DNA of 62,545 bases, counting the filler. It is 5 parts of 5 records of this genome, joined end to end, with 100 filler letters (N's around TTAATTAATTAA, not from the genome) between each part and the next. Parts side by side here need not be neighbours in the genome. Positions count along the whole stretch, not along the records: positions 1 to 7,454 come from SRR31156797_8495; 4 more parts are not named here. One strand, 5' to 3'. Below are positions 1 through 62,545 of this stretch, piece after piece (position 1 is the first letter of the stretch; each line of letters opens with the position of its first letter). The notes under the pieces are model-generated. The model saw only the letters and a list, made by a program, of their open reading frames with translations. It was not told where the DNA came from and did no database searches. The translations under genes were made by a program, and so were the position numbers.

Positions 1-46
1 TCTAAAAAATATTCTATATATTTTTTAATTATTTACTTATTATTTA

Positions 47-79
47 ATTTTACTTTCGAAATGTATCATAGGTGTATCA
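47..79 (-). promoter_or_regulatory. Direct-repeat box promoter copy 1, pointing off the contig's left end
   Basis: Minus strand reads TGATACA-ccta-TGATACA-tttcgaaag-TAAAAT; same geometry as six other copies. Confidence 0.8.
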
Positions 80-378
80 GACGAAGAATCAATTTCTATA
101 AAAATCCTAAAAGACACAAAATAGATAAAAAAATCACTTAGATAATTTTTAATAAGTATACTTACAAAAATTATCTAAAAAAGTTAATAAAAATTGAAAA
201 AATAAAACTGTATATACAGGTAGAGCTCGAAAAAAATCAAAAAAGAGTTTTAAATTCCAAGTTTGTGTGATAAAATTTAAAAAGTATGAAAAGTATGTTT
301 TTGTTGGAAAAAATTTCAATTATAAAAAGTCTTGATTTTAAAGGCTAAAAAAGCAGAGATGATAACTTGTATCAAAAA

Positions 379-411
379 TGATACATTAATGATACACTTC
401 TGCGATATAAT
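379..411 (+). promoter_or_regulatory. Direct-repeat box promoter copy 2, upstream of the OmpR-type regulator
   Basis: TGATACA-ttaa-TGATACA-cttctgcga-TATAAT; extra inverted half-site TGTATCA at 368-374. Confidence 0.85.
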
Positions 412-451
412 ATAAAGAGTAGAAAAAGTATGAGTGGTTAAAAAAAACAAA

Positions 452-477
452 TATAGTCATTTATATAAATGACTATA
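452..477. repeat. Perfect 26-bp palindrome in the leader of the regulator gene
   Basis: TATAGTCATTTATATAAATGACTATA equals its own reverse complement. Confidence 0.8.
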
Positions 478-551
478 AAAAAGAGAATATGATTTTAGAC
501 GGGTAATGGGATTTAGATTAAAGTTGTTAATTTTTAAAATAGAGGTAATTA

Positions 552-2417
552 ATGAAGTTATTGCTTAATAGTAAAAATATAGACTTAAGAAGAAAATTAG
601 TAGAGAAATTAACCGAGAAATCAATAATTTTTGAATCTTACATAGAAAATGATACATTAAAAATTGCATTTGAGGAAAATTTAGATTTAATCATTGTTGA
701 AGGAATAGAGTTTAATGAAGCGAAACAATTAAGTAAAACAATACTTTCAGACTCATATAACTATTCAAATCCTTATATGATTTATATAGGGGATGGATCT
801 GTAAATGCAGTTGACGTTTATGATGCCGGCTATACGGATTTCATAAAAAAACCTATTACAGTAGATGAAATAGTTAAAAAAATTGAGATTTTTGCAAAGT
901 ATAAAAATATGTTTAAAAATTTATTATCATATCAGGAGATAAAAATCTACCTAAATGAGCAGGTAGTTTTTTATAATAGTGAGAAGATAAAACTCACAAA
1001 ACAGGAGTTTGAAGTTTTAGCGTTTTTTCTAAAAAAACAGGGAATACTTCTGACAAAACAGCGACTTTATGTTGGGATCTGGGGAGAATACAGCCCTAGC
1101 AGCAGAAAATTGGATTTATATATATCCAGATTAAAACAAAAATTTCCTGTGCTAAAAGATAATTTGATAAGCAAAAGAAATTTTGGCTATAAATTAAATA
1201 AATCTCAATATATTGAGCAGGAAAAATCTGAAGAAAATGGAAGTAATGCTTCAACAGCTGTTATTGGGATATTTGAATTGAATAAAAATATACTTGATGA
1301 ATCAACATTAAGAAAATATGAAGATGATCTAAGAAAACTAGATGAGATATTTAGAGAGTTTAACTTAGAAGTAATTAAATTTTATGGAAATAGAATTAAA
1401 TTTATCACTAAAAACAGTAATTTTTGCCTAAACGAACTTCGGTTTAAATTAAATGAAAATAAGCTTGAAACTAAACTAGTACTGGGTTATGGAAAAATCA
1501 CAAAAATAAACACGAGTTTAAGCAGTGAAATCATAAGCAGTACTTTAGAGAAAAATAAAAGTTTAATAAAACTTTGTCAAATGAATGAAATTTTATGTAC
1601 CAGTGAATTTTTAATAAAAAGAGATAATACAGATGAATTTCATAGTATAGGTTATTATGAATTAAGTCAGTTTGGAGTTCAGGAAGTATTTCAGTATAAA
1701 GATCAAAATATTAAGGAAAATGTTATCAGGCAATTAGAAACCTTTAAAACATATGTTGGAGAGATGTTTCTTGTAGAGGAGAATAAGCATTATTTTAAGT
1801 ATTCCAGTAGATTTAAAACGAAATTTTTATCAGATTTTGCTAAAAACAGTGAGATAAAACTATTTAGTATAGCGGTTACAGATAGCAGAGGAAGTAAAGA
1901 AACAGATCAAATTGAGAGAAAAAAGTTTGGCATAATTAGGAGTAATAAAGAGTTAGGACACAGTACTGAAGTTAGAAATTATGATTCTAAAAGAGTTGAT
2001 TTCATCTTTACACCATCTACTGAAATTAATGTAAAGGATTACGTTATAAGTGAAGTTTCCTTTACCACAAATGTTTGTGATTTTATGTTTAATAAACGAA
2101 CAAAAATGGAATCGATTTCAGTTTTTGGAGAGAAATATTATTTTGTAGATGGAACATACAATTTACATTCAGGAAAAAATATTTATGTAAAATTAGTATT
2201 TCCAATTGAATTTTATGACAAGATTAATTTTACTCCGGTTGTCATGAATAGAAAATCTGGAAATGTTAGAATTTTTGAGAAAGAAACATTGGAAATTATA
2301 GAGAAGAACAGCTGTAAAGTTAATCTAAAAGATAAAACTTTTGAAGTGGCAATGACTTTAAGAGATACGAAAAAAGAGAGAGCTTATGGAATAGCTTGGA
2401 ACCCCTATATTTATTAG
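552..2417 (+). CDS. Atypical OmpR/PhoB-family regulator: pseudo-receiver, winged helix, degenerate class III nucleotide-cyclase-like domain, unknown C-terminal domain
   Basis: REC-like DLIIVE...GYTDFIKKP; wHTH motifs LTKQEFEVLAFF, IWG, LDLYISRLKQK, KRNFGYKL; cyclase-like VIKFYGN, KLVLGYG, EILCTSEF; RBS AGAGGT. Confidence 0.75.
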   Translation: MKLLLNSKNIDLRRKLVEKLTEKSIIFESYIENDTLKIAFEENLDLIIVEGIEFNEAKQLSKTILSDSYNYSNPYMIYIGDGSVNAVDVYDAGYTDFIKKPITVDEIVKKIEIFAKYKNMFKNLLSYQEIKIYLNEQVVFYNSEKIKLTKQEFEVLAFFLKKQGILLTKQRLYVGIWGEYSPSSRKLDLYISRLKQKFPVLKDNLISKRNFGYKLNKSQYIEQEKSEENGSNASTAVIGIFELNKNILDESTLRKYEDDLRKLDEIFREFNLEVIKFYGNRIKFITKNSNFCLNELRFKLNENKLETKLVLGYGKITKINTSLSSEIISSTLEKNKSLIKLCQMNEILCTSEFLIKRDNTDEFHSIGYYELSQFGVQEVFQYKDQNIKENVIRQLETFKTYVGEMFLVEENKHYFKYSSRFKTKFLSDFAKNSEIKLFSIAVTDSRGSKETDQIERKKFGIIRSNKELGHSTEVRNYDSKRVDFIFTPSTEINVKDYVISEVSFTTNVCDFMFNKRTKMESISVFGEKYYFVDGTYNLHSGKNIYVKLVFPIEFYDKINFTPVVMNRKSGNVRIFEKETLEIIEKNSCKVNLKDKTFEVAMTLRDTKKERAYGIAWNPYIY

Positions 2418-2464
2418 AACTTCATTTTGAAATATCATATAAGTATTTATCACCTTTTAATTAA

Positions 2465-2639
2465 GGAAAGAGTATTACTAAGATTAATGAAGCAGTCTCA
2501 ATAGTGGTCAATAGCTCTACTGCAATAGAGGAGAAAACTACAAACATTCATGAAACAGTTGAGAAAACTTGCTGATATAAGTGAACAATCGCAAATGGTT
2601 CTTCAGTTAGAATCAGATATTAATTTCTTTAAAATATAA
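2465..2639 (+). pseudogene. Frameshifted C-terminal remnant of a methyl-accepting chemotaxis protein
   Basis: GKSITKINEAVSIVVNSSTAIEEKTTNIHETVEK, frameshift, then LADISEQSQMVLQLESDINFFKI*; FKI* end resembles MCP C-termini; no start codon. Confidence 0.5.
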
Positions 2640-2646
2640 AAAAATT

Positions 2647-2690
2647 AAACTCCCTCTTTGAAAATTTATCTTCAAAGTGGGAGTTTTTTT
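2647..2690. terminator. Probable bidirectional intrinsic terminator
   Basis: AAACTCCCTCTTTGAA...TTCAAAGTGGGAGTTT with T-tract, between convergent genes. Confidence 0.75.
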
Positions 2691-2709
2691 TAAAAGCTGA
2701 AAGCTTTTT

Positions 2710-4809
2710 CTATAATTTAAATTTACTTACATGAGCATTTAACTCTTCAGCTTTATCAGATAATCCAGCAGATGTTTTTGAAACAGCAGAACTATTATCA
2801 GCTACTGTCATACTAAGTTGATAAACACCTTCAGAGGTAGCAACTACCTCCTCTGTACTCGCTGCTTGTTCCTGAGTTATTGCCGCTACGTTTTGCGTCA
2901 TTTCACTTATTTGTGTTATATTATTCATCATTTGCTCAATAAGATTATTTGTATCCATAACTGCGGAAAAAATTCCGTTAAATGCCTTTGAGGCATGATC
3001 AACGATATTCATACTTTTATCAATAGCACTTTTATTCTCATTTGATTCTTTTACAGTGACATTAATAACTTCCTCGATATCCTGAACGACTTTTGCGATA
3101 TTATTTGCCTCATTAGTTGATTCTTCGGCAAGCTTTCGAATCTCATCAGCAACGACAGCAAAACCTCTTCCGGCTTCACCGGCTCTTGCAGCTTCGATAG
3201 CAGCGTTTAAGGCTAATAGATTAGTCTGATCAGCGATACTATTAATTACCTCAACAATATTCTTGATTTTACCTGCATAATTACCAACATTTCCTATTGA
3301 CTCAGCGAGCTTAATAACCGAAGATTCCATATCAGTCATAGTTTGACTGAGCTCTTTCATTCTTTCTTTACCAATATCACTAGCGTTAACTGTTTCGCCA
3401 CCTTTTTCTTTTGCTTTCTCGGCATTAAAACTTGATTCACTGACCTCAGAAGCAAGGCTATTCATGTTTTTTGCAACTTCACTGATTGAAGTTGTCATAT
3501 CAGTCATTGTTACTACTACATTTTTTAAGGAATCAGCTTGCTCATTTGATAAAGAAACCATCTCTTTAGCACTTTCAAGTGATGAACCTGAATCTTCATT
3601 AAGTTCTCGTGCACTTGCATTAAGAACTCTAACTAAATCAATGAAATTTTTATGCATAACACTTAGAGAATTATACATTTGACCAATTTCATCATTTTGT
3701 TTTTTTAATTTTTTGTCAGCTTCTGTTTCAATAATCTCTAGATTATAGTTTGCTAATTGATCTATTCTGTTAGATAGAATGCCAACTTGTTTTACAATTC
3801 TATTAATAATAATTAAAATAATAGTTACCGTTACAATAATTGCGCAAGAGATTCCAATTAACAGTGTCATTATACTAAATGAAATATCTGAATTTATTTC
3901 TTCCATTGCATTATCAGCATCACTTAATCCATCATCAAATAGAAGTGATGCAATTCCAAGGAGATCTTCTGAATCGCTTTCTATTTGTAATTTGATTGCA
4001 TCTATTTCATCATTTGCTTCAATTAAAGCATTAATATCCCCCTCATAACTTACTAAATCTTCAGCTATTGCTTCCAGATTTGCAAGGTCATCATCTTCAG
4101 TTGTAATAAGTTTTGCTTCTCCAAGTAATTTTAGTGCTTGTTGAAACTCCAGAAGTTTTTCATCAAGAAGTGAATAATCATCATTAACTTGAGATTCAAG
4201 TGCTGTACTCACTACATCACTTACGATATCACTTACTTCATCTACTGTAGTCATTCTTACATATTGGGTTTCAATATCAGAACCATCAGCATCTTTTTTG
4301 ATTAATTCAAAAAGCTCACTTTCCTGCTCTTCGGTAAATGAATCTAATACTTCAAATAACTCAGTTGCTCTTTGATCTGATTCCAGTCTATTAAGTTCAA
4401 TCTTATCAAAAGTCGTTTTTGATTGTGCCATTAAAGTTTCAAATGCTGCAACCTCCTCTTCGATCTCATCAATGAAATCATTAAGTTCAATAAGAGTAGG
4501 TTGCTCCTTAACAAGTACTTTGATTTGCTCAATCTCATTCTTCAAATTTAATAAATTTTCCTGTGCATCTGTTAAAAAAATCTCATCACCTGTAAAATTA
4601 TAACCTCTCATATCAAACATAAGATCAAAGGTATTTGACTCGATATCAGCTGCAGTTTGAATTACAGATAAGTAGGCCTCCTCCATAACATCTGCAGATG
4701 AATTTACTTGTTCTAAATAGATATAGGTAGTTACAGTTGCACCTGTTAGAATAAGTGCACTTAATAAAATTGCAATTAATACCCTGGTTCTAAGCTTTAA
4801 ATTATTCAT
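2710..4809 (-). CDS. Methyl-accepting chemotaxis protein with large acidic helical sensor domain
   Basis: Two TM segments, HAMP-like region, signalling motif [48 protein letters not shown]. Confidence 0.95.
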
Positions 4810-5010
4810 ACATAATTCCTCCCCTTGTATATTTTATGTGTGGTAAAAAGATATTTTTTAGTTAAATATTCTAAAATTACAATATAAAACCTTAGAGTAA
4901 TAAAGTGTTCAAATTTATTTATTATCCTTTTAGCTTTTTCAGGCATTTATTTAGTTTACTTATTGATGAATAATTATGATGGCTTTAATATCTCACATAA
5001 CTCTATTCAT

Positions 5011-5043
5011 ATATTACTTTTAGTTTGTATCAATTGTGTATCA
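5011..5043 (-). promoter_or_regulatory. Direct-repeat box promoter copy 3, upstream of the MCP
   Basis: Minus strand TGATACA-caat-TGATACA-aactaaaag-TAATAT. Confidence 0.8.
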
Positions 5044-5157
5044 TGATCAAAATTTTATTATTTGATATTTTGATTTGGAGTAGAAAGCTCCGAGTTTTTA
5101 ATTATATAGAAGACATAATAAGTTAAAAAATTATAGAATTTATCAATAGTACCATTT

Positions 5158-5190
5158 TGATACCTTGATGATACAAGAGAAGACTATAAT
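5158..5190 (+). promoter_or_regulatory. Direct-repeat box promoter copy 4, upstream of the 179-aa ORF
   Basis: TGATACC-ttga-TGATACA-agagaagac-TATAAT; degenerate in-phase third unit TAGTACC at 5147 and downstream half-site at 5194-5200. Confidence 0.85.
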
Positions 5191-5237
5191 TAGTGATACA
5201 GGGAATTAATAAAACTGGAGAAGGTATTGAAGTGTAA

Positions 5238-5777
5238 ATGAACCAAAATTGGTCTGAACTTTTTTACTCAGGTATTATTGAAGATAACTCTACTAATATA
5301 GAGCAATTATCAATTACTAATAATGAGATTTCAAAACAAGTTGCTTCGATATTATCAGAGAATTTAATTGAGCTTGAGGAATTAGGAGAGTTAGAAAGGA
5401 AGGAAAAGTTGAAAAACAATTTTAATCTTGAAGAGTTATATATAACGAATATATTATTAGATTTGAGGGACAGACTTGAAGATAAAACTCAAATTATAAG
5501 AATTCATAATAAAAATAACAGCTTTCCATGTAAACTAAATAAAAAATGCAAAGAAACATTGGAGTTTAATATGGAGCTGCTATTAGTGATGAAAAAACTT
5601 TTATCTTTGGATCAATTTAAAGGAAATGAGATTGAAATTAGTACTAATGAATTTGTAGAAAATGCAAATTTATTAATTAAAATGGGTAAAGTTATATTGA
5701 ATGATACAGAAAATTTATTAGAAGAATTACAACTATCTGAAATCTCAAAATCGTTAAAATGTGATTTAGTTTTATAA
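5238..5777 (+). CDS. Hypothetical alpha-helical protein
   Basis: 179-aa ORF in AT-rich DNA, downstream of promoter copy 4; no family recognised. Confidence 0.65.
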   Translation: MNQNWSELFYSGIIEDNSTNIEQLSITNNEISKQVASILSENLIELEELGELERKEKLKNNFNLEELYITNILLDLRDRLEDKTQIIRIHNKNNSFPCKLNKKCKETLEFNMELLLVMKKLLSLDQFKGNEIEISTNEFVENANLLIKMGKVILNDTENLLEELQLSEISKSLKCDLVL

Positions 5778-5789
5778 AAAAATTTAGTA

Positions 5790-5822
5790 TGAAACTTATA
5801 TGATACAAAGTAATGATAATAT
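5790..5822 (+). promoter_or_regulatory. Direct-repeat box promoter copy 5, upstream of the single-domain receiver
   Basis: TGAAACT-tata-TGATACA-aagtaatga-TAATAT, with TGn extended -10. Confidence 0.65.
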
Positions 5823-6014
5823 ATTAATAAATTAGAAGAGATTCTGGAGAATAATATTAATATAACACAAAATCAAAATGTATTAAATGCCAGTAAAACA
5901 AATACAACAGATTATTACTTGAACCAATCAGCATTAACTATTAGAAATCAATATCTATATGAATATTTGAATGGAAGTAAAACTCTGTAAACTTAACAAG
6001 CTGGAAATTAGGAA

Positions 6015-6428
6015 GTGAAAAAAATGAAGAAAAAAATACTAATTATAGATGATAAATCTATGAATATAAAAGTTTTAAAAAGCATGCTTAAAATTAACTA
6101 TAATATGTTTGCTATTGCTGATAGTACAAAATCTATTGAAGCTATTAAAAAAATCAGACCGGATATGGTTTTATTAGATGTAAATATGTCAAAATTAAAT
6201 GGTCTTGAAGTGGCTAAACTCATTAAGAGTAATAAGGAATGTAAAGAAACACCTATTATATTCATATCTGCTGTAACAGATAAAAGAATAGTTGAAAAAG
6301 CTTTTAAATTAGGGGCAGTTGATTATATTTTTAAACCATTTTCAATTTCAAAAGTTATAGAAGCGATTGCCAGTAACATTGAGGCACAAGGCGAACTTGA
6401 TCTCTCATCGCCATTTCCAGATTTATAA
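6015..6428 (+). CDS. Single-domain CheY-like response regulator (start may be ATG 6024)
   Basis: ILIIDD, PDMVLLDVNM, PIIFIS, GAVDYIFKP; phosphorylation-site residues intact. Confidence 0.9.
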   Translation: MKKMKKKILIIDDKSMNIKVLKSMLKINYNMFAIADSTKSIEAIKKIRPDMVLLDVNMSKLNGLEVAKLIKSNKECKETPIIFISAVTDKRIVEKAFKLGAVDYIFKPFSISKVIEAIASNIEAQGELDLSSPFPDL

Positions 6429-6451
6429 AATTTATCAAATATTTACATGGA

Positions 6452-6484
6452 TGATACCTGAATGATACATTGTTGTGATAAACT
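6452..6484 (+). promoter_or_regulatory. Direct-repeat box promoter copy 6, upstream of a structured non-coding region
   Basis: TGATACC-tgaa-TGATACA-ttgttgtga-TAAACT, with TGn extended -10. Confidence 0.8.
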
Positions 6485-6511
6485 AAAACTATAATGAACG
6501 AATAAATCTAT

Positions 6512-6752
6512 AGCACTATACTTCACAAAATAAGTATTGGACACCAATGATTTTGTTTGAAAGTGCTGATATTTATAACGTTAATTATAGTTAGATTTAG
6601 ACAACCATTATAAATTGAAAAAAAGGAAAAAGGTATTTAATGAAGGGTAGTCAAATAGTAATATCCTGATCCCGAGTTAAAAAATGTTTTAACTCAAAAT
6701 ATTATACAAACCTAAAACTCCTATACCCTCATTAAAAACCTCCTTTTTTTCA
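6512..6752 (+). ncRNA. Candidate structured RNA or leader with two long hairpins
   Basis: Hairpin 6512-6567 (AGCACT..CAAAAT..ATTGG/CCAAT..ATTTTG..AGTGCT); rod 6616-6752 with outer arms 6616-6650 and 6721-6752 and apical GAGTTAAAA/TTTTAACTC. Confidence 0.4.
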
Positions 6753-6797
6753 GCAATAAATATATTATAAGAATTTTAATTAGTAAAGGAGTCTGTT

Positions 6798-7253
6798 TTG
6801 AGTAGTGTAAAGTTTAATATAGTTTTTTTTCTTTTAAGTTCTCTCTTGTTACTAGCATTAAAAGATAGTGTTGAGATTTCTCAAAGTAATAAAAAAATAT
6901 TAGTAACAACATATGAAATGATGATTTTTGAGAAAGCTGAATCTATAATGAATGAGTTATCTCGGATGAAGAGATATGAATCGAGCAAATCAATTTCCAG
7001 AAGAAAAAAAGAAGTTTTTAATAATTCTCTATTTATAATTAAAAATATAGATAGTCATGTAAAACTAAAAACGGAACTTTTTAATTTAAGACAAACAAGG
7101 GATGAGCTGAAACTGCAACTAACAAAATTAAAAAGTAGAAGAGGTATTTTTCTTATATTATTTATACTTGTGAGTATAATAATTATAAGTTTAAATCTAA
7201 TTAAAATCAAAACAGAAGAACTTGAAGAGATAAAGGTATATATTAATAATTGA
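6798..7253 (+). CDS. Hypothetical membrane protein, two TM segments flanking a coiled coil
   Basis: TTG start with RBS AAGGAG; hydrophobic N- and C-terminal segments; followed by terminator. Confidence 0.65.
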   Translation: MSSVKFNIVFFLLSSLLLLALKDSVEISQSNKKILVTTYEMMIFEKAESIMNELSRMKRYESSKSISRRKKEVFNNSLFIIKNIDSHVKLKTELFNLRQTRDELKLQLTKLKSRRGIFLILFILVSIIIISLNLIKIKTEELEEIKVYINN

Positions 7254-7281
7254 TGATTATAAAAAAATAAATAATAAGATT

Positions 7282-7315
7282 AAACTCGAGAATAAATAAT
7301 TTCTTGAGTTTTTTT
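7282..7315 (+). terminator. Intrinsic terminator
   Basis: AAACTCGAGAA...TTCTTGAGTTT followed by T-run. Confidence 0.7.
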
Positions 7316-7333
7316 AGTATATTAGGATGTTTC

Positions 7334-7366
7334 AGATACGCTCATGATACATACGCTGGGTAAAAT
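7334..7366 (+). promoter_or_regulatory. Direct-repeat box promoter copy 7, pointing off the contig's right end
   Basis: AGATACG-ctca-TGATACA-tacgctggg-TAAAAT. Confidence 0.7.
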
Positions 7367-7454
7367 ATATTATAGAGATAATTTTATTAAAAAATGCTCT
7401 TAAATACTAAAATTCTTGTATTAAAATGATGTGCGTAAATTTTGTCAAAATATA

Positions 7455-7554
7455 NNNNNNNNNNNNNNNNNNNNNNNNNNNNNNNNNNNNNNNNNNNNTT
7501 AATTAATTAANNNNNNNNNNNNNNNNNNNNNNNNNNNNNNNNNNNNNNNNNNNN
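7455..7554. other. Artificial contig spacer
   Basis: N44-TTAATTAATTAA-N44 (stops in all six frames); base composition changes across it. Confidence 0.98.
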
Positions 7555-7777
7555 TGATCTGCTGGCCGGGTGTCAGGCTTTCCAGAACATCCTGTCCGAC
7601 GGCGCGTCCGCGAATGTCTTCTATCAATTTTTTTACGACTTTATAGTTGACATCCGCCTCCAGGAGCGCTAAACGCACTTCTTTCAAGGCATCCTGGATA
7701 TTGGCTTCAGTGAGCCTTCCCCGTCCTTTCAGTTTTTTGAAAACGCGGTTCAGTTTTTCTGATAAGCTGTCAAACAT
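7555..7777 (-). CDS. ffh: Signal recognition particle protein Ffh, N-terminal part (truncated by contig end)
   Basis: MFDSLSEKL...LKGRGRLTEANI..ALKEVRLALLEADVNYKVVK..SLTPGQQ. Confidence 0.95.
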
Positions 7778-8022
7778 GTCATTAAAACACTCTCGGATTT
7801 TGTAAACAATCAGGATTACTTTATAACGGTATGGATGTCAACAAAAAACGAAATAAACTCGAAATGAAGGTCGAATCATTTTGAGGTTGCCAATGAAATC
7901 CATACCCTCTAATATTGGGCGTGAAGAAATGCCTTTGATATCATCTTTGCAACCACCATACATGGATCCGTCGGAAATGTCATATGATTTCGATACGGAT
8001 CTTTTCCGGGTAAGTAAAATAT

Positions 8023-8795
8023 ATGAATGAAAAGAAGTTCAGCCATGGGATTATCCGCCCCATGAAAGGGAAAAAAGACCCACATCTGGCGCCGGATGTC
8101 CTTATGGTGATGATCCCATCGGAACTCCGGTTTCTGGCACGGAAAGCGGATGCGGCAAAGACGGCGTTCAGCGACATGCGCCTTTACGATTTGTACCGAA
8201 CACAAGATGAAAATAGAGCGTCCGTCACACTTGCAGGCCCTTTCATCGGCGCCCCCCATGCGGTTATGGGGTTGGAGAAACTGGTTGCCCTGGGCGCGAA
8301 AAGGGTCTTGATGCTGGGCTGGTGCGGTTCATTGCAACCGTCCCTTAAAATCGGAGACCTGGTGATCCCCACCCATGCCATTGCCGAGGAAGGCACGTCA
8401 CCCCATTATCCCACATCTTTGAAGAATCCCCCATCGGATGCAGCCCTTAACCGGATTCTGGAAACCATCCTTAAAGAAAAAAAGACCCCCTTTACAAAAG
8501 GACCCATTTGGACTACGGATGCCATATATCGGGAAACGCCGGAAAAGGTAAAGGCCTACCGGCAGCAAAATATCCTGGCCGTGGAAATGGAGATCTCGGC
8601 ACTGTTGGCCGTATCTTCATTCCGCTCCGTTCAACTGGCGGCCCTGCTGGTGGTTTCCGATGAACTATTTGAACTGAAATGGAATCCAGGATTTTCCAAC
8701 AGCCGGCTGAAAGAAAGAAGCCGAGCCGCTGCCGAACTGCTGCTGGAGGCCCATAAACGTCTGGCCCGGCCCGAAAAATTGTCCGGAGAAATGAA

Positions 8796-8799
<4 letters not shown>
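8023..8799 (+). CDS. Nucleoside phosphorylase (PNP/UDP family)
   Basis: IGAP, LGWCGSL, EEGTS, WTTDAIYRET, VEME, VSD motifs. Confidence 0.9.
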
Positions 8800-12138
<3,339 letters not shown>

Positions 12139-12148
12139 GAGAAGAGCA

Positions 12149-13078
12149 GTGTCAAAAAAACGTTTCACAGCAATTACATCCATATATCTGCTCCTTTTGC
12201 TGCTCGCAGCATCCGGGTGCACCTCCACCAAGAATCTGACCAAAAAAGTTCTGCCCACCTCCGTGGCCAAGAAAATCATTACCAACGAGGCGGATCTCAA
12301 AAAGCGTGTCATGATTTTTCCTTTCGTGGACCAGGCCGGTGTGGGTCCTGAGATGGCCAAAAAGTTGAGCAATGAATTCTATGAACATCTGAAAAAAACC
12401 CCCAATCTGCTCCTCTATGATCCCCCGGACGGTGTTTTTTCCACCCAGGCCATGGAATCCCCCCAGTACGGGGTGGTGACCAGTTCCAAACTTGTTGACA
12501 TCGCCAGTGACATGGGCATGAACGCACTGATGATCGGGGTCCTGAACCCGGTCGAAATCGCCGTTCACAAGACCGGTATCTGGCCTTTTGACAGTTGGAA
12601 ACGATTCTACACGGTTTCCGCGGCGATCAATGTGATTCAAACGGCCAGCAAAACCCTCATCTATACCGACATCGCCTTGGAAGAATATTCCATGAGCCTG
12701 GAGGAAGCCGAGCAGCTTGACCAGGAAAATTATATTCGGAAGATTACCCTCGAAGCACTGCCGGACCTCATCAACGATCTGGGAACGAGCATGGACTTCA
12801 AGGTCAGCGATGAGCCCTGGACCGGTAGAATCGTGGCGGTGGACGGCGATACCATCATGATTAATGCGGGCAAAGAGATAGGCTTGGAAGACAAGGCGGT
12901 TTTCAAAGTATTTTCCGTGGGAGAATCCATTTCTTCCGGCACCGGAAGGACCATTCATCTGCTGGGGGAAACGGTGGGAGAAATAAAAGTCACATCGGTC
13001 ATGGAAAAACATTCTCTGGCGGAAGCCGTGGACGGCGGACCCTTCAAGGCGAAACAGTTTATTCGACTGAAACCGTAA
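12149..13078 (+). CDS. Lipoprotein, CsgG/FlgT-like with C-terminal beta domain
   Basis: GTG 12149 after RBS AGGAG (ORF track start 12035 overlaps acyP); lipobox [21 protein letters not shown]. Confidence 0.65.
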
Positions 13079-13092
13079 ATAACGGGATTACC

Positions 13093-14358
13093 ATGGATAA
13101 AATTGTGATTGAAGGCGGGTACCCCCTGAAGGGAACGGTCAACATCAGCGGCGCCAAAAACGCGGCACTACCCGCTGTTGCGGCGTGCCTTTTGACCGGA
13201 GGAGATCATCGCCTTAAGGGGATTCCCCGTCTGAGGGATATCCGCACCATCCGATGCATCATGGAAAAACTGGGAGTGGTTTTTCAAGAAACCGGGAATA
13301 TCCTGGAAGTGAACTCCGAAAACCTCACAGCCCATGAGGCCCCATACGAACTGGTCAAGACCATGCGCGCATCCATCCTCCTGCTGGGCCCCCTCCTGGC
13401 TCGCCTGGGGCAAGCCAGGATATCCCTTCCCGGCGGCTGCGCCATCGGTGCCAGGCCCGTGAACCTGCACCTGAAGGCACTGGTTTCCATGGGCGCGGAC
13501 ATATTCCTGGATCACGGTTACATCAACGCCACAGCCAAAAGGCTGAAAGGCGCGGATATTTTCTTTGACATTCCCACGGTAACCGGCACGGAAAACATTC
13601 TGATGGCTGCCGTGACCGCCCAAGGGACCACGATCCTGCGCAACACCGCCAATGAACCGGAAATCAAAGACCTAAGCCGTATGCTGTGCGCCATGGGCGC
13701 TGATATCGAAGGGGCCGGCAGCGACACCATCGTGGTTCGCGGTGTCTCCCATCTCACACCCTGTGAACACACCATCATCCCCGATAGAATTGAAGCGGGC
13801 ACCTTCATGATCGCGGCGGCATTGACCCGGGGAGATGTTCATGTGAATGGAGGCAGGCCAGAGCACCTCACGGCACTGACGGAGAAGTTGCGGCAAACCG
13901 GCGCCGAAATTACAGTAAAGGAGAGGGCTATCCACGTTCGAGGTCCCGAATCCATTGAGAGCGTCGATATCAAGACCATGCCGTTTCCCGGTTTTGCCAC
14001 GGATCTCCAGGCCCAGTTCATGGCGCTCATGACCGTTGCCAAAGGATGGAGCATGTTCAGGGAAACGGTATTTGAAAACCGTTTCATCCATGTGAGTGAG
14101 CTGAGGAGGCTCGGTGCCGACATTGAAATCAACGGAAACCAGGCTCTTATAAAAGGCCGGCAAAAACTGCTTTCGGCGCCGGTCATGGCAACGGATTTGA
14201 GAGCCAGCGCCTCCCTCATTCTGGCCGGGTTGGTGGCCGAAGGGGGCGCCACGGAAGTACACCGGATCTACCACCTGGACAGGGGATACGAGGATATTGA
14301 AAACAAATTCAGGGCACTGGGCGCTAAAATCCGACGCGAAAAAGGACCGTCCGTTTAA
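13093..14358 (+). CDS. murA: UDP-N-acetylglucosamine 1-carboxyvinyltransferase
   Basis: [37 protein letters not shown]. Confidence 0.98.
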
Positions 14359-16861
14359 CCGCCCCCTGGTCCCCTGCCTGATCTCCTTCGCCGGGGGCAT
14401 TCTTGCGGCACACGCTGTTTTTCCTGTTGGTCACACCTTTACTTTACCCATACTGCTGACCCTTTCCCTGTGCCTGTTGCTCTCCCTGATCTGCACGGGA
14501 TCTGTGCGGGCTTACCTTCTTTTGGCGGTCTTTTTTTTGACCGGCTCTTTGCTGACGCCGGAGAAGTTTTTGCCCTCCGGGTTGCGACCCCTGGCAGTTG
14601 CTCAACAAAAGGCCATCATCGAAGGGGTTGTCCTGGAACCGCCAATACAACCCCGTTCGGGTATGATTCGAGCCAAAGTGCTGGCAAAAAGCCTTATTTC
14701 GAAACATAAGGTTGTCCCCCTTAACGAAAACATCATTGTCACCGTTTACCGCAATGCAATTCCATTGCGGCCCGGCATGAAAATCCGTTTTCCCGCACGC
14801 CTTCGAACCTTCAAAAGTTTCCAAAATCCAGGTCACTACCACTATGAAAAAGCCATGAAATTTGCGGGGTTCACATGCGCCGCCGCCGTGAGCGACGGAA
14901 GATACATGGTTCCCATGGGACCGGGGGAACTTCCCCTTTTTCAAGGATTCATTGAAAGGTTGCAGGCGCCGGTTAGAACATTTTTCGAGGAATCCCTTGA
15001 TCATCGAAACGCCGTCCTTTTTCGCGCGCTCATATTGGGGGAACGGCAGGGAATCAGCCCGGGCCTGAGAGAGACCTTCAATAGATCGGGCCTGGGGCAT
15101 CTGCTGGCCGTATCCGGACTCCATATCGGACTGGTGGCATGGGCCGCATTTTTCATCTTTAAATGGACACTTTCCCGGTCATACCGTCTGATGCTCACCC
15201 TTGATATTCGAAAGTGGAGTGCTTTTTTCACCTGCTTTCCCGTAATCGCCTACACCCTCCTTGCGGGATGCCGGGTATCGTCCCAGCGGGCCATGATCAT
15301 GATCCTGGCGTATCTGTTATCCCTCATGCTGGGAAAAGAAAAAGAGGTCTGGTCCACACTTGCCCTGGCCGGTCTGCTAGTATTGTTCCTGGATCCCGGA
15401 GCCATTTTCACCCCTTCATTTCAGTTGTCATTTCTTGCGGTAACCGGCATCCTGTGGCTGACACCCCCCATCCTCGAAAAGGTGGGTTATAAAAAATATG
15501 CCCTATCCGAAAACAATCCTTTTGCCGGATCGGTTTTCAAATATTTCATGGGTCTGGCAGCGGTCAGTGTTGCCGCCGTCTATTTTCTTCTCCCCATCAC
15601 CACCTTTTATTTCCACCGTATTCCCCTGGTATCCGTTCCCGCAAACCTCACCACCATCCCTATCTTAGGGTTATGGGTGTTGCCAGCAGGCCTTTTATCG
15701 ATTTTGACCTTGCCCTTTTCATCCCAACTGGCGGTTTTTTTTCTGCATACAGGTGCCTGGGGCCTGAACATCATGATGGACATGATCGGTTTCTGGTCAG
15801 GTCTTTCCTGGGCATCCATCTGGAGTTTTACACCGAATTTTTTTGAAATAAGCCTTTTTTATGCCTTCACATTCTTTGCCTATTTTGCCTGGCACAAAAG
15901 ATGGGCAAGAATCGGCCTTACGGCCATCGTGTTCCTGATCATCATCGATGTGACCTTCTGGGTACACCGGGTGCGGTTCAACCGGGATCTGGAAGTGGTT
16001 TTTTTGGATGTGGGAAAAGGGAATGCGGCGCTTGTTTCCTTTCCCGGTGGAGAGAAAATGATGATTGACGGCGGTGGATTCCCTGGTAATCATTTTGATG
16101 TGGGCAAAATGGTAGTTGCACCCTTTTTGTGGCACGGAAAGATCGGAACCATCGATTATCTGGTGTTGAGCCATCCCCAGACGGATCATATGAACGGCCT
16201 ATCCTTCATTGCCGAAGCATTTCATCCAAAAGAATTCTGGTATAACGGGGACCGGGTGGAAACCCCGAGCTACAAAGACCTCATGAGAACCCTGGAGACA
16301 AACGATATAAGAATAAAGCGGCCGGCGCAACTTCAGGAAAAAATTTCCATCAACGGCGCGGAGATTGAAGTCCTTTATCCCGAACCCGGTGGAAAGATGG
16401 GTGCCACGGGGTCTAAAGGGAAAGATTTGAACAATCGTTCCATGGTCCTCAGGATATCTTATGCGGGCACATCCATTCTGTTTCCCGGTGACCTGGAAGA
16501 AATGGGAGAAAATTCCCTTTTGGCGCGCGCCGGCCCCCGGGTCAAAAGCGATATATTGCTTTCTCCCCACCATGGAAGCAAAACTTCCAGTTCCAAAGCC
16601 TTTCTTAAAGCGGTGGCCCCCCGATTGTGCGTTATCTCCTCAGGGGAAGACCGCTTCGGCCGATTTCCGCATCCTTCCGTACTGAAACGGCTCGCGAAAA
16701 TGGAATGCCAAAGCATTTGCATATCCGATTCAGGGGCGGTTACCGTGAGGGTCGGCCCCGAGGGGTTTGACATCCATCCGTTCCTATCAAAGGACTTCAT
16801 GAAGAACCGGTTTTTTGCGAAAAACCCATCCGCCGGCATGGAACTCACACATAAAGATTGA
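14297..16861 (+). CDS. comEC: DNA internalization competence protein ComEC/Rec2 (start uncertain)
   Basis: [36 protein letters not shown]. Confidence 0.93.
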
Positions 16862-16960
16862 AAAAGACGGCTGGATTTGACATTATTTAGGGTTGATATT
16901 TTGCCCTTTTATGGCTCTTCGGTAAGTTCATATTTGCACAACATTTAGAATGGAAGGTTA

Positions 16961-18865
16961 ATGCCCATACCCCTTTTACATACCTTTAGAACAGCACTTC
17001 TCGGGACCTTATGCCTGATGCTGTTGCCCGGGTTTTCCCCGGGCGCCCAAACCGCACCCAAGAAAAGTGACGGGATACCTTATGAGGTTGAGATAAAAGG
17101 TAAAAACCTGGAAGAAAGCCCGATTCATAAACTCCTGGGCGAAGTTTCCCTGGCCGTTCAAAAGAAAAATGATCCACCCAAAAGCCTGGCTCTCCTGAGG
17201 CGGCGTTGCGAGGGTGACCTTCCGGAAATGCAAAAAGTGCTGCGATCATTCGGCTATTTTCGAGGCGTCATCACATTTGAGATAATGCCACAAATAACCG
17301 CCAATGAAACCGCAGCAGATCATCCATTCACAACCGGGGCCGATACCTCGGCCGTTCCCCCACCGGTGAATCCGGCAATCGTGCGCTTTGAAGTTGATCT
17401 GGGTCCCCGATTTGCCTTTTCCCATATCCACATCAATCTGACCCCAGGCGCACCGCCGGGTGTGCTTTCCCCGCCCACGCCCACGGAGGTGGGACTGGTT
17501 CAGGACACGCCCTATGCCGCAAGTTCGGTTGTCAAAGCAGGGGAAGCGATTCTGACCCGGTACAAGGAAAACGGCTACCCCTTTCCGAAAATCAGTCATC
17601 GGGATGTGATCGCTGATTTTAAAACAGATCACGTGGAGGTTTCATTCCAGGTTTCCCCCGGACCCTATGCCCGTTTTGGGGCCACCCGGGTAACGGGTCT
17701 TGAGCGCCTCAAAGAACAATATGTTTATGAATTAATCCCTTGGAAAGAGGGTGAGCCCTATGACGTCCGCAAGATTAAAGCGGCACGTCAAACCCTTTTT
17801 GACACCAATCTCTTTGGCGTTGTTGCCTTTAAGAATCCGGGAAAAGTGGATACGGAAGGTCAACTGCCCATGACCGTAGAGCTGAAAGAACGGTCCCCCC
17901 GCACCATACGTCTGGGCCTGGAATACACCACGGATTACGGTCCGGGAGTCAATGGCAGCTGGAGTCACCGAAATCTTTTCGGAATGGCCGAAAAATTGAC
18001 GGCCAGCGCCATATTGAACAAAGAAACCAGAACCGCGGCCCTTCGTTTTGACAAACCCATGTTCCTGAATCGGAACAATACGTTCATTAGCCAGGTTGCC
18101 TTCAACGATGAAACCACGGATGCCTATGACGCCACTTCCGTTGTTGCAACGGTTATTCTGCGACAGCAGTTCACCAAAACTTTCCGTGCCGGCGGGGGCC
18201 TGGGATTTCACCTGTCCCGGGTCAAGGACAACGCCACCAGTGGACGGAATACCTACAAGCTGGTTTATGTACCGCTGACCGCTGATCTGAACACACGCAA
18301 AGATATCCTGAACCCCATTCAGGGGTACCATCTTTCCCTGGGAATGGCCCCCTATCAGGATATCTCCCGGAGCGATATCCGTTTTTTTCGTTACATCCTG
18401 GGCGGCAGCACCTATTATAATTTCAATCGCGGCGACTGGATCGTGGTGGCGGTAAAAGCGGCCTTCGGCCAGATTGCCGGCATCGATCACCAAAAAATGC
18501 CGGCGGATCTGCGGTTCTATCCGGGGGGCGGCGGTTCCGTTCGGGGTTACGGTTATCAAATGGCCGGACCTTTGAAGGGAAATACCCCCCTGGGAGGTCT
18601 CTCCATGATCACCGGATCCCTGGAATTGCGTTTCAAGGTGACTGAATCCATCGGTATCGTTCCCTTCCTGGATGCGGGAACCGCATATCTGGATTCGGTG
18701 CCCGATTTCAGCGAGCAGGAGATGCTTTACGGCGCAGGACTGGGTTTAAGGTATTACACCACCATCGGACCCATTCGGCTGGATGTGGCGGTCCCTCTCA
18801 AGAAACGACCCGGGGGGGTTGACAGCGATTACCAGATTTATGTGAGTATCGGACAGTCGTTTTAA
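16961..18865 (+). CDS. tamA: TamA-like Omp85-family outer membrane protein
   Basis: Signal peptide, POTRA-like region, GGGGSVRGY, GPIRLDVAVP, terminal YVSIGQSF. Confidence 0.9.
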   Translation: MPIPLLHTFRTALLGTLCLMLLPGFSPGAQTAPKKSDGIPYEVEIKGKNLEESPIHKLLGEVSLAVQKKNDPPKSLALLRRRCEGDLPEMQKVLRSFGYFRGVITFEIMPQITANETAADHPFTTGADTSAVPPPVNPAIVRFEVDLGPRFAFSHIHINLTPGAPPGVLSPPTPTEVGLVQDTPYAASSVVKAGEAILTRYKENGYPFPKISHRDVIADFKTDHVEVSFQVSPGPYARFGATRVTGLERLKEQYVYELIPWKEGEPYDVRKIKAARQTLFDTNLFGVVAFKNPGKVDTEGQLPMTVELKERSPRTIRLGLEYTTDYGPGVNGSWSHRNLFGMAEKLTASAILNKETRTAALRFDKPMFLNRNNTFISQVAFNDETTDAYDATSVVATVILRQQFTKTFRAGGGLGFHLSRVKDNATSGRNTYKLVYVPLTADLNTRKDILNPIQGYHLSLGMAPYQDISRSDIRFFRYILGGSTYYNFNRGDWIVVAVKAAFGQIAGIDHQKMPADLRFYPGGGGSVRGYGYQMAGPLKGNTPLGGLSMITGSLELRFKVTESIGIVPFLDAGTAYLDSVPDFSEQEMLYGAGLGLRYYTTIGPIRLDVAVPLKKRPGGVDSDYQIYVSIGQSF

Positions 18866-18874
18866 AAGGCGGAA

Positions 18875-18963
18875 GACGGATGACGAAGGAAAAGGGACAA
18901 GGAACAAAAGAGAGAGGACGAAGGACAAAAGACGCTTCGCCGTCCTCCGTGGTCCATCGTCCC
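18875..18963. repeat. Degenerate 7-bp tandem repeats followed by an inverted set
   Basis: GACGGAT GACGAAG GAAAAGG GACAAGG AACAAAA GAGAGAG GACGAAG GACAAAA, then CGTCCTC..CATCGTCCC. Confidence 0.55.
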
Positions 18964-21900
18964 TTATGGCGTCGTCTGGTAAAATGGACCTTGTTAACCA
19001 TGGTCGGGTTCGTGGTGTTGATCATGCTCCTGTGGGCGGGCCTTCAGACCCCATGGGCCAAAAAACAGCTGGCACGGTTTGTGGCGGATGTCACCGCAAA
19101 AACAGGGGACTATCAAGTGGCCCTAGAGGGCTTGGATGGGCTGCTCCCCTTTTCCATTACCCTGGAGCGCGTTACCATTTCAGATGGGAAAGGTCCCTGG
19201 CTCAAAATGGAAAAGTTCGATTTTTCCATGAAGCCCATGGATTTGATTTCGGGGTCGGTGTATGTAAAATGGCTGCGGATGGCGCATCTGTCCGTTTCCC
19301 GGCTGCCGGAATCCCGTGACCCCCCTCCGAAGAAAGAAAAAGCGCCCGCCAAAAGCGGCACCTTCTCCCTGCCCCACATTCTGGTTCAGGAAATCCGGCT
19401 TCAGCGCATTGACCTGGGAGAAGCCCTGGCGGGAAAATCCATGTCTTTCAGCCTGAACTCCCGGGTGAAAACCGTCAAAACCGGTGTCCAGGCGGAAGCA
19501 TCCCTGAAAGACCTGACCCGAAACGATGATACGTTCAAATTGAAAGCCGCTTATGATTTGAAAACCGAACAGCTGAATGCCCATGCGGACTACCATGAAT
19601 CCACGGGTGGGCTTGTGGCAAACCTGTTGGGCCTTAAGGATCTTACGGGCCTTCGATTGAAGGCCAATGCCCAGGGGCCTGTTTCTCACATCAAGGGCCA
19701 TCTGGATCTGGAAATGGGTGGATACGGAAACACGACCCTTCAATACGACGTGAGCCGTCAGAAGACGGTCACCCTGCAATTGAATGGGCAAATAGAGGCT
19801 GAAAGCCGAATTCTCCCGCCCCCGGTGGCGCAGGTTATGGACGCTGAAACCGTGGATTTGGCCTTAAAGGCATCACTTTCTCCGGAAAAAGAGGTTCTGC
19901 TCAAGGGGCTCAGGATTCAAAACGGCCATATGATCATTTCGCTTACGGGGACTGCCGATTTAAACAAAGAAAGAATGGACATGAGGGCCCGCATTGAGGG
20001 GGCCGATCCGGCCCCGCTACTCAAGGGAAGCGGCATTTCCCTCGAAGATCCGGAACCGGTCAGCATTTCCGCCGTCGGACCTTTCATGGCACCGGAAGTC
20101 AACATATCCACCGCACTGGCGGGGTTTAAAGCGCAAGGCACCACATTAACCGAGACAAAACTGAATGCCCGGGCCCTTTTTGAAAAGGGGTTTGTGGGGT
20201 TAAAAAGTGCTTCCGTAACCCTTGGCGCCCAGGGAATACGGGTTCTACAGGCACCGAAACTGGCGGGCCCCGTCAAACTGGACCTTCAGGCCCAAAGCCC
20301 CGATTTTAGGACGTGGCAGGTGAACACCTTTCACATGACCTTGCCGGGAGTTGCTGTGGGCGTGAAAGAAGCGCTCATGAACCTTTCCAAGGGACGTTTT
20401 TCCGGGGATCTGGCGGTTCGGGCGGATCATATTGCTTCACTGCTGCCACCGGACACACCACCCCTTGATGGTCGTCTTTCCATCAATGCGCGGGTGAAAG
20501 GGACCGGTCCCGCGAACCTGACGGCCAGTCTGAACATGGCGGTTTCACAACTGAGTGGACTCCCGCCCGAGGCCGCCGCCATTGCGGGCACTGAAGTGAC
20601 CCTTAACGCCGATGCCGAAATGAAGAAGGAGAGGGTTACCCTGGAAAGGGTCGAGCTTATGGGGTCCCAAACCCGATTAATCGCTAATGGCTTTGTCAAC
20701 CTGAAAGAAAGCATATTTGATGTGGCCTACCGGTTGACCCTGGATCATTCGGGCAATGGCATTTCAAAGCCGGCAACCCTGCCCGTGGGAGATATCAAAA
20801 GCCAAGGCAAGATTTCAGGAAAATTTGACGATTTTGCCGCCCATGTGGATCTCAACTCCCGAAAACTTCAGTTTAACGACCTCGAAATCAAAGGGATGAA
20901 AACAGAGCTGAAAGCCGAAGGATTACCCCTGAAACCTTCCGGTACAATTCACATAAATGCCTCGGCCATGGATCAGCCGTTGCAAGTGAACAGCGATTTT
21001 GCCTGGAGCGGAAAAACCCTGACCGTTGACGACGCACGGGTTCAAGGGCCCGGCATAGATCTGATGGCATCCCTTGACCTGACCCCCGGAACGGAAGACT
21101 TCTCCGGAAAGGTCAAAGGCCGCATCACCTCCCTTGAGATGGTCCAGGCCCTGGCCGGCGTTGAGGCACAGGGTACGGGAACGTTTCAAATTGAAGCCGG
21201 AAAACCCGGCGCGACCCGGGACGGTCCGTCGCTCACGTTGGATGCCGACTTCAAAGACCTGAAATACCGGGATTACGGCGCATCCACCTTGAAAGTGACG
21301 GCCCGGGTGGACGATATAAAAGCAATGCGGGGGCAGGCGAAATTGACCGCAGCGGATATGCCTTTGGGGAGTTCGCATATTGAAACCCTGAACCTGGAAG
21401 CAACGTGCGCCCTGCCAGAGGCTGAAATCACCCTTGATACCAAGGGTGTCACCCGGACGGATACCCAAAAAAAATCCGAAGCGCCGCTTTTTCTAACCAC
21501 AAAAATAAACGTCAAACGGACAGAGCAGTGGCAACTTCGCCTGGATACATTAAAAGCAGGTTATGAAAATCGAAAAGTCAACCTGCAAAAGCCCGCCACC
21601 CTGGCCTACGGAGATGACGGCCGGATTGCACTGGACGACCTTCAATTGAAAATGGACAAAGGTCTGCTTCAAGTCACGGCCCATGTGGACCCGGAAAAGG
21701 TGGATGCAAAGGTTCGCATTACCGATCTGCCCCTCTCCCTTCTGGAACCCATTGTGGGAGAGGATCTGGACGGCAGGGCCGAGGTCGACCTTGAACTGTC
21801 AGGTCCCCTTTCGGATCCCGGGGTGAATGTGGCCGTACATCTGAAAGAATACAAAATCGTGGGTCAAGACGGAACCCGGCCCATTTTACTGAATGCAAAG

Positions 21901-23355
21901 CTCAAGTCCAGGCGGGACGGGGAGCGGTTGCTTGCGGATCTGGAACTCTCGGGCCTCGGGAAGACACCCTTTAAAGCCGACGGCAGTATTCCTGCGCACA
22001 TCTCCCTTAAGCCATTCGCCTTTCATGTGGATAAAAACGGCAGACTGGAGGCGAAGCTTCAGGGGATACTCAATCTGGCGGTCTTGCAGACCTTACCGGC
22101 CATGAGCGATCAGAGCCTGCGGGGCCTGGTGAACGTGGACATGGGGATAGGGGGTTCATTGGAGAAATGGGAGTTGAACGGCGGGATCACCCTCGAAAAA
22201 GGCCGTTATGAAAACGTGGAACAGGGCGTGCTTCTGGACCGGATTCAGGCAAAGGTGAGTACCGAGGGAAGGATTCTGAAGCTAACCCATCTAACGGCCA
22301 CAGATGGCGGCACAGGGACCATCTCCCTCAATGGCCGGACCGATGTGGATCCGCCGTTTCGAACGGAAATCGCATTGACCCTGAAACAGGCCACGTTACT
22401 TCGAAAAGAAATGCTCACCGTCACTGCCGGTGGGAACCTGGATCTCAAAGGGAACAGGGACCGCATGGATCTGACCGGTGAAATCAATCTGGAGCGTACG
22501 GAAATTGCCATTCCCAAACGTTTTCCGCCGGATGTGACGGTTATTCCCGTCACAATCATCAATGATCCCGCAGCCGAGGCATCGGAAAAATCAAAATCCA
22601 AAAAGGGCGGAACATTGGTTCAAATGGATCTGGGGATCAACATCCCCGACAAATGCTTTGTTCGGGGCCGGGGCCTGGATGTGGAATTCAAGGGGAGGCT
22701 GACAGTACAGGGGCCCGCTAACAACCCGGTGGTTCGAGGAAGTTTGAACGTGGTCAGGGGGACCTTTCTTTGCCTCTCCCGAACCTTTAAAGTCATCAGC
22801 GGGCAAATCGCCTTTGACGGGGCCACCCCCCCCGACCCCTTCCTGAACATCAACACTCAGGTGAACGCCGGTGAGATTACCGCCCAGGTGGATATTTCGG
22901 GACCCGCCAACGCCTTCAAGCTGAAGCTCTCTTCCCAGCCATCCCTGCCGCAAGACGAAATCATGGCCCAGATTCTTTTCGGGCAGTCCGTAGCCAAACT
23001 GAACACCTTTCAGGCCCTTCAACTGGCCTATTCCGTGAATGAACTGGCCGGCGGATACGGGCCGGACATCATGGGCAAAACCCGAGGTTTTCTGGGCCTG
23101 GACCGTCTGGATTTCAGCGGCGGGGACGGGGATGGAAAAAGCAACGGCAGTAACGACCATAACAGCAACGGACCCAGCGTCACCCTGGGGAAATACGTGA
23201 GCGACCGGGTCTATGTGGGGGTCGAACAGGACCTCACCGACGCAAAACAGGATGTCATCGTGGAAGTGAATATTACCCCCAATTTCACCGTTGAGAGCAA
23301 AGCCGGTACCAAGTCGGGGGCAGGCTTAGGATTTAACTGGAATTATGATTATTAA
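18880..23355 (+). CDS. tamB: Translocation/assembly module TamB
   Basis: N-terminal TM, long beta-rich body, LSSQPSLPQDEIMAQILFG, GKYVSDRVYV, terminal WNYDY; follows tamA. Confidence 0.9.
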   Translation: MTKEKGQGTKERGRRTKDASPSSVVHRPLWRRLVKWTLLTMVGFVVLIMLLWAGLQTPWAKKQLARFVADVTAKTGDYQVALEGLDGLLPFSITLERVTISDGKGPWLKMEKFDFSMKPMDLISGSVYVKWLRMAHLSVSRLPESRDPPPKKEKAPAKSGTFSLPHILVQEIRLQRIDLGEALAGKSMSFSLNSRVKTVKTGVQAEASLKDLTRNDDTFKLKAAYDLKTEQLNAHADYHESTGGLVANLLGLKDLTGLRLKANAQGPVSHIKGHLDLEMGGYGNTTLQYDVSRQKTVTLQLNGQIEAESRILPPPVAQVMDAETVDLALKASLSPEKEVLLKGLRIQNGHMIISLTGTADLNKERMDMRARIEGADPAPLLKGSGISLEDPEPVSISAVGPFMAPEVNISTALAGFKAQGTTLTETKLNARALFEKGFVGLKSASVTLGAQGIRVLQAPKLAGPVKLDLQAQSPDFRTWQVNTFHMTLPGVAVGVKEALMNLSKGRFSGDLAVRADHIASLLPPDTPPLDGRLSINARVKGTGPANLTASLNMAVSQLSGLPPEAAAIAGTEVTLNADAEMKKERVTLERVELMGSQTRLIANGFVNLKESIFDVAYRLTLDHSGNGISKPATLPVGDIKSQGKISGKFDDFAAHVDLNSRKLQFNDLEIKGMKTELKAEGLPLKPSGTIHINASAMDQPLQVNSDFAWSGKTLTVDDARVQGPGIDLMASLDLTPGTEDFSGKVKGRITSLEMVQALAGVEAQGTGTFQIEAGKPGATRDGPSLTLDADFKDLKYRDYGASTLKVTARVDDIKAMRGQAKLTAADMPLGSSHIETLNLEATCALPEAEITLDTKGVTRTDTQKKSEAPLFLTTKINVKRTEQWQLRLDTLKAGYENRKVNLQKPATLAYGDDGRIALDDLQLKMDKGLLQVTAHVDPEKVDAKVRITDLPLSLLEPIVGEDLDGRAEVDLELSGPLSDPGVNVAVHLKEYKIVGQDGTRPILLNAKLKSRRDGERLLADLELSGLGKTPFKADGSIPAHISLKPFAFHVDKNGRLEAKLQGILNLAVLQTLPAMSDQSLRGLVNVDMGIGGSLEKWELNGGITLEKGRYENVEQGVLLDRIQAKVSTEGRILKLTHLTATDGGTGTISLNGRTDVDPPFRTEIALTLKQATLLRKEMLTVTAGGNLDLKGNRDRMDLTGEINLERTEIAIPKRFPPDVTVIPVTIINDPAAEASEKSKSKKGGTLVQMDLGINIPDKCFVRGRGLDVEFKGRLTVQGPANNPVVRGSLNVVRGTFLCLSRTFKVISGQIAFDGATPPDPFLNINTQVNAGEITAQVDISGPANAFKLKLSSQPSLPQDEIMAQILFGQSVAKLNTFQALQLAYSVNELAGGYGPDIMGKTRGFLGLDRLDFSGGDGDGKSNGSNDHNSNGPSVTLGKYVSDRVYVGVEQDLTDAKQDVIVEVNITPNFTVESKAGTKSGAGLGFNWNYDY

Positions 23356-24215
23356 TGATTGAAGGAGGAAATGAATTGAGACTGATACGATTCGGAAAAC
23401 CGGGGGAAGAACGGCCCGGACTCATAAAAGACGGCGCCATTGTTGATTTAAGGGAACTTTTCCCTGAAATCCCGGATATTGGTCCGGCCTTTTTTGAAGC
23501 GCAATGGCCGGACAGGCTTCGCAACATGGATCATCCGGGAACGGAAATGGAGGTGCGCCTGGGTTGCCCTGTTCATACCACCGGTAAAATCATCTGCCTT
23601 GGGAAAAATTATGCTGAACACGCCAAGGAAGGGAACATGGCAACACCCGAAACGCCCCTGATCTTCTGCAAAACCCCCAATACCTTAAACGGACCGGAAG
23701 ACCCGGTCCCCATGCCGAAAGAGAGCGGCAAGATCGACTGGGAGGTGGAGTTGGCCGTGGTGATCGGGAAACGGTGTAAACGGGTCTCCAAAGGAGATGC
23801 CTTCAGGGTTGTTGCCGGCTACACGGTGATGAACGATGTTTCCGGACGGGAAGCACAGTTTTCGGACAAACAGTGGTTTCGCGGAAAATCCTTCGACGGT
23901 TTTGCCCCCATGGGACCCTGTATCGTCACACCCGATGAGTTGGAAGACGTTGGAAACCTCCGGTTGACCGCCACCGTGGACGGCAAGATCATGCAGGACG
24001 GCAACACCCGGGATATGATTTTCCACATCCCCGCCATCATTGAAAACATCAGTTGCGACATTACACTGGAACCGGGGGATATTATTTCCACCGGCACGCC
24101 GGCGGGTGTGGGCATTTTCATGGTTCCACCCGTAACCCTGAAACCGGGGAATATGGTGGAATGCACGGTGGAAGGGATCGGCACCATCCGCAACCGGTTC
24201 ATCCTGAACGAATAA
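23355..24215 (+). CDS. Fumarylacetoacetate hydrolase family protein (alternative TTG start 23376)
   Basis: IICLGKNYAEH, DWEVEL, NDVSGR, GKSFD, DIISTGTPAGVG. Confidence 0.93.
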   Translation: MIEGGNELRLIRFGKPGEERPGLIKDGAIVDLRELFPEIPDIGPAFFEAQWPDRLRNMDHPGTEMEVRLGCPVHTTGKIICLGKNYAEHAKEGNMATPETPLIFCKTPNTLNGPEDPVPMPKESGKIDWEVELAVVIGKRCKRVSKGDAFRVVAGYTVMNDVSGREAQFSDKQWFRGKSFDGFAPMGPCIVTPDELEDVGNLRLTATVDGKIMQDGNTRDMIFHIPAIIENISCDITLEPGDIISTGTPAGVGIFMVPPVTLKPGNMVECTVEGIGTIRNRFILNE

Positions 24216-24243
24216 AATGCCTTGTGGGGGCCGGCGGCCTTAA

Positions 24244-24939
24244 TCATTTCTTCTCCATGCTTTCAATGATGATTTCGGCTGCGATCCTGGCGCCTATTCC
24301 CGGGGGCAACGCGCATCGTTCGTACCCTTGGGCCGCCTTGAAAGCTTCAAAGTTCTCTTGGCCGGCCCTGGGGTCCATATAGCGATCAAAGACCACCTCC
24401 TCATGGATTTTCGGACAGAGAATGGTGCCGAAGGCCTTTTCAAAACGGGGAATGAACTCCCGGGCCGCCGTCATGGCCCGGCCGGTGGCGCCATAATCGG
24501 TGGCATCATTGCTGCCGAAGTAAAGACCCAGAGCCATGAGTCCGCCGGTCACGCCGCCGCAGATCCAGCCGGTCATGCCGAAACCGGGAAAAGGTGAAAG
24601 GGCCTTGATGATCTCCATATCTTTTCCCAGGCCGAACGCCTCCATCACGGCCAAGGCCGAGCCCTTGGCACAGTTATGGCTCACATATTCATATTCCTCT
24701 CCCCGGAGCTGAACCCGGTCCAGGATCTCTCCCTTGGACGACACAATGATTGCTTCATCCAGCCTTTTTTCGGGAATTCCTTTTTCGGAAAACGACTTCA
24801 GCCTGGCCTCAATCCCGGCTCTGTCCCAATCCCGTTTCCGCAATTCCGCCACCCTCGCCTTTAACGCAGTTAAATCGGTCATCTGTTCTGATCTCTCCTC
24901 CAGTTCAATTTGGGCGATTTCCAGAAAATTTATCTGCAT
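24244..24939 (-). CDS. C-GCAxxG-C-C family putative redox-active protein
   Basis: NCAKG, ICGGVTGG, GTILCPKI and C-terminal Cys in the family's spacing. Confidence 0.8.
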   Translation of the reverse strand: MQINFLEIAQIELEERSEQMTDLTALKARVAELRKRDWDRAGIEARLKSFSEKGIPEKRLDEAIIVSSKGEILDRVQLRGEEYEYVSHNCAKGSALAVMEAFGLGKDMEIIKALSPFPGFGMTGWICGGVTGGLMALGLYFGSNDATDYGATGRAMTAAREFIPRFEKAFGTILCPKIHEEVVFDRYMDPRAGQENFEAFKAAQGYERCALPPGIGARIAAEIIIESMEKK

Positions 24940-25120
24940 TTTCCCCTACCTATATTTCTGAAGAACCTTTTCTAAAGATATCGCCTTGATTTTTCCTTGC
25001 ACTGATATCAATTTTTTTCATAAGTTAAATATAGTATTTATAAACCAAAAATAATAGTCGAATCAGCACATTCTATGCAAAAGAGCGAGATAATCAACGA
25101 TAATAAGAGCGAAATTCAAT

Positions 25121-26902
25121 ATGTCTGAGGACTCCAAGGAACGAAACATTCTGCAATTTGCCCAGCAAATGGCCCTTCTCTTTGACGCGTCCCACAACGG
25201 TATGGTCATCATAGACCGCCGGGGCGAAATATTGGTCTACAACAAAGCGGCCATGCGCATATTCAACGATTCGGTCTCACCGGTGGGGATGCGCATGTCC
25301 CAATTGCGGCCCGGGACATGGCCGGAGATGGAGCGGATTCTTCAAACCGGCCAACCCCAAATCGGGGTGCGGCTGGAAATCGGGCAGACCACCATCATCG
25401 CCAACCGCAGCCCGGTCATGGACAAGGGACGGGTACTCGGCCTTTTCAGTGTTTTTCAGGATATCTCCGAGTATGAAGCCATTGTCTCCCAGCTGGAGGG
25501 GTATCGGGACCTGGTGCGCGAGCTGGAGGCCATCTTTGAAAACTCCCAGGACGGCATGTACCTGGCCGACTGCCGGGGCAAAACCCTCAGGGTGAACCAG
25601 GCATATGAAAGCATCACCGGGCTGGACCGCAACGACCTCTTGGGCCGACACCTGGGCGATCTCGTGAAAGAGGGGGTACTGGATCACTCGGTGACCCTCG
25701 ATGTGCTGGAGAAAAAGCGCTCCGTGAGCATCATGCAAAATATCCGGGGCGGCAAACGCGTTCTGGTGACCGGCTCTCCCATATTCGACAAACAGGGAGA
25801 CATCGCCTTGGTGGTCTCCAACGTGCGCGATATGACGGCACTGACCGAGCTCAGAAATGAACTGGATAAAGCGAAGCTCCTGTCTGAGCTTTACCAGCAG
25901 TCGTTGCGGGAACAGGATCAATACGAGCACGCCCTGGAGGGCTTGGTGGCCAAAAGCAAGGCCATGAGCGATGTGGTCAAAAAGGCCATAAAGGTGGCGG
26001 GCTTCGAGGCCCAGGTACTCATCAGAGGTGAGTCCGGGGTCGGCAAAAGCATGCTGGCCCGTGTTATCCACAATGTGGGGCCCCGCAAAGACGGGCCTTT
26101 TACCAAGATCAACTGCGGGGTAATCCCCGAATCACTCATGGAGAGTGAACTGTTCGGCTATGAAAAAGGGGCCTTCACCGGAGCGACCTCCGAAGGGAAG
26201 GCGGGCCTTGTGGAGACCGGACAGGGCGGCACGGTTTTCTTTGACGAGGTGGGAGAGTTGACCCCCGCCATGCAGGTGAAGCTCTTGCAGGTCATCGATG
26301 AAAAGACCTTCACAAGGGTGGGCGGCACCAAACCCGTGAAAGTGGATGTGCACATCATCGCCGCCACGAACCGCGATCTGGACCAATTGAAAAAGCAGGG
26401 GCGTTTCAGGGATGATCTTTTCTACCGGCTCAACGTGGTACCCATCAATATCCCACCCCTACGGGAACGGAGTGAGGACATTTTGTTGCTGGCCCTGAAG
26501 ACACTGGAAAAGCTCAACGCCAATCGGGGAATGCATAAGCAAATGCGCCCCGAAGTTTTGGAGCGATTGATGCGTTACGACTATCCCGGAAACGTGCGTG
26601 AGTTGATAAACCTGGTGGAGAGGATGGTTGTCATGAGCGACGGGCAGACCATTACACTGGGAGATCTGCCGGAAACCATGGGTCGGCTGTCCGAAGAGGA
26701 TTCTTCCCAGGAACTTAGCCTCAAAGCGGCAATGGCGCGTTTTGAAGCCCGCCTGATCCGGGAGGCTTTGCACAGGCACCATACCCTGGAACATGCCGCC
26801 AGGTCGTTGGGCATCCACACCACGACCCTGTGGCGAAAACTCAAACGAGGGAAAGACACGCCACCATTGCAAAAACGCAATATCATTGCAGATTCGCAAT
26901 AA
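25121..26902 (+). CDS. Sigma-54-dependent activator with two PAS domains and Fis-type HTH
   Basis: GESGVGKS, ESELFGY, GAFTGA, FFDEVGE, FRDDLFYRL, YPGNVREL, C-terminal HTH. Confidence 0.95.
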   Translation: MSEDSKERNILQFAQQMALLFDASHNGMVIIDRRGEILVYNKAAMRIFNDSVSPVGMRMSQLRPGTWPEMERILQTGQPQIGVRLEIGQTTIIANRSPVMDKGRVLGLFSVFQDISEYEAIVSQLEGYRDLVRELEAIFENSQDGMYLADCRGKTLRVNQAYESITGLDRNDLLGRHLGDLVKEGVLDHSVTLDVLEKKRSVSIMQNIRGGKRVLVTGSPIFDKQGDIALVVSNVRDMTALTELRNELDKAKLLSELYQQSLREQDQYEHALEGLVAKSKAMSDVVKKAIKVAGFEAQVLIRGESGVGKSMLARVIHNVGPRKDGPFTKINCGVIPESLMESELFGYEKGAFTGATSEGKAGLVETGQGGTVFFDEVGELTPAMQVKLLQVIDEKTFTRVGGTKPVKVDVHIIAATNRDLDQLKKQGRFRDDLFYRLNVVPINIPPLRERSEDILLLALKTLEKLNANRGMHKQMRPEVLERLMRYDYPGNVRELINLVERMVVMSDGQTITLGDLPETMGRLSEEDSSQELSLKAAMARFEARLIREALHRHHTLEHAARSLGIHTTTLWRKLKRGKDTPPLQKRNIIADSQ

Positions 26903-26979
26903 AAGCTTATCATATTAATATCACATTATAAAATAATTCTTATGGAACTAATGCTTGAGCAAAAAATGCATATCCGCAA
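26867..26979. promoter_or_regulatory. Three palindromic candidate enhancer (UAS) sites
   Basis: TTGCAAAAACGCAA 26867-26880, TTGCAGATTCGCAA 26886-26899, ATGCATATCCGCAA 26966-26979. Confidence 0.65.
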
Positions 26980-27057
26980 TGTTCCGATCCGGATGTCGCG
27001 TATCCCTTCAAAGCAAAAGACAGTCTATTTCAGTCCGTTAGCCTCCAACTCCATCTG

Positions 27058-27073
27058 TGGCATATTGGTTGCA
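27058..27073 (+). promoter_or_regulatory. Sigma-54 -24/-12 promoter
   Basis: TGGCATATTGGTTGCA, GG-N10-GC, 75 nt upstream of the aor start. Confidence 0.85.
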
Positions 27074-27147
27074 TAAACGATACGTTTACCGGCGCAGCAA
27101 AGTAACCGCATTTTGCTTTTGGAGTCGTGAGCTGGAAAGGAGTGCTT

Positions 27148-28593
27148 ATGAAAGGTTTTTATAACATGTTGCTGGTGGTGGATGCTACCCATCAGTCCTT
27201 TGAATTGAAACGTCTGGACGACGATCTGCTTAAAAACACTCTGGGCGGCAAGGGGCTGGCCACCCACCTGCTGCTGACCCATAACCCGGCGGGAGTCGAC
27301 CCCTTAGGTCCGGAGAACAACCTGATTTTCGCATCCGGCCCCGTCACCAATACCGGCATCTGGGGATCCTGCCGTCACGGGGTCTATACCAAATCGCCCC
27401 AGACCGGTTTTTATTCCGAGTCCTACGCAGGGGGAACGGCGGCCGAGTCCATGGCCGCAACAGGCTTTGACGCAGTCATGATAAAGGGCGCCGGCACAGT
27501 ACCCTTGTGGCTGGAGATCGGAGAGACCGGTGTCTCATTTCACTCGGCCCAAGACCTCTGGGGCCTGGACACCTATGAGACCGAGGACCGGATCAAAGAT
27601 TGGATCAAAGAAAACCGCCCCGCCGCCAAACGCTCCGGTGTGGTGACCATAGGCCCGGCAGGGGAAAACAGGATCGTCTTCGCGGTCATCGAAAATGACT
27701 ATTGGCGTTCAGCCGGTCGCACCGGTGTGGGCGCGGTCATGGGCGCCAAGAACATCAAGGCCATCGCTTTCTGGGGCAATCGTAAAAGGGATGTGGCCGA
27801 CCCGGGCCTGCTTAAATCCTTTACCAGGGAAATGTCGGCCCGGTCCAAGGAAGACGCCGGCGTCAAGGCCTACAAGAGCATGGGCACCCCCATGCTGGTG
27901 GACGTCATGAATAACGCCGGAGGCTTCCCCACCCGTTACTGGCACAAAGGCACCAGTGAAAACCGTGAACGCATCAACGCCGCGGCCCTCCATGAGCGCT
28001 GTGAAGTGCAGCCCCATGCCTGCTTGAAGTGCTTCATCGCCTGTGGCCGCTTGACCACCGTAAAAGAGGGCCGCCACAAAGGGTTGAAGATCGAGGGGCC
28101 CGAGTACGAAACCATTTACGCTTTCGGGGGATTGTGCGAGGTGGCCGACATCGAGGAGATCGCCTATCTCAACGACGTTTGCGACCGATTGGGATTGGAC
28201 ACCATGACCGGCGGCAATCTGGCGGCTTTTACCATGGAGGCGGTTGAACAGGGCAAGCTGGATCATGACATCGGCTACGGCCGTGTGGATGCCATCGCCG
28301 ACCTGCTGGGAGATATCGCCCACAGAAGGGGCATTGGCCAAGTGTTGGCCCAAGGGATCAAGGCCGCTGCCAAAGCCTGGGACATGGAGGGCCAGGCCAT
28401 ACACGTCAAGGGCATGGAGCCCGCCGGCTATGACCCCAGGGTGCTCAAGGGCATGGGTTTGGCCTACGGAACCAGCGACCGGGGAGCCTGCCACCTGCGG
28501 GCCACCTTCTACAAGCCTGAACTGGCGGGCATGGTAGACCCCGAGAAGATCGGCGGCAAGGCGGAAATTTTCGCCCTTTGGGAAGACCGCCTG
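27148..28593 (+). CDS. aor: Aldehyde:ferredoxin oxidoreductase family protein (truncated by contig end)
   Basis: RBS AAGGAG; LGGKGL, KSPQTG, IGPAGEN, GRTGVGAVMG, CLKCFIAC, GPEYET, YGTSDRGACH. Confidence 0.92.
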
Positions 28594-28693
28594 NNNNNNN
28601 NNNNNNNNNNNNNNNNNNNNNNNNNNNNNNNNNNNNNTTAATTAATTAANNNNNNNNNNNNNNNNNNNNNNNNNNNNNNNNNNNNNNNNNNNN
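28594..28693. other. Artificial contig spacer
   Basis: N44-TTAATTAATTAA-N44. Confidence 0.98.
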
Positions 28694-28722
28694 TGTAGCC
28701 TGCGATAAAAAGAGCAAAAGAA

Positions 28723-28756
28723 AACCCCAGCAAGCTTGAATTGGCTTACTGGGGTT
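28723..28756 (-). terminator. Intrinsic terminator after the 164-aa gene
   Basis: AACCCCAGCAAGC...GCTTACTGGGGTT with T-rich tail on the minus strand. Confidence 0.7.
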
Positions 28757-28766
28757 AATATTGTAA

Positions 28767-29261
28767 TTAAATATGATAGATAGTAGAGTTAAGAAAAAAT
28801 GAATTTTCAACTTGTTGTAATATATGGTTAGTCATTTCATCAATATTGCAGTACATGTTTTTAAAATGGTCATCATAACCTTCTGTTAAAAAAATTTCTA
28901 AATCTTCTGGAGAAATTATATCAATAAAATACTCCAAACTTTCTTTAAATTTTTCGATATTTTTTTGACAGTAATTATTAAAAAAACTTCTATCATCGCC
29001 ATTTGGAAATAGTATATTATTATTATATTTATTATACGGGAATAACAAATCGTCACTATTCGTTGGCTGATTATCAGTTGTTAAACAAAAAATGTGATTA
29101 TGCTTAGAACCGCTTTGCTCTAGTATCATTTTATGTATATCATCATAAAAATTAATTTCTTCATCTAAGTATAATCTTATTCCGGTATTTGACATATATT
29201 TTTTAACTTTAATAATTGGATTACACTTTGATTTGTAGGTACCAAATAATATATGGCTCAT
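28767..29261 (-). CDS. Hypothetical protein, probable orphan immunity protein
   Basis: Strong RBS AGGAGGT; 164 aa, acidic; directly downstream of an Rhs core remnant. Confidence 0.6.
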   Translation of the reverse strand: MSHILFGTYKSKCNPIIKVKKYMSNTGIRLYLDEEINFYDDIHKMILEQSGSKHNHIFCLTTDNQPTNSDDLLFPYNKYNNNILFPNGDDRSFFNNYCQKNIEKFKESLEYFIDIISPEDLEIFLTEGYDDHFKNMYCNIDEMTNHILQQVENSFFLNSTIYHI

Positions 29262-29290
29262 GTAGCCACCTCCTAGTAAATTTAAATATT

Positions 29291-29554
29291 TTAATAACCG
29301 TAAGGCAACTGCCTATTGGCTGACCTTTGGTATTGTAATTGTAGAGAATTAGAATCACTACCAGAAGAACTACTGGAACTTCCAGTGTACGAACCATCAT
29401 CATCGTCATAATCATCTGGATTCCAAGAATCTGTATTTGAATATGCTCCAGAACTATCAGCTCCATAATATTCATGTCCACTAGGTCAATATATCTAAAT
29501 TGGATTGGTAATCTCACCCTTGTAACTATCCTCGGTAATGAACCTTCTGATAGA
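29291..29554 (-). pseudogene. Decayed Rhs/YD-repeat toxin remnant (core end plus partial C-terminal region)
   Basis: SIRRFITEDSYKGEITNPI, frameshift, RYID, frameshift, SGHEYYGADSSG...; resembles Rhs core end RF..ED......NP..YIDPSGH. Confidence 0.7.
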
Positions 29555-29569
29555 ACAAATCCACCTAAA

Positions 29570-29590
29570 TCCTCCTTTATTAAAGGAGGA
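29570..29590. repeat. Short palindrome (terminator or REP-like)
   Basis: TCCTCCTTTA-T-TAAAGGAGGA followed by CTTTTTT. Confidence 0.5.
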
Positions 29591-29767
29591 CTTTTTTCTT
29601 TAATTGATAATTTGATTATACCAAAGTAGAGCTATTCACTAAATAAATTTTACTTTATTATTTACTAATTTATAATGAACTGCTATTACATTTTCATACT
29701 TTTGATCACTACAAATCAAACTCAAAATAAATATAGACTGCAATTCAAATAGAATCATAGTTTATTA

Positions 29768-30961
29768 TTAGTTCATTTCTACTTCAAGAGTATAATCTCC
29801 TGTTGTAGAACTACTAAGTCCTTCAACAAATAAAAAATATGTTCCTGCTGTCAAATATATTTCAATTTCAAAATCTAAGCCTAAACTTCCATCATCATTA
29901 CTAGCTAATTCATTTTCTGATTCGTCATATAAATAACCCACTGTATCTATTGAACTTGTTGTATAAAAACTGTATGTTCCTGCTTCCGTTACATCTATTT
30001 CATAACAATCTATTTCATCTTCTTCAAGAGTTGTTATATAAGTAGCTGAGTTATCTGAATCTAAAGTTAGCTCGTAACTTTCGGCCGAAAGACTAGAACT
30101 ACCATTAACATTTAAAGTATAATCTCCAGTTTCACCATCATATTCAACTACAACTAAATAGTATGTTCCTTCAGTCATAGTATATAAAATTCCAAAATTC
30201 ATACCATCGTAGTCATCATTCATTGTTAATAGTTCTCCATTAGAATCACATAAAAATCCTACTGTATCTAATTCACTTGAGCTTGATAGAAGATATGTTC
30301 CTGCTTCCGTTATTTCTAATTCATAACAATTTATCTCAGTATTACTATCAAAACTACCTTCGATTGAAATAGCTGATTCTAACGCTAACTCCATTTCATA
30401 TGCATCAGTGAAAATATCATCATTTGAAATGAATGAAATAGTATTTAAGAATATATAGAAATTATCAAGTTCCTGATCAAAATAACTTTCTGAATCGATA
30501 GAGCAGATAACATCAATTTCAAATATTAAGCCTTCCATAAAAACAACAGCAGCTTCATAACAATATCCACCGTCTTCTTCGGAATAATAGAATATTGTAT
30601 ATTTTTCCCCATCTTTTTCAAAATTACTTTCTGAGTACTCATCAGCATTTTCCTTAATAGCTTCTCTTATCTCAGCTACAGAATCATACTCTTCACTAGG
30701 ATAAGTTACTTCAATTTCTACTTCTCCATCAGTATAATTAAGATAAAACCCAACTTCATAAGCACTTGAATCATCCTCATAAGTACTTGGAACTCCATAA
30801 TCTATTCCTAATAATGAATTTGATTCAATACTCCAACTACTTGGTATTGTATAAGTATCAACTGAAAACGTATCAGATGATGTTGAACTATTCTCCTCTT
30901 CACTTCCACAACCAACTAATAATACTCCCAATAGTAATATTAATGCCCAAACTTTCTTCAT
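29768..30961 (-). CDS. Highly acidic lipoprotein with two tandem PPC-like beta domains
   Basis: Lipobox LLVGC; duplicated CYE.EI/VTEAGTY...DTVG.L.D..NDD..GTY units. Confidence 0.75.
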   Translation of the reverse strand: MKKVWALILLLGVLLVGCGSEEENSSTSSDTFSVDTYTIPSSWSIESNSLLGIDYGVPSTYEDDSSAYEVGFYLNYTDGEVEIEVTYPSEEYDSVAEIREAIKENADEYSESNFEKDGEKYTIFYYSEEDGGYCYEAAVVFMEGLIFEIDVICSIDSESYFDQELDNFYIFLNTISFISNDDIFTDAYEMELALESAISIEGSFDSNTEINCYELEITEAGTYLLSSSSELDTVGFLCDSNGELLTMNDDYDGMNFGILYTMTEGTYYLVVVEYDGETGDYTLNVNGSSSLSAESYELTLDSDNSATYITTLEEDEIDCYEIDVTEAGTYSFYTTSSIDTVGYLYDESENELASNDDGSLGLDFEIEIYLTAGTYFLFVEGLSSSTTGDYTLEVEMN

Positions 30962-31355
30962 TTAATTCTTCCTCCCTTAGATGTGTTTTAAGCTCGCTTA
31001 CTATTCAGAAAAGTTAGATGTTTTCAAACATCAATATTCACTAACTCTGTTTTAACAATTCAAGCTTATGTTTTATATTCCCAAAAACCCATCAACAAGT
31101 ATATCACATAACTTTCACATTGTTAACTTTTTTTTATTCTTAATAGTAATTTTTTAGTAACTATTAAGAATGTTCCACTTTGAAATTTGTATTTAAATAA
31201 AAAAAATGTTTAATCTTCACCATAACGAAATGACAATTATGATATTTATTTCTCATTTTCTTTTTTTTATTATTGTAACGAGTTTTCTTATGATAACTTT
31301 TTTTCAATCTTACTTTATACTTCAAACTTTTAGTACAATTATTAATGTATACTAA

Positions 31356-31377
31356 AAAAACACCCGAAGGTGTTTTT
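31356..31377 (-). terminator. Intrinsic terminator after glgA
   Basis: AAAAACACC-CGAA-GGTGTTTTT. Confidence 0.8.
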
Positions 31378-31385
31378 AATAAAAT

Positions 31386-32792
31386 TTATTTCTCTAATGC
31401 TTTCATATACAACTTCTCATATTCCTCAGCTGAATCATCCCAAGAATAATTGCCCTGCATTCCCCGGACCATAAGTTTCAGCCAAGTTTCCTTATCGTTA
31501 TTATATATGTCAAAGGCTCTTCTAATGGTATACATCATATCATGAGCGTTATAGTTAGTGAAGGTGAATCCGTTTCCTTCATCTATTTCGTACTCATATG
31601 CTAACACAGTATCATTAAGTCCTCCTGTTTCCCTCACAATAGGCACAGTCCCGTATCGCATAGAGAGAAGCTGGCTTAAGCCACAGGGCTCAAATAACGA
31701 TGGCATAAGAAATATATCGGCTCCGGCATATATCCTGTTTGCCAGCCATTCATCGTATCCTATTTTAACAGCAACTTTATCGCTAAACTTATGTTTTAGG
31801 TCATAAAGAAGGTTTTCATATTTACTTTCTCCTGCACCCAGGATTATCAACTGAAACTCATCTTGCTCGAGCATCTCATATATTACTCTTTCTATTAAGT
31901 CGAACCCTTTTTGCCCAGTAAGTCTGGAAATAATTCCAATTACTGGAATATTTTCGTTTTCAGGAAGTTTAAACTCGTTTTGTAGTGCTAATTTATTTTC
32001 AAGTTTTTTTTGCAGTGAATCCAAATCGTAGTTCTGTTTTATATGTTTATCAGAAACAGGATTAAAAACATCATAGTCAATTCCGTTTATTATTCCGTAA
32101 AGGTCGTTTTCTCTTAAGTTAAGGTCATAATTTAGACCCTCTCCAAAATAATCAGTTTTTATCTCTTTACTATAAGTTTTACTCACTGTATTTATTATAT
32201 CAGCATTTTTTATACCTATTTTCATGAAATTAATATAACCGTCTGGTATTGGGTAATCTAAATATTTAAATACAGATTCACCAAACCAGCCCTGATATCT
32301 TAAATTATGGATAGTATATAACGTTTTCATTTCTCTATAAAATTTATCTTCTTTGAATACCTTATTTAGGAAGTAAGGTATTAATCCTGTTTGCCAGTCG
32401 TTACAATGAATTATTTCAGCTTTAAACTCTATTTCTTTTAGTAACCTGAGAGCTATTTCAGAAAATAATGCAAATTGAAGATCCTTATCATCATTTTCAT
32501 ATAGGCTTTCACGTTCAAAAAAGCTTCTGTTTTCAATAAAATAGTATGTTATATTATCTTGAATAATTCTATAAATATTATATATTTCATCATTTCTTTC
32601 TATCGCTGTAACAAATTCCAGACTAGTAGCAACAGGGAGTTTGACTTGTGAATACTTTGGGAGAATTACTCTTATATCATGATCTCGTTTTCTCAGAGCC
32701 TTTGGTAGTCCATAAGCAACATCTGCGAGTCCGCCGGTTTTAATAAACGGGAATACTTCTGAAGCAACAAATAGTATTTTAAATTTCTGCAT
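31386..32792 (-). CDS. glgA: Glycogen synthase (GT5)
   Basis: KTGGLADV, HCNDWQTG, TIHNL, FEPCGLSQL, TGGLNDTV. Confidence 0.96.
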   Translation of the reverse strand: MQKFKILFVASEVFPFIKTGGLADVAYGLPKALRKRDHDIRVILPKYSQVKLPVATSLEFVTAIERNDEIYNIYRIIQDNITYYFIENRSFFERESLYENDDKDLQFALFSEIALRLLKEIEFKAEIIHCNDWQTGLIPYFLNKVFKEDKFYREMKTLYTIHNLRYQGWFGESVFKYLDYPIPDGYINFMKIGIKNADIINTVSKTYSKEIKTDYFGEGLNYDLNLRENDLYGIINGIDYDVFNPVSDKHIKQNYDLDSLQKKLENKLALQNEFKLPENENIPVIGIISRLTGQKGFDLIERVIYEMLEQDEFQLIILGAGESKYENLLYDLKHKFSDKVAVKIGYDEWLANRIYAGADIFLMPSLFEPCGLSQLLSMRYGTVPIVRETGGLNDTVLAYEYEIDEGNGFTFTNYNAHDMMYTIRRAFDIYNNDKETWLKLMVRGMQGNYSWDDSAEEYEKLYMKALEK

Positions 32793-32838
32793 AAAATCCC
32801 TCCAAACTATAGTTAATGCTTAATAGAAGTATAAAAGA

Positions 32839-32863
32839 AAACCCCTTGAAAATCAAGGGGTTT
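32839..32863 (-). terminator. Hairpin between glgC and glgA
   Basis: AAACCCCTTGA-AAA-TCAAGGGGTTT with T-rich tail on the minus strand. Confidence 0.65.
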
Positions 32864-32885
32864 AAATATAATTAATTTAGTTTAA

Positions 32886-34112
32886 TTATTCTTTTACTGT
32901 ATCTCCGGCTTTAACTACTCCGCTAGCTTTTGTTTCAGGGAAAATTCTTACGTTTCTTTCAACAATTGTATTGTCAGCAAGAACAGCACCTTTTCCAATT
33001 ACATTAAGTCCGCTTTGTAATACTTTTGGATTATCTTGGTTAATTGTATAGTCTTCACCAACACCAATTTTAGAGTCATGACCAATGATAACTTCTTTAT
33101 CAATTATCGCTCCGTCGATCTCTACTCCTGGCATTACTTCAGTATCATTAAAGATAACTGCATTTCTTACTTTTGCACCTGGATGAATAACAACTCCTGG
33201 TCCAAGTACACATTTCTCGATATCTCCAGCTACGATACAACCATTAGAAACTAATGATGATACACATCTAGCTTTTGATCCGAACTTAACACTTGGTCTT
33301 TCTTCTGATCTAGTTGAAATTACCCAGTCAGTATCATACATGTCTAATGGCATTTTATCTACTGTTTGAATAAGATCAAGATTAGCCTCTAAGTAAGTGT
33401 CTAATGTTCCAACATCTTTCCAGTAATCTTCAAATTTATAAGCAAATACATTTTTATTGTCGATCATTTCCGGAATAATATGATGTCCGAAATCTAATTC
33501 ATCATGTTTAATTGTTTCAAGAGCTTCGATTAATACATCAGTATTAAAGATATAAATTCCCATTGATGCTAAGTTTGATTTTGGCTCAGCTGGTTTTTCT
33601 ACGAATTTAGTAATTTTCATAGTTTCGTCAGCTTCTAAGATTCCAAATCTACTTGCTTCGTCCCAAGGTACAGGCTGAACTGTAATAGTTAAGTCTGCAT
33701 TGTTTTTCTTATGCTCTTCAATAACTTTACTATAATCCATTTTGTAGATATGATCTCCAGAAAGGATTAATGTGTATTTTGATTTTTGTCTTTTAAGATA
33801 CTCTATGTTTTGAAGTACAGCATCTGCAGTTCCTTTATACCAGTCTGAATGCGGTTGAAGTAAAGTTACACCTGCATTTCTTCTATCAAGATCCCAAGGT
33901 TTTCCCATTCTAATATGCTCATTTAGAGATAAAGGTAAATATTGAGTTAAAATACCAATATTATAAATTCCTGAGTTTGAACAGTTACTTAATGCGAAAT
34001 CGATAATTCTAAATTTTCCTGCAAACGGTACTGCAGGCTTTACTCTGTGTTCTGATAAGATATCAAGTCTAGAACCTCTTCCTCCAGCAAGGATTAGTGC
34101 TAAAACTTCCAT
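32886..34112 (-). CDS. glgC: Glucose-1-phosphate adenylyltransferase
   Basis: LAGGRGSRL, KPAVPF, WYKGTADAV, LSGDHIYKMDY, YWKDVGT; start set at ATG 34112 after RBS AGGGGG. Confidence 0.96.
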   Translation of the reverse strand: MEVLALILAGGRGSRLDILSEHRVKPAVPFAGKFRIIDFALSNCSNSGIYNIGILTQYLPLSLNEHIRMGKPWDLDRRNAGVTLLQPHSDWYKGTADAVLQNIEYLKRQKSKYTLILSGDHIYKMDYSKVIEEHKKNNADLTITVQPVPWDEASRFGILEADETMKITKFVEKPAEPKSNLASMGIYIFNTDVLIEALETIKHDELDFGHHIIPEMIDNKNVFAYKFEDYWKDVGTLDTYLEANLDLIQTVDKMPLDMYDTDWVISTRSEERPSVKFGSKARCVSSLVSNGCIVAGDIEKCVLGPGVVIHPGAKVRNAVIFNDTEVMPGVEIDGAIIDKEVIIGHDSKIGVGEDYTINQDNPKVLQSGLNVIGKGAVLADNTIVERNVRIFPETKASGVVKAGDTVKE

Positions 34113-34315
34113 TCTGATTCCCCCTTGTAATATTATTGAAATTAGCATTTAAATTCTCTTATTATGATTGGAGTTATGATAAGAAAATTCGTGTGTTATT
34201 TTCAAGATATTTTTTTGAAATAATATTCGTCAAATCTGAAAACTTTTAATGTTTTCTTATAAATAAAAGTTTATTCTTTAATTTTGTTAATTCAAACAAC
34301 TATTTTAAGTTTTTA

Positions 34316-36304
34316 TTAAATAAAATAGTCGAATCCTTCTTCGTGGTGGCTCCATTTCTTAATTTTAAAGATATGAGCGCCTCTATCTTTAGATGGATCT
34401 AAAACTACATAGTTTTTCGAACCAGTCCACAGATGTTTTTCTCCATGTAACAGGTCATGAACTTGATAAGTTTCATGTTCTCCGATTCCGAATTCTTCAA
34501 TTGGAACATAAATAAATGAATTATGCTCTTGATACGGATCTAAGTTTACAACAGAAAGGATAATATTATCTCCATCTTTTTTAGAGTAGCATAATACATT
34601 TTCATTTTCTGTCTTATGGAATCTAAGATTATCATATTTTTGTAAAGCAGGGTTATTTTTTCTGATTTCATTAATTTTAGTTATAAAGTATTTAATATTA
34701 CCAGGTCTGTTCCAGTCCCATACTTTATATTCATATTTTTCAGAGTACCAGTACTCTTCTTTACCAGGAACAGCTTCATTTTCACACAGTTCAAATCCGG
34801 CATAGATTCCATAAACTGATGATAAAGTTCCAGCAAGAACACCTCTCATAATAAATGCAGGTCTTCCTCCTTCTTGAAGCATAGTTGGTAAAATATCAGG
34901 AGTATTCGCGAAGAAGTTTCCTGTAAAATATTCTTTCATTTCTGTTTGAGTTAATTCTTCTAAGTACTCAGTAATTTCATCCTTGAAATTTCTCCAAGTG
35001 AAATAAGTGTATGATTGTTGATATCCAGCTTTTGCTAAAGCTTTCATCATTTTTGGTTTTGTAAATGCTTCAGATAAGAAGATTACATCAGGGTATTTCT
35101 CCTTAACTTCTGCGATACACCATTCCCAGAAAACAACCGGCTTCGTATGCGGGTTATCTACTCTGAATGTTTTAACTCCTTTATCTGCCCAGAATAAGAA
35201 GATGTCTCTCATCTCTTTCCATAGGTTTTCATAGTCATCACAGTAGAAGTTTACGGGATAGATATCTTCATACTTCTTAGGTGGGTTTTCAGCAAATTTG
35301 ATCGTTCCATCTGGTCTTTTGAAGAACCAATCTGGATGATCTTTAACATATGGATGATCTGGTGAACAGTTGATTGCGAAATCAAGTGCAATCTCTAATC
35401 CATATTTTGCTGCTTCTTCAACTAAGTGAGCAAAATCCTCAAAAGTTCCTAATTCAGGGTGGATTGCCATATGTCCGCCCTCTTCAGATCCAATTGCATA
35501 TGGTGATCCAGGATCTCCAGGGTTTGCAACTAAAGTATTATTAGGTCCTTTTCTGTTAGTTACACCGATTGGGTGAATTGGTGGGAAGTATAATACATCA
35601 AATCCCATTGCTTGAATTTCAGGAAGTCTTCTTTCAACATCTTTGAAAGTTCCACTTTGCCCTTCAACAGTTCCTTGAGATCTAGGGAATACTTCATACC
35701 ATGCTGCATATCTAGCAGCTGTTCTTTCACAGAATACTTCTAAAGTTGTAGCGTAAGTACTGCTTACACTTCTATCAGGGTATTTTGCCATTAATGCGCT
35801 TAATTTTTCACCTAAGCCAGCTTCTACAGCTACAGCTTGGTTTTCTACTTCTAAATTTGCTTCCATAGTTTTAATTATAGAATCAAATGATTTTTTGTCA
35901 TTTCCTTTTGCTTTATCTCTTCCAGTTTTTATTACTTTAATACCTTCTAATAATTCACTGTTAAGATCAGGAAGTTTCCCGTTTTTCTTCCCTAATTCGT
36001 CTTGCCAAGATAGGAACCATTCAGTATATGATTCCACAGTATATTCATAGATACAGTTTTTATCAACAGTAAATGTTCCTGCCCACATATCATTTTCAAC
36101 ATGTGTCATTGGCAGTTCTATCCACTCTTTTGCACCTTTTTCTCTGTATTTTAATAATGTCCAAATAATGTCGTGCCCGTCTCTAAACACATCTGCTGTT
36201 ACGTTTACTTCTTCTCCTACGATTCTCTTGATTCTATATCTTCCACCATCAATACATGGTTTTACGTTTTCGATAACTATTGGATCAATAACTATTTTAG
36301 CCAT
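34316..36304 (-). CDS. glgE: Alpha-1,4-glucan:maltose-1-phosphate maltosyltransferase
   Basis: DVFRDGHD, WYEVFPRS, ENPPKKYEDIYP, FRVDNPHTKP, LSEAFT, NTPDIL. Confidence 0.95.
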   Translation of the reverse strand: MAKIVIDPIVIENVKPCIDGGRYRIKRIVGEEVNVTADVFRDGHDIIWTLLKYREKGAKEWIELPMTHVENDMWAGTFTVDKNCIYEYTVESYTEWFLSWQDELGKKNGKLPDLNSELLEGIKVIKTGRDKAKGNDKKSFDSIIKTMEANLEVENQAVAVEAGLGEKLSALMAKYPDRSVSSTYATTLEVFCERTAARYAAWYEVFPRSQGTVEGQSGTFKDVERRLPEIQAMGFDVLYFPPIHPIGVTNRKGPNNTLVANPGDPGSPYAIGSEEGGHMAIHPELGTFEDFAHLVEEAAKYGLEIALDFAINCSPDHPYVKDHPDWFFKRPDGTIKFAENPPKKYEDIYPVNFYCDDYENLWKEMRDIFLFWADKGVKTFRVDNPHTKPVVFWEWCIAEVKEKYPDVIFLSEAFTKPKMMKALAKAGYQQSYTYFTWRNFKDEITEYLEELTQTEMKEYFTGNFFANTPDILPTMLQEGGRPAFIMRGVLAGTLSSVYGIYAGFELCENEAVPGKEEYWYSEKYEYKVWDWNRPGNIKYFITKINEIRKNNPALQKYDNLRFHKTENENVLCYSKKDGDNIILSVVNLDPYQEHNSFIYVPIEEFGIGEHETYQVHDLLHGEKHLWTGSKNYVVLDPSKDRGAHIFKIKKWSHHEEGFDYFI

Positions 36305-36388
36305 TTGTTGTTTTTTCTCCTTTCAAGATAAAGATAGATCTAAGTTTTGCTATAGAAAATTGATTCGAATATCAATTATGACTTAAAA

Positions 36389-36466
36389 TTAAACAAGTGA
36401 CTTGTATAAATCTTTTGTTTGCTGTGCTATAGCTTTCCAGTCAAATACATCTTCTACTCTTTTTCT
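36389..36466 (-). CDS. C-terminal fragment of a GT4 glycosyltransferase, GlgM-like (truncated by contig end)
   Basis: RKRVEDVFDWKAIAQQTKDLYKSLV*, typical GT4 C-terminal helix; directly upstream of glgE. Confidence 0.6.
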   Translation of the reverse strand, partial: RKRVEDVFDWKAIAQQTKDLYKSLV

Positions 36467-36566
36467 NNNNNNNNNNNNNNNNNNNNNNNNNNNNNNNNNN
36501 NNNNNNNNNNTTAATTAATTAANNNNNNNNNNNNNNNNNNNNNNNNNNNNNNNNNNNNNNNNNNNN
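36467..36566. other. Artificial contig spacer
   Basis: N44-TTAATTAATTAA-N44. Confidence 0.98.
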
Positions 36567-36661
36567 TGAGTAAAACGCAGTTATCGGAGTTTTCTTGCAA
36601 AGACAAGTGAATTAAGCACCGAAAGCTGAAAAGATTCAGCTAAACCTTAAAACCATGACCC

Positions 36662-36753
36662 GTCCCAATATGCAGATACGAAGATGATTCAATCCAATAT
36701 TTAAAACCCAAAAACCCACTATCATCAACGGTGCATCGTATCTGCAAAGGGAC
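36662..36753 (+). promoter_or_regulatory. Long interrupted hairpin in the padR leader
   Basis: GTCCC/GGGAC, TGCAGATACGA/TCGTATCTGCA and GATGAT/ATCATC nested, enclosing an A/C-rich loop. Confidence 0.55.
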
Positions 36754-36769
36754 ATAAAAAGTATGAACT

Positions 36770-37105
36770 ATGAAAATTGAAAATGCTAAAGCACAAATGC
36801 GGAAAGGTATTTTGGAGTACTGCATTCTGATTGTACTCAAAAACCAAAATGCCTATGCCAGCGACATCATCAAGGAGCTGAAAAGCGCCGAGTTGATAGT
36901 CGTGGAGGGTACATTGTACCCATTGCTTACCCGGCTAAAGAATGCGGGTTTGCTAAAGTATCACTGGGAAGAGTCTACACAAGGGCCACCCCGAAAATAT
37001 TATGCCCTGACAGGAGATGGTGAAAAGTTTCTGGAAGAAATGGATAAATCATGGACAGATCTCACAGAGGCTGTAGCCAAAATTAAATTTAATGATAACC
37101 AATAA
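36770..37105 (+). CDS. PadR-family transcriptional regulator
   Basis: QMRKGILEYCIL, EGTLYPLLTRL, GPPRKYY. Confidence 0.95.
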   Translation: MKIENAKAQMRKGILEYCILIVLKNQNAYASDIIKELKSAELIVVEGTLYPLLTRLKNAGLLKYHWEESTQGPPRKYYALTGDGEKFLEEMDKSWTDLTEAVAKIKFNDNQ

Positions 37106-37128
37106 CCCAATCCATAAAACCCATTAAA

Positions 37129-38709
37129 ATGAAAGAGACAACTACAATTAATATTAGCGGCATCATATTCCATATTGATTTGGATGCCTATGAACGACTG
37201 AAAGCCTATTTTCAGGAGTTGAAGAAACGTTTCGGCGAAAGCGAAGAAGGAAAAGAAATTATCAATGATATTGAATTACGCATCGCTGAAATTCTGCAAG
37301 AGAAACTGACTGATAAAAAGCAAGTGGTTTCTATTGAGGATGTTGATAATGTGATTGACACCATGGGACATCCTGAAGATTTTGAATCAGATTCTGATTC
37401 AGAAACAGAAGAAAAATCATACAAGGAAGAACCAAGAGTTGAGTATAAAGAAAAAGCGCTATATCGCGATCCGGATAATACTGTACTTGGAGGTGTTTGT
37501 GCAGGTTTAGGTCATTATTTTGGATTAGATCCGGTGATTATACGTGTAATTACAGTCTTGTTTACCATTTTTTATGGTGTAGGATTGTTGATTTACATCA
37601 TTTTATGGGCGTTTATTCCTAAAGCAACAACAACTGCCCAAAAACTTGAAATGAAGGGTAAGCCTGTAACTGCTGAGAACATTAAAAAGACGATAAAGCA
37701 AAATTATGAGGATGTAAAAAACTCTGGCTCCTACCAAAAAGCTAAAGATGGAATCAATAGAGGTGCAAATGCAGCAGGTGAAGTTGTTCATTGGGTATTG
37801 AAAGCCCTTGTAATTATTATTGGTATTGGACTGGTAACAGGCGCTGTGGCTAGTATTGTTGCCCTTGCTAATTTGATGTTTTTCCACTCACCGATAGTTT
37901 ATTTCAATGGTGAAGCTTCAGGAGTATTTTTTCCTGTTGTAGAGGCTTTCTTTGAAAGCAGATTAACCATGATTGTACTAATAGTATCATCTATTCTGCT
38001 AGCGCTTATCCCAATTATGTTGATTTTATTCCTTGGGGTAAAAATTGTTTTCCGTTTTAAAACCAACAATAAGTTAATTGGTTTTGGTTCATTGGTAATT
38101 TGGCTTATTGCCCTGGCTGCTGTAATTACAATTGGTATTCAACTAGGCAGCAGGTATACGTATCCGGCTGATGTTGAAGAAGAAATGGTGTTCGAAAATT
38201 ATGAAGGAAACGCTATGGTTGTGAAGTTATCAGACTACGATCCGGAGATTGAAAATACATTTGACGACTTTTATATTTCATCAGGTGATGACATTAGCAC
38301 TAGTTATATATTTCATCGCCCTGATTTTGATGTGCGTCAAAGTGATACGGAGTTTTATAAGCTGAGAATTTCCAGAGAAGCTCGTGGAAGAAATAGTAGT
38401 GACGCCCGACAGGTTGCAGAGAGTTTACTTTTCGAGTATGAATTAAAAGATTCCATACTTAATCTTGATCAGTGGTATCGCACTTCATTGAAAAATGTGG
38501 GAAGAGTAGATGATCTGGATGTTACCCTCTATGTGCCTGTAGGAAAGAAAGTCTTCTTTGATGAGGAAATTTATCCAATAGTGTATGATATCAAAAATGT
38601 ACATCATATGTACGATGGCGACATGATGGGCAAACGCTGGATTATGAAGCCTGAAGGACTAACATTGATAGAACGAATTAAAAAGATCGAAGAACAAACT
38701 GTTAATTAG
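37129..38709 (+). CDS. PspC-domain membrane protein
   Basis: DIELRIAE, LYRDPDNTVLGGVCAGLGHYF, YIILW..IP, several TMs. Confidence 0.92.
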   Translation: MKETTTINISGIIFHIDLDAYERLKAYFQELKKRFGESEEGKEIINDIELRIAEILQEKLTDKKQVVSIEDVDNVIDTMGHPEDFESDSDSETEEKSYKEEPRVEYKEKALYRDPDNTVLGGVCAGLGHYFGLDPVIIRVITVLFTIFYGVGLLIYIILWAFIPKATTTAQKLEMKGKPVTAENIKKTIKQNYEDVKNSGSYQKAKDGINRGANAAGEVVHWVLKALVIIIGIGLVTGAVASIVALANLMFFHSPIVYFNGEASGVFFPVVEAFFESRLTMIVLIVSSILLALIPIMLILFLGVKIVFRFKTNNKLIGFGSLVIWLIALAAVITIGIQLGSRYTYPADVEEEMVFENYEGNAMVVKLSDYDPEIENTFDDFYISSGDDISTSYIFHRPDFDVRQSDTEFYKLRISREARGRNSSDARQVAESLLFEYELKDSILNLDQWYRTSLKNVGRVDDLDVTLYVPVGKKVFFDEEIYPIVYDIKNVHHMYDGDMMGKRWIMKPEGLTLIERIKKIEEQTVN

Positions 38710-38727
38710 CAGTAGTCTTGTTAAATG

Positions 38728-38787
38728 GATATTGGATCTAAGATCTTTGATTTTGGATCTAATATCTAACATCTAATATCCAATATC
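38728..38787. repeat. Inverted array of degenerate 7-bp repeats between convergent genes
   Basis: GATATTG GATCTAA GATCTTT GATTTTG GATCTAA TATCTAA CATCTAA TATCCAA TATC; ends GATATTGGAT/ATCCAATATC are complementary. Confidence 0.65.
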
Positions 38788-38790
38788 TTT

Positions 38791-39114
38791 TTACCTTGCA
38801 CATTTCACACACAACACACTTTCAGGTCTGATGAGGATTCTACCCAAAGGAATTTGCAGACCACAGTTTACACATTTGCCAAAATCATCAGAGCCAATTT
38901 TTGTAAGCACATAGTTAAGCTTCTTAAGTTTTTCTTCTGCCTGGCGAAGGGCTGCATCATTCACACTTTTATTGTTAATCGCATCCATGCGAGAAACACG
39001 CCCAATGGCATCGTCTGGTGAGATGGGTTGCGTCATTTCCTTATAGTCCTCAATGAGTTTTCTCGTTTTCTCAATCTCCTCATCAATCTTTATTTTCATT
39101 TCCTGGTTGGTCAT
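38791..39114 (-). CDS. TraR/DksA C4-type zinc finger protein
   Basis: IGRVSRMDAI, FGKCVNCG..I...R....P....CVKC. Confidence 0.9.
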   Translation of the reverse strand: MTNQEMKIKIDEEIEKTRKLIEDYKEMTQPISPDDAIGRVSRMDAINNKSVNDAALRQAEEKLKKLNYVLTKIGSDDFGKCVNCGLQIPLGRILIRPESVLCVKCAR

Positions 39115-39236
39115 AGTCTTTTTTTAAACCATTAAAACATTAAGAATATTTAAGATAGGTAATTAGCAGGCTTAATGATTCTTAACTTTTTATGCTGAGC
39201 ATGCCGAAGTGCTTAATGGTTAGATTTTAATGCTTA

Positions 39237-40484
39237 TTATTTCGTTATTCGCACAATTTGTGCTGTCTTTCTTGTCTTTTGCTCAATGAGCACCTCAAAG
39301 CCTTTTTTCATTTTTTCCAGACTCTCATCATCGTAATTACGAATGGTAATAATTTCTGAAGCGTCATTGTATCTTACCTCGTAATGTTCATTCAATTCCT
39401 CTAACAGCTTGTCAAAAGTGTACTCATTCTTGTCAATACACACCGTAAAAGTAGCTGCCGACATTTGCGTTAATTGCACAGCAATATTCATATCAACCAG
39501 CATTTGAAACAGATGGCTGATGTCAGTTTCTGCCACAAAATCAGGTGTTTTAGGCCTAATACTAATTAAAACCTGATCTTGCTTGCGTATAAAAACAGGT
39601 GAGCTGAATTTTTTATCAGACTCGTTGGTAATAATGGTGCCGGTTTTTTCAGGCTCATTAAATGAGTTTACGAACAGTGGGATGTTAGCTTCCTGTATGG
39701 GTTTGATGGTTTTTGGGTGAATAACTTTGGCGCCGTAATATGTTAATTCAACAGCCTCTTTGTAAGAAAGGAAATCAATTTTTTGAGGGTTTTCAAACCA
39801 TGCCGGATCGGCATTCATTATACCGGGAACATCTTTCCAAACTATGAGTTTTTCTGCCTTACAAGCCGCAGCAATTATGGCTGCAGAGTAATCGCTTCCT
39901 TCACGCCCCAATGTAGTTGTTTGATTGTTGGTTGTCCCACCTAAAAAACCCTGTGTGATGTATTTGTTGTATGTTGAAAATGTAAAACGATCATTCGACA
40001 ATTTTTGGGTTAAATCCCACAATACTCCGGCATTTCTAAAGTTTCTATCGGTTTTAATAACTTCAGTAATATCTACATATTCAGCAGGTGTGTTTAGTAA
40101 ATTGAAATAGGAGGCAATAATTCGTGTGGAGAGTTTTTCGCCAAAAGAAACGATCTGATCATATTCATAGTGAAAGTCCATTGATGGCTTTGAATTTAAT
40201 TTTTCGATGAGTACGTCGAATATTTTTTCTAAATTTTTAGGAATATGATCTTCGAATAAATCAAAAATAACCCTGTTGTGATTCATCTTTAGTTCATCCA
40301 GTTCTTGTTTATATGCATTGCCATCGAACCATAAACGTGTAATACGTTCCAATAAATTGGTAGTTTTACCCATAGCAGATACCACAACAATCAAATCATC
40401 TTCACAGGTATTTACAATGTTGGCCATTTTATGAATAGACTGAGCATCCTTGATTGATGCCCCACCAAATTTATATACGAGCAT
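39237..40484 (-). CDS. lysC: Aspartate kinase
   Basis: YKFGGAS, VVSAMGKTTN, TTLGREGSDYSA, KDVPG, GAKVIHP; start set at ATG 40484. Confidence 0.93.
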   Translation of the reverse strand: MLVYKFGGASIKDAQSIHKMANIVNTCEDDLIVVVSAMGKTTNLLERITRLWFDGNAYKQELDELKMNHNRVIFDLFEDHIPKNLEKIFDVLIEKLNSKPSMDFHYEYDQIVSFGEKLSTRIIASYFNLLNTPAEYVDITEVIKTDRNFRNAGVLWDLTQKLSNDRFTFSTYNKYITQGFLGGTTNNQTTTLGREGSDYSAAIIAAACKAEKLIVWKDVPGIMNADPAWFENPQKIDFLSYKEAVELTYYGAKVIHPKTIKPIQEANIPLFVNSFNEPEKTGTIITNESDKKFSSPVFIRKQDQVLISIRPKTPDFVAETDISHLFQMLVDMNIAVQLTQMSAATFTVCIDKNEYTFDKLLEELNEHYEVRYNDASEIITIRNYDDESLEKMKKGFEVLIEQKTRKTAQIVRITK

Positions 40485-40734
40485 AGTCTCCTTTTTTTTG
40501 TAAGTTTGTAGAATCAAAGCGATTGCTAATACAAGAATAATGTTTTTTTAGGTGAACCCCTATTTTTTTTGAAAAAATTATGCAAACGTTTGCGGTGGTT
40601 GTTGTTGATTTTGAGGGCTTTTGTTCGTTTGTGTTGCAAATAGGGCGTTTGAGGTTCAAACATGATGGCCAATAAGTTGTTTGCCATTTCATAAGATGTT
40701 AAAATACAAACTAATAAACTATAAATAGCTACAT

Positions 40735-41745
40735 ATGAAAGAATATATGGGAATGACGTTGAATGAGTTCATCATTCGCAGACAATCTGATTTTAAATAC
40801 GCAACCGGTGAGCTATCACGGCTTTTAAGCCACATAGGGGTTGCATCCAAAATTGTAAATCGTGAGGTAAACAAAGCTGGACTGGTAGATATTTTAGGCG
40901 ATTATGGAACAGTGAATACCCAGGGCGAAGCTCAGCAGAAGCTGGATGTGTACGCCGATTCACAATTCATGCAAGCTTTACGCGCCAGTGGTGAGGTTTG
41001 TGGCATAGCATCTGAAGAGGAAGATAATATTGTGACATGGGACAATGTACTGTCGAAAGATGGAAAGTACATTGTGTGTATTGATCCTCTGGATGGAAGC
41101 TCAAATATTGATGTGAATGTATCTATTGGTACTATATTTTCAATTTATCGTCGTATTTCAGAGCGAGGACATAAAGCGGAAGAAAAAGACTTTTTGCAAG
41201 AAGGTATCAAACAAGTGGCTGGAGGATATGTAATTTATGGTTCATCAACCATGATGGTTTATACCACTGGAAGGGGTGTAAATGGATTTACTCTTGATCC
41301 TTCAATAGGCGAATTTTGCTTATCACACCCGGAAATTCGAACTCCAGAGTCAGGTACCTTATATTCAATTAACGAAGGCTACTACAAAAGATTCGATCAG
41401 GGTATAAAAGACTACATTAAGTACGCACAAGAAATTGATGCACAAACTAACCGACCCTATAAAGCTCGATATATTGGTTCATTAGTAGCTGATTTTCACA
41501 GGAATTTATTGAAGGGAGGAATTTATATTTATCCCAGAACAGAGAGCGCGCCAAATGGTAAATTAAGGTTACTCTATGAAGCAAACCCGTTGGCGTTTAT
41601 TGTAGAACAAGCTGGTGGCATGGCTGTTAACGGAAATGATCGAATTTTAGATTTGAAACCTGACGACTTACATCAACGTACACCACTAATTATCGGATCT
41701 ACAAATATGGTTAACAAGGTGATGGAATTTCTTGAGAATGAGTAA
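40735..41745 (+). CDS. fbp: Fructose-1,6-bisphosphatase class 1
   Basis: [35 protein letters not shown]. Confidence 0.97.
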
Positions 41746-41843
41746 ATTTGTTATGGTCTGGTTAAAAAATATTATTATTGATAATTTTAGATTATAATTT
41801 GTACTTTAGAAATGCAATTTTGGCCTAATTAAATCTATATAAC

Positions 41844-43097
41844 ATGAATAAATCAATATTTTCTTCTCTAGCCATTGCTGTTTTTATATTGGTATCAGGC
41901 TTTGTAAACTTATCAGCTCAAAGTGGTATTTTTTATTATAGTAATCCCTCTGAAAGTTATATTAATAACAAAGTTGTATCATTAGTTGAGGCTCCTAATC
42001 AAGAACTGTATTTGTTAGGTAAATTATCCAATGCATCATATGAGAAATCTATCCCATTCTTTTGCCGGGTTGATAAAAGAGGAAATTTATTGGTAGATGA
42101 GGCCATTGAGAATGTTCCCATTTATGACCTCAACCATTTGTTTATTTTAAATAACCAGCGCACTAAAATTTTTGGTAGTAAACGTCAAGGACCAATCTTT
42201 GCACCATGGATTGCCACATTAGGATCAACCGGAAATGTTGAAAAGCAAAAAAGTGACTATGTGGTTTATTCAACCATTTTAAATGATGTCACTAGTTTCG
42301 GTCAGGATCATGTTGTATTAGCTGAAACAAGGGTAGATAATAAAAACATTTACAATATTAACTTGCTCAAATTCAATGCATCAAGTGATGCTACAGTATG
42401 GAGTGAGCTCTTAAAATCGCCCAATAATGAAGAGGCAAGTAAAGTAATTAATCTTAATGATGGTAATTTGCTAGTGTTAGGTAAAAAATATAATTACGAC
42501 CTGTCTGAATTTACTCCAGTACTATATAAAGTTGATCCAACTGGTAAAGCTCTTTGGAAAGTTACAGTTAAGGTACCGAATAACTTTTATGCCCAGGATG
42601 TTGCAGAAGATAGCGAAGGAAACCTTATTTATATGTGTAGCTATAGTAAGGAGTTTATGGGAACCAATGAAACCCGAATTATCAAATTAGATAACAAAGG
42701 CTCTAAACTAGCATACAACGTAATATTAGATATAAGTGGTAATGGTTTAGTTATGAAACCGGATGATCAAATCATTCTTTATGGATCAAACATTAAAGTA
42801 ATTAATGAAAGACCTGTTACCAAAGGAAAATATGTATTGATCAACAAAGATTTAAAGCAGTCGTTTGAAAAGGAATTTTCGATGAACGATAAACCAGACT
42901 CAGAAATGCCCCAGGATGTAGCTAAAAATTTACCTACAATAAGCGATATAACTACTGGTATATTGCTCAAGGATGGTAGAGTTGCGTTGGCCGGAAGAAT
43001 TTACATGCCTGCTGATCCTAAAAATGCTAATCCTTATGGAACCGATCGTAGAAATTTTGCATTGTTGGTTATTTTAAACAACTCAGGAAAACTATAA
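41844..43097 (+). CDS. Secreted beta-propeller-like hypothetical protein
   Basis: Signal peptide; repeated (K/R)(V/L)D..G.. blade-like units. Confidence 0.7.
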   Translation: MNKSIFSSLAIAVFILVSGFVNLSAQSGIFYYSNPSESYINNKVVSLVEAPNQELYLLGKLSNASYEKSIPFFCRVDKRGNLLVDEAIENVPIYDLNHLFILNNQRTKIFGSKRQGPIFAPWIATLGSTGNVEKQKSDYVVYSTILNDVTSFGQDHVVLAETRVDNKNIYNINLLKFNASSDATVWSELLKSPNNEEASKVINLNDGNLLVLGKKYNYDLSEFTPVLYKVDPTGKALWKVTVKVPNNFYAQDVAEDSEGNLIYMCSYSKEFMGTNETRIIKLDNKGSKLAYNVILDISGNGLVMKPDDQIILYGSNIKVINERPVTKGKYVLINKDLKQSFEKEFSMNDKPDSEMPQDVAKNLPTISDITTGILLKDGRVALAGRIYMPADPKNANPYGTDRRNFALLVILNNSGKL

Positions 43098-43117
43098 TAT
43101 AATATCAACTATATTTG

Positions 43118-43140
43118 AAAACCGGATAATATCCGGTTTT
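43118..43140 (+). terminator. Intrinsic terminator
   Basis: AAAACCGGAT-AAT-ATCCGGTTTT. Confidence 0.75.
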
Positions 43141-43170
43141 TCTTTGGAATAAATCTTTAACTATCTGGAT

Positions 43171-44340
43171 ATGTACAACTTTGATGAAATTATAGATCGC
43201 TCAAATACGAGCTGTATAAAATATGATGCCCGTGAAAGAATTTTTGGACGCGACGATGTGCTTCCTTTGTGGGTAGCTGATATGGATTTTGAAGTCGCTC
43301 CTGAAATAGCAGAAGTAATTAAAGAAAGAGCTGAACATGCGGTGTTTGGTTACACTATGAGATGTCCGGAGTATTATGAAATAACGCAACAATGGATCAA
43401 GAACCGATATAAGTGGGAGGTAAGCAAAGACCATATCTCTTTTTCACCAGGTGTGGTTTCCGCCCTTGCAATGGCATTACTTGCCTTTACAAAGCCCGGA
43501 GATAAGGTAATTGTACAGTCTCCTGTATATTTCCCATTTTTTAGTACCATTGAGAACAATGGACGTAGAATTTTAAACAATCAATTAGTTGATAAGGGCG
43601 AAACATACGAAATAGATTTTAGTAAGCTTGAAGCACAAATAGATAATCAAACCAGAATGATGTTTTTGTGCAATCCACATAATCCTGTTGGAAGGGCATG
43701 GACACCATCGGAGTTAAAACAATTAGCTGATATAGCAGAAAAACACAACATTATTGTGGTATCAGATGAAATTCATGCCGATATCATATTTTCAGGGCAT
43801 GTGCATACGCCTTTTGCATCAGTTTCTGATTGGGCGGCACAAAATACCATTACATGTATGGCGCCAAGCAAAACATTCAATTTAGCCGGTTTATCTACCA
43901 GTATGGTTGTGATTGAAAATGAGCAGATGCTAAAAACCTACAACTATATGATTGATAGTTTCCATATTGGTCTAACCAATCCATTTGGGCTGAATGCATT
44001 GAAGGCAGCATACACTCAGGGCGAACCATGGCTGGAGGCTTTACTCAAATATTTAGAAAGCAACAGAGATTATATTATTGATTTTGTGCAAAACGAACTT
44101 CCTGGAGTAAAGGCATATAAGCCTGATGCGACCTTTTTGATGTGGTTGGATTTCAGAGATTTAAACCTAACTAAAACTCAGTTGCATAAGTTGTTGGTAC
44201 ACGATGCGAAATTGGGTTTAAGTGATGGGTCAATATTCAGAGATGGAGGAGAAGGTTTCCAGCGATTAAATTTTGGAGCGCCAAGATTAGTAATGGAACA
44301 AGCAATGAACCAATTGAAGGAGGCTTTGAAAAGGATTTAA
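43171..44340 (+). CDS. MalY/PatB-family PLP-dependent C-S lyase
   Basis: PLWVADMDF, LCNPHNPVG, SDEIH, APSKTFNLAG, RLNFG. Confidence 0.93.
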   Translation: MYNFDEIIDRSNTSCIKYDARERIFGRDDVLPLWVADMDFEVAPEIAEVIKERAEHAVFGYTMRCPEYYEITQQWIKNRYKWEVSKDHISFSPGVVSALAMALLAFTKPGDKVIVQSPVYFPFFSTIENNGRRILNNQLVDKGETYEIDFSKLEAQIDNQTRMMFLCNPHNPVGRAWTPSELKQLADIAEKHNIIVVSDEIHADIIFSGHVHTPFASVSDWAAQNTITCMAPSKTFNLAGLSTSMVVIENEQMLKTYNYMIDSFHIGLTNPFGLNALKAAYTQGEPWLEALLKYLESNRDYIIDFVQNELPGVKAYKPDATFLMWLDFRDLNLTKTQLHKLLVHDAKLGLSDGSIFRDGGEGFQRLNFGAPRLVMEQAMNQLKEALKRI

Positions 44341-44582
44341 AATAAGGCTGCCCCAAGATTGGAACAGCCCTCTTCCGCTTATGAAAAAGCTACTACCCGT
44401 TTGTTACTCAGGAATAAAATTACAACCTTTTCCCGAATTGACAAAAAAATAGTAATATTTATTTGAAAAAGATGTAATTACTTATTAATGGGTGATTTCG
44501 AGTTATTTGCGGCATTTGTTCGTTGTTCTATTCTCGTATTACACCTATTTTATTATTTTTACTGTGCTAAATTTTTTTGGGA

Positions 44583-45278
44583 ATGGTAGAAGCTAAAATT
44601 AGATGCATGATAGTGGACGACGAAGAGGTTGCCCGTGAGGTAATGTCAACCTATGTCAATAAAGTTCCCTATCTGGAGCTGGTTACCACTTGTCAGGATG
44701 CCATTGAAGCGCATGAGAGAATTACTCAGGAGCAAATTGATTTGATTTTTCTCGATATTGAAATGCCGGGACTTACTGGCATCGAGTTTTTAAAATCGGT
44801 AGCTCAAAAGCCAAAAGTTATTATTTGCTCAGCAAATAAAGATTATGCTGTTGAAGGATTTGATTTGGATGTGGATGACTTTATCCTAAAACCAGTTACT
44901 TTCGAGCGATTTTTAAAAGCCGTTGGGAAAATACGCACCGATAATAAAGATATGCAGGTAAAAGAGAACTATTTTTATGTAAATGAGAATAAAAGAATGG
45001 TGCGCGTGGAATTGGATAATATCATTTATATTGAAAGTTTGCGAGATTATGTACGTATTGTAACAACAAAAAAGAAAGTTATTACCCATCAACACCTTTC
45101 CGACTTCGAAGAAAAATTACCTTCCGATAAATTTATGAGAATCCATAGGTCAGTTATTGTAGCAGTGGATAAAATTCAGTCATTTACATCATCACTTATA
45201 GATGTGGGCGAAAAAGAGTTACCTGTTGGAAGAAATTATAAAGAGGAAGTACAAAATAAACTGAAGAAACTTCTCTAA
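44583..45278 (+). CDS. LytTR-family response regulator
   Basis: IVDDE, FLDIEMP, LKP, YIESLRDYV, FMRIHRS; ATG 44583. Confidence 0.95.
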   Translation: MVEAKIRCMIVDDEEVAREVMSTYVNKVPYLELVTTCQDAIEAHERITQEQIDLIFLDIEMPGLTGIEFLKSVAQKPKVIICSANKDYAVEGFDLDVDDFILKPVTFERFLKAVGKIRTDNKDMQVKENYFYVNENKRMVRVELDNIIYIESLRDYVRIVTTKKKVITHQHLSDFEEKLPSDKFMRIHRSVIVAVDKIQSFTSSLIDVGEKELPVGRNYKEEVQNKLKKLL

Positions 45279-48200
45279 TGAGAAAATGTATTTTTTGGGG
45301 GTTCATTTTTTTTATTTTCAATGTTAACCTTGCTTTTTCCCAGGGGCAATTATTTGTGCGTAATTATTTGCCTACGGACTATCCCGGACAAAACCAAAAC
45401 TGGGCTGTAAAAGTTGATTCCAATAATGTAGTTTGGTTTGCCAATCAGGATGGCGTAATGAGTTTTAATGGGAACCAGTGGAATATTATTCACACAAATC
45501 AGCACAATACGGTTCGCTCAATGAGTTTTAATCATAAAGGAGAACTTTATGTGGGTGGTATTAGTGATATTGGCAAACTCGAAACGGATAGTAGCGGACA
45601 ACAAATATATGTTTCATTAAAGGATAAACTTCCCCAGGAAATTGAGTTTACGGATGTTTGGAGCACACATTCCCTGATGGATACAACTATATTTATTACT
45701 GATAATTATTTGATAGCTTATTCCCAGGATACAGTAAATATTATACCTACTGATTATAACTATTTCTATCTGTCATTTAAAATTGATGAACATATCATTG
45801 TGCAACAAATTGGAGGTGGGTTGTTTAAGTACGAGAACGGAAACCTCAAATATATCAAAGGTAGTGAGAGTTTTACCCAATTAAGGCTTCATAATTTATT
45901 TCATTTTGCTAATAAAACTTATGCAGCTACAAAATACAATGGATTGTTTGAGGTTAAATTTGACGAGAATTATAATGAATTACAATACATTGAACCATTC
46001 AAAATAAAACCGGATCAAAATCTTGGCAGTCAGGTTTTATATCAGGCAAAACCCATTTGCAATAGTCTTTTAGGTTTAGCAACAACTCAGGGTGGTTTAT
46101 TTATTGTTGACAGTCTTGGCAATTTGGTTTATCATTTTAATACAGACAACCAGCTGATTACCGACGCAGTTTATGATTTTGCCTGTACAAAAAATGGAGC
46201 GCTTTGGTTAGGTCAGGATCTTGGACTTTCTTTGATAGAGTTAGGGATGCCGGTAGTTCATTATAATTATAAAACAGGAATAAAAGGCGCTGTAACTCAG
46301 ATTTATCCATTTAAAAAAAGGGTATTTGTAACTACAGGTTTTGGATTATATTGGTATGATCAGGATGCGCCATTTCATAAAAGAGTATTTCACCGTGTCG
46401 AAAATTTAAATACACAAGCCTGGGGAATGATTATGCTTGATGATGATCCATCTGAAATATATGTATATACTGCAGATGGCGTTTCTCGTATAAAAAATAA
46501 TCAAGCAATCCCGGTCTATGAGGAGACTGGTATTTATAGTTTATTACAATACTCTAAAAAACCGGATTACTTTTTTGGTGGAACTCGAAATGGCCTTGTA
46601 TTGATAAAAAAAGGAGAAAAGAAGTGGACAAAGGAGTATGATTTTACAGGTATTTCTCAACAAGTAAGAGATATTGCAGAAGATGAAGAAGGTAATGTTT
46701 GGGTTGCAGCAAATTTTAGAGGTTTTATACCCATTTCTCCATTGCAAATAGATGAACTTATTGAGCAAAATATTGCTCCTGTTTTAACTGTAAAGGATAC
46801 TACACATGGTTTGGCATCTCTGGGTCTCATAATGTTTCAGCCTGATTTTGAAGAACTATTATTTTATTCAGATCCGCATTTAATGACCTACGATTCAAAA
46901 AAGGATCGATTTGATAAAATGGAAATTATTTCTGCGGACAGTATTTTAAAAGATACGGCAATAGACCCTGTTGATTCTATTGTAATTGAAAATAACAGAA
47001 TTTTGTTGCCAGCTGATTCAATTAGCGATATTGATACCTTAATTTATAAACGATTACCTTTTGCAGTTTCCCATTTTGGATGGATTGATAGCACAGAAGT
47101 TTGGTTGGGAACGGAGAATGGGATTTATCATTATCAGCTCAACCAGAAAATAAATGATTTTGATTTTTTCAATATCGTGGTTAACCAAATTACAATAGGT
47201 AACGATTTAACCGTTTTTGTGAATAATCAAAATGAACCAACAGAGCTTAATCTTGATTACTCCCAAAATAGTATTTCAGTTATAGTAGGAGTGCCTTTTT
47301 ATTATGATATCCCTAATACAAATATAAGTTTCTATTTGGAGGGGTTTGATGATCAATTTGAACCCTGGCACAAACAGTTTAAGAAGTCTTATACAAACCT
47401 TCCAGCCGGCAAATACAGGTTATTTGTTAAAGCAAAAAATATATTCGGTTTTGAAACTTCCAAAGAGGTATTGGTTTTAGAAATAAAACCACCCCTGTAT
47501 TTAACGCCTTTTGCCTATTTAATTTATATCATTATCTGGGTTTTATTGATGTTTTGGGTGATTCGGGCACGCACAAAAGCTTTGAGTAAAAGTAGAGATA
47601 AACTTGAGAATGTTGTGCAGGAACGTACTCAGCAATTGCTGGAGCGTAATGAGGAAATAATGCAGGTGGCTGAAATATTGAAAAACAACAATAAAAAACT
47701 GGAGGAGCTATCCATTGTGGCAGAAAAAGCCGGTAATGCGGTGGCAATTTTCAATAAAGAAGGCAAGCTGGATTATTGCAATGTAGCATTTGAACAACTT
47801 TATGGGTATACCTGCAAAGAGTTTCGCGAGCAGAAAGGTGGCGATTTGCTGGAAAGCAGTGAATACCCGCATATTAGAAAAGCCTATGATGAGTGTTTGA
47901 GTAAAAAACAAACAGTGCAATATGAATATTTCACCTTGTCTAAAAATCACGAAGGCTTGTGGATTCATACTACCCTGACACCGGTTTTTGGTGATGAAGA
48001 TGAAATTGAGCAATTTATTGCCATTGATACCAATATTACGCAGCTGAAAAATGCAGAAGAAGAGGTGCGTTTTCAGAAAGAGGAGCTTGAGCGAAAAAGT
48101 AAAGAACTGGCAGAGAAAAACCAGGAATTAAGAAGACTATCAATTATTGCCAGGGAAACCGATAATGCTGTAATTCTTACCAATAGAGATGGCTCTTTAT

Positions 48201-49210
48201 TGTGGGTAAATGAGGGCTTTACCAGGCTATATGGCTACACTGTTAAAGATCTTTTACAGAAAGGGGATACTGTTTTTAATTTGAGCTCAAATGATGGTAT
48301 TAAAAATTACCTGAAGAATTGGCCCGAAGATAAAAGTTCAATAACGTATGAATCCCGAAATACGACTAAATCGGGTAAAAAGATTTGGGCGCAAACAACC
48401 CTAACACCTATTCGGAACGACAAAGGGTCAATAACTCAGATTATTGCCATTGATAGTGATATTACAGCTCTCAAAAAAGCAGAAGAACAGATTGAGAAAC
48501 AGAGAGATCAGCTTAAGTCGTTAAATGCCACAAAAGATAAATTTTTTAGCATCATTGGGCATGATTTGCGTAGTCCGTTTGGGAACTTTGTCAATATGAC
48601 CAACATTATTCTCCAAAACATTTCTACTGTCGACAGGGAAACGCTTCTGGATTATGTAAGTAAGCTTCACCGTAGTGCACAAAATTCCTATAATTTACTG
48701 GAAAACTTGCTTGACTGGGCACGCCATCAACAAGGGCGAATAAGGTTCTACCCCGATTTTGATGATGTAACAGCATTGGTTGAGGAAATGGCTGAGCTAC
48801 TGTTGCCATTGGCTGAGCGCAAAAATGTAGAACTAAAAGTTGTTTATGAAGATCCTGTATATGCTTATTTTGATGAGCACATGATAAAAACAGTTGTACG
48901 TAATTTGATGTTTAATGCGCTTAAATTTACACCATCTGGTGGTGCCATTACACTCTCATTTACGAAGGAAGATGGACTTGTAAAAATATTTGTAAAAGAT
49001 ACCGGAATCGGTATTTCGCAAGAGGCGCAAGAGAAAATTTTCCGTATGGACACCCACTTTTCAACCATGGGAACCGATAAAGAACGTGGAACAGGATTAG
49101 GATTAATGCTCAGTAAAGACTTTGTGGAGATGAACAACGGAACCATCGAAGTTGAAAGCGAACCGGGAGAAGGAAGTACATTTATAGTTACACTCCCGGG
49201 GAATAATTAG
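45278..49210 (+). CDS. Sensor histidine kinase: beta-propeller/Y_Y_Y ectodomain, two PAS, HisKA, HATPase
   Basis: YTNLPAGKY, TM, two PAS-PAC units, IIGHDLRSP, NALKFT, DTGIG, GTGLGL. Confidence 0.92.
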   Translation: MRKCIFWGFIFFIFNVNLAFSQGQLFVRNYLPTDYPGQNQNWAVKVDSNNVVWFANQDGVMSFNGNQWNIIHTNQHNTVRSMSFNHKGELYVGGISDIGKLETDSSGQQIYVSLKDKLPQEIEFTDVWSTHSLMDTTIFITDNYLIAYSQDTVNIIPTDYNYFYLSFKIDEHIIVQQIGGGLFKYENGNLKYIKGSESFTQLRLHNLFHFANKTYAATKYNGLFEVKFDENYNELQYIEPFKIKPDQNLGSQVLYQAKPICNSLLGLATTQGGLFIVDSLGNLVYHFNTDNQLITDAVYDFACTKNGALWLGQDLGLSLIELGMPVVHYNYKTGIKGAVTQIYPFKKRVFVTTGFGLYWYDQDAPFHKRVFHRVENLNTQAWGMIMLDDDPSEIYVYTADGVSRIKNNQAIPVYEETGIYSLLQYSKKPDYFFGGTRNGLVLIKKGEKKWTKEYDFTGISQQVRDIAEDEEGNVWVAANFRGFIPISPLQIDELIEQNIAPVLTVKDTTHGLASLGLIMFQPDFEELLFYSDPHLMTYDSKKDRFDKMEIISADSILKDTAIDPVDSIVIENNRILLPADSISDIDTLIYKRLPFAVSHFGWIDSTEVWLGTENGIYHYQLNQKINDFDFFNIVVNQITIGNDLTVFVNNQNEPTELNLDYSQNSISVIVGVPFYYDIPNTNISFYLEGFDDQFEPWHKQFKKSYTNLPAGKYRLFVKAKNIFGFETSKEVLVLEIKPPLYLTPFAYLIYIIIWVLLMFWVIRARTKALSKSRDKLENVVQERTQQLLERNEEIMQVAEILKNNNKKLEELSIVAEKAGNAVAIFNKEGKLDYCNVAFEQLYGYTCKEFREQKGGDLLESSEYPHIRKAYDECLSKKQTVQYEYFTLSKNHEGLWIHTTLTPVFGDEDEIEQFIAIDTNITQLKNAEEEVRFQKEELERKSKELAEKNQELRRLSIIARETDNAVILTNRDGSLLWVNEGFTRLYGYTVKDLLQKGDTVFNLSSNDGIKNYLKNWPEDKSSITYESRNTTKSGKKIWAQTTLTPIRNDKGSITQIIAIDSDITALKKAEEQIEKQRDQLKSLNATKDKFFSIIGHDLRSPFGNFVNMTNIILQNISTVDRETLLDYVSKLHRSAQNSYNLLENLLDWARHQQGRIRFYPDFDDVTALVEEMAELLLPLAERKNVELKVVYEDPVYAYFDEHMIKTVVRNLMFNALKFTPSGGAITLSFTKEDGLVKIFVKDTGIGISQEAQEKIFRMDTHFSTMGTDKERGTGLGLMLSKDFVEMNNGTIEVESEPGEGSTFIVTLPGNN

Positions 49211-49322
49211 AATAACGTGAGTTTCTATGTTAAAATAGCTATTGCTCATTTTTAACATTTTATAAAAGGGAGTTCTGTCAGAAATGTTTTAAATTAGTAG
49301 ATCAACTATAAAACCATCTGCT

Positions 49323-50180
49323 ATGAAAAAGATTATACTCCTATTGGGATTATTCCTTATTGCGCCGGCTTTTATTTCTTGTGAAAAAGATGAAGATGAA
49401 AATGCAGAAGCGGCGCCAGCTTTGCCGCCGTATGAGTCTATGTTTATTGATTTTGGAAACCTGGTTAATACAGGTAAGTCGTATTCAGATTTAGAAGAAT
49501 TTTACAAAAAATTTGACCCTGCTACAACAGATAATTTCACATTTGCCGCAACCACGGTTACCATCTGGAATTTAATACTAACTATTACATTTGTGGTTCC
49601 TGTAGCCGCCTTTTATCATTCTTTTGCCCAAACCCCAACCTATTTAGGAGATGCTAAATGGGAGTGGTCTTATCAGGTATTAGGTATTTATAATGCACGT
49701 TTAACTGGTGAAGTACGATTGAATGATATAAAGTGGGAAATGTTTATCGAAAAAACCGGACAGCAAGGTCACCCCGAATTTAAATGGTTTGATGGCACTT
49801 CAGATTTAAATGGCATGAGCGGACAATGGACGCTATACCACAGTTATGAGTTTCCGGATGAGGTTATTGTTATTGATTGGGAGAAAAGTGGCAATGAAAT
49901 TGGCAGTGTAACTTATAACTATGTACGAGTTCTGGATAACAATGGTAACCCGGATTTCTTAAACGGAAGTTACCTTTCTTATGGATTGCAAGATTCAGAA
50001 TATGACGCTTATTATACGTTGTATTTTTATGATTTTACTTCTGAAGCCTTTTACGATGTGTTTATTGAAATGAATACTACAGATTACCACGGAAGAGTTA
50101 AAGCGGAATATCATTTCGATGATTCTGATTGGCATTGCTGGGATACCGATGGAAATGATATTGATTGCGTCGTGAAATAA
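49323..50180 (+). CDS. Hypothetical lipoprotein
   Basis: Lipobox FISC followed by acidic EKDEDE. Confidence 0.75.
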   Translation: MKKIILLLGLFLIAPAFISCEKDEDENAEAAPALPPYESMFIDFGNLVNTGKSYSDLEEFYKKFDPATTDNFTFAATTVTIWNLILTITFVVPVAAFYHSFAQTPTYLGDAKWEWSYQVLGIYNARLTGEVRLNDIKWEMFIEKTGQQGHPEFKWFDGTSDLNGMSGQWTLYHSYEFPDEVIVIDWEKSGNEIGSVTYNYVRVLDNNGNPDFLNGSYLSYGLQDSEYDAYYTLYFYDFTSEAFYDVFIEMNTTDYHGRVKAEYHFDDSDWHCWDTDGNDIDCVVK

Positions 50181-50202
50181 ATGATATAAAAAAAGAATTT
50201 TA

Positions 50203-50233
50203 AAAAACCATCGAGAACCTCTCGATGGTTTTT
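50203..50233. terminator. Bidirectional intrinsic terminator
   Basis: AAAAACCATCGAG-AACCT-CTCGATGGTTTTT between convergent genes. Confidence 0.85.
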
Positions 50234-50254
50234 GTTTTTAAATATGTGATGAAA

Positions 50255-51153
50255 TCATAACTCAACTCCATACTTTTTAGCAACCTCAATTCGTGTTTTT
50301 TCATCTGAAATTTTCACACCACCTTGAGATCCAAATATTTGATAGTTATACTTTCGCCAATAAATTCGGTCAATCAGCATTTTAAGTGGTGTGATATGTA
50401 GTTCGTTATCTTTTACAGCATTGTGAACTATGGGCAAGTATTTCTCCATCATTTCGAGGTCTGAATGTTGGATTACTAGCCACATGATACTTTCAAATTC
50501 TTCTCCTACCAGCGATTTTCCAATATACTTTCCATATTTAGTGTAAAGTGAATCAATAAACATTTGATTCTTCATATCTAGTGATTTTTGTTTTTCAGTA
50601 TTTTGATCGAAATCTGTATCTCTAACTCTATATTTTTGTCATCTTTTCCAATTTTATGAATTAATTTAACTAATTCTAAGTTGAAATTTCCATTAAGTGC
50701 GTATTCTTCCAGGTTTAGACCTGAGTCTTTTGTTTTAATTGCTTCAGTGAGCTTGCATTTATTAAGATAGAATTTGTAAAGTTCTGGGACTGTTTCTGAA
50801 AACTTTGCATCCTTATTCATATTCAAAATATAATAGCATGATCCTTTGGACTCAGCAAACTTTTTAAAAGCTAATTCAATATTTTCTTGAGGTTCTTTGA
50901 GAATCCTATAAATGGTAAATACATTTAGATAATCTGCATCTGTAAAAGACATATTGTCATTTTTTATCTGATCTTTTGTGTTTTTTAGATAATAGCATGC
51001 ATTAGTGTAAGTTTTATTTGAAACGTTTTCCCTTTGTACAGGTTGAAACTTCATAAATGCTTCCTCAAAGCTTTCGTAGGTAATTTTAGTAGTTTGAGCA
51101 TTTAAAATGTTTGCTAAAGTAAAGAGGAAAAGAATTAAGCTTGTTGTTTTCAT
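50255..51153 (-). pseudogene. Single secreted-protein gene (DUF6624-like C-terminus) split by a 1-nt deletion near 50633-50638
   Basis: Adding one base joins ORFs 50578-51153 and 50255-50575 into about 299 aa through DD(Q/K)KYR...LD..N..IDSL..KYG..WLVIQH..DR..QIFGSQ. Confidence 0.7.
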
Positions 51154-51174
51154 GGTTGATAGTTTAGGAGGGAG

Positions 51175-52056
51175 TTATTTTATAATTAAATCGAAATAAT
51201 AACGCTTTTTATCTGATGCTTTGGAAAAGTAATCAATGTCTTCGCTGCAGAATGTTTCCGGATAGCCACACCAATCAAAGTATCTTCCTAAATATTCTTG
51301 CTTATTGATGTCGTAATACGAATAGCAGGTATAACTTCCGGCCCCATCTCCGCCAAAATAAGCCATCATGATTATTGCAGTTTGGTCAATGGTATAACAC
51401 TTAAATTGATTCAAATGAACTCGCAACAGATTTCTATATGATTGTTTTGGAATAAATATATCTGTTCCATTTAGTTGCATGTTTATTTGGGTCAAAATGG
51501 AAGATCGTTTATGGAAGTTAATTTTAACATATTCTTCTGAAGGTAGACCATCATGGCCATAAGATTTGTGACCATTAATGAAATTTGTATTGTAGTTAAT
51601 ATCATACTTTGTCATGTCGAAAATGGAATTGATCAATGTAATCTTAACAATATTGTCTCCTGCAATACTGTCGTATATTACCAGGGTTGAATCATTTATC
51701 TGCGATTGATTAAGGGCCCTTAGGTTATATTGGATTATTGTGTCTTCAGATAGAGTTCCTCCATTATCCAAAATCCGTCCGGGATCAATGCTGTACTGTT
51801 TGATTGTAAGCTGAACCGGATGATTAGCATCAATTTTCATCTTACCATTTTCAGAAGGTAATTTATATGGAGAGCTTTTTGATTTTATGCCTACTACGCT
51901 ATCTGTTTTATTGATACTATCATTTAAAATGCCTATTGTATCTGGTTTCTCTATTTTTATTTCTTGCGGTTGTTTATTACCATCTGCTTTTCTATTATTA
52001 CATGATGTGCCGATGTAAAATATCATTAATAAAGATAAAAAGGGTATTGCTTTCAT
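51175..52056 (-). CDS. Hypothetical lipoprotein
   Basis: Lipobox GTSC; GDGAGSY motif. Confidence 0.7.
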   Translation of the reverse strand: MKAIPFLSLLMIFYIGTSCNNRKADGNKQPQEIKIEKPDTIGILNDSINKTDSVVGIKSKSSPYKLPSENGKMKIDANHPVQLTIKQYSIDPGRILDNGGTLSEDTIIQYNLRALNQSQINDSTLVIYDSIAGDNIVKITLINSIFDMTKYDINYNTNFINGHKSYGHDGLPSEEYVKINFHKRSSILTQINMQLNGTDIFIPKQSYRNLLRVHLNQFKCYTIDQTAIIMMAYFGGDGAGSYTCYSYYDINKQEYLGRYFDWCGYPETFCSEDIDYFSKASDKKRYYFDLIIK

Positions 52057-52131
52057 TATTATTGGTGTTAAAGTATGCTAATCCGTCAACTCATCATTAA
52101 ATCTCTCGTTTTAAATTCATTCAGGTTTATT

Positions 52132-54630
52132 CTATTTTGCAACAACAAATTTCTTGATTGTGCGACTTGTTCCATTATTGATATAACACAAATAGATGCC
52201 AGGGTTAAATGTTGATACATCGAATGACATGGTTTGAGATGTTGACTCAAAACTTGATGTGGCATTGCAATTCATCAGCTGGCCTTTTGTGTTGTAGAAT
52301 TGAATTTGATATGGTTTTGTCGCGTTGCCTTGAATCTTGATATTCAGCTTGTTGGCAACCGGGTTTGGCATAATTTGGAAATCAAATTCCTGAGAGTTGC
52401 TATTGTCGGAAATGCCTGTTTCTTCTCGTTTTTCAATGCGTACATCGTCAATAAACCATGAGTACCAAAATGGATCGTACATTGTATTGTAAGCTCTCCA
52501 TGCCACACGAATGGTTTCTCCAACATAATCTTCAAGCGAAATTGTTACTTTATCATCGTATTGGTTAATTAGCGTATTTAGGTAAAAAGCATCCCAGAGC
52601 ACATCCCAGTTGATTCCATCATTGGAAACGCTAACTGTATAGTGGTCATACCACAAGCTTCCATATTGGGCAAAGTTCTCGAACGATAAATCAGCAATAT
52701 CACTTATTTCAACTTCGGGACTTATCAACCATTCGTCTTGTACATTTTCCTGATAATCCCATCCAACCATAGCCTGTTTTTCACCGTGTTTTGGCACAAC
52801 TGAAAATGTATTTCCATCACTGTCTTCGTAGAGCTCTGTTCCAGCCTGAGACCAGATAAACCAGGTCAACGGTTCGCCCTGAACGACCCAATTTGTTGGG
52901 GGCCAATCACCCTCAAAACTTTCTTCGAGTAATGGAGCAACTCCATTCCAGAAAATGGGAAACTCTGAAGTCTCAGCTGAATTGCCGGCCATGTCTTCCA
53001 TTATAAATTTTACGGTTCCACTTGTGTTATTGGTTTGCGCAGGTATGTTTCCGGTGTATGTGTAGTTTCCTTTTGATGATCTAGAAAGGAGCATAGTAAA
53101 TGTTTCCTCGCCATTCCCAACATTATAAATGCCTTGCATGGCTTCTGTTACCTGTGATTCGTCACGAATTACTACAGTCAGGGGCATTTCCAAATCTGCA
53201 TATTGCTCAGTTTCAGTAATGCTTATAAACTCAGGTGCAGTTTCGTCAGGTACATTCAGGTTTATGGTAACATCATCAATGTACATATTCCACCCATAAG
53301 CACTAATAGCTTTGAATACGATATGCTGAGTTGATTCAGCGGTGGAGAAAACGTAGTTATATTCAAACCAGCCTTCGGTTGATTCTACAGGTTCAAAATT
53401 GGTGGCCCTGTGGATGGTTCCCAGAAGTGTTGATGAGGTTAGATTCTCGTCATCAGATTGGTAGATTTCAATTTTATCGGCTTTATTGTCAATGTTGGCA
53501 GTGCGATACACCCAAAATCGTACGATATATTCTGAATTTGTAAAGTCTATGGGAGGCGAAGATAATAGAGCGGTGCTTCCGTCACTTGCTGAGAATGAAC
53601 GGTAAAATATCATTCCATCGGAGTCGTCGTGTGGTGTACAGTCGGGCGTTGATCCTTCCGATATCATTTCCCAGGCATAATTACCGCTAACAATTTCGGT
53701 GTTCCATCCCACGGGCAACATGGCTGTATTCTCAAACCCTTGTTGATAGGGAAAGGTGTTAATGGGACTTACAGCTGTTGAAATAATTTCTATACTGTGA
53801 GATAAAAATATTGTTTCTGATGCAATTGTGATTGTGGTCGTCTCGGTTTGTCCCAATTCAACGCCTTCTGTCGGCACAAATTGTCGAACTATTATGGTAT
53901 CGGTCACATACGAACCTAATGACAGTATTGAAATTTGTTCCATTCCAGTTTTGTCGTAAAACTCCACATCCCATTCCGAGTTTGATGAAAGCGTGTAGCT
54001 GTCAGCATTAGTGCCTATGTTTTTAATGGTTAAAAAGTAATCGTAAGCGCTTCCTGCTTCAACTATAGTATCGCTGTTGATACGGGTAAGTTCAAACTCA
54101 TAGTCTGTTACAGTCTTTAATTTTATATCATCAACACATAAATACCAGGGGTTGTTGGTTGAAACACCATGGATTCCAACATAAAAAGTTCCGCTTGTTG
54201 TTGGTGAGAATGTTGTGATAAGTTGCTGATATTCAGGGTTGTTTATTGTTGTTAATGGTTGGATTGTATTTGTCATGTAAGCTTCAAGTGTATCGGAACC
54301 CCATTTTACTTCATATTGAAAACCATCTGTACCATCGGTTTTATACCACATTGAAAATTCATAGGTTTCATTGGCTATCAAATTTACTTCACGATACATC
54401 CAGCTATCGCTATTGTATGGAAAGTAAGCATACCATGAGCCAGTGTGAGGCGATCTGTTATGAGATTGTTCGCCGTTGCCGGCCATCCATTTGGGGTTTT
54501 CACCACAATGCCATCCTGAAGGCGTTGTGGCGTTGCTATTACCTGTTTCGAAACTATCATCAAAAATAGTTTGTGAAAATCCGGTTATGGAAAAGAGTAG
54601 CACGATGAGTAGGGTAGTAGTTTTTTTCAT
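52132..54630 (-). CDS. T9SS type A cargo with three cleaved-adhesin/CBM-like domains
   Basis: Signal peptide; three (D/E)xFE..P..W...DDV/I beta-sandwich units; CTD PNPV...GIYL...KKFVVAK. Confidence 0.88.
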   Translation of the reverse strand: MKKTTTLLIVLLFSITGFSQTIFDDSFETGNSNATTPSGWHCGENPKWMAGNGEQSHNRSPHTGSWYAYFPYNSDSWMYREVNLIANETYEFSMWYKTDGTDGFQYEVKWGSDTLEAYMTNTIQPLTTINNPEYQQLITTFSPTTSGTFYVGIHGVSTNNPWYLCVDDIKLKTVTDYEFELTRINSDTIVEAGSAYDYFLTIKNIGTNADSYTLSSNSEWDVEFYDKTGMEQISILSLGSYVTDTIIVRQFVPTEGVELGQTETTTITIASETIFLSHSIEIISTAVSPINTFPYQQGFENTAMLPVGWNTEIVSGNYAWEMISEGSTPDCTPHDDSDGMIFYRSFSASDGSTALLSSPPIDFTNSEYIVRFWVYRTANIDNKADKIEIYQSDDENLTSSTLLGTIHRATNFEPVESTEGWFEYNYVFSTAESTQHIVFKAISAYGWNMYIDDVTINLNVPDETAPEFISITETEQYADLEMPLTVVIRDESQVTEAMQGIYNVGNGEETFTMLLSRSSKGNYTYTGNIPAQTNNTSGTVKFIMEDMAGNSAETSEFPIFWNGVAPLLEESFEGDWPPTNWVVQGEPLTWFIWSQAGTELYEDSDGNTFSVVPKHGEKQAMVGWDYQENVQDEWLISPEVEISDIADLSFENFAQYGSLWYDHYTVSVSNDGINWDVLWDAFYLNTLINQYDDKVTISLEDYVGETIRVAWRAYNTMYDPFWYSWFIDDVRIEKREETGISDNSNSQEFDFQIMPNPVANKLNIKIQGNATKPYQIQFYNTKGQLMNCNATSSFESTSQTMSFDVSTFNPGIYLCYINNGTSRTIKKFVVAK

Positions 54631-54762
54631 CTGACAATAGATTTGATTTTAAGATAAAATTCATGGATTTTTAAGAAGTAATCACATTTGCAATTGCTTA
54701 GTATACAATAGTACAAAGAAACTCGATATATATCAAATACTTGCAGCTATAGTTTTAATGCA

Positions 54763-55332
54763 TTAATCTTTATTTTTCAGCGGAAATGTAATGCCGACGG
54801 CAAATGCTCCAACGATTTGTTCAACAGACGGTTGATCATAAGCGGATAACCCCAAATCAAATTTTCTCTTTTTTCCTAATACAACACCAATCGTAAATGG
54901 AGTATGATAAATTATTCCGGTTTTGTCGATATCATGAAATGTTGTAGATGTTACAAATCTTCCAATCGAAGTTCCAATTCCAACTTCAATATAAGGTTCT
55001 AAACCTGGGATAGGTACAAGTAATCTTGTTTTACCACCAATTAATAATGCTTTTGATATCGCTTTTTCATCTGATGGATTACCATAAATATCTTTTCCAT
55101 CTGTGCTAGTCCTAATTAAGCCGGTATAAGGTCTAAATTCAACCCAGGAAAATATTTTAAGGATTAATTCGCCCTTTGCAAAAAAGCCATTGTCGTCAAC
55201 TTCGTCGGTACTTTTATTTGGGGCACTCCTTCCTAATCCAATTTGAGCACTTATTGATTTTTCTTTGATAAACTGTGCGTCAACAAAATTAGAAGTCAAT
55301 ATAATGATTAATAATGTTAGTGTTTTTCTCAT
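54763..55332 (-). CDS. Small outer-membrane beta-barrel-like protein
   Basis: Signal peptide, alternating beta strands, PYIEVGIG, terminal GITFPL. Confidence 0.7.
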   Translation of the reverse strand: MRKTLTLLIIILTSNFVDAQFIKEKSISAQIGLGRSAPNKSTDEVDDNGFFAKGELILKIFSWVEFRPYTGLIRTSTDGKDIYGNPSDEKAISKALLIGGKTRLLVPIPGLEPYIEVGIGTSIGRFVTSTTFHDIDKTGIIYHTPFTIGVVLGKKRKFDLGLSAYDQPSVEQIVGAFAVGITFPLKNKD

Positions 55333-55559
55333 AGTGTTTTACGTGTGTTCGCTTTTAATTGATTTTCAGGGTGCTTCCCGACTTCATCGGGACAAGCTGC
55401 AATCTAAAGGTTGGCGATGTTTATTTAACTCCTCAAATCCCGAATTTCTTATAATATTGAAAATTTTAGAAATTCGAGGACTCACATAAAATTATAAAAA
55501 AGTGACATTTGCTATTTTACGGAGCCCATAAACCAGCAGCAGCGCAAAATTCTCACTCG

Positions 55560-55659
55560 NNNNNNNNNNNNNNNNNNNNNNNNNNNNNNNNNNNNNNNNN
55601 NNNTTAATTAATTAANNNNNNNNNNNNNNNNNNNNNNNNNNNNNNNNNNNNNNNNNNNN
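55560..55659. other. Artificial contig spacer
   Basis: N44-TTAATTAATTAA-N44. Confidence 0.98.
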
Positions 55660-55686
55660 AAATAACCATTTATGGACTGGCGCTAA

Positions 55687-57117
55687 TTACTTGGCCTTGT
55701 AAAAACTACTGTAAGCCTTGCATGTCATGTAAAGGTCCGCCTTGGACGATACTTCAAAAGGGGCGTGCATGGCCAGCAGCGAAGGACCGCAATCCACGAT
55801 TTCCATGCCGTATTCCGCCAGGAACATGGCCACGGTTCCTCCTCCGCCTTCGTCAATTCTGCCCAGCAGGCTGGATTGCCAGACAATATCGTCCGCCTTG
55901 AAAATGCCGCGCAGCCAGCCCATGAATTCCGCCGAAGCTTCGGAAGCCCCGTATTTGCCGCCGCTGCCGGTGTACTTGGTGAGGCAGGGCCCGTAACCCA
56001 GCCTGGCTGCATTGTTTTTTTCATGAACTTCCTGGTAATCGGGATCAAGTGCGCCTTCCACGTCCCCGGACAGGGCCTTGGTGTTGATAAGCGTTTTTCT
56101 TATGGCCGCAAAGGTGGGGGCTGCGCCCTGTTTTTCCATCAGGTCGGCAATAAAGGCTTCCATGAACTTGGATTTTGCTCCCGTGGCCCCGTCGCTGCCT
56201 GTTTCTTCCCTATCCATGAAAACGGCCGCGCACGTGTATTCAGGGTTTTTTAAATTCAGCAGGGCGTGGAGGCTGCTATAGGCGCAGATACGGTCGTCCT
56301 GGCCATATCCGCCAATAAGGCTGCGGTCGAGGCCTACGTCGCGGGCCCGTCCGGCAGGCACGGCCTGAAACTCGGCGCTGATAAAATCGTCTTCCTGTAA
56401 TCCCCATTTCTTTTCCAGGAGGTCCAATATTGCCAGTTTAAATCGGGATTTGACTTCGTCATCGCCCAGAGGCAGCGACCCGACGAGCAGATTTAGTTTT
56501 TCGCCGGGAAATGCTTCCGTCACTCTTTTTGAAGTTTGGACCTTGCGGGCCAGGTGGGGCAGAAGGTCGGCTATGGTCAAAACAGGATCGTCATCGTTTT
56601 CGCCTATGACCAAATCCAGGGTCCGGCCGTCATCCTTAACCACGTAGCCGTGAAGAGCCAGGGGCCGCGACAGCCATTGGTATTTTTTTATACCGCCATA
56701 GTAGTGGGTTTTAAGAAAGGCCAGGTCCACGTCTTCATACAATGGTTTCGGCTTCAGGTCCAGGCGCGGGGAGTCGATATGAGAAGCAATCAGCCTCATA
56801 CCGTCCGTCAACGGCCTTCGGCCCTGCACTGCAAGGACCGTGAATTTACCCATCCAGACGCCGTAAAGCAGCTTTCCATTTCCCTTGGCTTCAAAACTGT
56901 TAAAGCCTTTTTTTTCGGCCCTGGCGACTATCTGAACCGCGGCCTTGCGCTCTGTTTTGGCGGAATCCAAAAACGCCATATAATCCCGGGCAATGGATTC
57001 CACATCTTTTCGCTCGCTTTCATTCAATTCATCCCAAACCAGCCTCGGTTTGGAAACCAGTTTCTTTTCCAGTTTCTTTATTTCAGCCTTGGTCGGCTGT
57101 TTAACGCCTTTAGTCAT
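55687..57117 (-). CDS. M18-family aminopeptidase
   Basis: SHIDSPRLDLKP, THYYGGIKKYQW, GQDDR, DREETGS, MHAPFE. Confidence 0.93.
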   Translation of the reverse strand: MTKGVKQPTKAEIKKLEKKLVSKPRLVWDELNESERKDVESIARDYMAFLDSAKTERKAAVQIVARAEKKGFNSFEAKGNGKLLYGVWMGKFTVLAVQGRRPLTDGMRLIASHIDSPRLDLKPKPLYEDVDLAFLKTHYYGGIKKYQWLSRPLALHGYVVKDDGRTLDLVIGENDDDPVLTIADLLPHLARKVQTSKRVTEAFPGEKLNLLVGSLPLGDDEVKSRFKLAILDLLEKKWGLQEDDFISAEFQAVPAGRARDVGLDRSLIGGYGQDDRICAYSSLHALLNLKNPEYTCAAVFMDREETGSDGATGAKSKFMEAFIADLMEKQGAAPTFAAIRKTLINTKALSGDVEGALDPDYQEVHEKNNAARLGYGPCLTKYTGSGGKYGASEASAEFMGWLRGIFKADDIVWQSSLLGRIDEGGGGTVAMFLAEYGMEIVDCGPSLLAMHAPFEVSSKADLYMTCKAYSSFYKAK

Positions 57118-57146
57118 AGTCGCTTACTCCTGATCCATTGAGATTC

Positions 57147-57914
57147 TCATAAAAACTTACTACAGAATTCCGCTGCATTTTTTCCCAGTTCAGGCAGATA
57201 GTAACCCCCTTCCAAAAGAGCGAATCTTCTGCCGTTACATAATCTTTCCGCTGTTGAACGAACCAGTCGCCCTATTTCGCCGAAATCGCTCGTTGTCAAT
57301 AAACCTCCCCAGTCGAACTCGCCAATGTCGAATCCGGCCGACACGCCTATAATATCAATGGAATCAATTTCGGCCAGGGTTTTATGCACTTCGGCCATAT
57401 AATCTTCACGGGCTCCGACAACCCCGGGATTAAAAACCTTAACCCGGTTGTCGCCCTCAAAATAATTATCCGTGCCGTCGCCGAAATGCAGATCGAAATC
57501 CAGAACCAGGGCGGTATTGACCGCACCCTGGTCAAGCAGGGCGGCCAGGGCGACAGCCATGTTATTAAAAAAACAAAATCCCCAGTAATGGTCCGGGCTT
57601 GCATGATGGCCGGGCGGCCGGATCAGGCCGAAGGCCGGACGTCCGGCCACAGCCTCTTCCGCGGCTTTAATGGCGCCGCCGGCGGCCAGCAGAGCGACCT
57701 CAAAAACATCATCGCCTTCCCTGCGAACAGAGTCCAGCAAACTTTGGGTATGGACTTTCAGTATATCGGCCGTTTGGGCGGGGGTGGGACTGATGATTTC
57801 GTAGTCACGGCCTAATTCGGAATAAATGACTTTTATTCTGTCCGGGCATTCAACCTGGACGGTTGGATAGTCTTCCAGGAAACGGGGATGGTAAATTACA
57901 ACCGGTTTGTTCAT
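57147..57914 (-). CDS. Histone deacetylase-family protein
   Basis: RPPGHHA, GFCFFNN, DFDLHFGDGT, SAGFD, LEGGY. Confidence 0.93.
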   Translation of the reverse strand: MNKPVVIYHPRFLEDYPTVQVECPDRIKVIYSELGRDYEIISPTPAQTADILKVHTQSLLDSVRREGDDVFEVALLAAGGAIKAAEEAVAGRPAFGLIRPPGHHASPDHYWGFCFFNNMAVALAALLDQGAVNTALVLDFDLHFGDGTDNYFEGDNRVKVFNPGVVGAREDYMAEVHKTLAEIDSIDIIGVSAGFDIGEFDWGGLLTTSDFGEIGRLVRSTAERLCNGRRFALLEGGYYLPELGKNAAEFCSKFL

Positions 57915-57980
57915 ATTTCCCTACCTCCCTGCAGACCGTTCGGAATGCTTATTTTCTCAATACCGGTTACACTTTCTTAA

Positions 57981-58712
57981 TTATTTCACTGCCTCTCCGG
58001 ATGGAGTTGTCAGGCGGTCCCAAAGCCAGGGGCTGTCCTGGATCGCGCCCGGCAAAGTTTTGAAATTAATGTTCCGGTCATGGGTCATTTCAACAAGACA
58101 ATTATACTCGATATTATTGTTTTCGTTCAGGATGCGTTCCGATTTATTAAGAAATATTTTGCGCTTGACCGCTCCAAGGTAAACAAACCGGTCCGGTTTA
58201 ATAATTGCCGTGACAAGAGGTCTTTGAGCAGCAGCCCATATTTCCCGGCACGGCGACTTGTCATTCGATGAGATTCGATTTTCAATAACTATTCTTACCT
58301 GACCCTCAATTTCGGGAATCCAGGCCAAAAAAACTCCTTGCCCGATGTTTTTAAACACCACCTTAATATCATTCGGGAGTATGCGCCCCGTGTATTTGGC
58401 GCTATCGGCAGGGGCCAAATCAATGACATCTTTTTTGTCGTGTATCATTATTGTTTTTTCATACAAGACCAAACCGGCTGTAGCTTTACGCCAGTGGGGC
58501 GGAGGCGGCAGTTCGGGCCCCAAGGCCTTGATCCGACATCCCGCGGCCGAAAAGACAAGAATTAATAATATGATTAACACAGCCGGGACACAAATCCGCA
58601 GCTTTCGTTTTAGTGTGTATTTCGGCATAAGGGAAACTATACCATAAAGTAAAAAAGGACTGAAAATCTTATCAACCCCCGCCGAGTTGATCAGATGCCA
58701 TAAGGGCTTCAA
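57981..58712 (-). CDS. Hypothetical protein, possible lipoprotein (true start may be ATG 58628)
   Basis: Basic N-region, hydrophobic stretch and AAGC lipobox-like motif. Confidence 0.5.
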   Translation of the reverse strand: MKPLWHLINSAGVDKIFSPFLLYGIVSLMPKYTLKRKLRICVPAVLIILLILVFSAAGCRIKALGPELPPPPHWRKATAGLVLYEKTIMIHDKKDVIDLAPADSAKYTGRILPNDIKVVFKNIGQGVFLAWIPEIEGQVRIVIENRISSNDKSPCREIWAAAQRPLVTAIIKPDRFVYLGAVKRKIFLNKSERILNENNNIEYNCLVEMTHDRNINFKTLPGAIQDSPWLWDRLTTPSGEAVK

Positions 58713-58714
58713 TG

Positions 58715-61333
58715 CTATATTATTGTCGGGATATTTGCAACCGGGTCCTGATTTTGGGAGGCGGTATTTTCATCAAGTACTTTTCGAACCGTCTTTAACA
58801 AATGAGTCAATCGATACGGCTTGCGAATAAAATCCCTGGCGCCGAATTCCAGGGGATCTTCCGCTTCACGCGCCGCGGTGTACCCGCTGGCGATAACGAC
58901 ATTCACATTCGGATTCAAGGCTTTGAGTTTTTTAAGACACTTTCTCCCTCCCATGCCGGGCATGCCCAGGTCCATAAGAAAAAGATCTATATTCGCCTTT
59001 GATTCTTCGTATGCCGACAGGGCTGCTTCGCCGCTTGGGCAGGTTAAAACCTTATAGCCGTTTCTTTTCAGGATTTCAGCGGCGACTTCCCTTACGGCCT
59101 GTTCATCATCCACAACCATTATGGTTTCGGAGCCTCCGTTAAGCGGGTAATCTCCAGAGGCTTCGGATACTGTGGAAGCCTTATCGTCAATAGCCGGCAT
59201 ATAAACTTTAAAAGAGGCGCCGCTGCCGGGTTTGCTTTCGCAGGTTATATGCCCGCCGTGGTTTTTAACAAGCCCGTAAACCATGGCCAAGCCAAGTCCC
59301 GTTCCTTTGCCGACCTCCTTGGTTGTATAAAAGGGATCAAAAATATGTTCCATGGTTTGAGGATCAATACCCGGTCCGTCATCCGATATGTCCAAGCAAA
59401 CATAATCCCCGGGAGCGGCTTCCATGTTCAACCCGCAGTGTTCTTCATCCAGGACCGCTCTTTTGGTTTCTATTTTCAGATTGCCGCCTTCCGGCATGGC
59501 GTCACGGGCGTTGATGCACAGATTCATGATAATCTGTTCTATCTGGGCCGGGTCCGCATTTACACTCATATTGGAATTATCCAACCTGATATCAATGTTG
59601 ATCATTTTAGGGAATGTTCTTTTAAGCAGGCCGAACACCTGGCGAACTTCATTATTTACGTCCAAAGGTCGAAGTCTGCTTTCCAGCTTTCTGCTGAAAG
59701 TCAGAAGCTGCCTGATCAGTTGGGACGCCCTTTCCACAGCCCGTTCAATTCCCTTTAAAGCCCTTCTGTCAGCTTGTGATTTTTGACCGTCAAGCAGAAG
59801 TATTTGGGTATATCCTTCAACAGCTTGCAGTAAATTATTGAAATCGTGCGCTATACCGCCGGCAAGCGTTCCTACCGATTCCATTCTCTGGGCATGCTCC
59901 AGTTGGCTTCTAAGTTCTTTTTCCGTACTAATATCGACAATGAAGCATAAGATAGCCGACTCGCCATTATAGTCGATTAAAGTCGGATAGTTGATCACCG
60001 GGAATAATTCACCGTTTTTTTTCATACCGGTAAATTCGTGAAAGTGAGGAATGTCCAGGCCGGCGATACGATCCTGCTGCCTTTGTATAATCAGGTCCCG
60101 GTCTTTGGGTGCATATAGTAATTCAACCTGCAGATCGACTATCTCTTCAGCCCGGTCGTACCCGAAAATCCTCGTCAAGGCCGGATTGGCGTAAACATAT
60201 TTCCCGTTTTTATTAATCCGGATGCCGATTGGAGAAGATTCGATGATAAGTCTCATCTTTTCCTCGGAAGCGACAAGGGCTTCCTCGGTTTGCCTTCGAA
60301 CCTCTATTTCCCTGGCCATGTCCTTATTGGCCATCTCAAGCTTGCGACTCAATTCTTCCAGGTGAAGGGTTTGCCCGGCCAACCGGTTTACCTGATGGAT
60401 AATAAACTTTAAGATCACAACATCTAGAATCAGGCAGAAAAGAACAATGGCCAGCCAATAGTTCAAAGCCCGGTAAAAAGAAGCCAGGGCTTCCTTTTTG
60501 CTCTTTCCAAATACAACGATAAGCGGCAGATTACCCAGAGCCTTATAACCGACTATCAGCTTGTCCCTGTCCCAGGGAGAAGACGTCTCATATATTCCAC
60601 TGCCGGAAAACGGCAGATATTTTATAAAAAGAGGCAGATCGGGCATGGGTTGACCGATTGAATCGATTTTAAATGGGTAACTGGCCAGCAAGGTTGTATC
60701 TTCTATCAAAACCGCTCCGCGATCATTTCCGTCCGCGGCAACGGATGCGAAAAGGCCTGTAAAATAAAGCGGATCAATCAATGCTATTACAACGGCTGAA
60801 ATGTCGCCGTCATTATTTCTCACCGCCCTCGATAAAGGAACAACCGGAGAATCCCCGATGATCCCCCTAACAGGCCGCCCAATGTACAGGCCGGTTGTTT
60901 TATTGTTTTTTTGGTTTTCAAAGCAGGCCTGCAAGTTGATGGACTTGCACTTTAAGGCCTTTCCTCCATCCGTACTCAAAACAATCCGCCCTTCGGGGTC
61001 GGCGACAATCAGGCATTTCAAATGAGATAGTTTTTCAAGGTCCATCTCCATAACGCCTTTAAGAGTATACTGGTTTAACCCCTGAAGTTTAACCCTATAG
61101 GCGGAAGCCCTTAACAGGGCGTCGACGCCCTCAAGGGCCATTATTACGTGGTCGTGTAGAAAATCGGCGTTACTCTTCGCCTCATTTTTTGCATTTTTTA
61201 TACCGGTCCGGTATTCATAGTACAGGACAGACACAGATCCGGTAATTATGATTAATGCGAGGAAGACCCCGCCCATAAAAATCAATCTTTTTATAAATCG
61301 GGAACTATGGCCGGCGACAGGGGAGTAATGCAT
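58715..61333 (-). CDS. Hybrid sensor histidine kinase (Cache-like, PAS, HisKA, HATPase, REC)
   Basis: Two TMs, AGGIAHDFNNLL, NARDAM, FYTTK, GTGLGL, VVDDE..MDLGMP..KP. Confidence 0.93.
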   Translation of the reverse strand: MHYSPVAGHSSRFIKRLIFMGGVFLALIIITGSVSVLYYEYRTGIKNAKNEAKSNADFLHDHVIMALEGVDALLRASAYRVKLQGLNQYTLKGVMEMDLEKLSHLKCLIVADPEGRIVLSTDGGKALKCKSINLQACFENQKNNKTTGLYIGRPVRGIIGDSPVVPLSRAVRNNDGDISAVVIALIDPLYFTGLFASVAADGNDRGAVLIEDTTLLASYPFKIDSIGQPMPDLPLFIKYLPFSGSGIYETSSPWDRDKLIVGYKALGNLPLIVVFGKSKKEALASFYRALNYWLAIVLFCLILDVVILKFIIHQVNRLAGQTLHLEELSRKLEMANKDMAREIEVRRQTEEALVASEEKMRLIIESSPIGIRINKNGKYVYANPALTRIFGYDRAEEIVDLQVELLYAPKDRDLIIQRQQDRIAGLDIPHFHEFTGMKKNGELFPVINYPTLIDYNGESAILCFIVDISTEKELRSQLEHAQRMESVGTLAGGIAHDFNNLLQAVEGYTQILLLDGQKSQADRRALKGIERAVERASQLIRQLLTFSRKLESRLRPLDVNNEVRQVFGLLKRTFPKMINIDIRLDNSNMSVNADPAQIEQIIMNLCINARDAMPEGGNLKIETKRAVLDEEHCGLNMEAAPGDYVCLDISDDGPGIDPQTMEHIFDPFYTTKEVGKGTGLGLAMVYGLVKNHGGHITCESKPGSGASFKVYMPAIDDKASTVSEASGDYPLNGGSETIMVVDDEQAVREVAAEILKRNGYKVLTCPSGEAALSAYEESKANIDLFLMDLGMPGMGGRKCLKKLKALNPNVNVVIASGYTAAREAEDPLEFGARDFIRKPYRLTHLLKTVRKVLDENTASQNQDPVANIPTII

Positions 61334-61539
61334 TTTTTTTTCGCAATAGCTGAGCCTCTTTGATCATTAAATGGGGCTGAGGGCAGTTAAGGGCAAGTAA
61401 GATTCCAAACGTTTTGTCCATCACAACATCCAAATACAGCAAGTCGGCGGACTATATCGCCATGTCATCGTACAGTCAATGTCTTAATAGCCAGTCGGGG
61501 ATGACAGAATTTAATAGTGCGGGATTTCAAGCATTTTCT

Positions 61540-62265
61540 TTATTGGAAAAGTCTGTTTATTAAAAAGTCCCGGCCCAGCACCAGAAGCTCCTCCTCGGTT
61601 TCCAAGGCCGCTTCTATTCTTTCCCTGCCGAACCAATCGGTCATTTCCGGCTTCAAGGCAATCTCCTTGAAAACATCGACATTATAGAGAGAGGCGATCA
61701 CGGCATGTATTTGCGGCGGCGTCAGTTCCAGGCGCCCCCGCCTTTTCGGGTGGAATAAGAGAGGAATAAGCTGGTCGGCGGCCGTATGGTACGGCTCCAA
61801 CTCCTGGTCGAGAGTCCATGTTTCGGTTGTATGTTCCCGGTCCTGATCCCAGCCAAGGCAATTATTAGTTTCCTGACAAAGAAAAACTTCGTTCGGCTTT
61901 CCGGATTCACCGACGCTGGAGACGGCCCTGGCCAGCGGGTATATTCTGCAGGCGGCCGGGCGATGCAAGTACACTTTGCAACCGGAAGGCGAGACAAAAG
62001 GGCATCGCCCCTGTTCGTCCAGGCGCAGCCTCAAGGCGGGCCATCCCGAGTTGGGATCAAATTCCAGTTCTACATAACTTTCAAGTATTTTTGCCGATGA
62101 TTCATGTAAAGCGCGCCGGAGTCGCAAAACATCGTACGGCCATAGCGGCAACCGCTTATCGCGACAACAGGAATTAAAACAATCAAGGTCGGGGCCGCAG
62201 GCAAAGGTGAAAGTTTCGCCCTTTGCCAATTTCCGTCCGCAAAGATGTTCTTCATTTTCGATCAT
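61540..62265 (-). CDS. YkgJ-family cysteine cluster protein
   Basis: C....CFNSCC, CPFV...GC.VY..RP.ACR.YP, C.G. Confidence 0.88.
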   Translation of the reverse strand: MIENEEHLCGRKLAKGETFTFACGPDLDCFNSCCRDKRLPLWPYDVLRLRRALHESSAKILESYVELEFDPNSGWPALRLRLDEQGRCPFVSPSGCKVYLHRPAACRIYPLARAVSSVGESGKPNEVFLCQETNNCLGWDQDREHTTETWTLDQELEPYHTAADQLIPLLFHPKRRGRLELTPPQIHAVIASLYNVDVFKEIALKPEMTDWFGRERIEAALETEEELLVLGRDFLINRLFQ

Positions 62266-62545
62266 TGTGTTTTTCCAGCTTATTCATATCATTACCAGTC
62301 CCGCGATACACGGGCGATCAATTAACCGGTCCGGCGCGGTTTTTTCGACATTAACTGGTTATCCTGTTACTGCCTGATAGTCAAGGCCGGTATTTACCTT
62401 TCGGGGCGACATGGGACCACAGCTATAAGATTCTATTATGGATCCAATGCAAACTAATCCGTGTGTTCTCTTTTCAATTAGCTATAGTGTTTCTCAAAAA
62501 TATTTTCCAAGCAGACAGGGCCTAAGAAGGGCACGGCGCGCCGTG

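Follow-up and report, generated by a model that had tools for sequence, protein, structure and literature searches.

The question raised by this locus is whether a tandem TGATACA repeat that recurs ahead of its genes marks the promoters of a single regulon and, if so, which protein reads it. The window, that is, the whole 62.5-kb stretch of DNA analysed, is made up of five unrelated contigs with N runs between them, and contig 1 (window positions 1 to 7454, about 7.4 kb, with five intact genes) is therefore the right frame for an analysis of the boxes. It derives from an uncultured sediment bacterium. When the whole window was scanned, double-heptamer matches with two mismatches or fewer were confined to contig 1, and the four other contigs, which have a different GC content, contained zero to two single heptamers each.

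A sequence-only reading had described seven copies of the form TGATACA-N4-TGATACA-N9-TAnnnT, and all of them were recovered with their positions and strands, none with more than two mismatches (Table 1). The proximal heptamer is indeed invariant (7/7), and the distal one reads TGATACA in three sites, TGATACC in two, and TGAAACT and AGATACG in one each. The repeat period of 11 bp proved constant in all seven sites, as did the start of TAnnnT exactly 9 nt past the proximal heptamer, with TAAAAT, TATAAT and TAATAT each used twice as the -10 hexamer and TAAACT once. Every box is intergenic, and the proposed orientations also hold, with five boxes facing the five intact genes and two facing off the contig ends; boxes 3 and 4 are divergent and 114 bp apart. 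Conservation across the sites is limited to the heptamers and the -10 hexamer, with variable flanks and variable N4 and N9 spacers, as expected of a site bound by a protein and not of a copied element. Four single heptamers that were absent from the earlier reading also lie on contig 1, at 650, at 5702 and at the two positions listed in Table 1, where the inverted copy forms the palindrome TGTATCA-AAAA-TGATACA with the distal heptamer of box 2.

Table 1. Boxes, genes and other features of contig 1 (window coordinates; box entries give distal heptamer, spacer, proximal heptamer, gap and -10 hexamer)
Feature	Position	Strand	Description
Box 1	47..79	-	TGATACA-CCTA-TGATACA, 9 nt, TAAAAT; 0 mismatches; faces off left contig end
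Box 1 predicted transcription start	near 40
Extra inverted heptamer	368..374	-	TGTATCA on + strand; 4 nt upstream of box 2
Box 2	379..411	+	TGATACA-TTAA-TGATACA, 9 nt, TATAAT; 0 mismatches
Atypical OmpR-family protein, 621 aa	552..2417	+	Three parts: degenerate receiver, winged helix, ~400 C-terminal residues
Methyl-accepting chemotaxis protein (MCP), 699 aa	2710..4809	-	CHASE3 and MCPsignal domains; faced by box 3
Box 3	5011..5043	-	TGATACA-CAAT-TGATACA, 9 nt, TAATAT; 0 mismatches; MCP gene, leader ~200 nt
Box 4	5158..5190	+	TGATACC-TTGA-TGATACA, 9 nt, TATAAT; 1 mismatch; faces ORF at 5238
Extra direct heptamer	5194..5200	+	TGATACA; 3 nt past box 4 -10, approximately at predicted start
Hypothetical protein, 179 aa	5238..5777	+	Family match not found
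Box 5	5790..5822	+	TGAAACT-TATA-TGATACA, 9 nt, TAATAT; 2 mismatches; CheY-like gene, leader ~190 nt
CheY-like single-domain receiver protein, 137 aa	6015..6428	+	Retains acidic pair, phospho-acceptor Asp, Ser and Lys
Box 6	6452..6484	+	TGATACC-TGAA-TGATACA, 9 nt, TAAACT preceded by TG; 1 mismatch
ORF-free stretch behind box 6, 307 nt	6491..6797	+	Predicted structured leader or separate small RNA
Hypothetical protein, 151 aa	6798..7253	+	Hydrophobic stretches at both ends; family match not found
Terminator-like hairpin	7282..7311		Precedes box 7
Box 7	7334..7366	+	AGATACG-CTCA-TGATACA, 9 nt, TAAAAT; 2 mismatches; faces off right contig end

This arrangement is not a product of chance. The seven double heptamers (two mismatches or fewer) on contig 1 compare with a mean of 0.115 and a maximum of 2 in 200 dinucleotide-preserving shuffles of the contig, and with a TAnnnT frequency of 0.052 in its non-coding DNA, the occurrence of this hexamer at one fixed offset in 7/7 sites has a p of ~1e-9. 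A generic -35/-10 scan of the contig gave 48 matches versus 49.3 in shuffles, and none of the seven box -10 hexamers was reported by that scan within any -35/-10 pair, leaving them with no usable -35. No RNA run was found to contain contig 1. TG is found one base ahead of the -10 at sites 5790 and 6452, and the remaining five of the seven sites are without this TGn extension. Class II activators of the PhoB/OmpR type bind 7-bp direct repeats with a 4-bp gap that stand in for the -35 and stop about 10 nt short of the -10, and the layout seen here is pho box-like throughout, with direct repeats of 11-bp period in the place of the -35 and a fixed short gap to the -10. The boxes are thus real and dense, and they probably define an undescribed regulon.

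One box faces a stretch without an ORF, the first ~98 nt of which are predicted to form a long hairpin with a minimum free energy of -63 kcal/mol, compared to -42.3 +/- 4.2 kcal/mol in shuffles (z = -4.9). No Rfam family was found for the stretch. In run X1, sequence similar to its positions 6525-6568 is found on two further contigs of comparable depth.

The TGATACA box is not unique to contig 1, which stands out for the density of the boxes, the genes they target and the atypical regulator. Species-representative genomes scanned for the exact pattern gave at least 121 loci, and a viral collection gave only 15 single matches. For 102 of the genome matches listed, a first ORF of 60 aa or more was identified with its start no further than 400 nt downstream, and in 26 of these 102 it was an OmpR-family regulator gene directly downstream of the box. 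Genes of this family make up well under 1% of genes. Seventeen of the 26 listed regulators are complete, with Response_reg and Trans_reg_C, and the other nine are receiver starts that the end of the locus cuts short; the 17 belong to a single family, in which mean column identity is 60% and the recognition helix reads RT[VL]DLH[IV][QN]R[LI][RK]KK. Two-component systems with this box occur in Lachnospiraceae, Erysipelotrichales, Christensenellales, Paenibacillus and others of the Bacillota. The regulators paired with the box in other genomes are always canonical proteins of 217-232 aa followed by a HAMP-HisKA-HATPase kinase gene, and the box targets in Bacillota genomes are the cell wall genes VanY, VanZ, FemAB and LytR_cpsA_psr and sugar transferases. 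Boxes are sparse in these genomes (2-7 with one mismatch or fewer per 2-3 Mb in five genomes), and in a sample of 401 genomes any match was found in 12, with at most 4 in each.

The box also follows the recognition helix. In three box-bearing genomes, where 43 Pfam matches gave 42 OmpR-family genes, an exact box lies 38-52 nt ahead of the start codon of exactly three genes, all of which encode the D-L-H-x-Q-R helix. Leu after the Asp occurs only in the five genes with the box-family type of helix, and none of the 37 genes without it has a box of fewer than three mismatches. Two of the five family-type regulators have no exact box directly upstream, so an upstream box is not an obligatory mark of a binder. 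When exact boxes were searched for in box-bearing genomes without requiring a -10, TAnnnT stood at exactly +9 in 5/5, and the geometry in the window is therefore the natural geometry of that family. The claim that the boxes are OmpR/PhoB-type sites is thus well supported, since the same box with its 9-nt gap is found upstream of OmpR-family genes in many Bacillota and tracks one type of recognition helix. The suggestion of an undescribed regulon stands in so far as neither full-text searches nor NCBIfam gave a description, and those searches gave no name or paper for TGATACA-box two-component systems, but the box itself recurs in other genomes.

Which protein binds the boxes on contig 1 is a more delicate matter. 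The 621-aa protein is the only one encoded there with a DNA-binding domain, a winged helix that matches Trans_reg_C (PF00486) over residues 144-215 (48.1 bits, cut-off 26.2, E = 1.2e-12), and its residues 1-217 are homologous to ordinary regulators of ~222 aa. Its scores lie far below the PhoB equivalog cut-offs (64 versus 270 bits and 50 versus 296 bits). In an alignment, the receiver (residues ~1-117) is degenerate, with N-S in place of the acidic pair, Glu in place of the acceptor Asp, and no Thr/Ser, although Lys-Pro is kept, and Pfam Response_reg matched only over its last 30 model positions (E = 0.013). The protein thus lacks the phosphorylation residues of a canonical response regulator and, within the contig, an adjacent kinase gene, as no HisKA or HATPase protein was found among the five genes. 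The ~400 C-terminal residues have no detectable relatives, and no full-length relative was found among 1.84 billion representative proteins or in the JGI metagenomes. For residues 232-420, considered as a class III nucleotidyl cyclase domain (PF00211), a language-model search returned Guanylate_cyc in 28 of the 30 best named clusters (score 0.93), with 139-145 of 256 features shared, which is below the usual count for members of the same family, and Pfam hmmscan gave no match of any kind up to E = 10.

The sequence-only reading had named this protein as the binder, and its Trans_reg_C domain and the box ahead of its gene agree with that proposal, but the domain is not especially close to those of the box-associated family. 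The recognition helix (RKLDLYISRLKQKF, reading R-K-L-D-L-Y-I-S-R-L-K-Q-K) shares with the family the Asp-Leu pair and the Arg four residues later and carries Lys for Thr, Tyr for His and Ser for Gln at three of the variable positions, so that it does not conform to R-T-[VL]-D-L-H-[IV]-Q-R-L-[RK]-K-K. Leu at the Asp+1 position is found in only 9 of the 150 closest homologues of the protein. With the DNA-binding domain as the query, the best member of the box family (L037) scored 53.7 bits and ranked about 25th of 167, with a top match of 82.5 bits, and the closest relatives of the domain are thus outside the family. The gene does have a box upstream, a candidate autoregulatory promoter, with a leader of 140 nt to the ATG, longer than in the family, whose boxes begin 38-52 nt ahead of the start codon. 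The 621-aa protein is the most likely candidate for the binder.

As a whole explanation, we lean towards promoters of the OmpR/PhoB activator type, with the 621-aa protein as their most likely binder, activating itself and driving the island. The seven sites would be activator-dependent promoters of the sigma-70 type in which the tandem repeat, ending 9 nt ahead of a good -10, stands in for the -35, and a winged-helix dimer of the OmpR/PhoB family, bound head to tail on the two heptamers, would recruit RNA polymerase by class II activation. The 621-aa protein would activate its own gene via box 2, and its further targets would be the chemoreceptor, the CheY-like receiver, the two hypothetical proteins, the structured RNA or leader, and the two transcription units that continue beyond the contig ends. 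Since its receiver has no phosphorylation pocket and has Glu where the acceptor Asp would be, a histidine kinase probably does not govern its activity; control may lie with the C-terminal 400 residues, the first half of which may be a degenerate cyclase-like domain, or alternatively with the abundance of the protein alone.

A different binder would be a canonical response regulator of the TGATACA-box family (R-T-V-D-L-H-x-Q-R), whose gene and kinase gene would lie in another part of the genome and for which the 621-aa protein would be merely a target. Every pairing of box and regulator in other genomes involves such a protein and a kinase gene, and the three helix differences and the more distant winged helix of the 621-aa protein point the same way. 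We nevertheless consider this rather unlikely: the regulons elsewhere are small and directed at the cell wall, whereas seven boxes are packed here into 7.4 kb ahead of signalling genes, contig 1 has no detected kinase gene, and a box ahead of the sole winged-helix gene fits an autoregulatory layout. That the heptamers are instead operators, at which a bound protein represses -10-only promoters and keeps the island silent, appears improbable to us. The boxes do overlap the position needed by RNA polymerase, two of the extra heptamers lie near core promoter parts (5194-5200 after a -10 and 368-374 in the palindrome), and sites 5790 and 6452 could be extended -10 promoters. However, with no TGn in 5/7 sites and no -35 in any, the promoters should be weak unaided, and the same geometry precedes autoregulated response regulator genes; PhoB activates from a head-to-tail pair that stops ~10 nt short of the -10.

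There are two further readings. If the box were a common promoter element of the organism that a general and abundant OmpR-like factor recognises, its presence at every transcription unit of contig 1 (7/7) and the failure of any ordinary -35/-10 promoter to stand out would follow, but none of the genomes examined has more than seven boxes, the genes of contig 1 form a functional signalling cluster, and internal box-bearing bins do not show the extra read depth seen at the contig ends, so we hold this very unlikely. We give hardly any credence to recognition by an alternative sigma factor, through either a diverged sigma-54 -24/-12 pair with 7+4+7 spacing or an ECF-type -35. Two conserved blocks 11 bp apart do resemble -24/-12, and chemotaxis-like genes often use alternative sigma factors, but both blocks repeat one word in the same direction, a sigma-70-type -10 stands at a fixed distance in 7/7 sites, and elsewhere the box is found ahead of OmpR-family genes in step with their recognition helix. 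A sigma-54 promoter proper was rejected, as the two TGATACA blocks contain neither the GG of -24 nor the GC of -12 and are followed by TAnnnT in 7/7.

Returning to activation by the 621-aa protein, we can only tentatively suggest that it represents a new class of one-component OmpR-type activators, in which a Glu pseudo-receiver and a winged helix are combined with a degenerate cyclase-like module and another domain. Such a protein would be the kinase-free, sole driver of an island in which all promoters are activator dependent, would form a self-amplifying switch with the MCP, the CheY-like protein and the structured RNA, and would have borrowed the box and geometry of the Bacillota cell wall family. 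If a single activator is confirmed, contig 1 would be a clean natural case of a whole gene island under its control via promoters without a -35, and the architecture of the regulator is without relatives among 1.84 billion representative proteins. The pairing of the D-L-H-x-Q-R helix with TGATACA also provides a testable DNA recognition rule for OmpR-family proteins. It covers a widespread Bacillota two-component family beside cell wall genes (VanY, VanZ, FemAB and LytR) and can be used directly to predict regulons in many genomes from the gut and the environment.

The contig 1 island is a variation on the known OmpR/PhoB mechanism of activation. Among regulators of this family with a receiver that is not phosphorylated, HP1043/HsrA of Helicobacter pylori and ChxR of Chlamydia trachomatis are described as binding direct repeats, and ChxR as dimerising, binding DNA and activating without phosphorylation (PMC5253667 and PMC3960148). 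Both are two-domain proteins of ordinary length, to which the 621-aa protein adds the C-terminal 400 residues that have no relatives. In common with PhoB at the pho boxes of E. coli, contig 1 has repeats of 11-bp period in place of the -35 and a Trans_reg_C protein as the binder, here a candidate, but the heptamer word is TGATACA, the candidate is longer by 400 residues and its receiver is non-phosphorylatable, and the targets are signalling genes and not phosphate genes. The Bacillota TGATACA-box systems share the box, the 9-nt gap, the box upstream of the regulator gene and the Asp-Leu pair. They differ in having canonical regulators of 217-232 aa with an adjacent kinase, where contig 1 has an atypical 621-aa regulator and no kinase, and in directing 2-7 boxes per genome at cell wall genes, where contig 1 directs seven boxes in 7.4 kb at targets of the chemotaxis type.

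All seven copies of the promoter element TGATACA-N4-TGATACA-N9-TAnnnT that a sequence-only reading had located on contig 1 (boxes 1 to 7) were confirmed at their coordinates, and the invariant proximal heptamer TGATACA, the 11-bp period and the 9-nt gap to the -10 are the same in every one of them. The aligned consensus is (T/A)GA(T/A)AC(A/C/T/G)-N4-TGATACA-N9-TAnnnT, and the -10 hexamers are of good quality (TATAAT, TAAAAT and TAATAT twice each and TAAACT once). With up to 2 mismatches allowed, the double heptamer occurs 7 times in contig 1 versus a mean of 0.115 (maximum 2) in 200 dinucleotide shuffles, and at a TAnnnT frequency of 0.052 in the non-coding DNA of the contig, a hexamer at one offset in 7/7 sites has a probability of about 1e-9. 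All seven boxes fall within 2.1 kb of non-coding DNA, and it also held that five of them are oriented toward the five intact genes and two toward the contig ends. When the seven regions are aligned, conservation is confined to the heptamers and the -10, and no other leader motif is shared; this is what binding sites under selection should show, and a module copied recently should not. A generic -35/-10 scan of the contig gave 48 matches versus 49.3 in shuffles, none of which used any of the seven box -10 hexamers, and the sequence at the 17-bp position is ACAnnn or ACnnnn; the seven sites have no -35. The contig also has a terminator-like hairpin and four extra single copies of the heptamer TGATACA.

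Features of contig 1 discussed in the text
Feature	Position	Strand	Remark
Box 1	47-79	-	
Extra heptamer	368-374		inverted; abuts box 2
Box 2	379-411	+	
621-aa protein (candidate regulator)	552-2417	+	
Extra heptamer	650-656		inside coding DNA
Two short open frames	2465-2639	+	between candidate regulator gene and convergent chemoreceptor gene
CHASE3 chemoreceptor	2710-4809	-	
Box 3	5011-5043	-	
Terminator-like hairpin	5072-5096	+	10 pairs then T run; in 114-bp spacer of divergent boxes 3 and 4
Box 4	5158-5190	+	
Extra heptamer	5194-5200		just after -10 of box 4
Protein without family match	5238-5777	+	
Extra heptamer	5702-5708		inside coding DNA; 88 bp (8 x 11) upstream of box 5
Box 5	5790-5822	+	
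Single-domain receiver	6015-6428	+	all catalytic residues present
Box 6	6452-6484	+	
ORF-free stretch	6491-6797	+	307 nt behind box 6
CCUCC	6740-6744		
Protein without family match	6798-7253	+	
Box 7	7334-7366	+	

The analogy to the pho box, drawn earlier from the sequence alone, now has direct comparative support through a pairing of box and regulator in genomes of Bacillota. A search with the exact 33-nt pattern in one genome per prokaryotic species gave at least 121 loci, most of those listed being from Lachnospiraceae, Erysipelotrichales and other Bacillota. When the downstream gene was defined as the first ORF that begins no more than 400 nt downstream and encodes 60 aa or more, it could be called for 102 of the at least 121 listed loci, and among these listed matches it was an OmpR-family regulator gene in 26/102 (17 complete, 9 cut by the locus end). 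Other downstream genes encode VanZ, VanY, LytR_cpsA_psr, sugar transferases, DUF6034 lipoproteins and, once, FemAB. In the operons, the regulator gene comes first, followed by the genes for a HAMP-HisKA-HATPase kinase and for a protein of no known function. All 17 complete regulators belong to a single family, which has a mean column identity of 60% and the recognition helix R-T-[VL]-D-L-H-[IV]-Q-R-L-[RK]-K-K; we refer to such OmpR-family regulators of Bacillota with a TGATACA box upstream as the box family (two-component systems seen across loci L001-L121, L139-L144, L149-L150 and L151-L193, from genomes G003-G005 and others). No name was found for it, all NCBIfam equivalog scores being under their cut-offs.

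The box follows the helix D-L-H-x-Q-R. Three box-bearing genomes gave 43 Pfam matches to OmpR-family genes, 42 of which were recovered as ORFs, and an exact box lies 38-52 nt before the start codon in exactly 3/42, all three encoding a D-L-H-x-Q-R helix. A fourth D-L-H-x-Q-R gene, at locus L189 (G005:C19; helix KTVDLHVQRLRKKA), has the variant repeat TGATGCT-N4-TGATGCA 96 nt upstream, which may be a natural specificity variant, and a fifth gene (D-L-N-x-Q-R) adjoins a box that drives its divergent neighbour. No box with fewer than 3 mismatches goes with any of the 37 genes that lack Leu after Asp. When exact boxes were sought in these genomes with no -10 required, TAnnnT stood at exactly +9 in 5/5 of them; together with the helix-box pairing, this marks TGATACA-N4-TGATACA-N9-(-10) as a natural kind of promoter that belongs with one OmpR-family lineage. 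The portion of the literature covered by a full-text search held no description of a TGATACA box, giving primers and unrelated matches instead. The proposal of an undescribed regulon thus stands as far as that literature goes, but the same box is widespread in Bacillota regulator promoters. A by-product of the work is a widespread and apparently undescribed box-and-helix pairing in Bacillota.

The sole DNA-binding candidate on contig 1 is the 621-aa protein. Its Trans_reg_C winged helix spans residues 144-215, and residues 1-217 are homologous to ordinary OmpR-family regulators of 220 aa at about 30% identity. The receiver is degenerate, with Asn-Ser as the acidic pair, Glu for the phospho-acceptor Asp and the Thr/Ser missing, so that Lys alone is kept. 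A word-based search found no relatives of the protein, none were found in JGI metagenomes, and a full HMMER search returned just ordinary receiver and winged-helix proteins matching residues 1-230. The C-terminal part of about 400 residues (about 225-621) is without relatives in a set of 1.84 billion representative proteins, and searches of Pfam (to E = 10), NCBIfam and the PDB sequences gave no family for it. A language-model search with residues 232-420 gave class III adenylate/guanylate cyclase in 28/30 of the best named clusters, with a score of 0.93 and a lowish shared-feature count; the Pfam model detects no cyclase domain there, and we treat the likeness to cyclases as a lead only. By eye, the cyclase metal-binding Asp positions are occupied by Glu (IFELN) and Asn (FYGNR). 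The top match to the DNA-binding domain (82.5 bits) is P0055, a protein of 6306 residues with four matched stretches, an uncommon context for a domain of the Trans_reg_C kind.

The reading of the contig as an OmpR/PhoB-type regulon is strongly supported as to kind by the comparative pairing of box and regulator, and moderately as to the regulator. In favor of the 621-aa protein, a box precedes its own gene, as with the canonical regulators, and its helix, R-K-L-D-L-Y-I-S-R-L-K-Q-K, has the Asp-Leu and the central Arg common to the box family; in PhoB bound to DNA, bases are contacted by the central Arg and by the residue that follows this Asp. Leu after Asp is rare, being found in 9/150 of its closest homologues and, among the 42 OmpR-family genes, in just the 5 of box-family type. 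Against the assignment, the helix departs from the box family at three other variable positions, and the best box-family member ranks only about 25th of 167 by similarity of the DNA-binding domain. On balance, it is somewhat more likely than not that the 621-aa protein binds the boxes and activates, and this is the reading that we prefer; that a canonical regulator encoded elsewhere in the genome does so appears rather unlikely.

Only small weight is given to the remaining explanations. One is that an alternative sigma factor reads the motif; this idea fails for sigma-54 because the GG/GC is missing and a -10 is present. Repression by the bound protein at these sites, which lack a -35, has similarly small weight, as does the box being a genome-wide element; five Bacillota genomes have 2-7 boxes per 2-3 Mb (18-nt pattern, up to 1 mismatch) versus 0 for a reversed-pattern control.

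If the 621-aa protein is the activator, a head-to-tail dimer would occupy both heptamers, placing its downstream subunit beside the -10, and would recruit RNA polymerase to promoters unable to work alone. The predicted transcription starts are near 40(-), 418, 5004(-), 5197, 5829, 6491 and 7373. Since the receiver, with Glu at the acceptor position, is not phosphorylatable, control of its activity probably lies with the C-terminal 400 residues or with positive autoregulation through box 2. Negative feedback may come from two of the extra heptamers, the inverted one abutting box 2 and the one that follows the -10 of box 4.

Among the presumptive targets, the two hypothetical proteins have no family in Pfam (to E = 10), NCBIfam or PDB sequences. 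The chemoreceptor has two orthologues, at 61% and 50% identity, and its other matches (23-49% identity) come from many phyla. The orthologue P0151 is encoded on a contig of 122.9 kb and P0152 on one of 31.1 kb. A metagenome scan with the chemoreceptor alignment found just two distant, high-GC loci, both without boxes, and a search of 401 sampled genomes of one Bacillota-type phylum did not find its sensor domain. The two short frames beyond its gene, one base out of register, look by eye like the C-terminus of a further chemoreceptor (…NSSTAIEEKTTNIHETVEK… / …LADISEQSQMVLQLESDINFFKI) and may be the remnant of a decayed chemoreceptor gene. The suggestion of a possible RNA behind box 6 is plausible: the stretch there holds no ORF, folds far better than shuffles (z = -4.9) and starts with a 98-nt hairpin, features consistent with a structured leader or small RNA. 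No Rfam family comes near its gathering score anywhere on contig 1. Pairing is possible between the CCUCC in this stretch and AAAGGAG, the ribosome-binding site of ORF 6798. The source run has two further contigs, similar in depth, that are alike to 6525-6568.

The boxes concern contig 1 only (positions 1-7454). The five contigs of the window, separated by N runs, have GC contents of 27%, 54%, 31%, 36% and 49%, and the four at 7455-62545 have no box and are probably from organisms other than that of contig 1. The same contig (7458 nt, identical ends) is present at about 37x depth in one likely source sample, and a second sediment metagenome contains nearly identical pieces; no RNA run is listed as containing it. 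The copy of 5246-5862 in that metagenome, which differs by 2 substitutions and by 18 nt inserted in frame after 5745, inside ORF 5238-5777, places the organism or a close strain in another sample, and the recurrence in public runs indicates a real, uncultured, AT-rich sediment organism. Short joints in the read mapping, whose sides measured 21-24 letters and were 80% alike, were dismissed as noise. A viral origin was rejected, with just 15 single pattern matches and no cluster in 2.9 million viral contigs.

In density, too, the contig stands apart. In the sample of 401 genomes from one phylum, 12 had any 33-nt match at up to 1 mismatch, with a maximum of 4 per genome and 20 places in total versus 4 control places, while 5/7 sites of contig 1 pass this threshold within 7.4 kb. 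The box family of Bacillota has a small regulon of cell-wall genes and a kinase in the operon, whereas the targets on contig 1 are signalling genes and no kinase gene is encoded there. The putative regulon of contig 1 is thus one of known mechanism, but both its candidate regulator and its density of sites are unusual.

Follow-up and report, generated by a model that had tools for sequence, protein, structure and literature searches.

A putative OmpR/PhoB-type activator with a degenerate receiver and a long C-terminal tail beside pho-box-like TGATACA promoters

Genes and promoters of the contig

The stretch of DNA analysed here (the window, 62,545 nucleotides with filler) is composed of five unrelated contigs with GC contents of 27, 54, 31, 36 and 49%, separated by N linkers at 7455-7554 and at three further places. 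The gene P0001 is located on the first contig (positions 1..7454 only) together with genes for a chemoreceptor, a 179-aa protein, a CheY-like protein and a 151-aa protein (Table 1), and its product is the sole DNA-binding protein encoded there. No kinase was found in 1..7454, as the initial annotation had stated, a weak point which carries little weight because the contig is so short; the kinases at 45278-49210 and 58715-61333 belong to other contigs. An alternative genetic code is unneeded: no TGA occurs in frame, and TAG, TAA and TGA are all in use as stops. No Rfam family reached its gathering score in the whole window, an exact look-up of the five contig-1 proteins in a protein collection found none of them, and megablast of the contig against plasmids gave no match. 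The hairpin with its U-run between the converging P0001 and chemoreceptor genes is likely to act as a terminator in both directions (-21 kcal/mol, z -5.19, with none of 200 shuffles equally stable). The segment 2465-2639 looked by eye like the end of a chemoreceptor gene and was discarded after a BLASTP comparison with the chemoreceptor next to it yielded no relevant match.

Table 1. Positions of genes, protein domains and promoter-like sites on contig 1
Feature	Position	Strand	Details
Box and -10	47..79	-	TGATACA-ccta-TGATACA-N9-TAAAAT; points off the contig's left end
P0001's own promoter	368..411	+	Inverted TGTATCA 368-374, N4, TGATACA 379-385, N4, TGATACA 390-396, N9, TATAAT 406-411; 140 nt before the start codon
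P0001 gene	552..2417	+	621 aa; ATG start, TAG stop; GAGG ribosome-binding site 7 nt upstream
Pseudo-receiver	552..926	+	Residues 1-125; receiver alignment
OmpR/PhoB-type winged helix-turn-helix	927..1199	+	Residues 126-216; PF00486, PDB regulators
Polar, acidic linker	1200..1256	+	Residues 217-235 (KSQYIEQEKSEENGSNAST)
Middle domain	1257..1751	+	Residues 236-400; candidate degenerate class III cyclase-homology domain
C-terminal domain	1752..2414	+	Residues 401-621; no family match; possibly beta-rich
Hairpin and U-run	2647..2694	+	Likely terminator
Methyl-accepting chemotaxis protein with CHASE3 sensor, putative target	2710..4809	-	PF00015 E 5.2e-38, PF05227 E 3.8e-10
Box and -10	5011..5043	-	TGATACA-caat-TGATACA-N9-TAATAT; before chemoreceptor gene
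Box and -10	5158..5190	+	TGATACC-ttga-TGATACA-N9-TATAAT; before 179-aa ORF
179-aa protein, putative target	5238..5777	+	No family match
Weaker box and -10	5790..5822	+	TGAAACT-tata-TGATACA-N9-TAATAT; before CheY-like gene
CheY-like single-domain receiver, putative target	6015..6428	+	PF00072 E 2.6e-25; intact D/K quintet
Box and -10	6452..6484	+	TGATACC-tgaa-TGATACA-N9-TAAACT; 313 nt before 151-aa ORF
151-aa protein, putative target	6798..7253	+	No family match; hydrophobic C-terminal stretch
Terminator	7282-7311		Upstream of the box at 7334..7366
Weaker box and -10	7334..7366	+	AGATACG-ctca-TGATACA-N9-TAAAAT; points off the contig's right end

Seven promoter-like sites of the form (TGATACA-N4-TGATACA)-N9-(TAnnnT) were observed on this contig. 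The composite box is found in none of the other four contigs, and 500 shuffles gave a mean of 0.09 and a maximum of 2. The window holds 18 copies of the heptamer itself where 7.4 would be expected, and 14 of them fall within 1..7454. TAnnnT stands exactly 9 nt downstream of all seven boxes (background 3.8%) and ordinary -35/-10 pairs were not enriched (48 found, 49.3 expected). A repeat finder recovered the boxes independently as families D2, D3, I1, I5 and I18. The E. coli pho box consists of a pair of 7-bp direct repeats spaced at an 11-bp period, which lie about 10 bp upstream of the -10 and replace the -35 element. This type of geometry (two direct heptamers with an 11-bp period, then a -10) is present at all seven sites, and with 9 bp between the end of the second heptamer and the -10 the box sits in place of the -35 element. 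The strongest of the seven is P0001's own, with three heptamers and a perfect TATAAT, while the first heptamer carries two mismatches in two of the boxes. The box-to-gene assignments are provisional, since in five of the seven cases the box either stands 140-313 nt away from the start codon that follows or is directed at an end of the contig. A literature search gave neither a paper that describes a TGATACA regulator box of such kind nor one with the domain order of P0001; papers that name both TGATACA and 'response regulator' look unrelated.

When public genomes were scanned for the DNA box alone, 121 loci were recovered. P0001 has tblastn matches in 20 of these, each to an OmpR-family regulator gene whose start is no more than about 210 nt away from the box; in 15 of the 20 the box is directed into that gene. 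These 20 regulators are the closest relatives found for P0001; the best of them has 38.4% identity to residues 92-215 (84 bits) and beats all protein-search matches. The two nearest relatives (L036 and L055) also have an additional inverted heptamer, placed in register with the one in P0001's own promoter. The box-linked operons encode a regulator of ~220 aa, a HAMP-HisKA-HATPase kinase of ~470 aa and a membrane protein of ~230-320 aa, and are accompanied by divergent DUF6034 genes. Their regulators reach no NCBIfam equivalog cut-off and are therefore themselves uncharacterised.

The receiver and the winged helix

For the receiver, P0001 was aligned with MAFFT to 20 canonical regulators and to the CheY-like protein of the same contig. 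The initial annotation had described the acidic pocket as missing, a glutamate as occupying the phospho-Asp position and the Lys-Pro pair as retained, and the alignment agrees with all three. S7-K8 is located at the column with E/D-D in 20/20 canonical regulators, E50 stands at the column with D in 20/20, and K100-P101 is kept as in every one of them. In addition, I79 occupies the Thr position (T in 20/20 relatives) and a 7-residue gap in the beta3-alpha3 loop directly follows E50. Four of the five positions of the catalytic quintet are replaced, K100 being the one kept. With these replacements and a shortened loop after the former phospho-site, the proposal that P0001 acts independently of phosphorylation is well supported. 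P0001 descends from a two-component response regulator and is best explained as an orphan of the aspartate-less OmpR/PhoB type which has probably lost the ability to accept a phosphoryl group.

Only the alpha4-beta5-alpha5 portion of the receiver remains receiver-like, and this portion is the usual dimer face in the OmpR/PhoB family. Pfam Response_reg (PF00072) aligns with residues 83-112 only at 12.8 bits and gives 16.3 bits on the N-terminal piece alone, both under the cut-off of 30.2. The NCBIfam full-length regulator models align from residue 1 (as an example, the HprR model covers residues 1-219 with E 4.4e-10) and score P0001 up to 64.3 bits, while a profile of the 20 box-linked regulators aligns with residues 87-217 only at 79.4 bits. 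The clear winged helix-turn-helix noted at the outset was recovered as a PF00486 (Trans_reg_C) match at residues 144-215, which reaches 48.1 bits (cut-off 26.2, E 1.2e-12) and covers positions 2-77 of the 77-position model. The best PDB chain is RegX3 (2oqr, E 3.5e-10), and the significant matches among the best 60 of the 64 PDB sequence matches at E<=10 are all OmpR/PhoB-family regulators.

The C-terminal tail

The tail of P0001 has no recognised relative in any collection that was searched. An exhaustive phmmer search with residues 217-621 gave no relative at E<=0.001 among 1.84 billion representative proteins, and nothing was found for these residues in Pfam, NCBIfam or PDB sequences. A word-indexed protein search with residues 225-621, a search of whole P0001 against proteins of near length and a search with residues 228-400 against shorter proteins at E<=10 were all empty, and no back-translated peptide of the tail was found in GTDB genomes. 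Against plasmids, the 15 of 227 tblastn records listed for P0001 show N-terminal matches only (24-28% identity), and the middle domain had one chance match; tblastn against phages gave none. P0001 is a singleton in the protein and GTDB searches. The architecture is uncommon, as the C-terminal 397 residues were matched by no protein, whatever its length, and the order of receiver, winged helix, cyclase-like domain and further domain was not met in the searches made. As a kinase gene follows every related regulator, the tail was also considered as a fused and decayed kinase; this idea was rejected, with 0.3 bits to a profile of 20 kinases and 0.1 bits to a profile of 18 third-gene proteins. The last domain had been described as beta-rich with a YGIAW end. 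Strands are present only in a model of pLDDT 31, and the ending was misplaced as the protein closes with YGIAWNPYIY. Residues 401-621 contain no transmembrane segment (maximum hydropathy 0.96).

The middle domain had been read as a catalytically dead class III cyclase from a series of motifs, all of which are present: VIKFYGN (274-280), KLVLGYG (308-314), EILCTSEF (346-353), SIGYYEL (365-371) and VFQY (379-382). In that register Asn280 stands at the second metal-binding Asp and the N-x-A-x-R motif is absent. Catalytically dead class III copies do exist, for example as the second site of pseudo-heterodimeric cyclases. Language-model neighbours agree with the reading. With ESM Atlas features for the region of residues 236-400, 28 of the 30 best named neighbours are PF00211 (top score 0.93), and a further result counted toward the cyclase lead is placed at rank 5 with a score of 0.88. 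Profile-HMM support was not obtained, as PF00211 gave no match at E<=10 to whole P0001, to residues 225-400 or to residues 225-621, and the middle domain matched nothing among NCBIfam and PDB sequences. Single-sequence AlphaFold models have a pLDDT of 31 for whole P0001 and of 50 for residues 230-405, which is too poor for a fold; Foldseek with the latter gave no PDB match at E<=0.001, and the 50 rows listed contain no cyclase. A complex prediction with two copies of the domain returned 'no answer' (score 0.01) and speaks neither way. The fetched loci and the window together comprise 779 ORFs, in which we observed no class III cyclase and one GGDEF protein, and a literature search gave no paper with both Pfam names Trans_reg_C and Guanylate_cyc. 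We treat the cyclase reading as a lead and consider the chance that the first half of the tail is a catalytically dead class III cyclase-homology domain to be close to even.

A slightly less than even chance is given to the alternative that the C-terminal 400 residues form one or two lineage-specific domains of a new or unrecognised fold, unrelated to cyclases. The motif order would then be a coincidence arising from an alpha/beta pattern in an Ile/Lys/Asn-rich protein, and the tail might serve, for instance, as a ligand- or protein-binding module tied to the nearby chemoreceptor and CheY-like genes. The empty profile, PDB and representative-protein searches fit this alternative, and so does the low count of shared features (149 of 256, under the 170 that is typical of true family members). 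Shuffled proteins reach at least 0.9 in the Atlas in 4-10 of 100 cases and gain ten like-family matches one-third of the time, and the two low-confidence models differ already at the first element (a strand at 234-238 in one, a helix in the other). Against the alternative, however, the language model returned the very family that had been named beforehand from the motif order, and none of the 30 named neighbours comes from the far more numerous GGDEF clusters; the two readings are maybe not independent. It is very improbable that the ORF is an artefact or a decaying gene, created by mis-assembly or by a regulator gene having recently fused to unrelated DNA, although P0001 is a singleton and its short contig comes from a mixed assembly in which it is joined to unrelated contigs. 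The 397 C-terminal codons are free of stops in 27% GC DNA where the other five frames hold 20-66, the two halves of the gene are equal in GC (0.269 and 0.266), no internal start or ribosome-binding site was observed at the junction of the regulator part and the tail, and a strong terminator follows the gene.

Proposed mechanism and comparison with known systems

Our preferred explanation, with a probability of roughly 0.6, is that P0001 is a dead-receiver OmpR-type activator of pho-box-like TGATACA promoters. Two copies of P0001 would probably bind head to tail on the two heptamers, one helical turn (11 bp) apart, and, like PhoB on its pho boxes, would activate transcription through recruitment of RNA polymerase. 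The predicted targets are its own gene (positive autoregulation), the CHASE3 chemoreceptor, the CheY-like receiver, the two small proteins without a family and the two units that run off the contig ends. More weakly, control may have shifted from phosphorylation to the C-terminal 400 residues, where a dead cyclase-homology domain would supply either an inbuilt means of dimerisation or a pocket for a nucleotide and the last 220 residues may take the signal. The fullest form of this scheme is a one-component sensor-regulator rebuilt from a response regulator, in which a dead phospho-switch is joined by a pseudo-cyclase and a new beta-rich domain that give dimerisation and a nucleotide or small-molecule input, and which drives a local chemosensory set through pho-box-like promoters; we regard it as doubtful. 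If true, it would be the first winged-helix regulator under pseudo-cyclase control, and if the middle domain is a dead cyclase, transcription factors would join the known uses of pseudo-cyclase domains.

The boxes could instead be owned by a canonical phosphorylatable regulator elsewhere in the genome, an orthologue of those in the clostridial operons, with P0001 being a mere target, or a competitor or decoy on the same sites or in non-activating mixed dimers. The box-linked regulators are indeed canonical, with D at the phospho-site in 20/20 and a kinase gene next, and such a system could lie just outside a contig of only 7.4 kb. Furthermore, the recognition-helix region of P0001 is identical to the box-linked consensus at only 8 of 16 positions, and the same specificity is therefore not assured. 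On the other hand, P0001 is the only DNA-binding protein on the contig and its own promoter has the strongest box, the box precedes the regulator's own gene in 15 of the 20 related loci, and those box-linked regulators are its nearest relatives. We consider a canonical owner to be unlikely and retain P0001 as the favoured activator. The seven candidate target promoters on one 7.4-kb fragment form a clean and testable set.

The layout of the contig-1 box resembles the pho box in its repeats and in the gap to the -10, which is 9 bp here, and differs in its heptamer (TGATACA). PhoB needs phosphorylation by PhoR, whereas the phospho-acceptor of P0001 is replaced, and the NCBIfam PhoB models score P0001 at 50-64 bits, far under their cut-offs of 270-296. 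With the clostridial box-linked operons P0001 has in common a TGATACA-N4-TGATACA-N9-(-10) box at the regulator's own gene, and their regulators are the nearest to its DNA-binding half (at most 38.4% identity). In these operons the phospho-acceptor residues are all intact and a partner kinase is present; P0001 has neither on its contig, and its tail is unrelated to their kinase or third protein. Through the box P0001 is tied to an unnamed two-component system that is widespread in Clostridia of the gut and rumen, and for that system, too, the binding site and autoregulation are now predictable. The class III cyclase domain (PF00211) resembles the tail in the order of its hydrophobic and Gly motifs and through the language-model neighbours; it gives no profile match, and its metal-binding Asp pair and Asn/Arg motif are unplaceable in P0001.

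The closest known class is that of the aspartate-less OmpR/PhoB regulators, which include ChxR, HP1043, GlnR, NblR, RitR and CmrT (PMC4395418, PMC12632262, PMC12548384). An aspartate-less receiver is defined by recognisable receiver homology with the phospho-Asp replaced (PMC12632262), which describes P0001 with E50 at the D column and residues 1-216 homologous to regulator models. One survey counts 609 aspartate-less OmpR-type regulators, about 2% of the proteins that combine a receiver with a winged helix; the phospho-Asp is most often replaced by Glu (26%), and ChxR, which has Glu, is constitutively active (PMC4395418). ChxR of Chlamydia trachomatis binds direct repeats as a dimer (PMC4395418, PMC12632262, PMC12548384), and many atypical regulators dimerise without phosphorylation (PMC12632262). 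P0001 shares with these proteins a receiver with a replaced phospho-Asp and an OmpR-type winged helix, and ChxR-class regulators are active without phosphorylation. P0001 is probably a phosphorylation-independent, pho-box-style activator within this known class. It differs in that it also has no acidic pair and no Thr, and in its shortened beta3-alpha3 loop. ChxR-class regulators have a length of about 220-250 aa and nothing beyond the winged helix, whereas P0001 has ~400 further residues without relatives. The switching input of aspartate-less regulators is described in that source as mostly unknown (PMC12632262), and P0001 is a natural case in which an added C-terminal module may supply it.

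Contig 1 and its heptamer boxes

The window (62.5 kb) is made up of five pieces joined by N runs and is not a single contig; the pieces probably come from different organisms because their GC contents differ (27, 54, 31, 36 and 49%, in order). Contig statements on the regulator P0001 refer to 1..7454 only. The P0001 gene, whose reading frame is as described in the initial annotation, is a singleton on this 7.4-kb fragment of a low-GC bacterium, and exact look-up found 0 of the five contig 1 proteins in a 15-billion-protein collection. No Rfam family was matched in the window. Another contig encodes a LytTR response regulator beside a 1310-aa PAS/propeller kinase (44577-49210 stretch) and a Por_Secre_tail protein, and a further one encodes an 872-aa dCache-PAS hybrid kinase (58715-61333); these signalling genes are unrelated to the P0001 finding.

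Features of the window and box-linked regulator loci in public genomes
Feature	Position or locus	Strand	Remark
P0001 gene, 621-aa ORF	552..2417	+	
CHASE3 methyl-accepting chemotaxis protein	2710..4809	-	
179-aa ORF	5238..5777	+	
Single-domain receiver (CheY-like)	6015..6428	+	intact
151-aa ORF	6798..7253	+	
Long stretches between -10 and start codon	412-551, 4810-5010, 5823-6014, 6485-6797		Rfam: no match
N-run joints	7455-7554, 28594-28693, 36467-36566, 55560-55659		around spacer TTAATTAATTAA
Regulator loci (20)	L036, L055, L037, L059, L074, L039, L032, L076, L028, L019, L047, L024, L012, L049, L051, L042, L003, L004, L071, L052		box near position 4000 in most

The TGATACA repeat noted earlier upstream of P0001 was found to be part of a larger pattern. 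The heptamer has 18 occurrences in the window, where 7.4 would be expected, and 14 of the 18 fall within contig 1. A scan for heptamer pairs spaced by 11 bp, with a tolerance of two mismatches per pair and no more than one of them in the second heptamer, gave seven boxes on contig 1 and none on the other four contigs; 500 dinucleotide-preserving shuffles of contig 1 gave a mean of 0.09 and a maximum of 2, and an independent repeat finder also recovered the boxes. In all seven, TAnnnT lies precisely 9 nt past the second heptamer (background 3.8% per position), the -10 hexamers being TATAAT, TAATAT and TAAAAT twice each and TAAACT once. Ordinary -35/-10 pairs were not enriched (48 vs 49.3 expected). 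Boxes precede P0001, the chemoreceptor, the 179-aa ORF, the CheY-like gene and the 151-aa ORF, and the two remaining ones face outward, one at each end of the contig. Predicted distances from -10 to start codon are long (140, 201, 192 and 313 nt), and these stretches may represent leaders, small ORFs or small RNAs. We also noticed that 24 nt inside the P0001 coding region (637-660, holding TGATACA at 650-656) are 83% identical to its own operator (366-389), which could reflect either an internal site or coincidence.

The converging P0001 and chemoreceptor genes are separated by a strong hairpin (2647-2694; -21 kcal/mol, z -5.2) that is preceded by an A-run and followed by a U-run. This is likely a two-way terminator, one that a simple terminator scan missed. 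Between the P0001 stop and the terminator lie two short overlapping open frames (2465-2639, + strand). By eye they resemble the terminal part of a chemoreceptor signalling domain, a reading that found no backing in BLASTP against the neighbouring chemoreceptor and was set aside.

Regulators linked to the box

A public scan of one genome per species with TGATACA-N4-TGATACA-N9-TAnnnT returned at least 121 loci, 80 of them with full flanks. Some matches belong to larger repeats or to tandem arrays of 11-bp units and are not regulator sites. At L060/L061 two boxes stand 3.4 kb apart with identical flanks, and the matches of L031, L090 and L101 lie within TGATACACGGT tandem runs. Using tblastn, P0001 matched 20 among the 121 loci listed; all 20 matches are OmpR-family genes starting at most about 210 nt from the box, and the best identity (38.4% over P0001 residues 92-215) exceeds all earlier protein-search matches. 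Five loci with short flanks and two further full loci also have a receiver match next to the box, which suggests that the true number of such regulators is above 20. The 20 loci come mostly from MAGs of Lachnospiraceae and other Clostridia. Besides the regulator, their operons encode a HAMP-HisKA-HATPase kinase and a membrane protein that has neither a name nor a family, with divergent DUF6034 genes at some; no NCBIfam equivalog cut-off was reached by these genes.

Of the 20 loci, 15 have the box directed into the gene of the regulator itself and 5 have it directed away; it sits at the -35 position of the clostridial operon's own or a divergent promoter. In its recognition-helix region P0001 shares just 8 of 16 residues with the subfamily consensus; therefore, a canonical paralogue encoded outside the short contig 1 could be the true owner of its boxes. 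An inverted heptamer also precedes the direct repeats by four bases in L036 and L055, which are the closest two relatives among the matches listed; exactly the same arrangement is found before P0001, at 368-374. Together, the 20 box-adjacent regulators, the prevailing direction and this inverted heptamer argue that the box serves as the site for a subfamily of regulators, that P0001 is a divergent member of this subfamily and that the P0001 promoter retains the subfamily's autoregulatory layout. The box at the clostridial two-component operon predicts the regulator's binding site and autoregulation.

Domains of P0001 and its C-terminal tail

The OmpR-type winged helix was matched by PF00486 over residues 144-215 (48.1 bits, E 1.2e-12), NCBIfam regulator models scored up to 64.3 bits and PDB regulators such as RegX3 (2oqr) matched at E 3.5e-10. 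The Pfam receiver score was only 12.8 bits, confined to residues 83-112. We aligned the receiver with those of 20 canonical box-linked relatives and of contig 1's own CheY-like protein. S7-K8 fall at the acidic-pair columns and E50 at the phospho-Asp column (E/D-D and phospho-Asp, respectively, in 20/20 relatives), seven residues are absent from the loop after E50, and I79 occupies the Thr position; K100-P101 are retained. The profile of the 20 relatives aligned residues 87-217 only (79.4 bits), so over its first two thirds the receiver has diverged past recognition. What survives is the alpha4-beta5-alpha5 part, which usually forms the dimer face in the OmpR/PhoB family. The initial annotation read the N-terminal half correctly. 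The alignments identify an OmpR-type DNA-binding domain and a receiver predicted not to be phosphorylatable in the canonical way.

P0001 carries a 400-residue cytoplasmic tail, in which a polar linker (residues 217-235) is followed by 386 residues with no transmembrane stretch (maximum hydropathy 0.96). It is certainly coding, since its frame has no stops in 397 codons (20-66 in the other frames) and its GC equals that of the N-terminal half. No family was found with Pfam and NCBIfam on tail sub-fragments at E<=10, and PDB sequences gave chance rows only. A word-indexed protein search, exhaustive phmmer against 1.84 billion representatives, and GTDB genomes, plasmids and phages yielded no relative of the tail. 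The idea that the tail derives, by fusion and decay, from the kinase encoded next to the related regulators was rejected, with profiles giving 0.3 and 0.1 bits.

The initial annotation had already named the class III cyclases for the middle region, and ESM Atlas features are the sole support for this reading. For residues 228-400, PF00211 (the class III cyclase family) accounted for 28 of the 30 named clusters ranked best; the top score was 0.93 and 149 of 256 features were shared. For residues 225-621 a PF00211 cluster ranked fifth (0.88). On the calibration supplied with the tool, shuffled proteins attain such scores in a few per 100 cases and 149 shared features is low; in favour of the reading, the family recovered is the one that the annotation had proposed in advance. 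Single-sequence AlphaFold models reached pLDDT 31 (whole protein) and 50 (residues 230-405), and Foldseek on the latter model returned no matches at E<=0.001 and no cyclase in the 50 rows shown. No class III cyclase was present among the fetched sequence data as a profile source. We put the chance that the middle region is a pseudo-cyclase at about even or slightly less (0.45-0.5). Demonstration of such a fold or of a ligand would make P0001 of greater interest.

Proposed mechanism and known systems

Beyond the domain calls, we infer the following. P0001 would bind heptamer pairs as a head-to-tail dimer and activate transcription from the -35 position, its own gene included. Glu50 and the retained alpha4-beta5-alpha5 face would favour a phosphorylation-independent dimer, as described for ChxR and other atypical regulators (PMC4395418, PMC12632262). 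The tail may replace the regulation lost by the receiver, through dimerisation or ligand binding. The putative targets are a chemoreceptor, a CheY-like receiver and small unknown proteins, which suggests a chemosensory module under P0001 control.

Aspartate-less OmpR-type regulators are an already known kind to which P0001 corresponds in lacking the phospho-Asp, and Glu is the commonest substitution there (PMC4395418). The unusual feature of P0001 is its tail: no sequence search made returned a protein with this architecture or a related tail, and the literature search found no paper joining the Pfam names Trans_reg_C and Guanylate_cyc and no description of a TGATACA regulator box of this kind. 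The pho boxes bound by PhoB are paired direct heptamers that repeat with an 11-bp period and end 9-10 bp before the -10, replacing the -35. The contig 1 boxes share this layout, and action through pho-box-like sites is already known.
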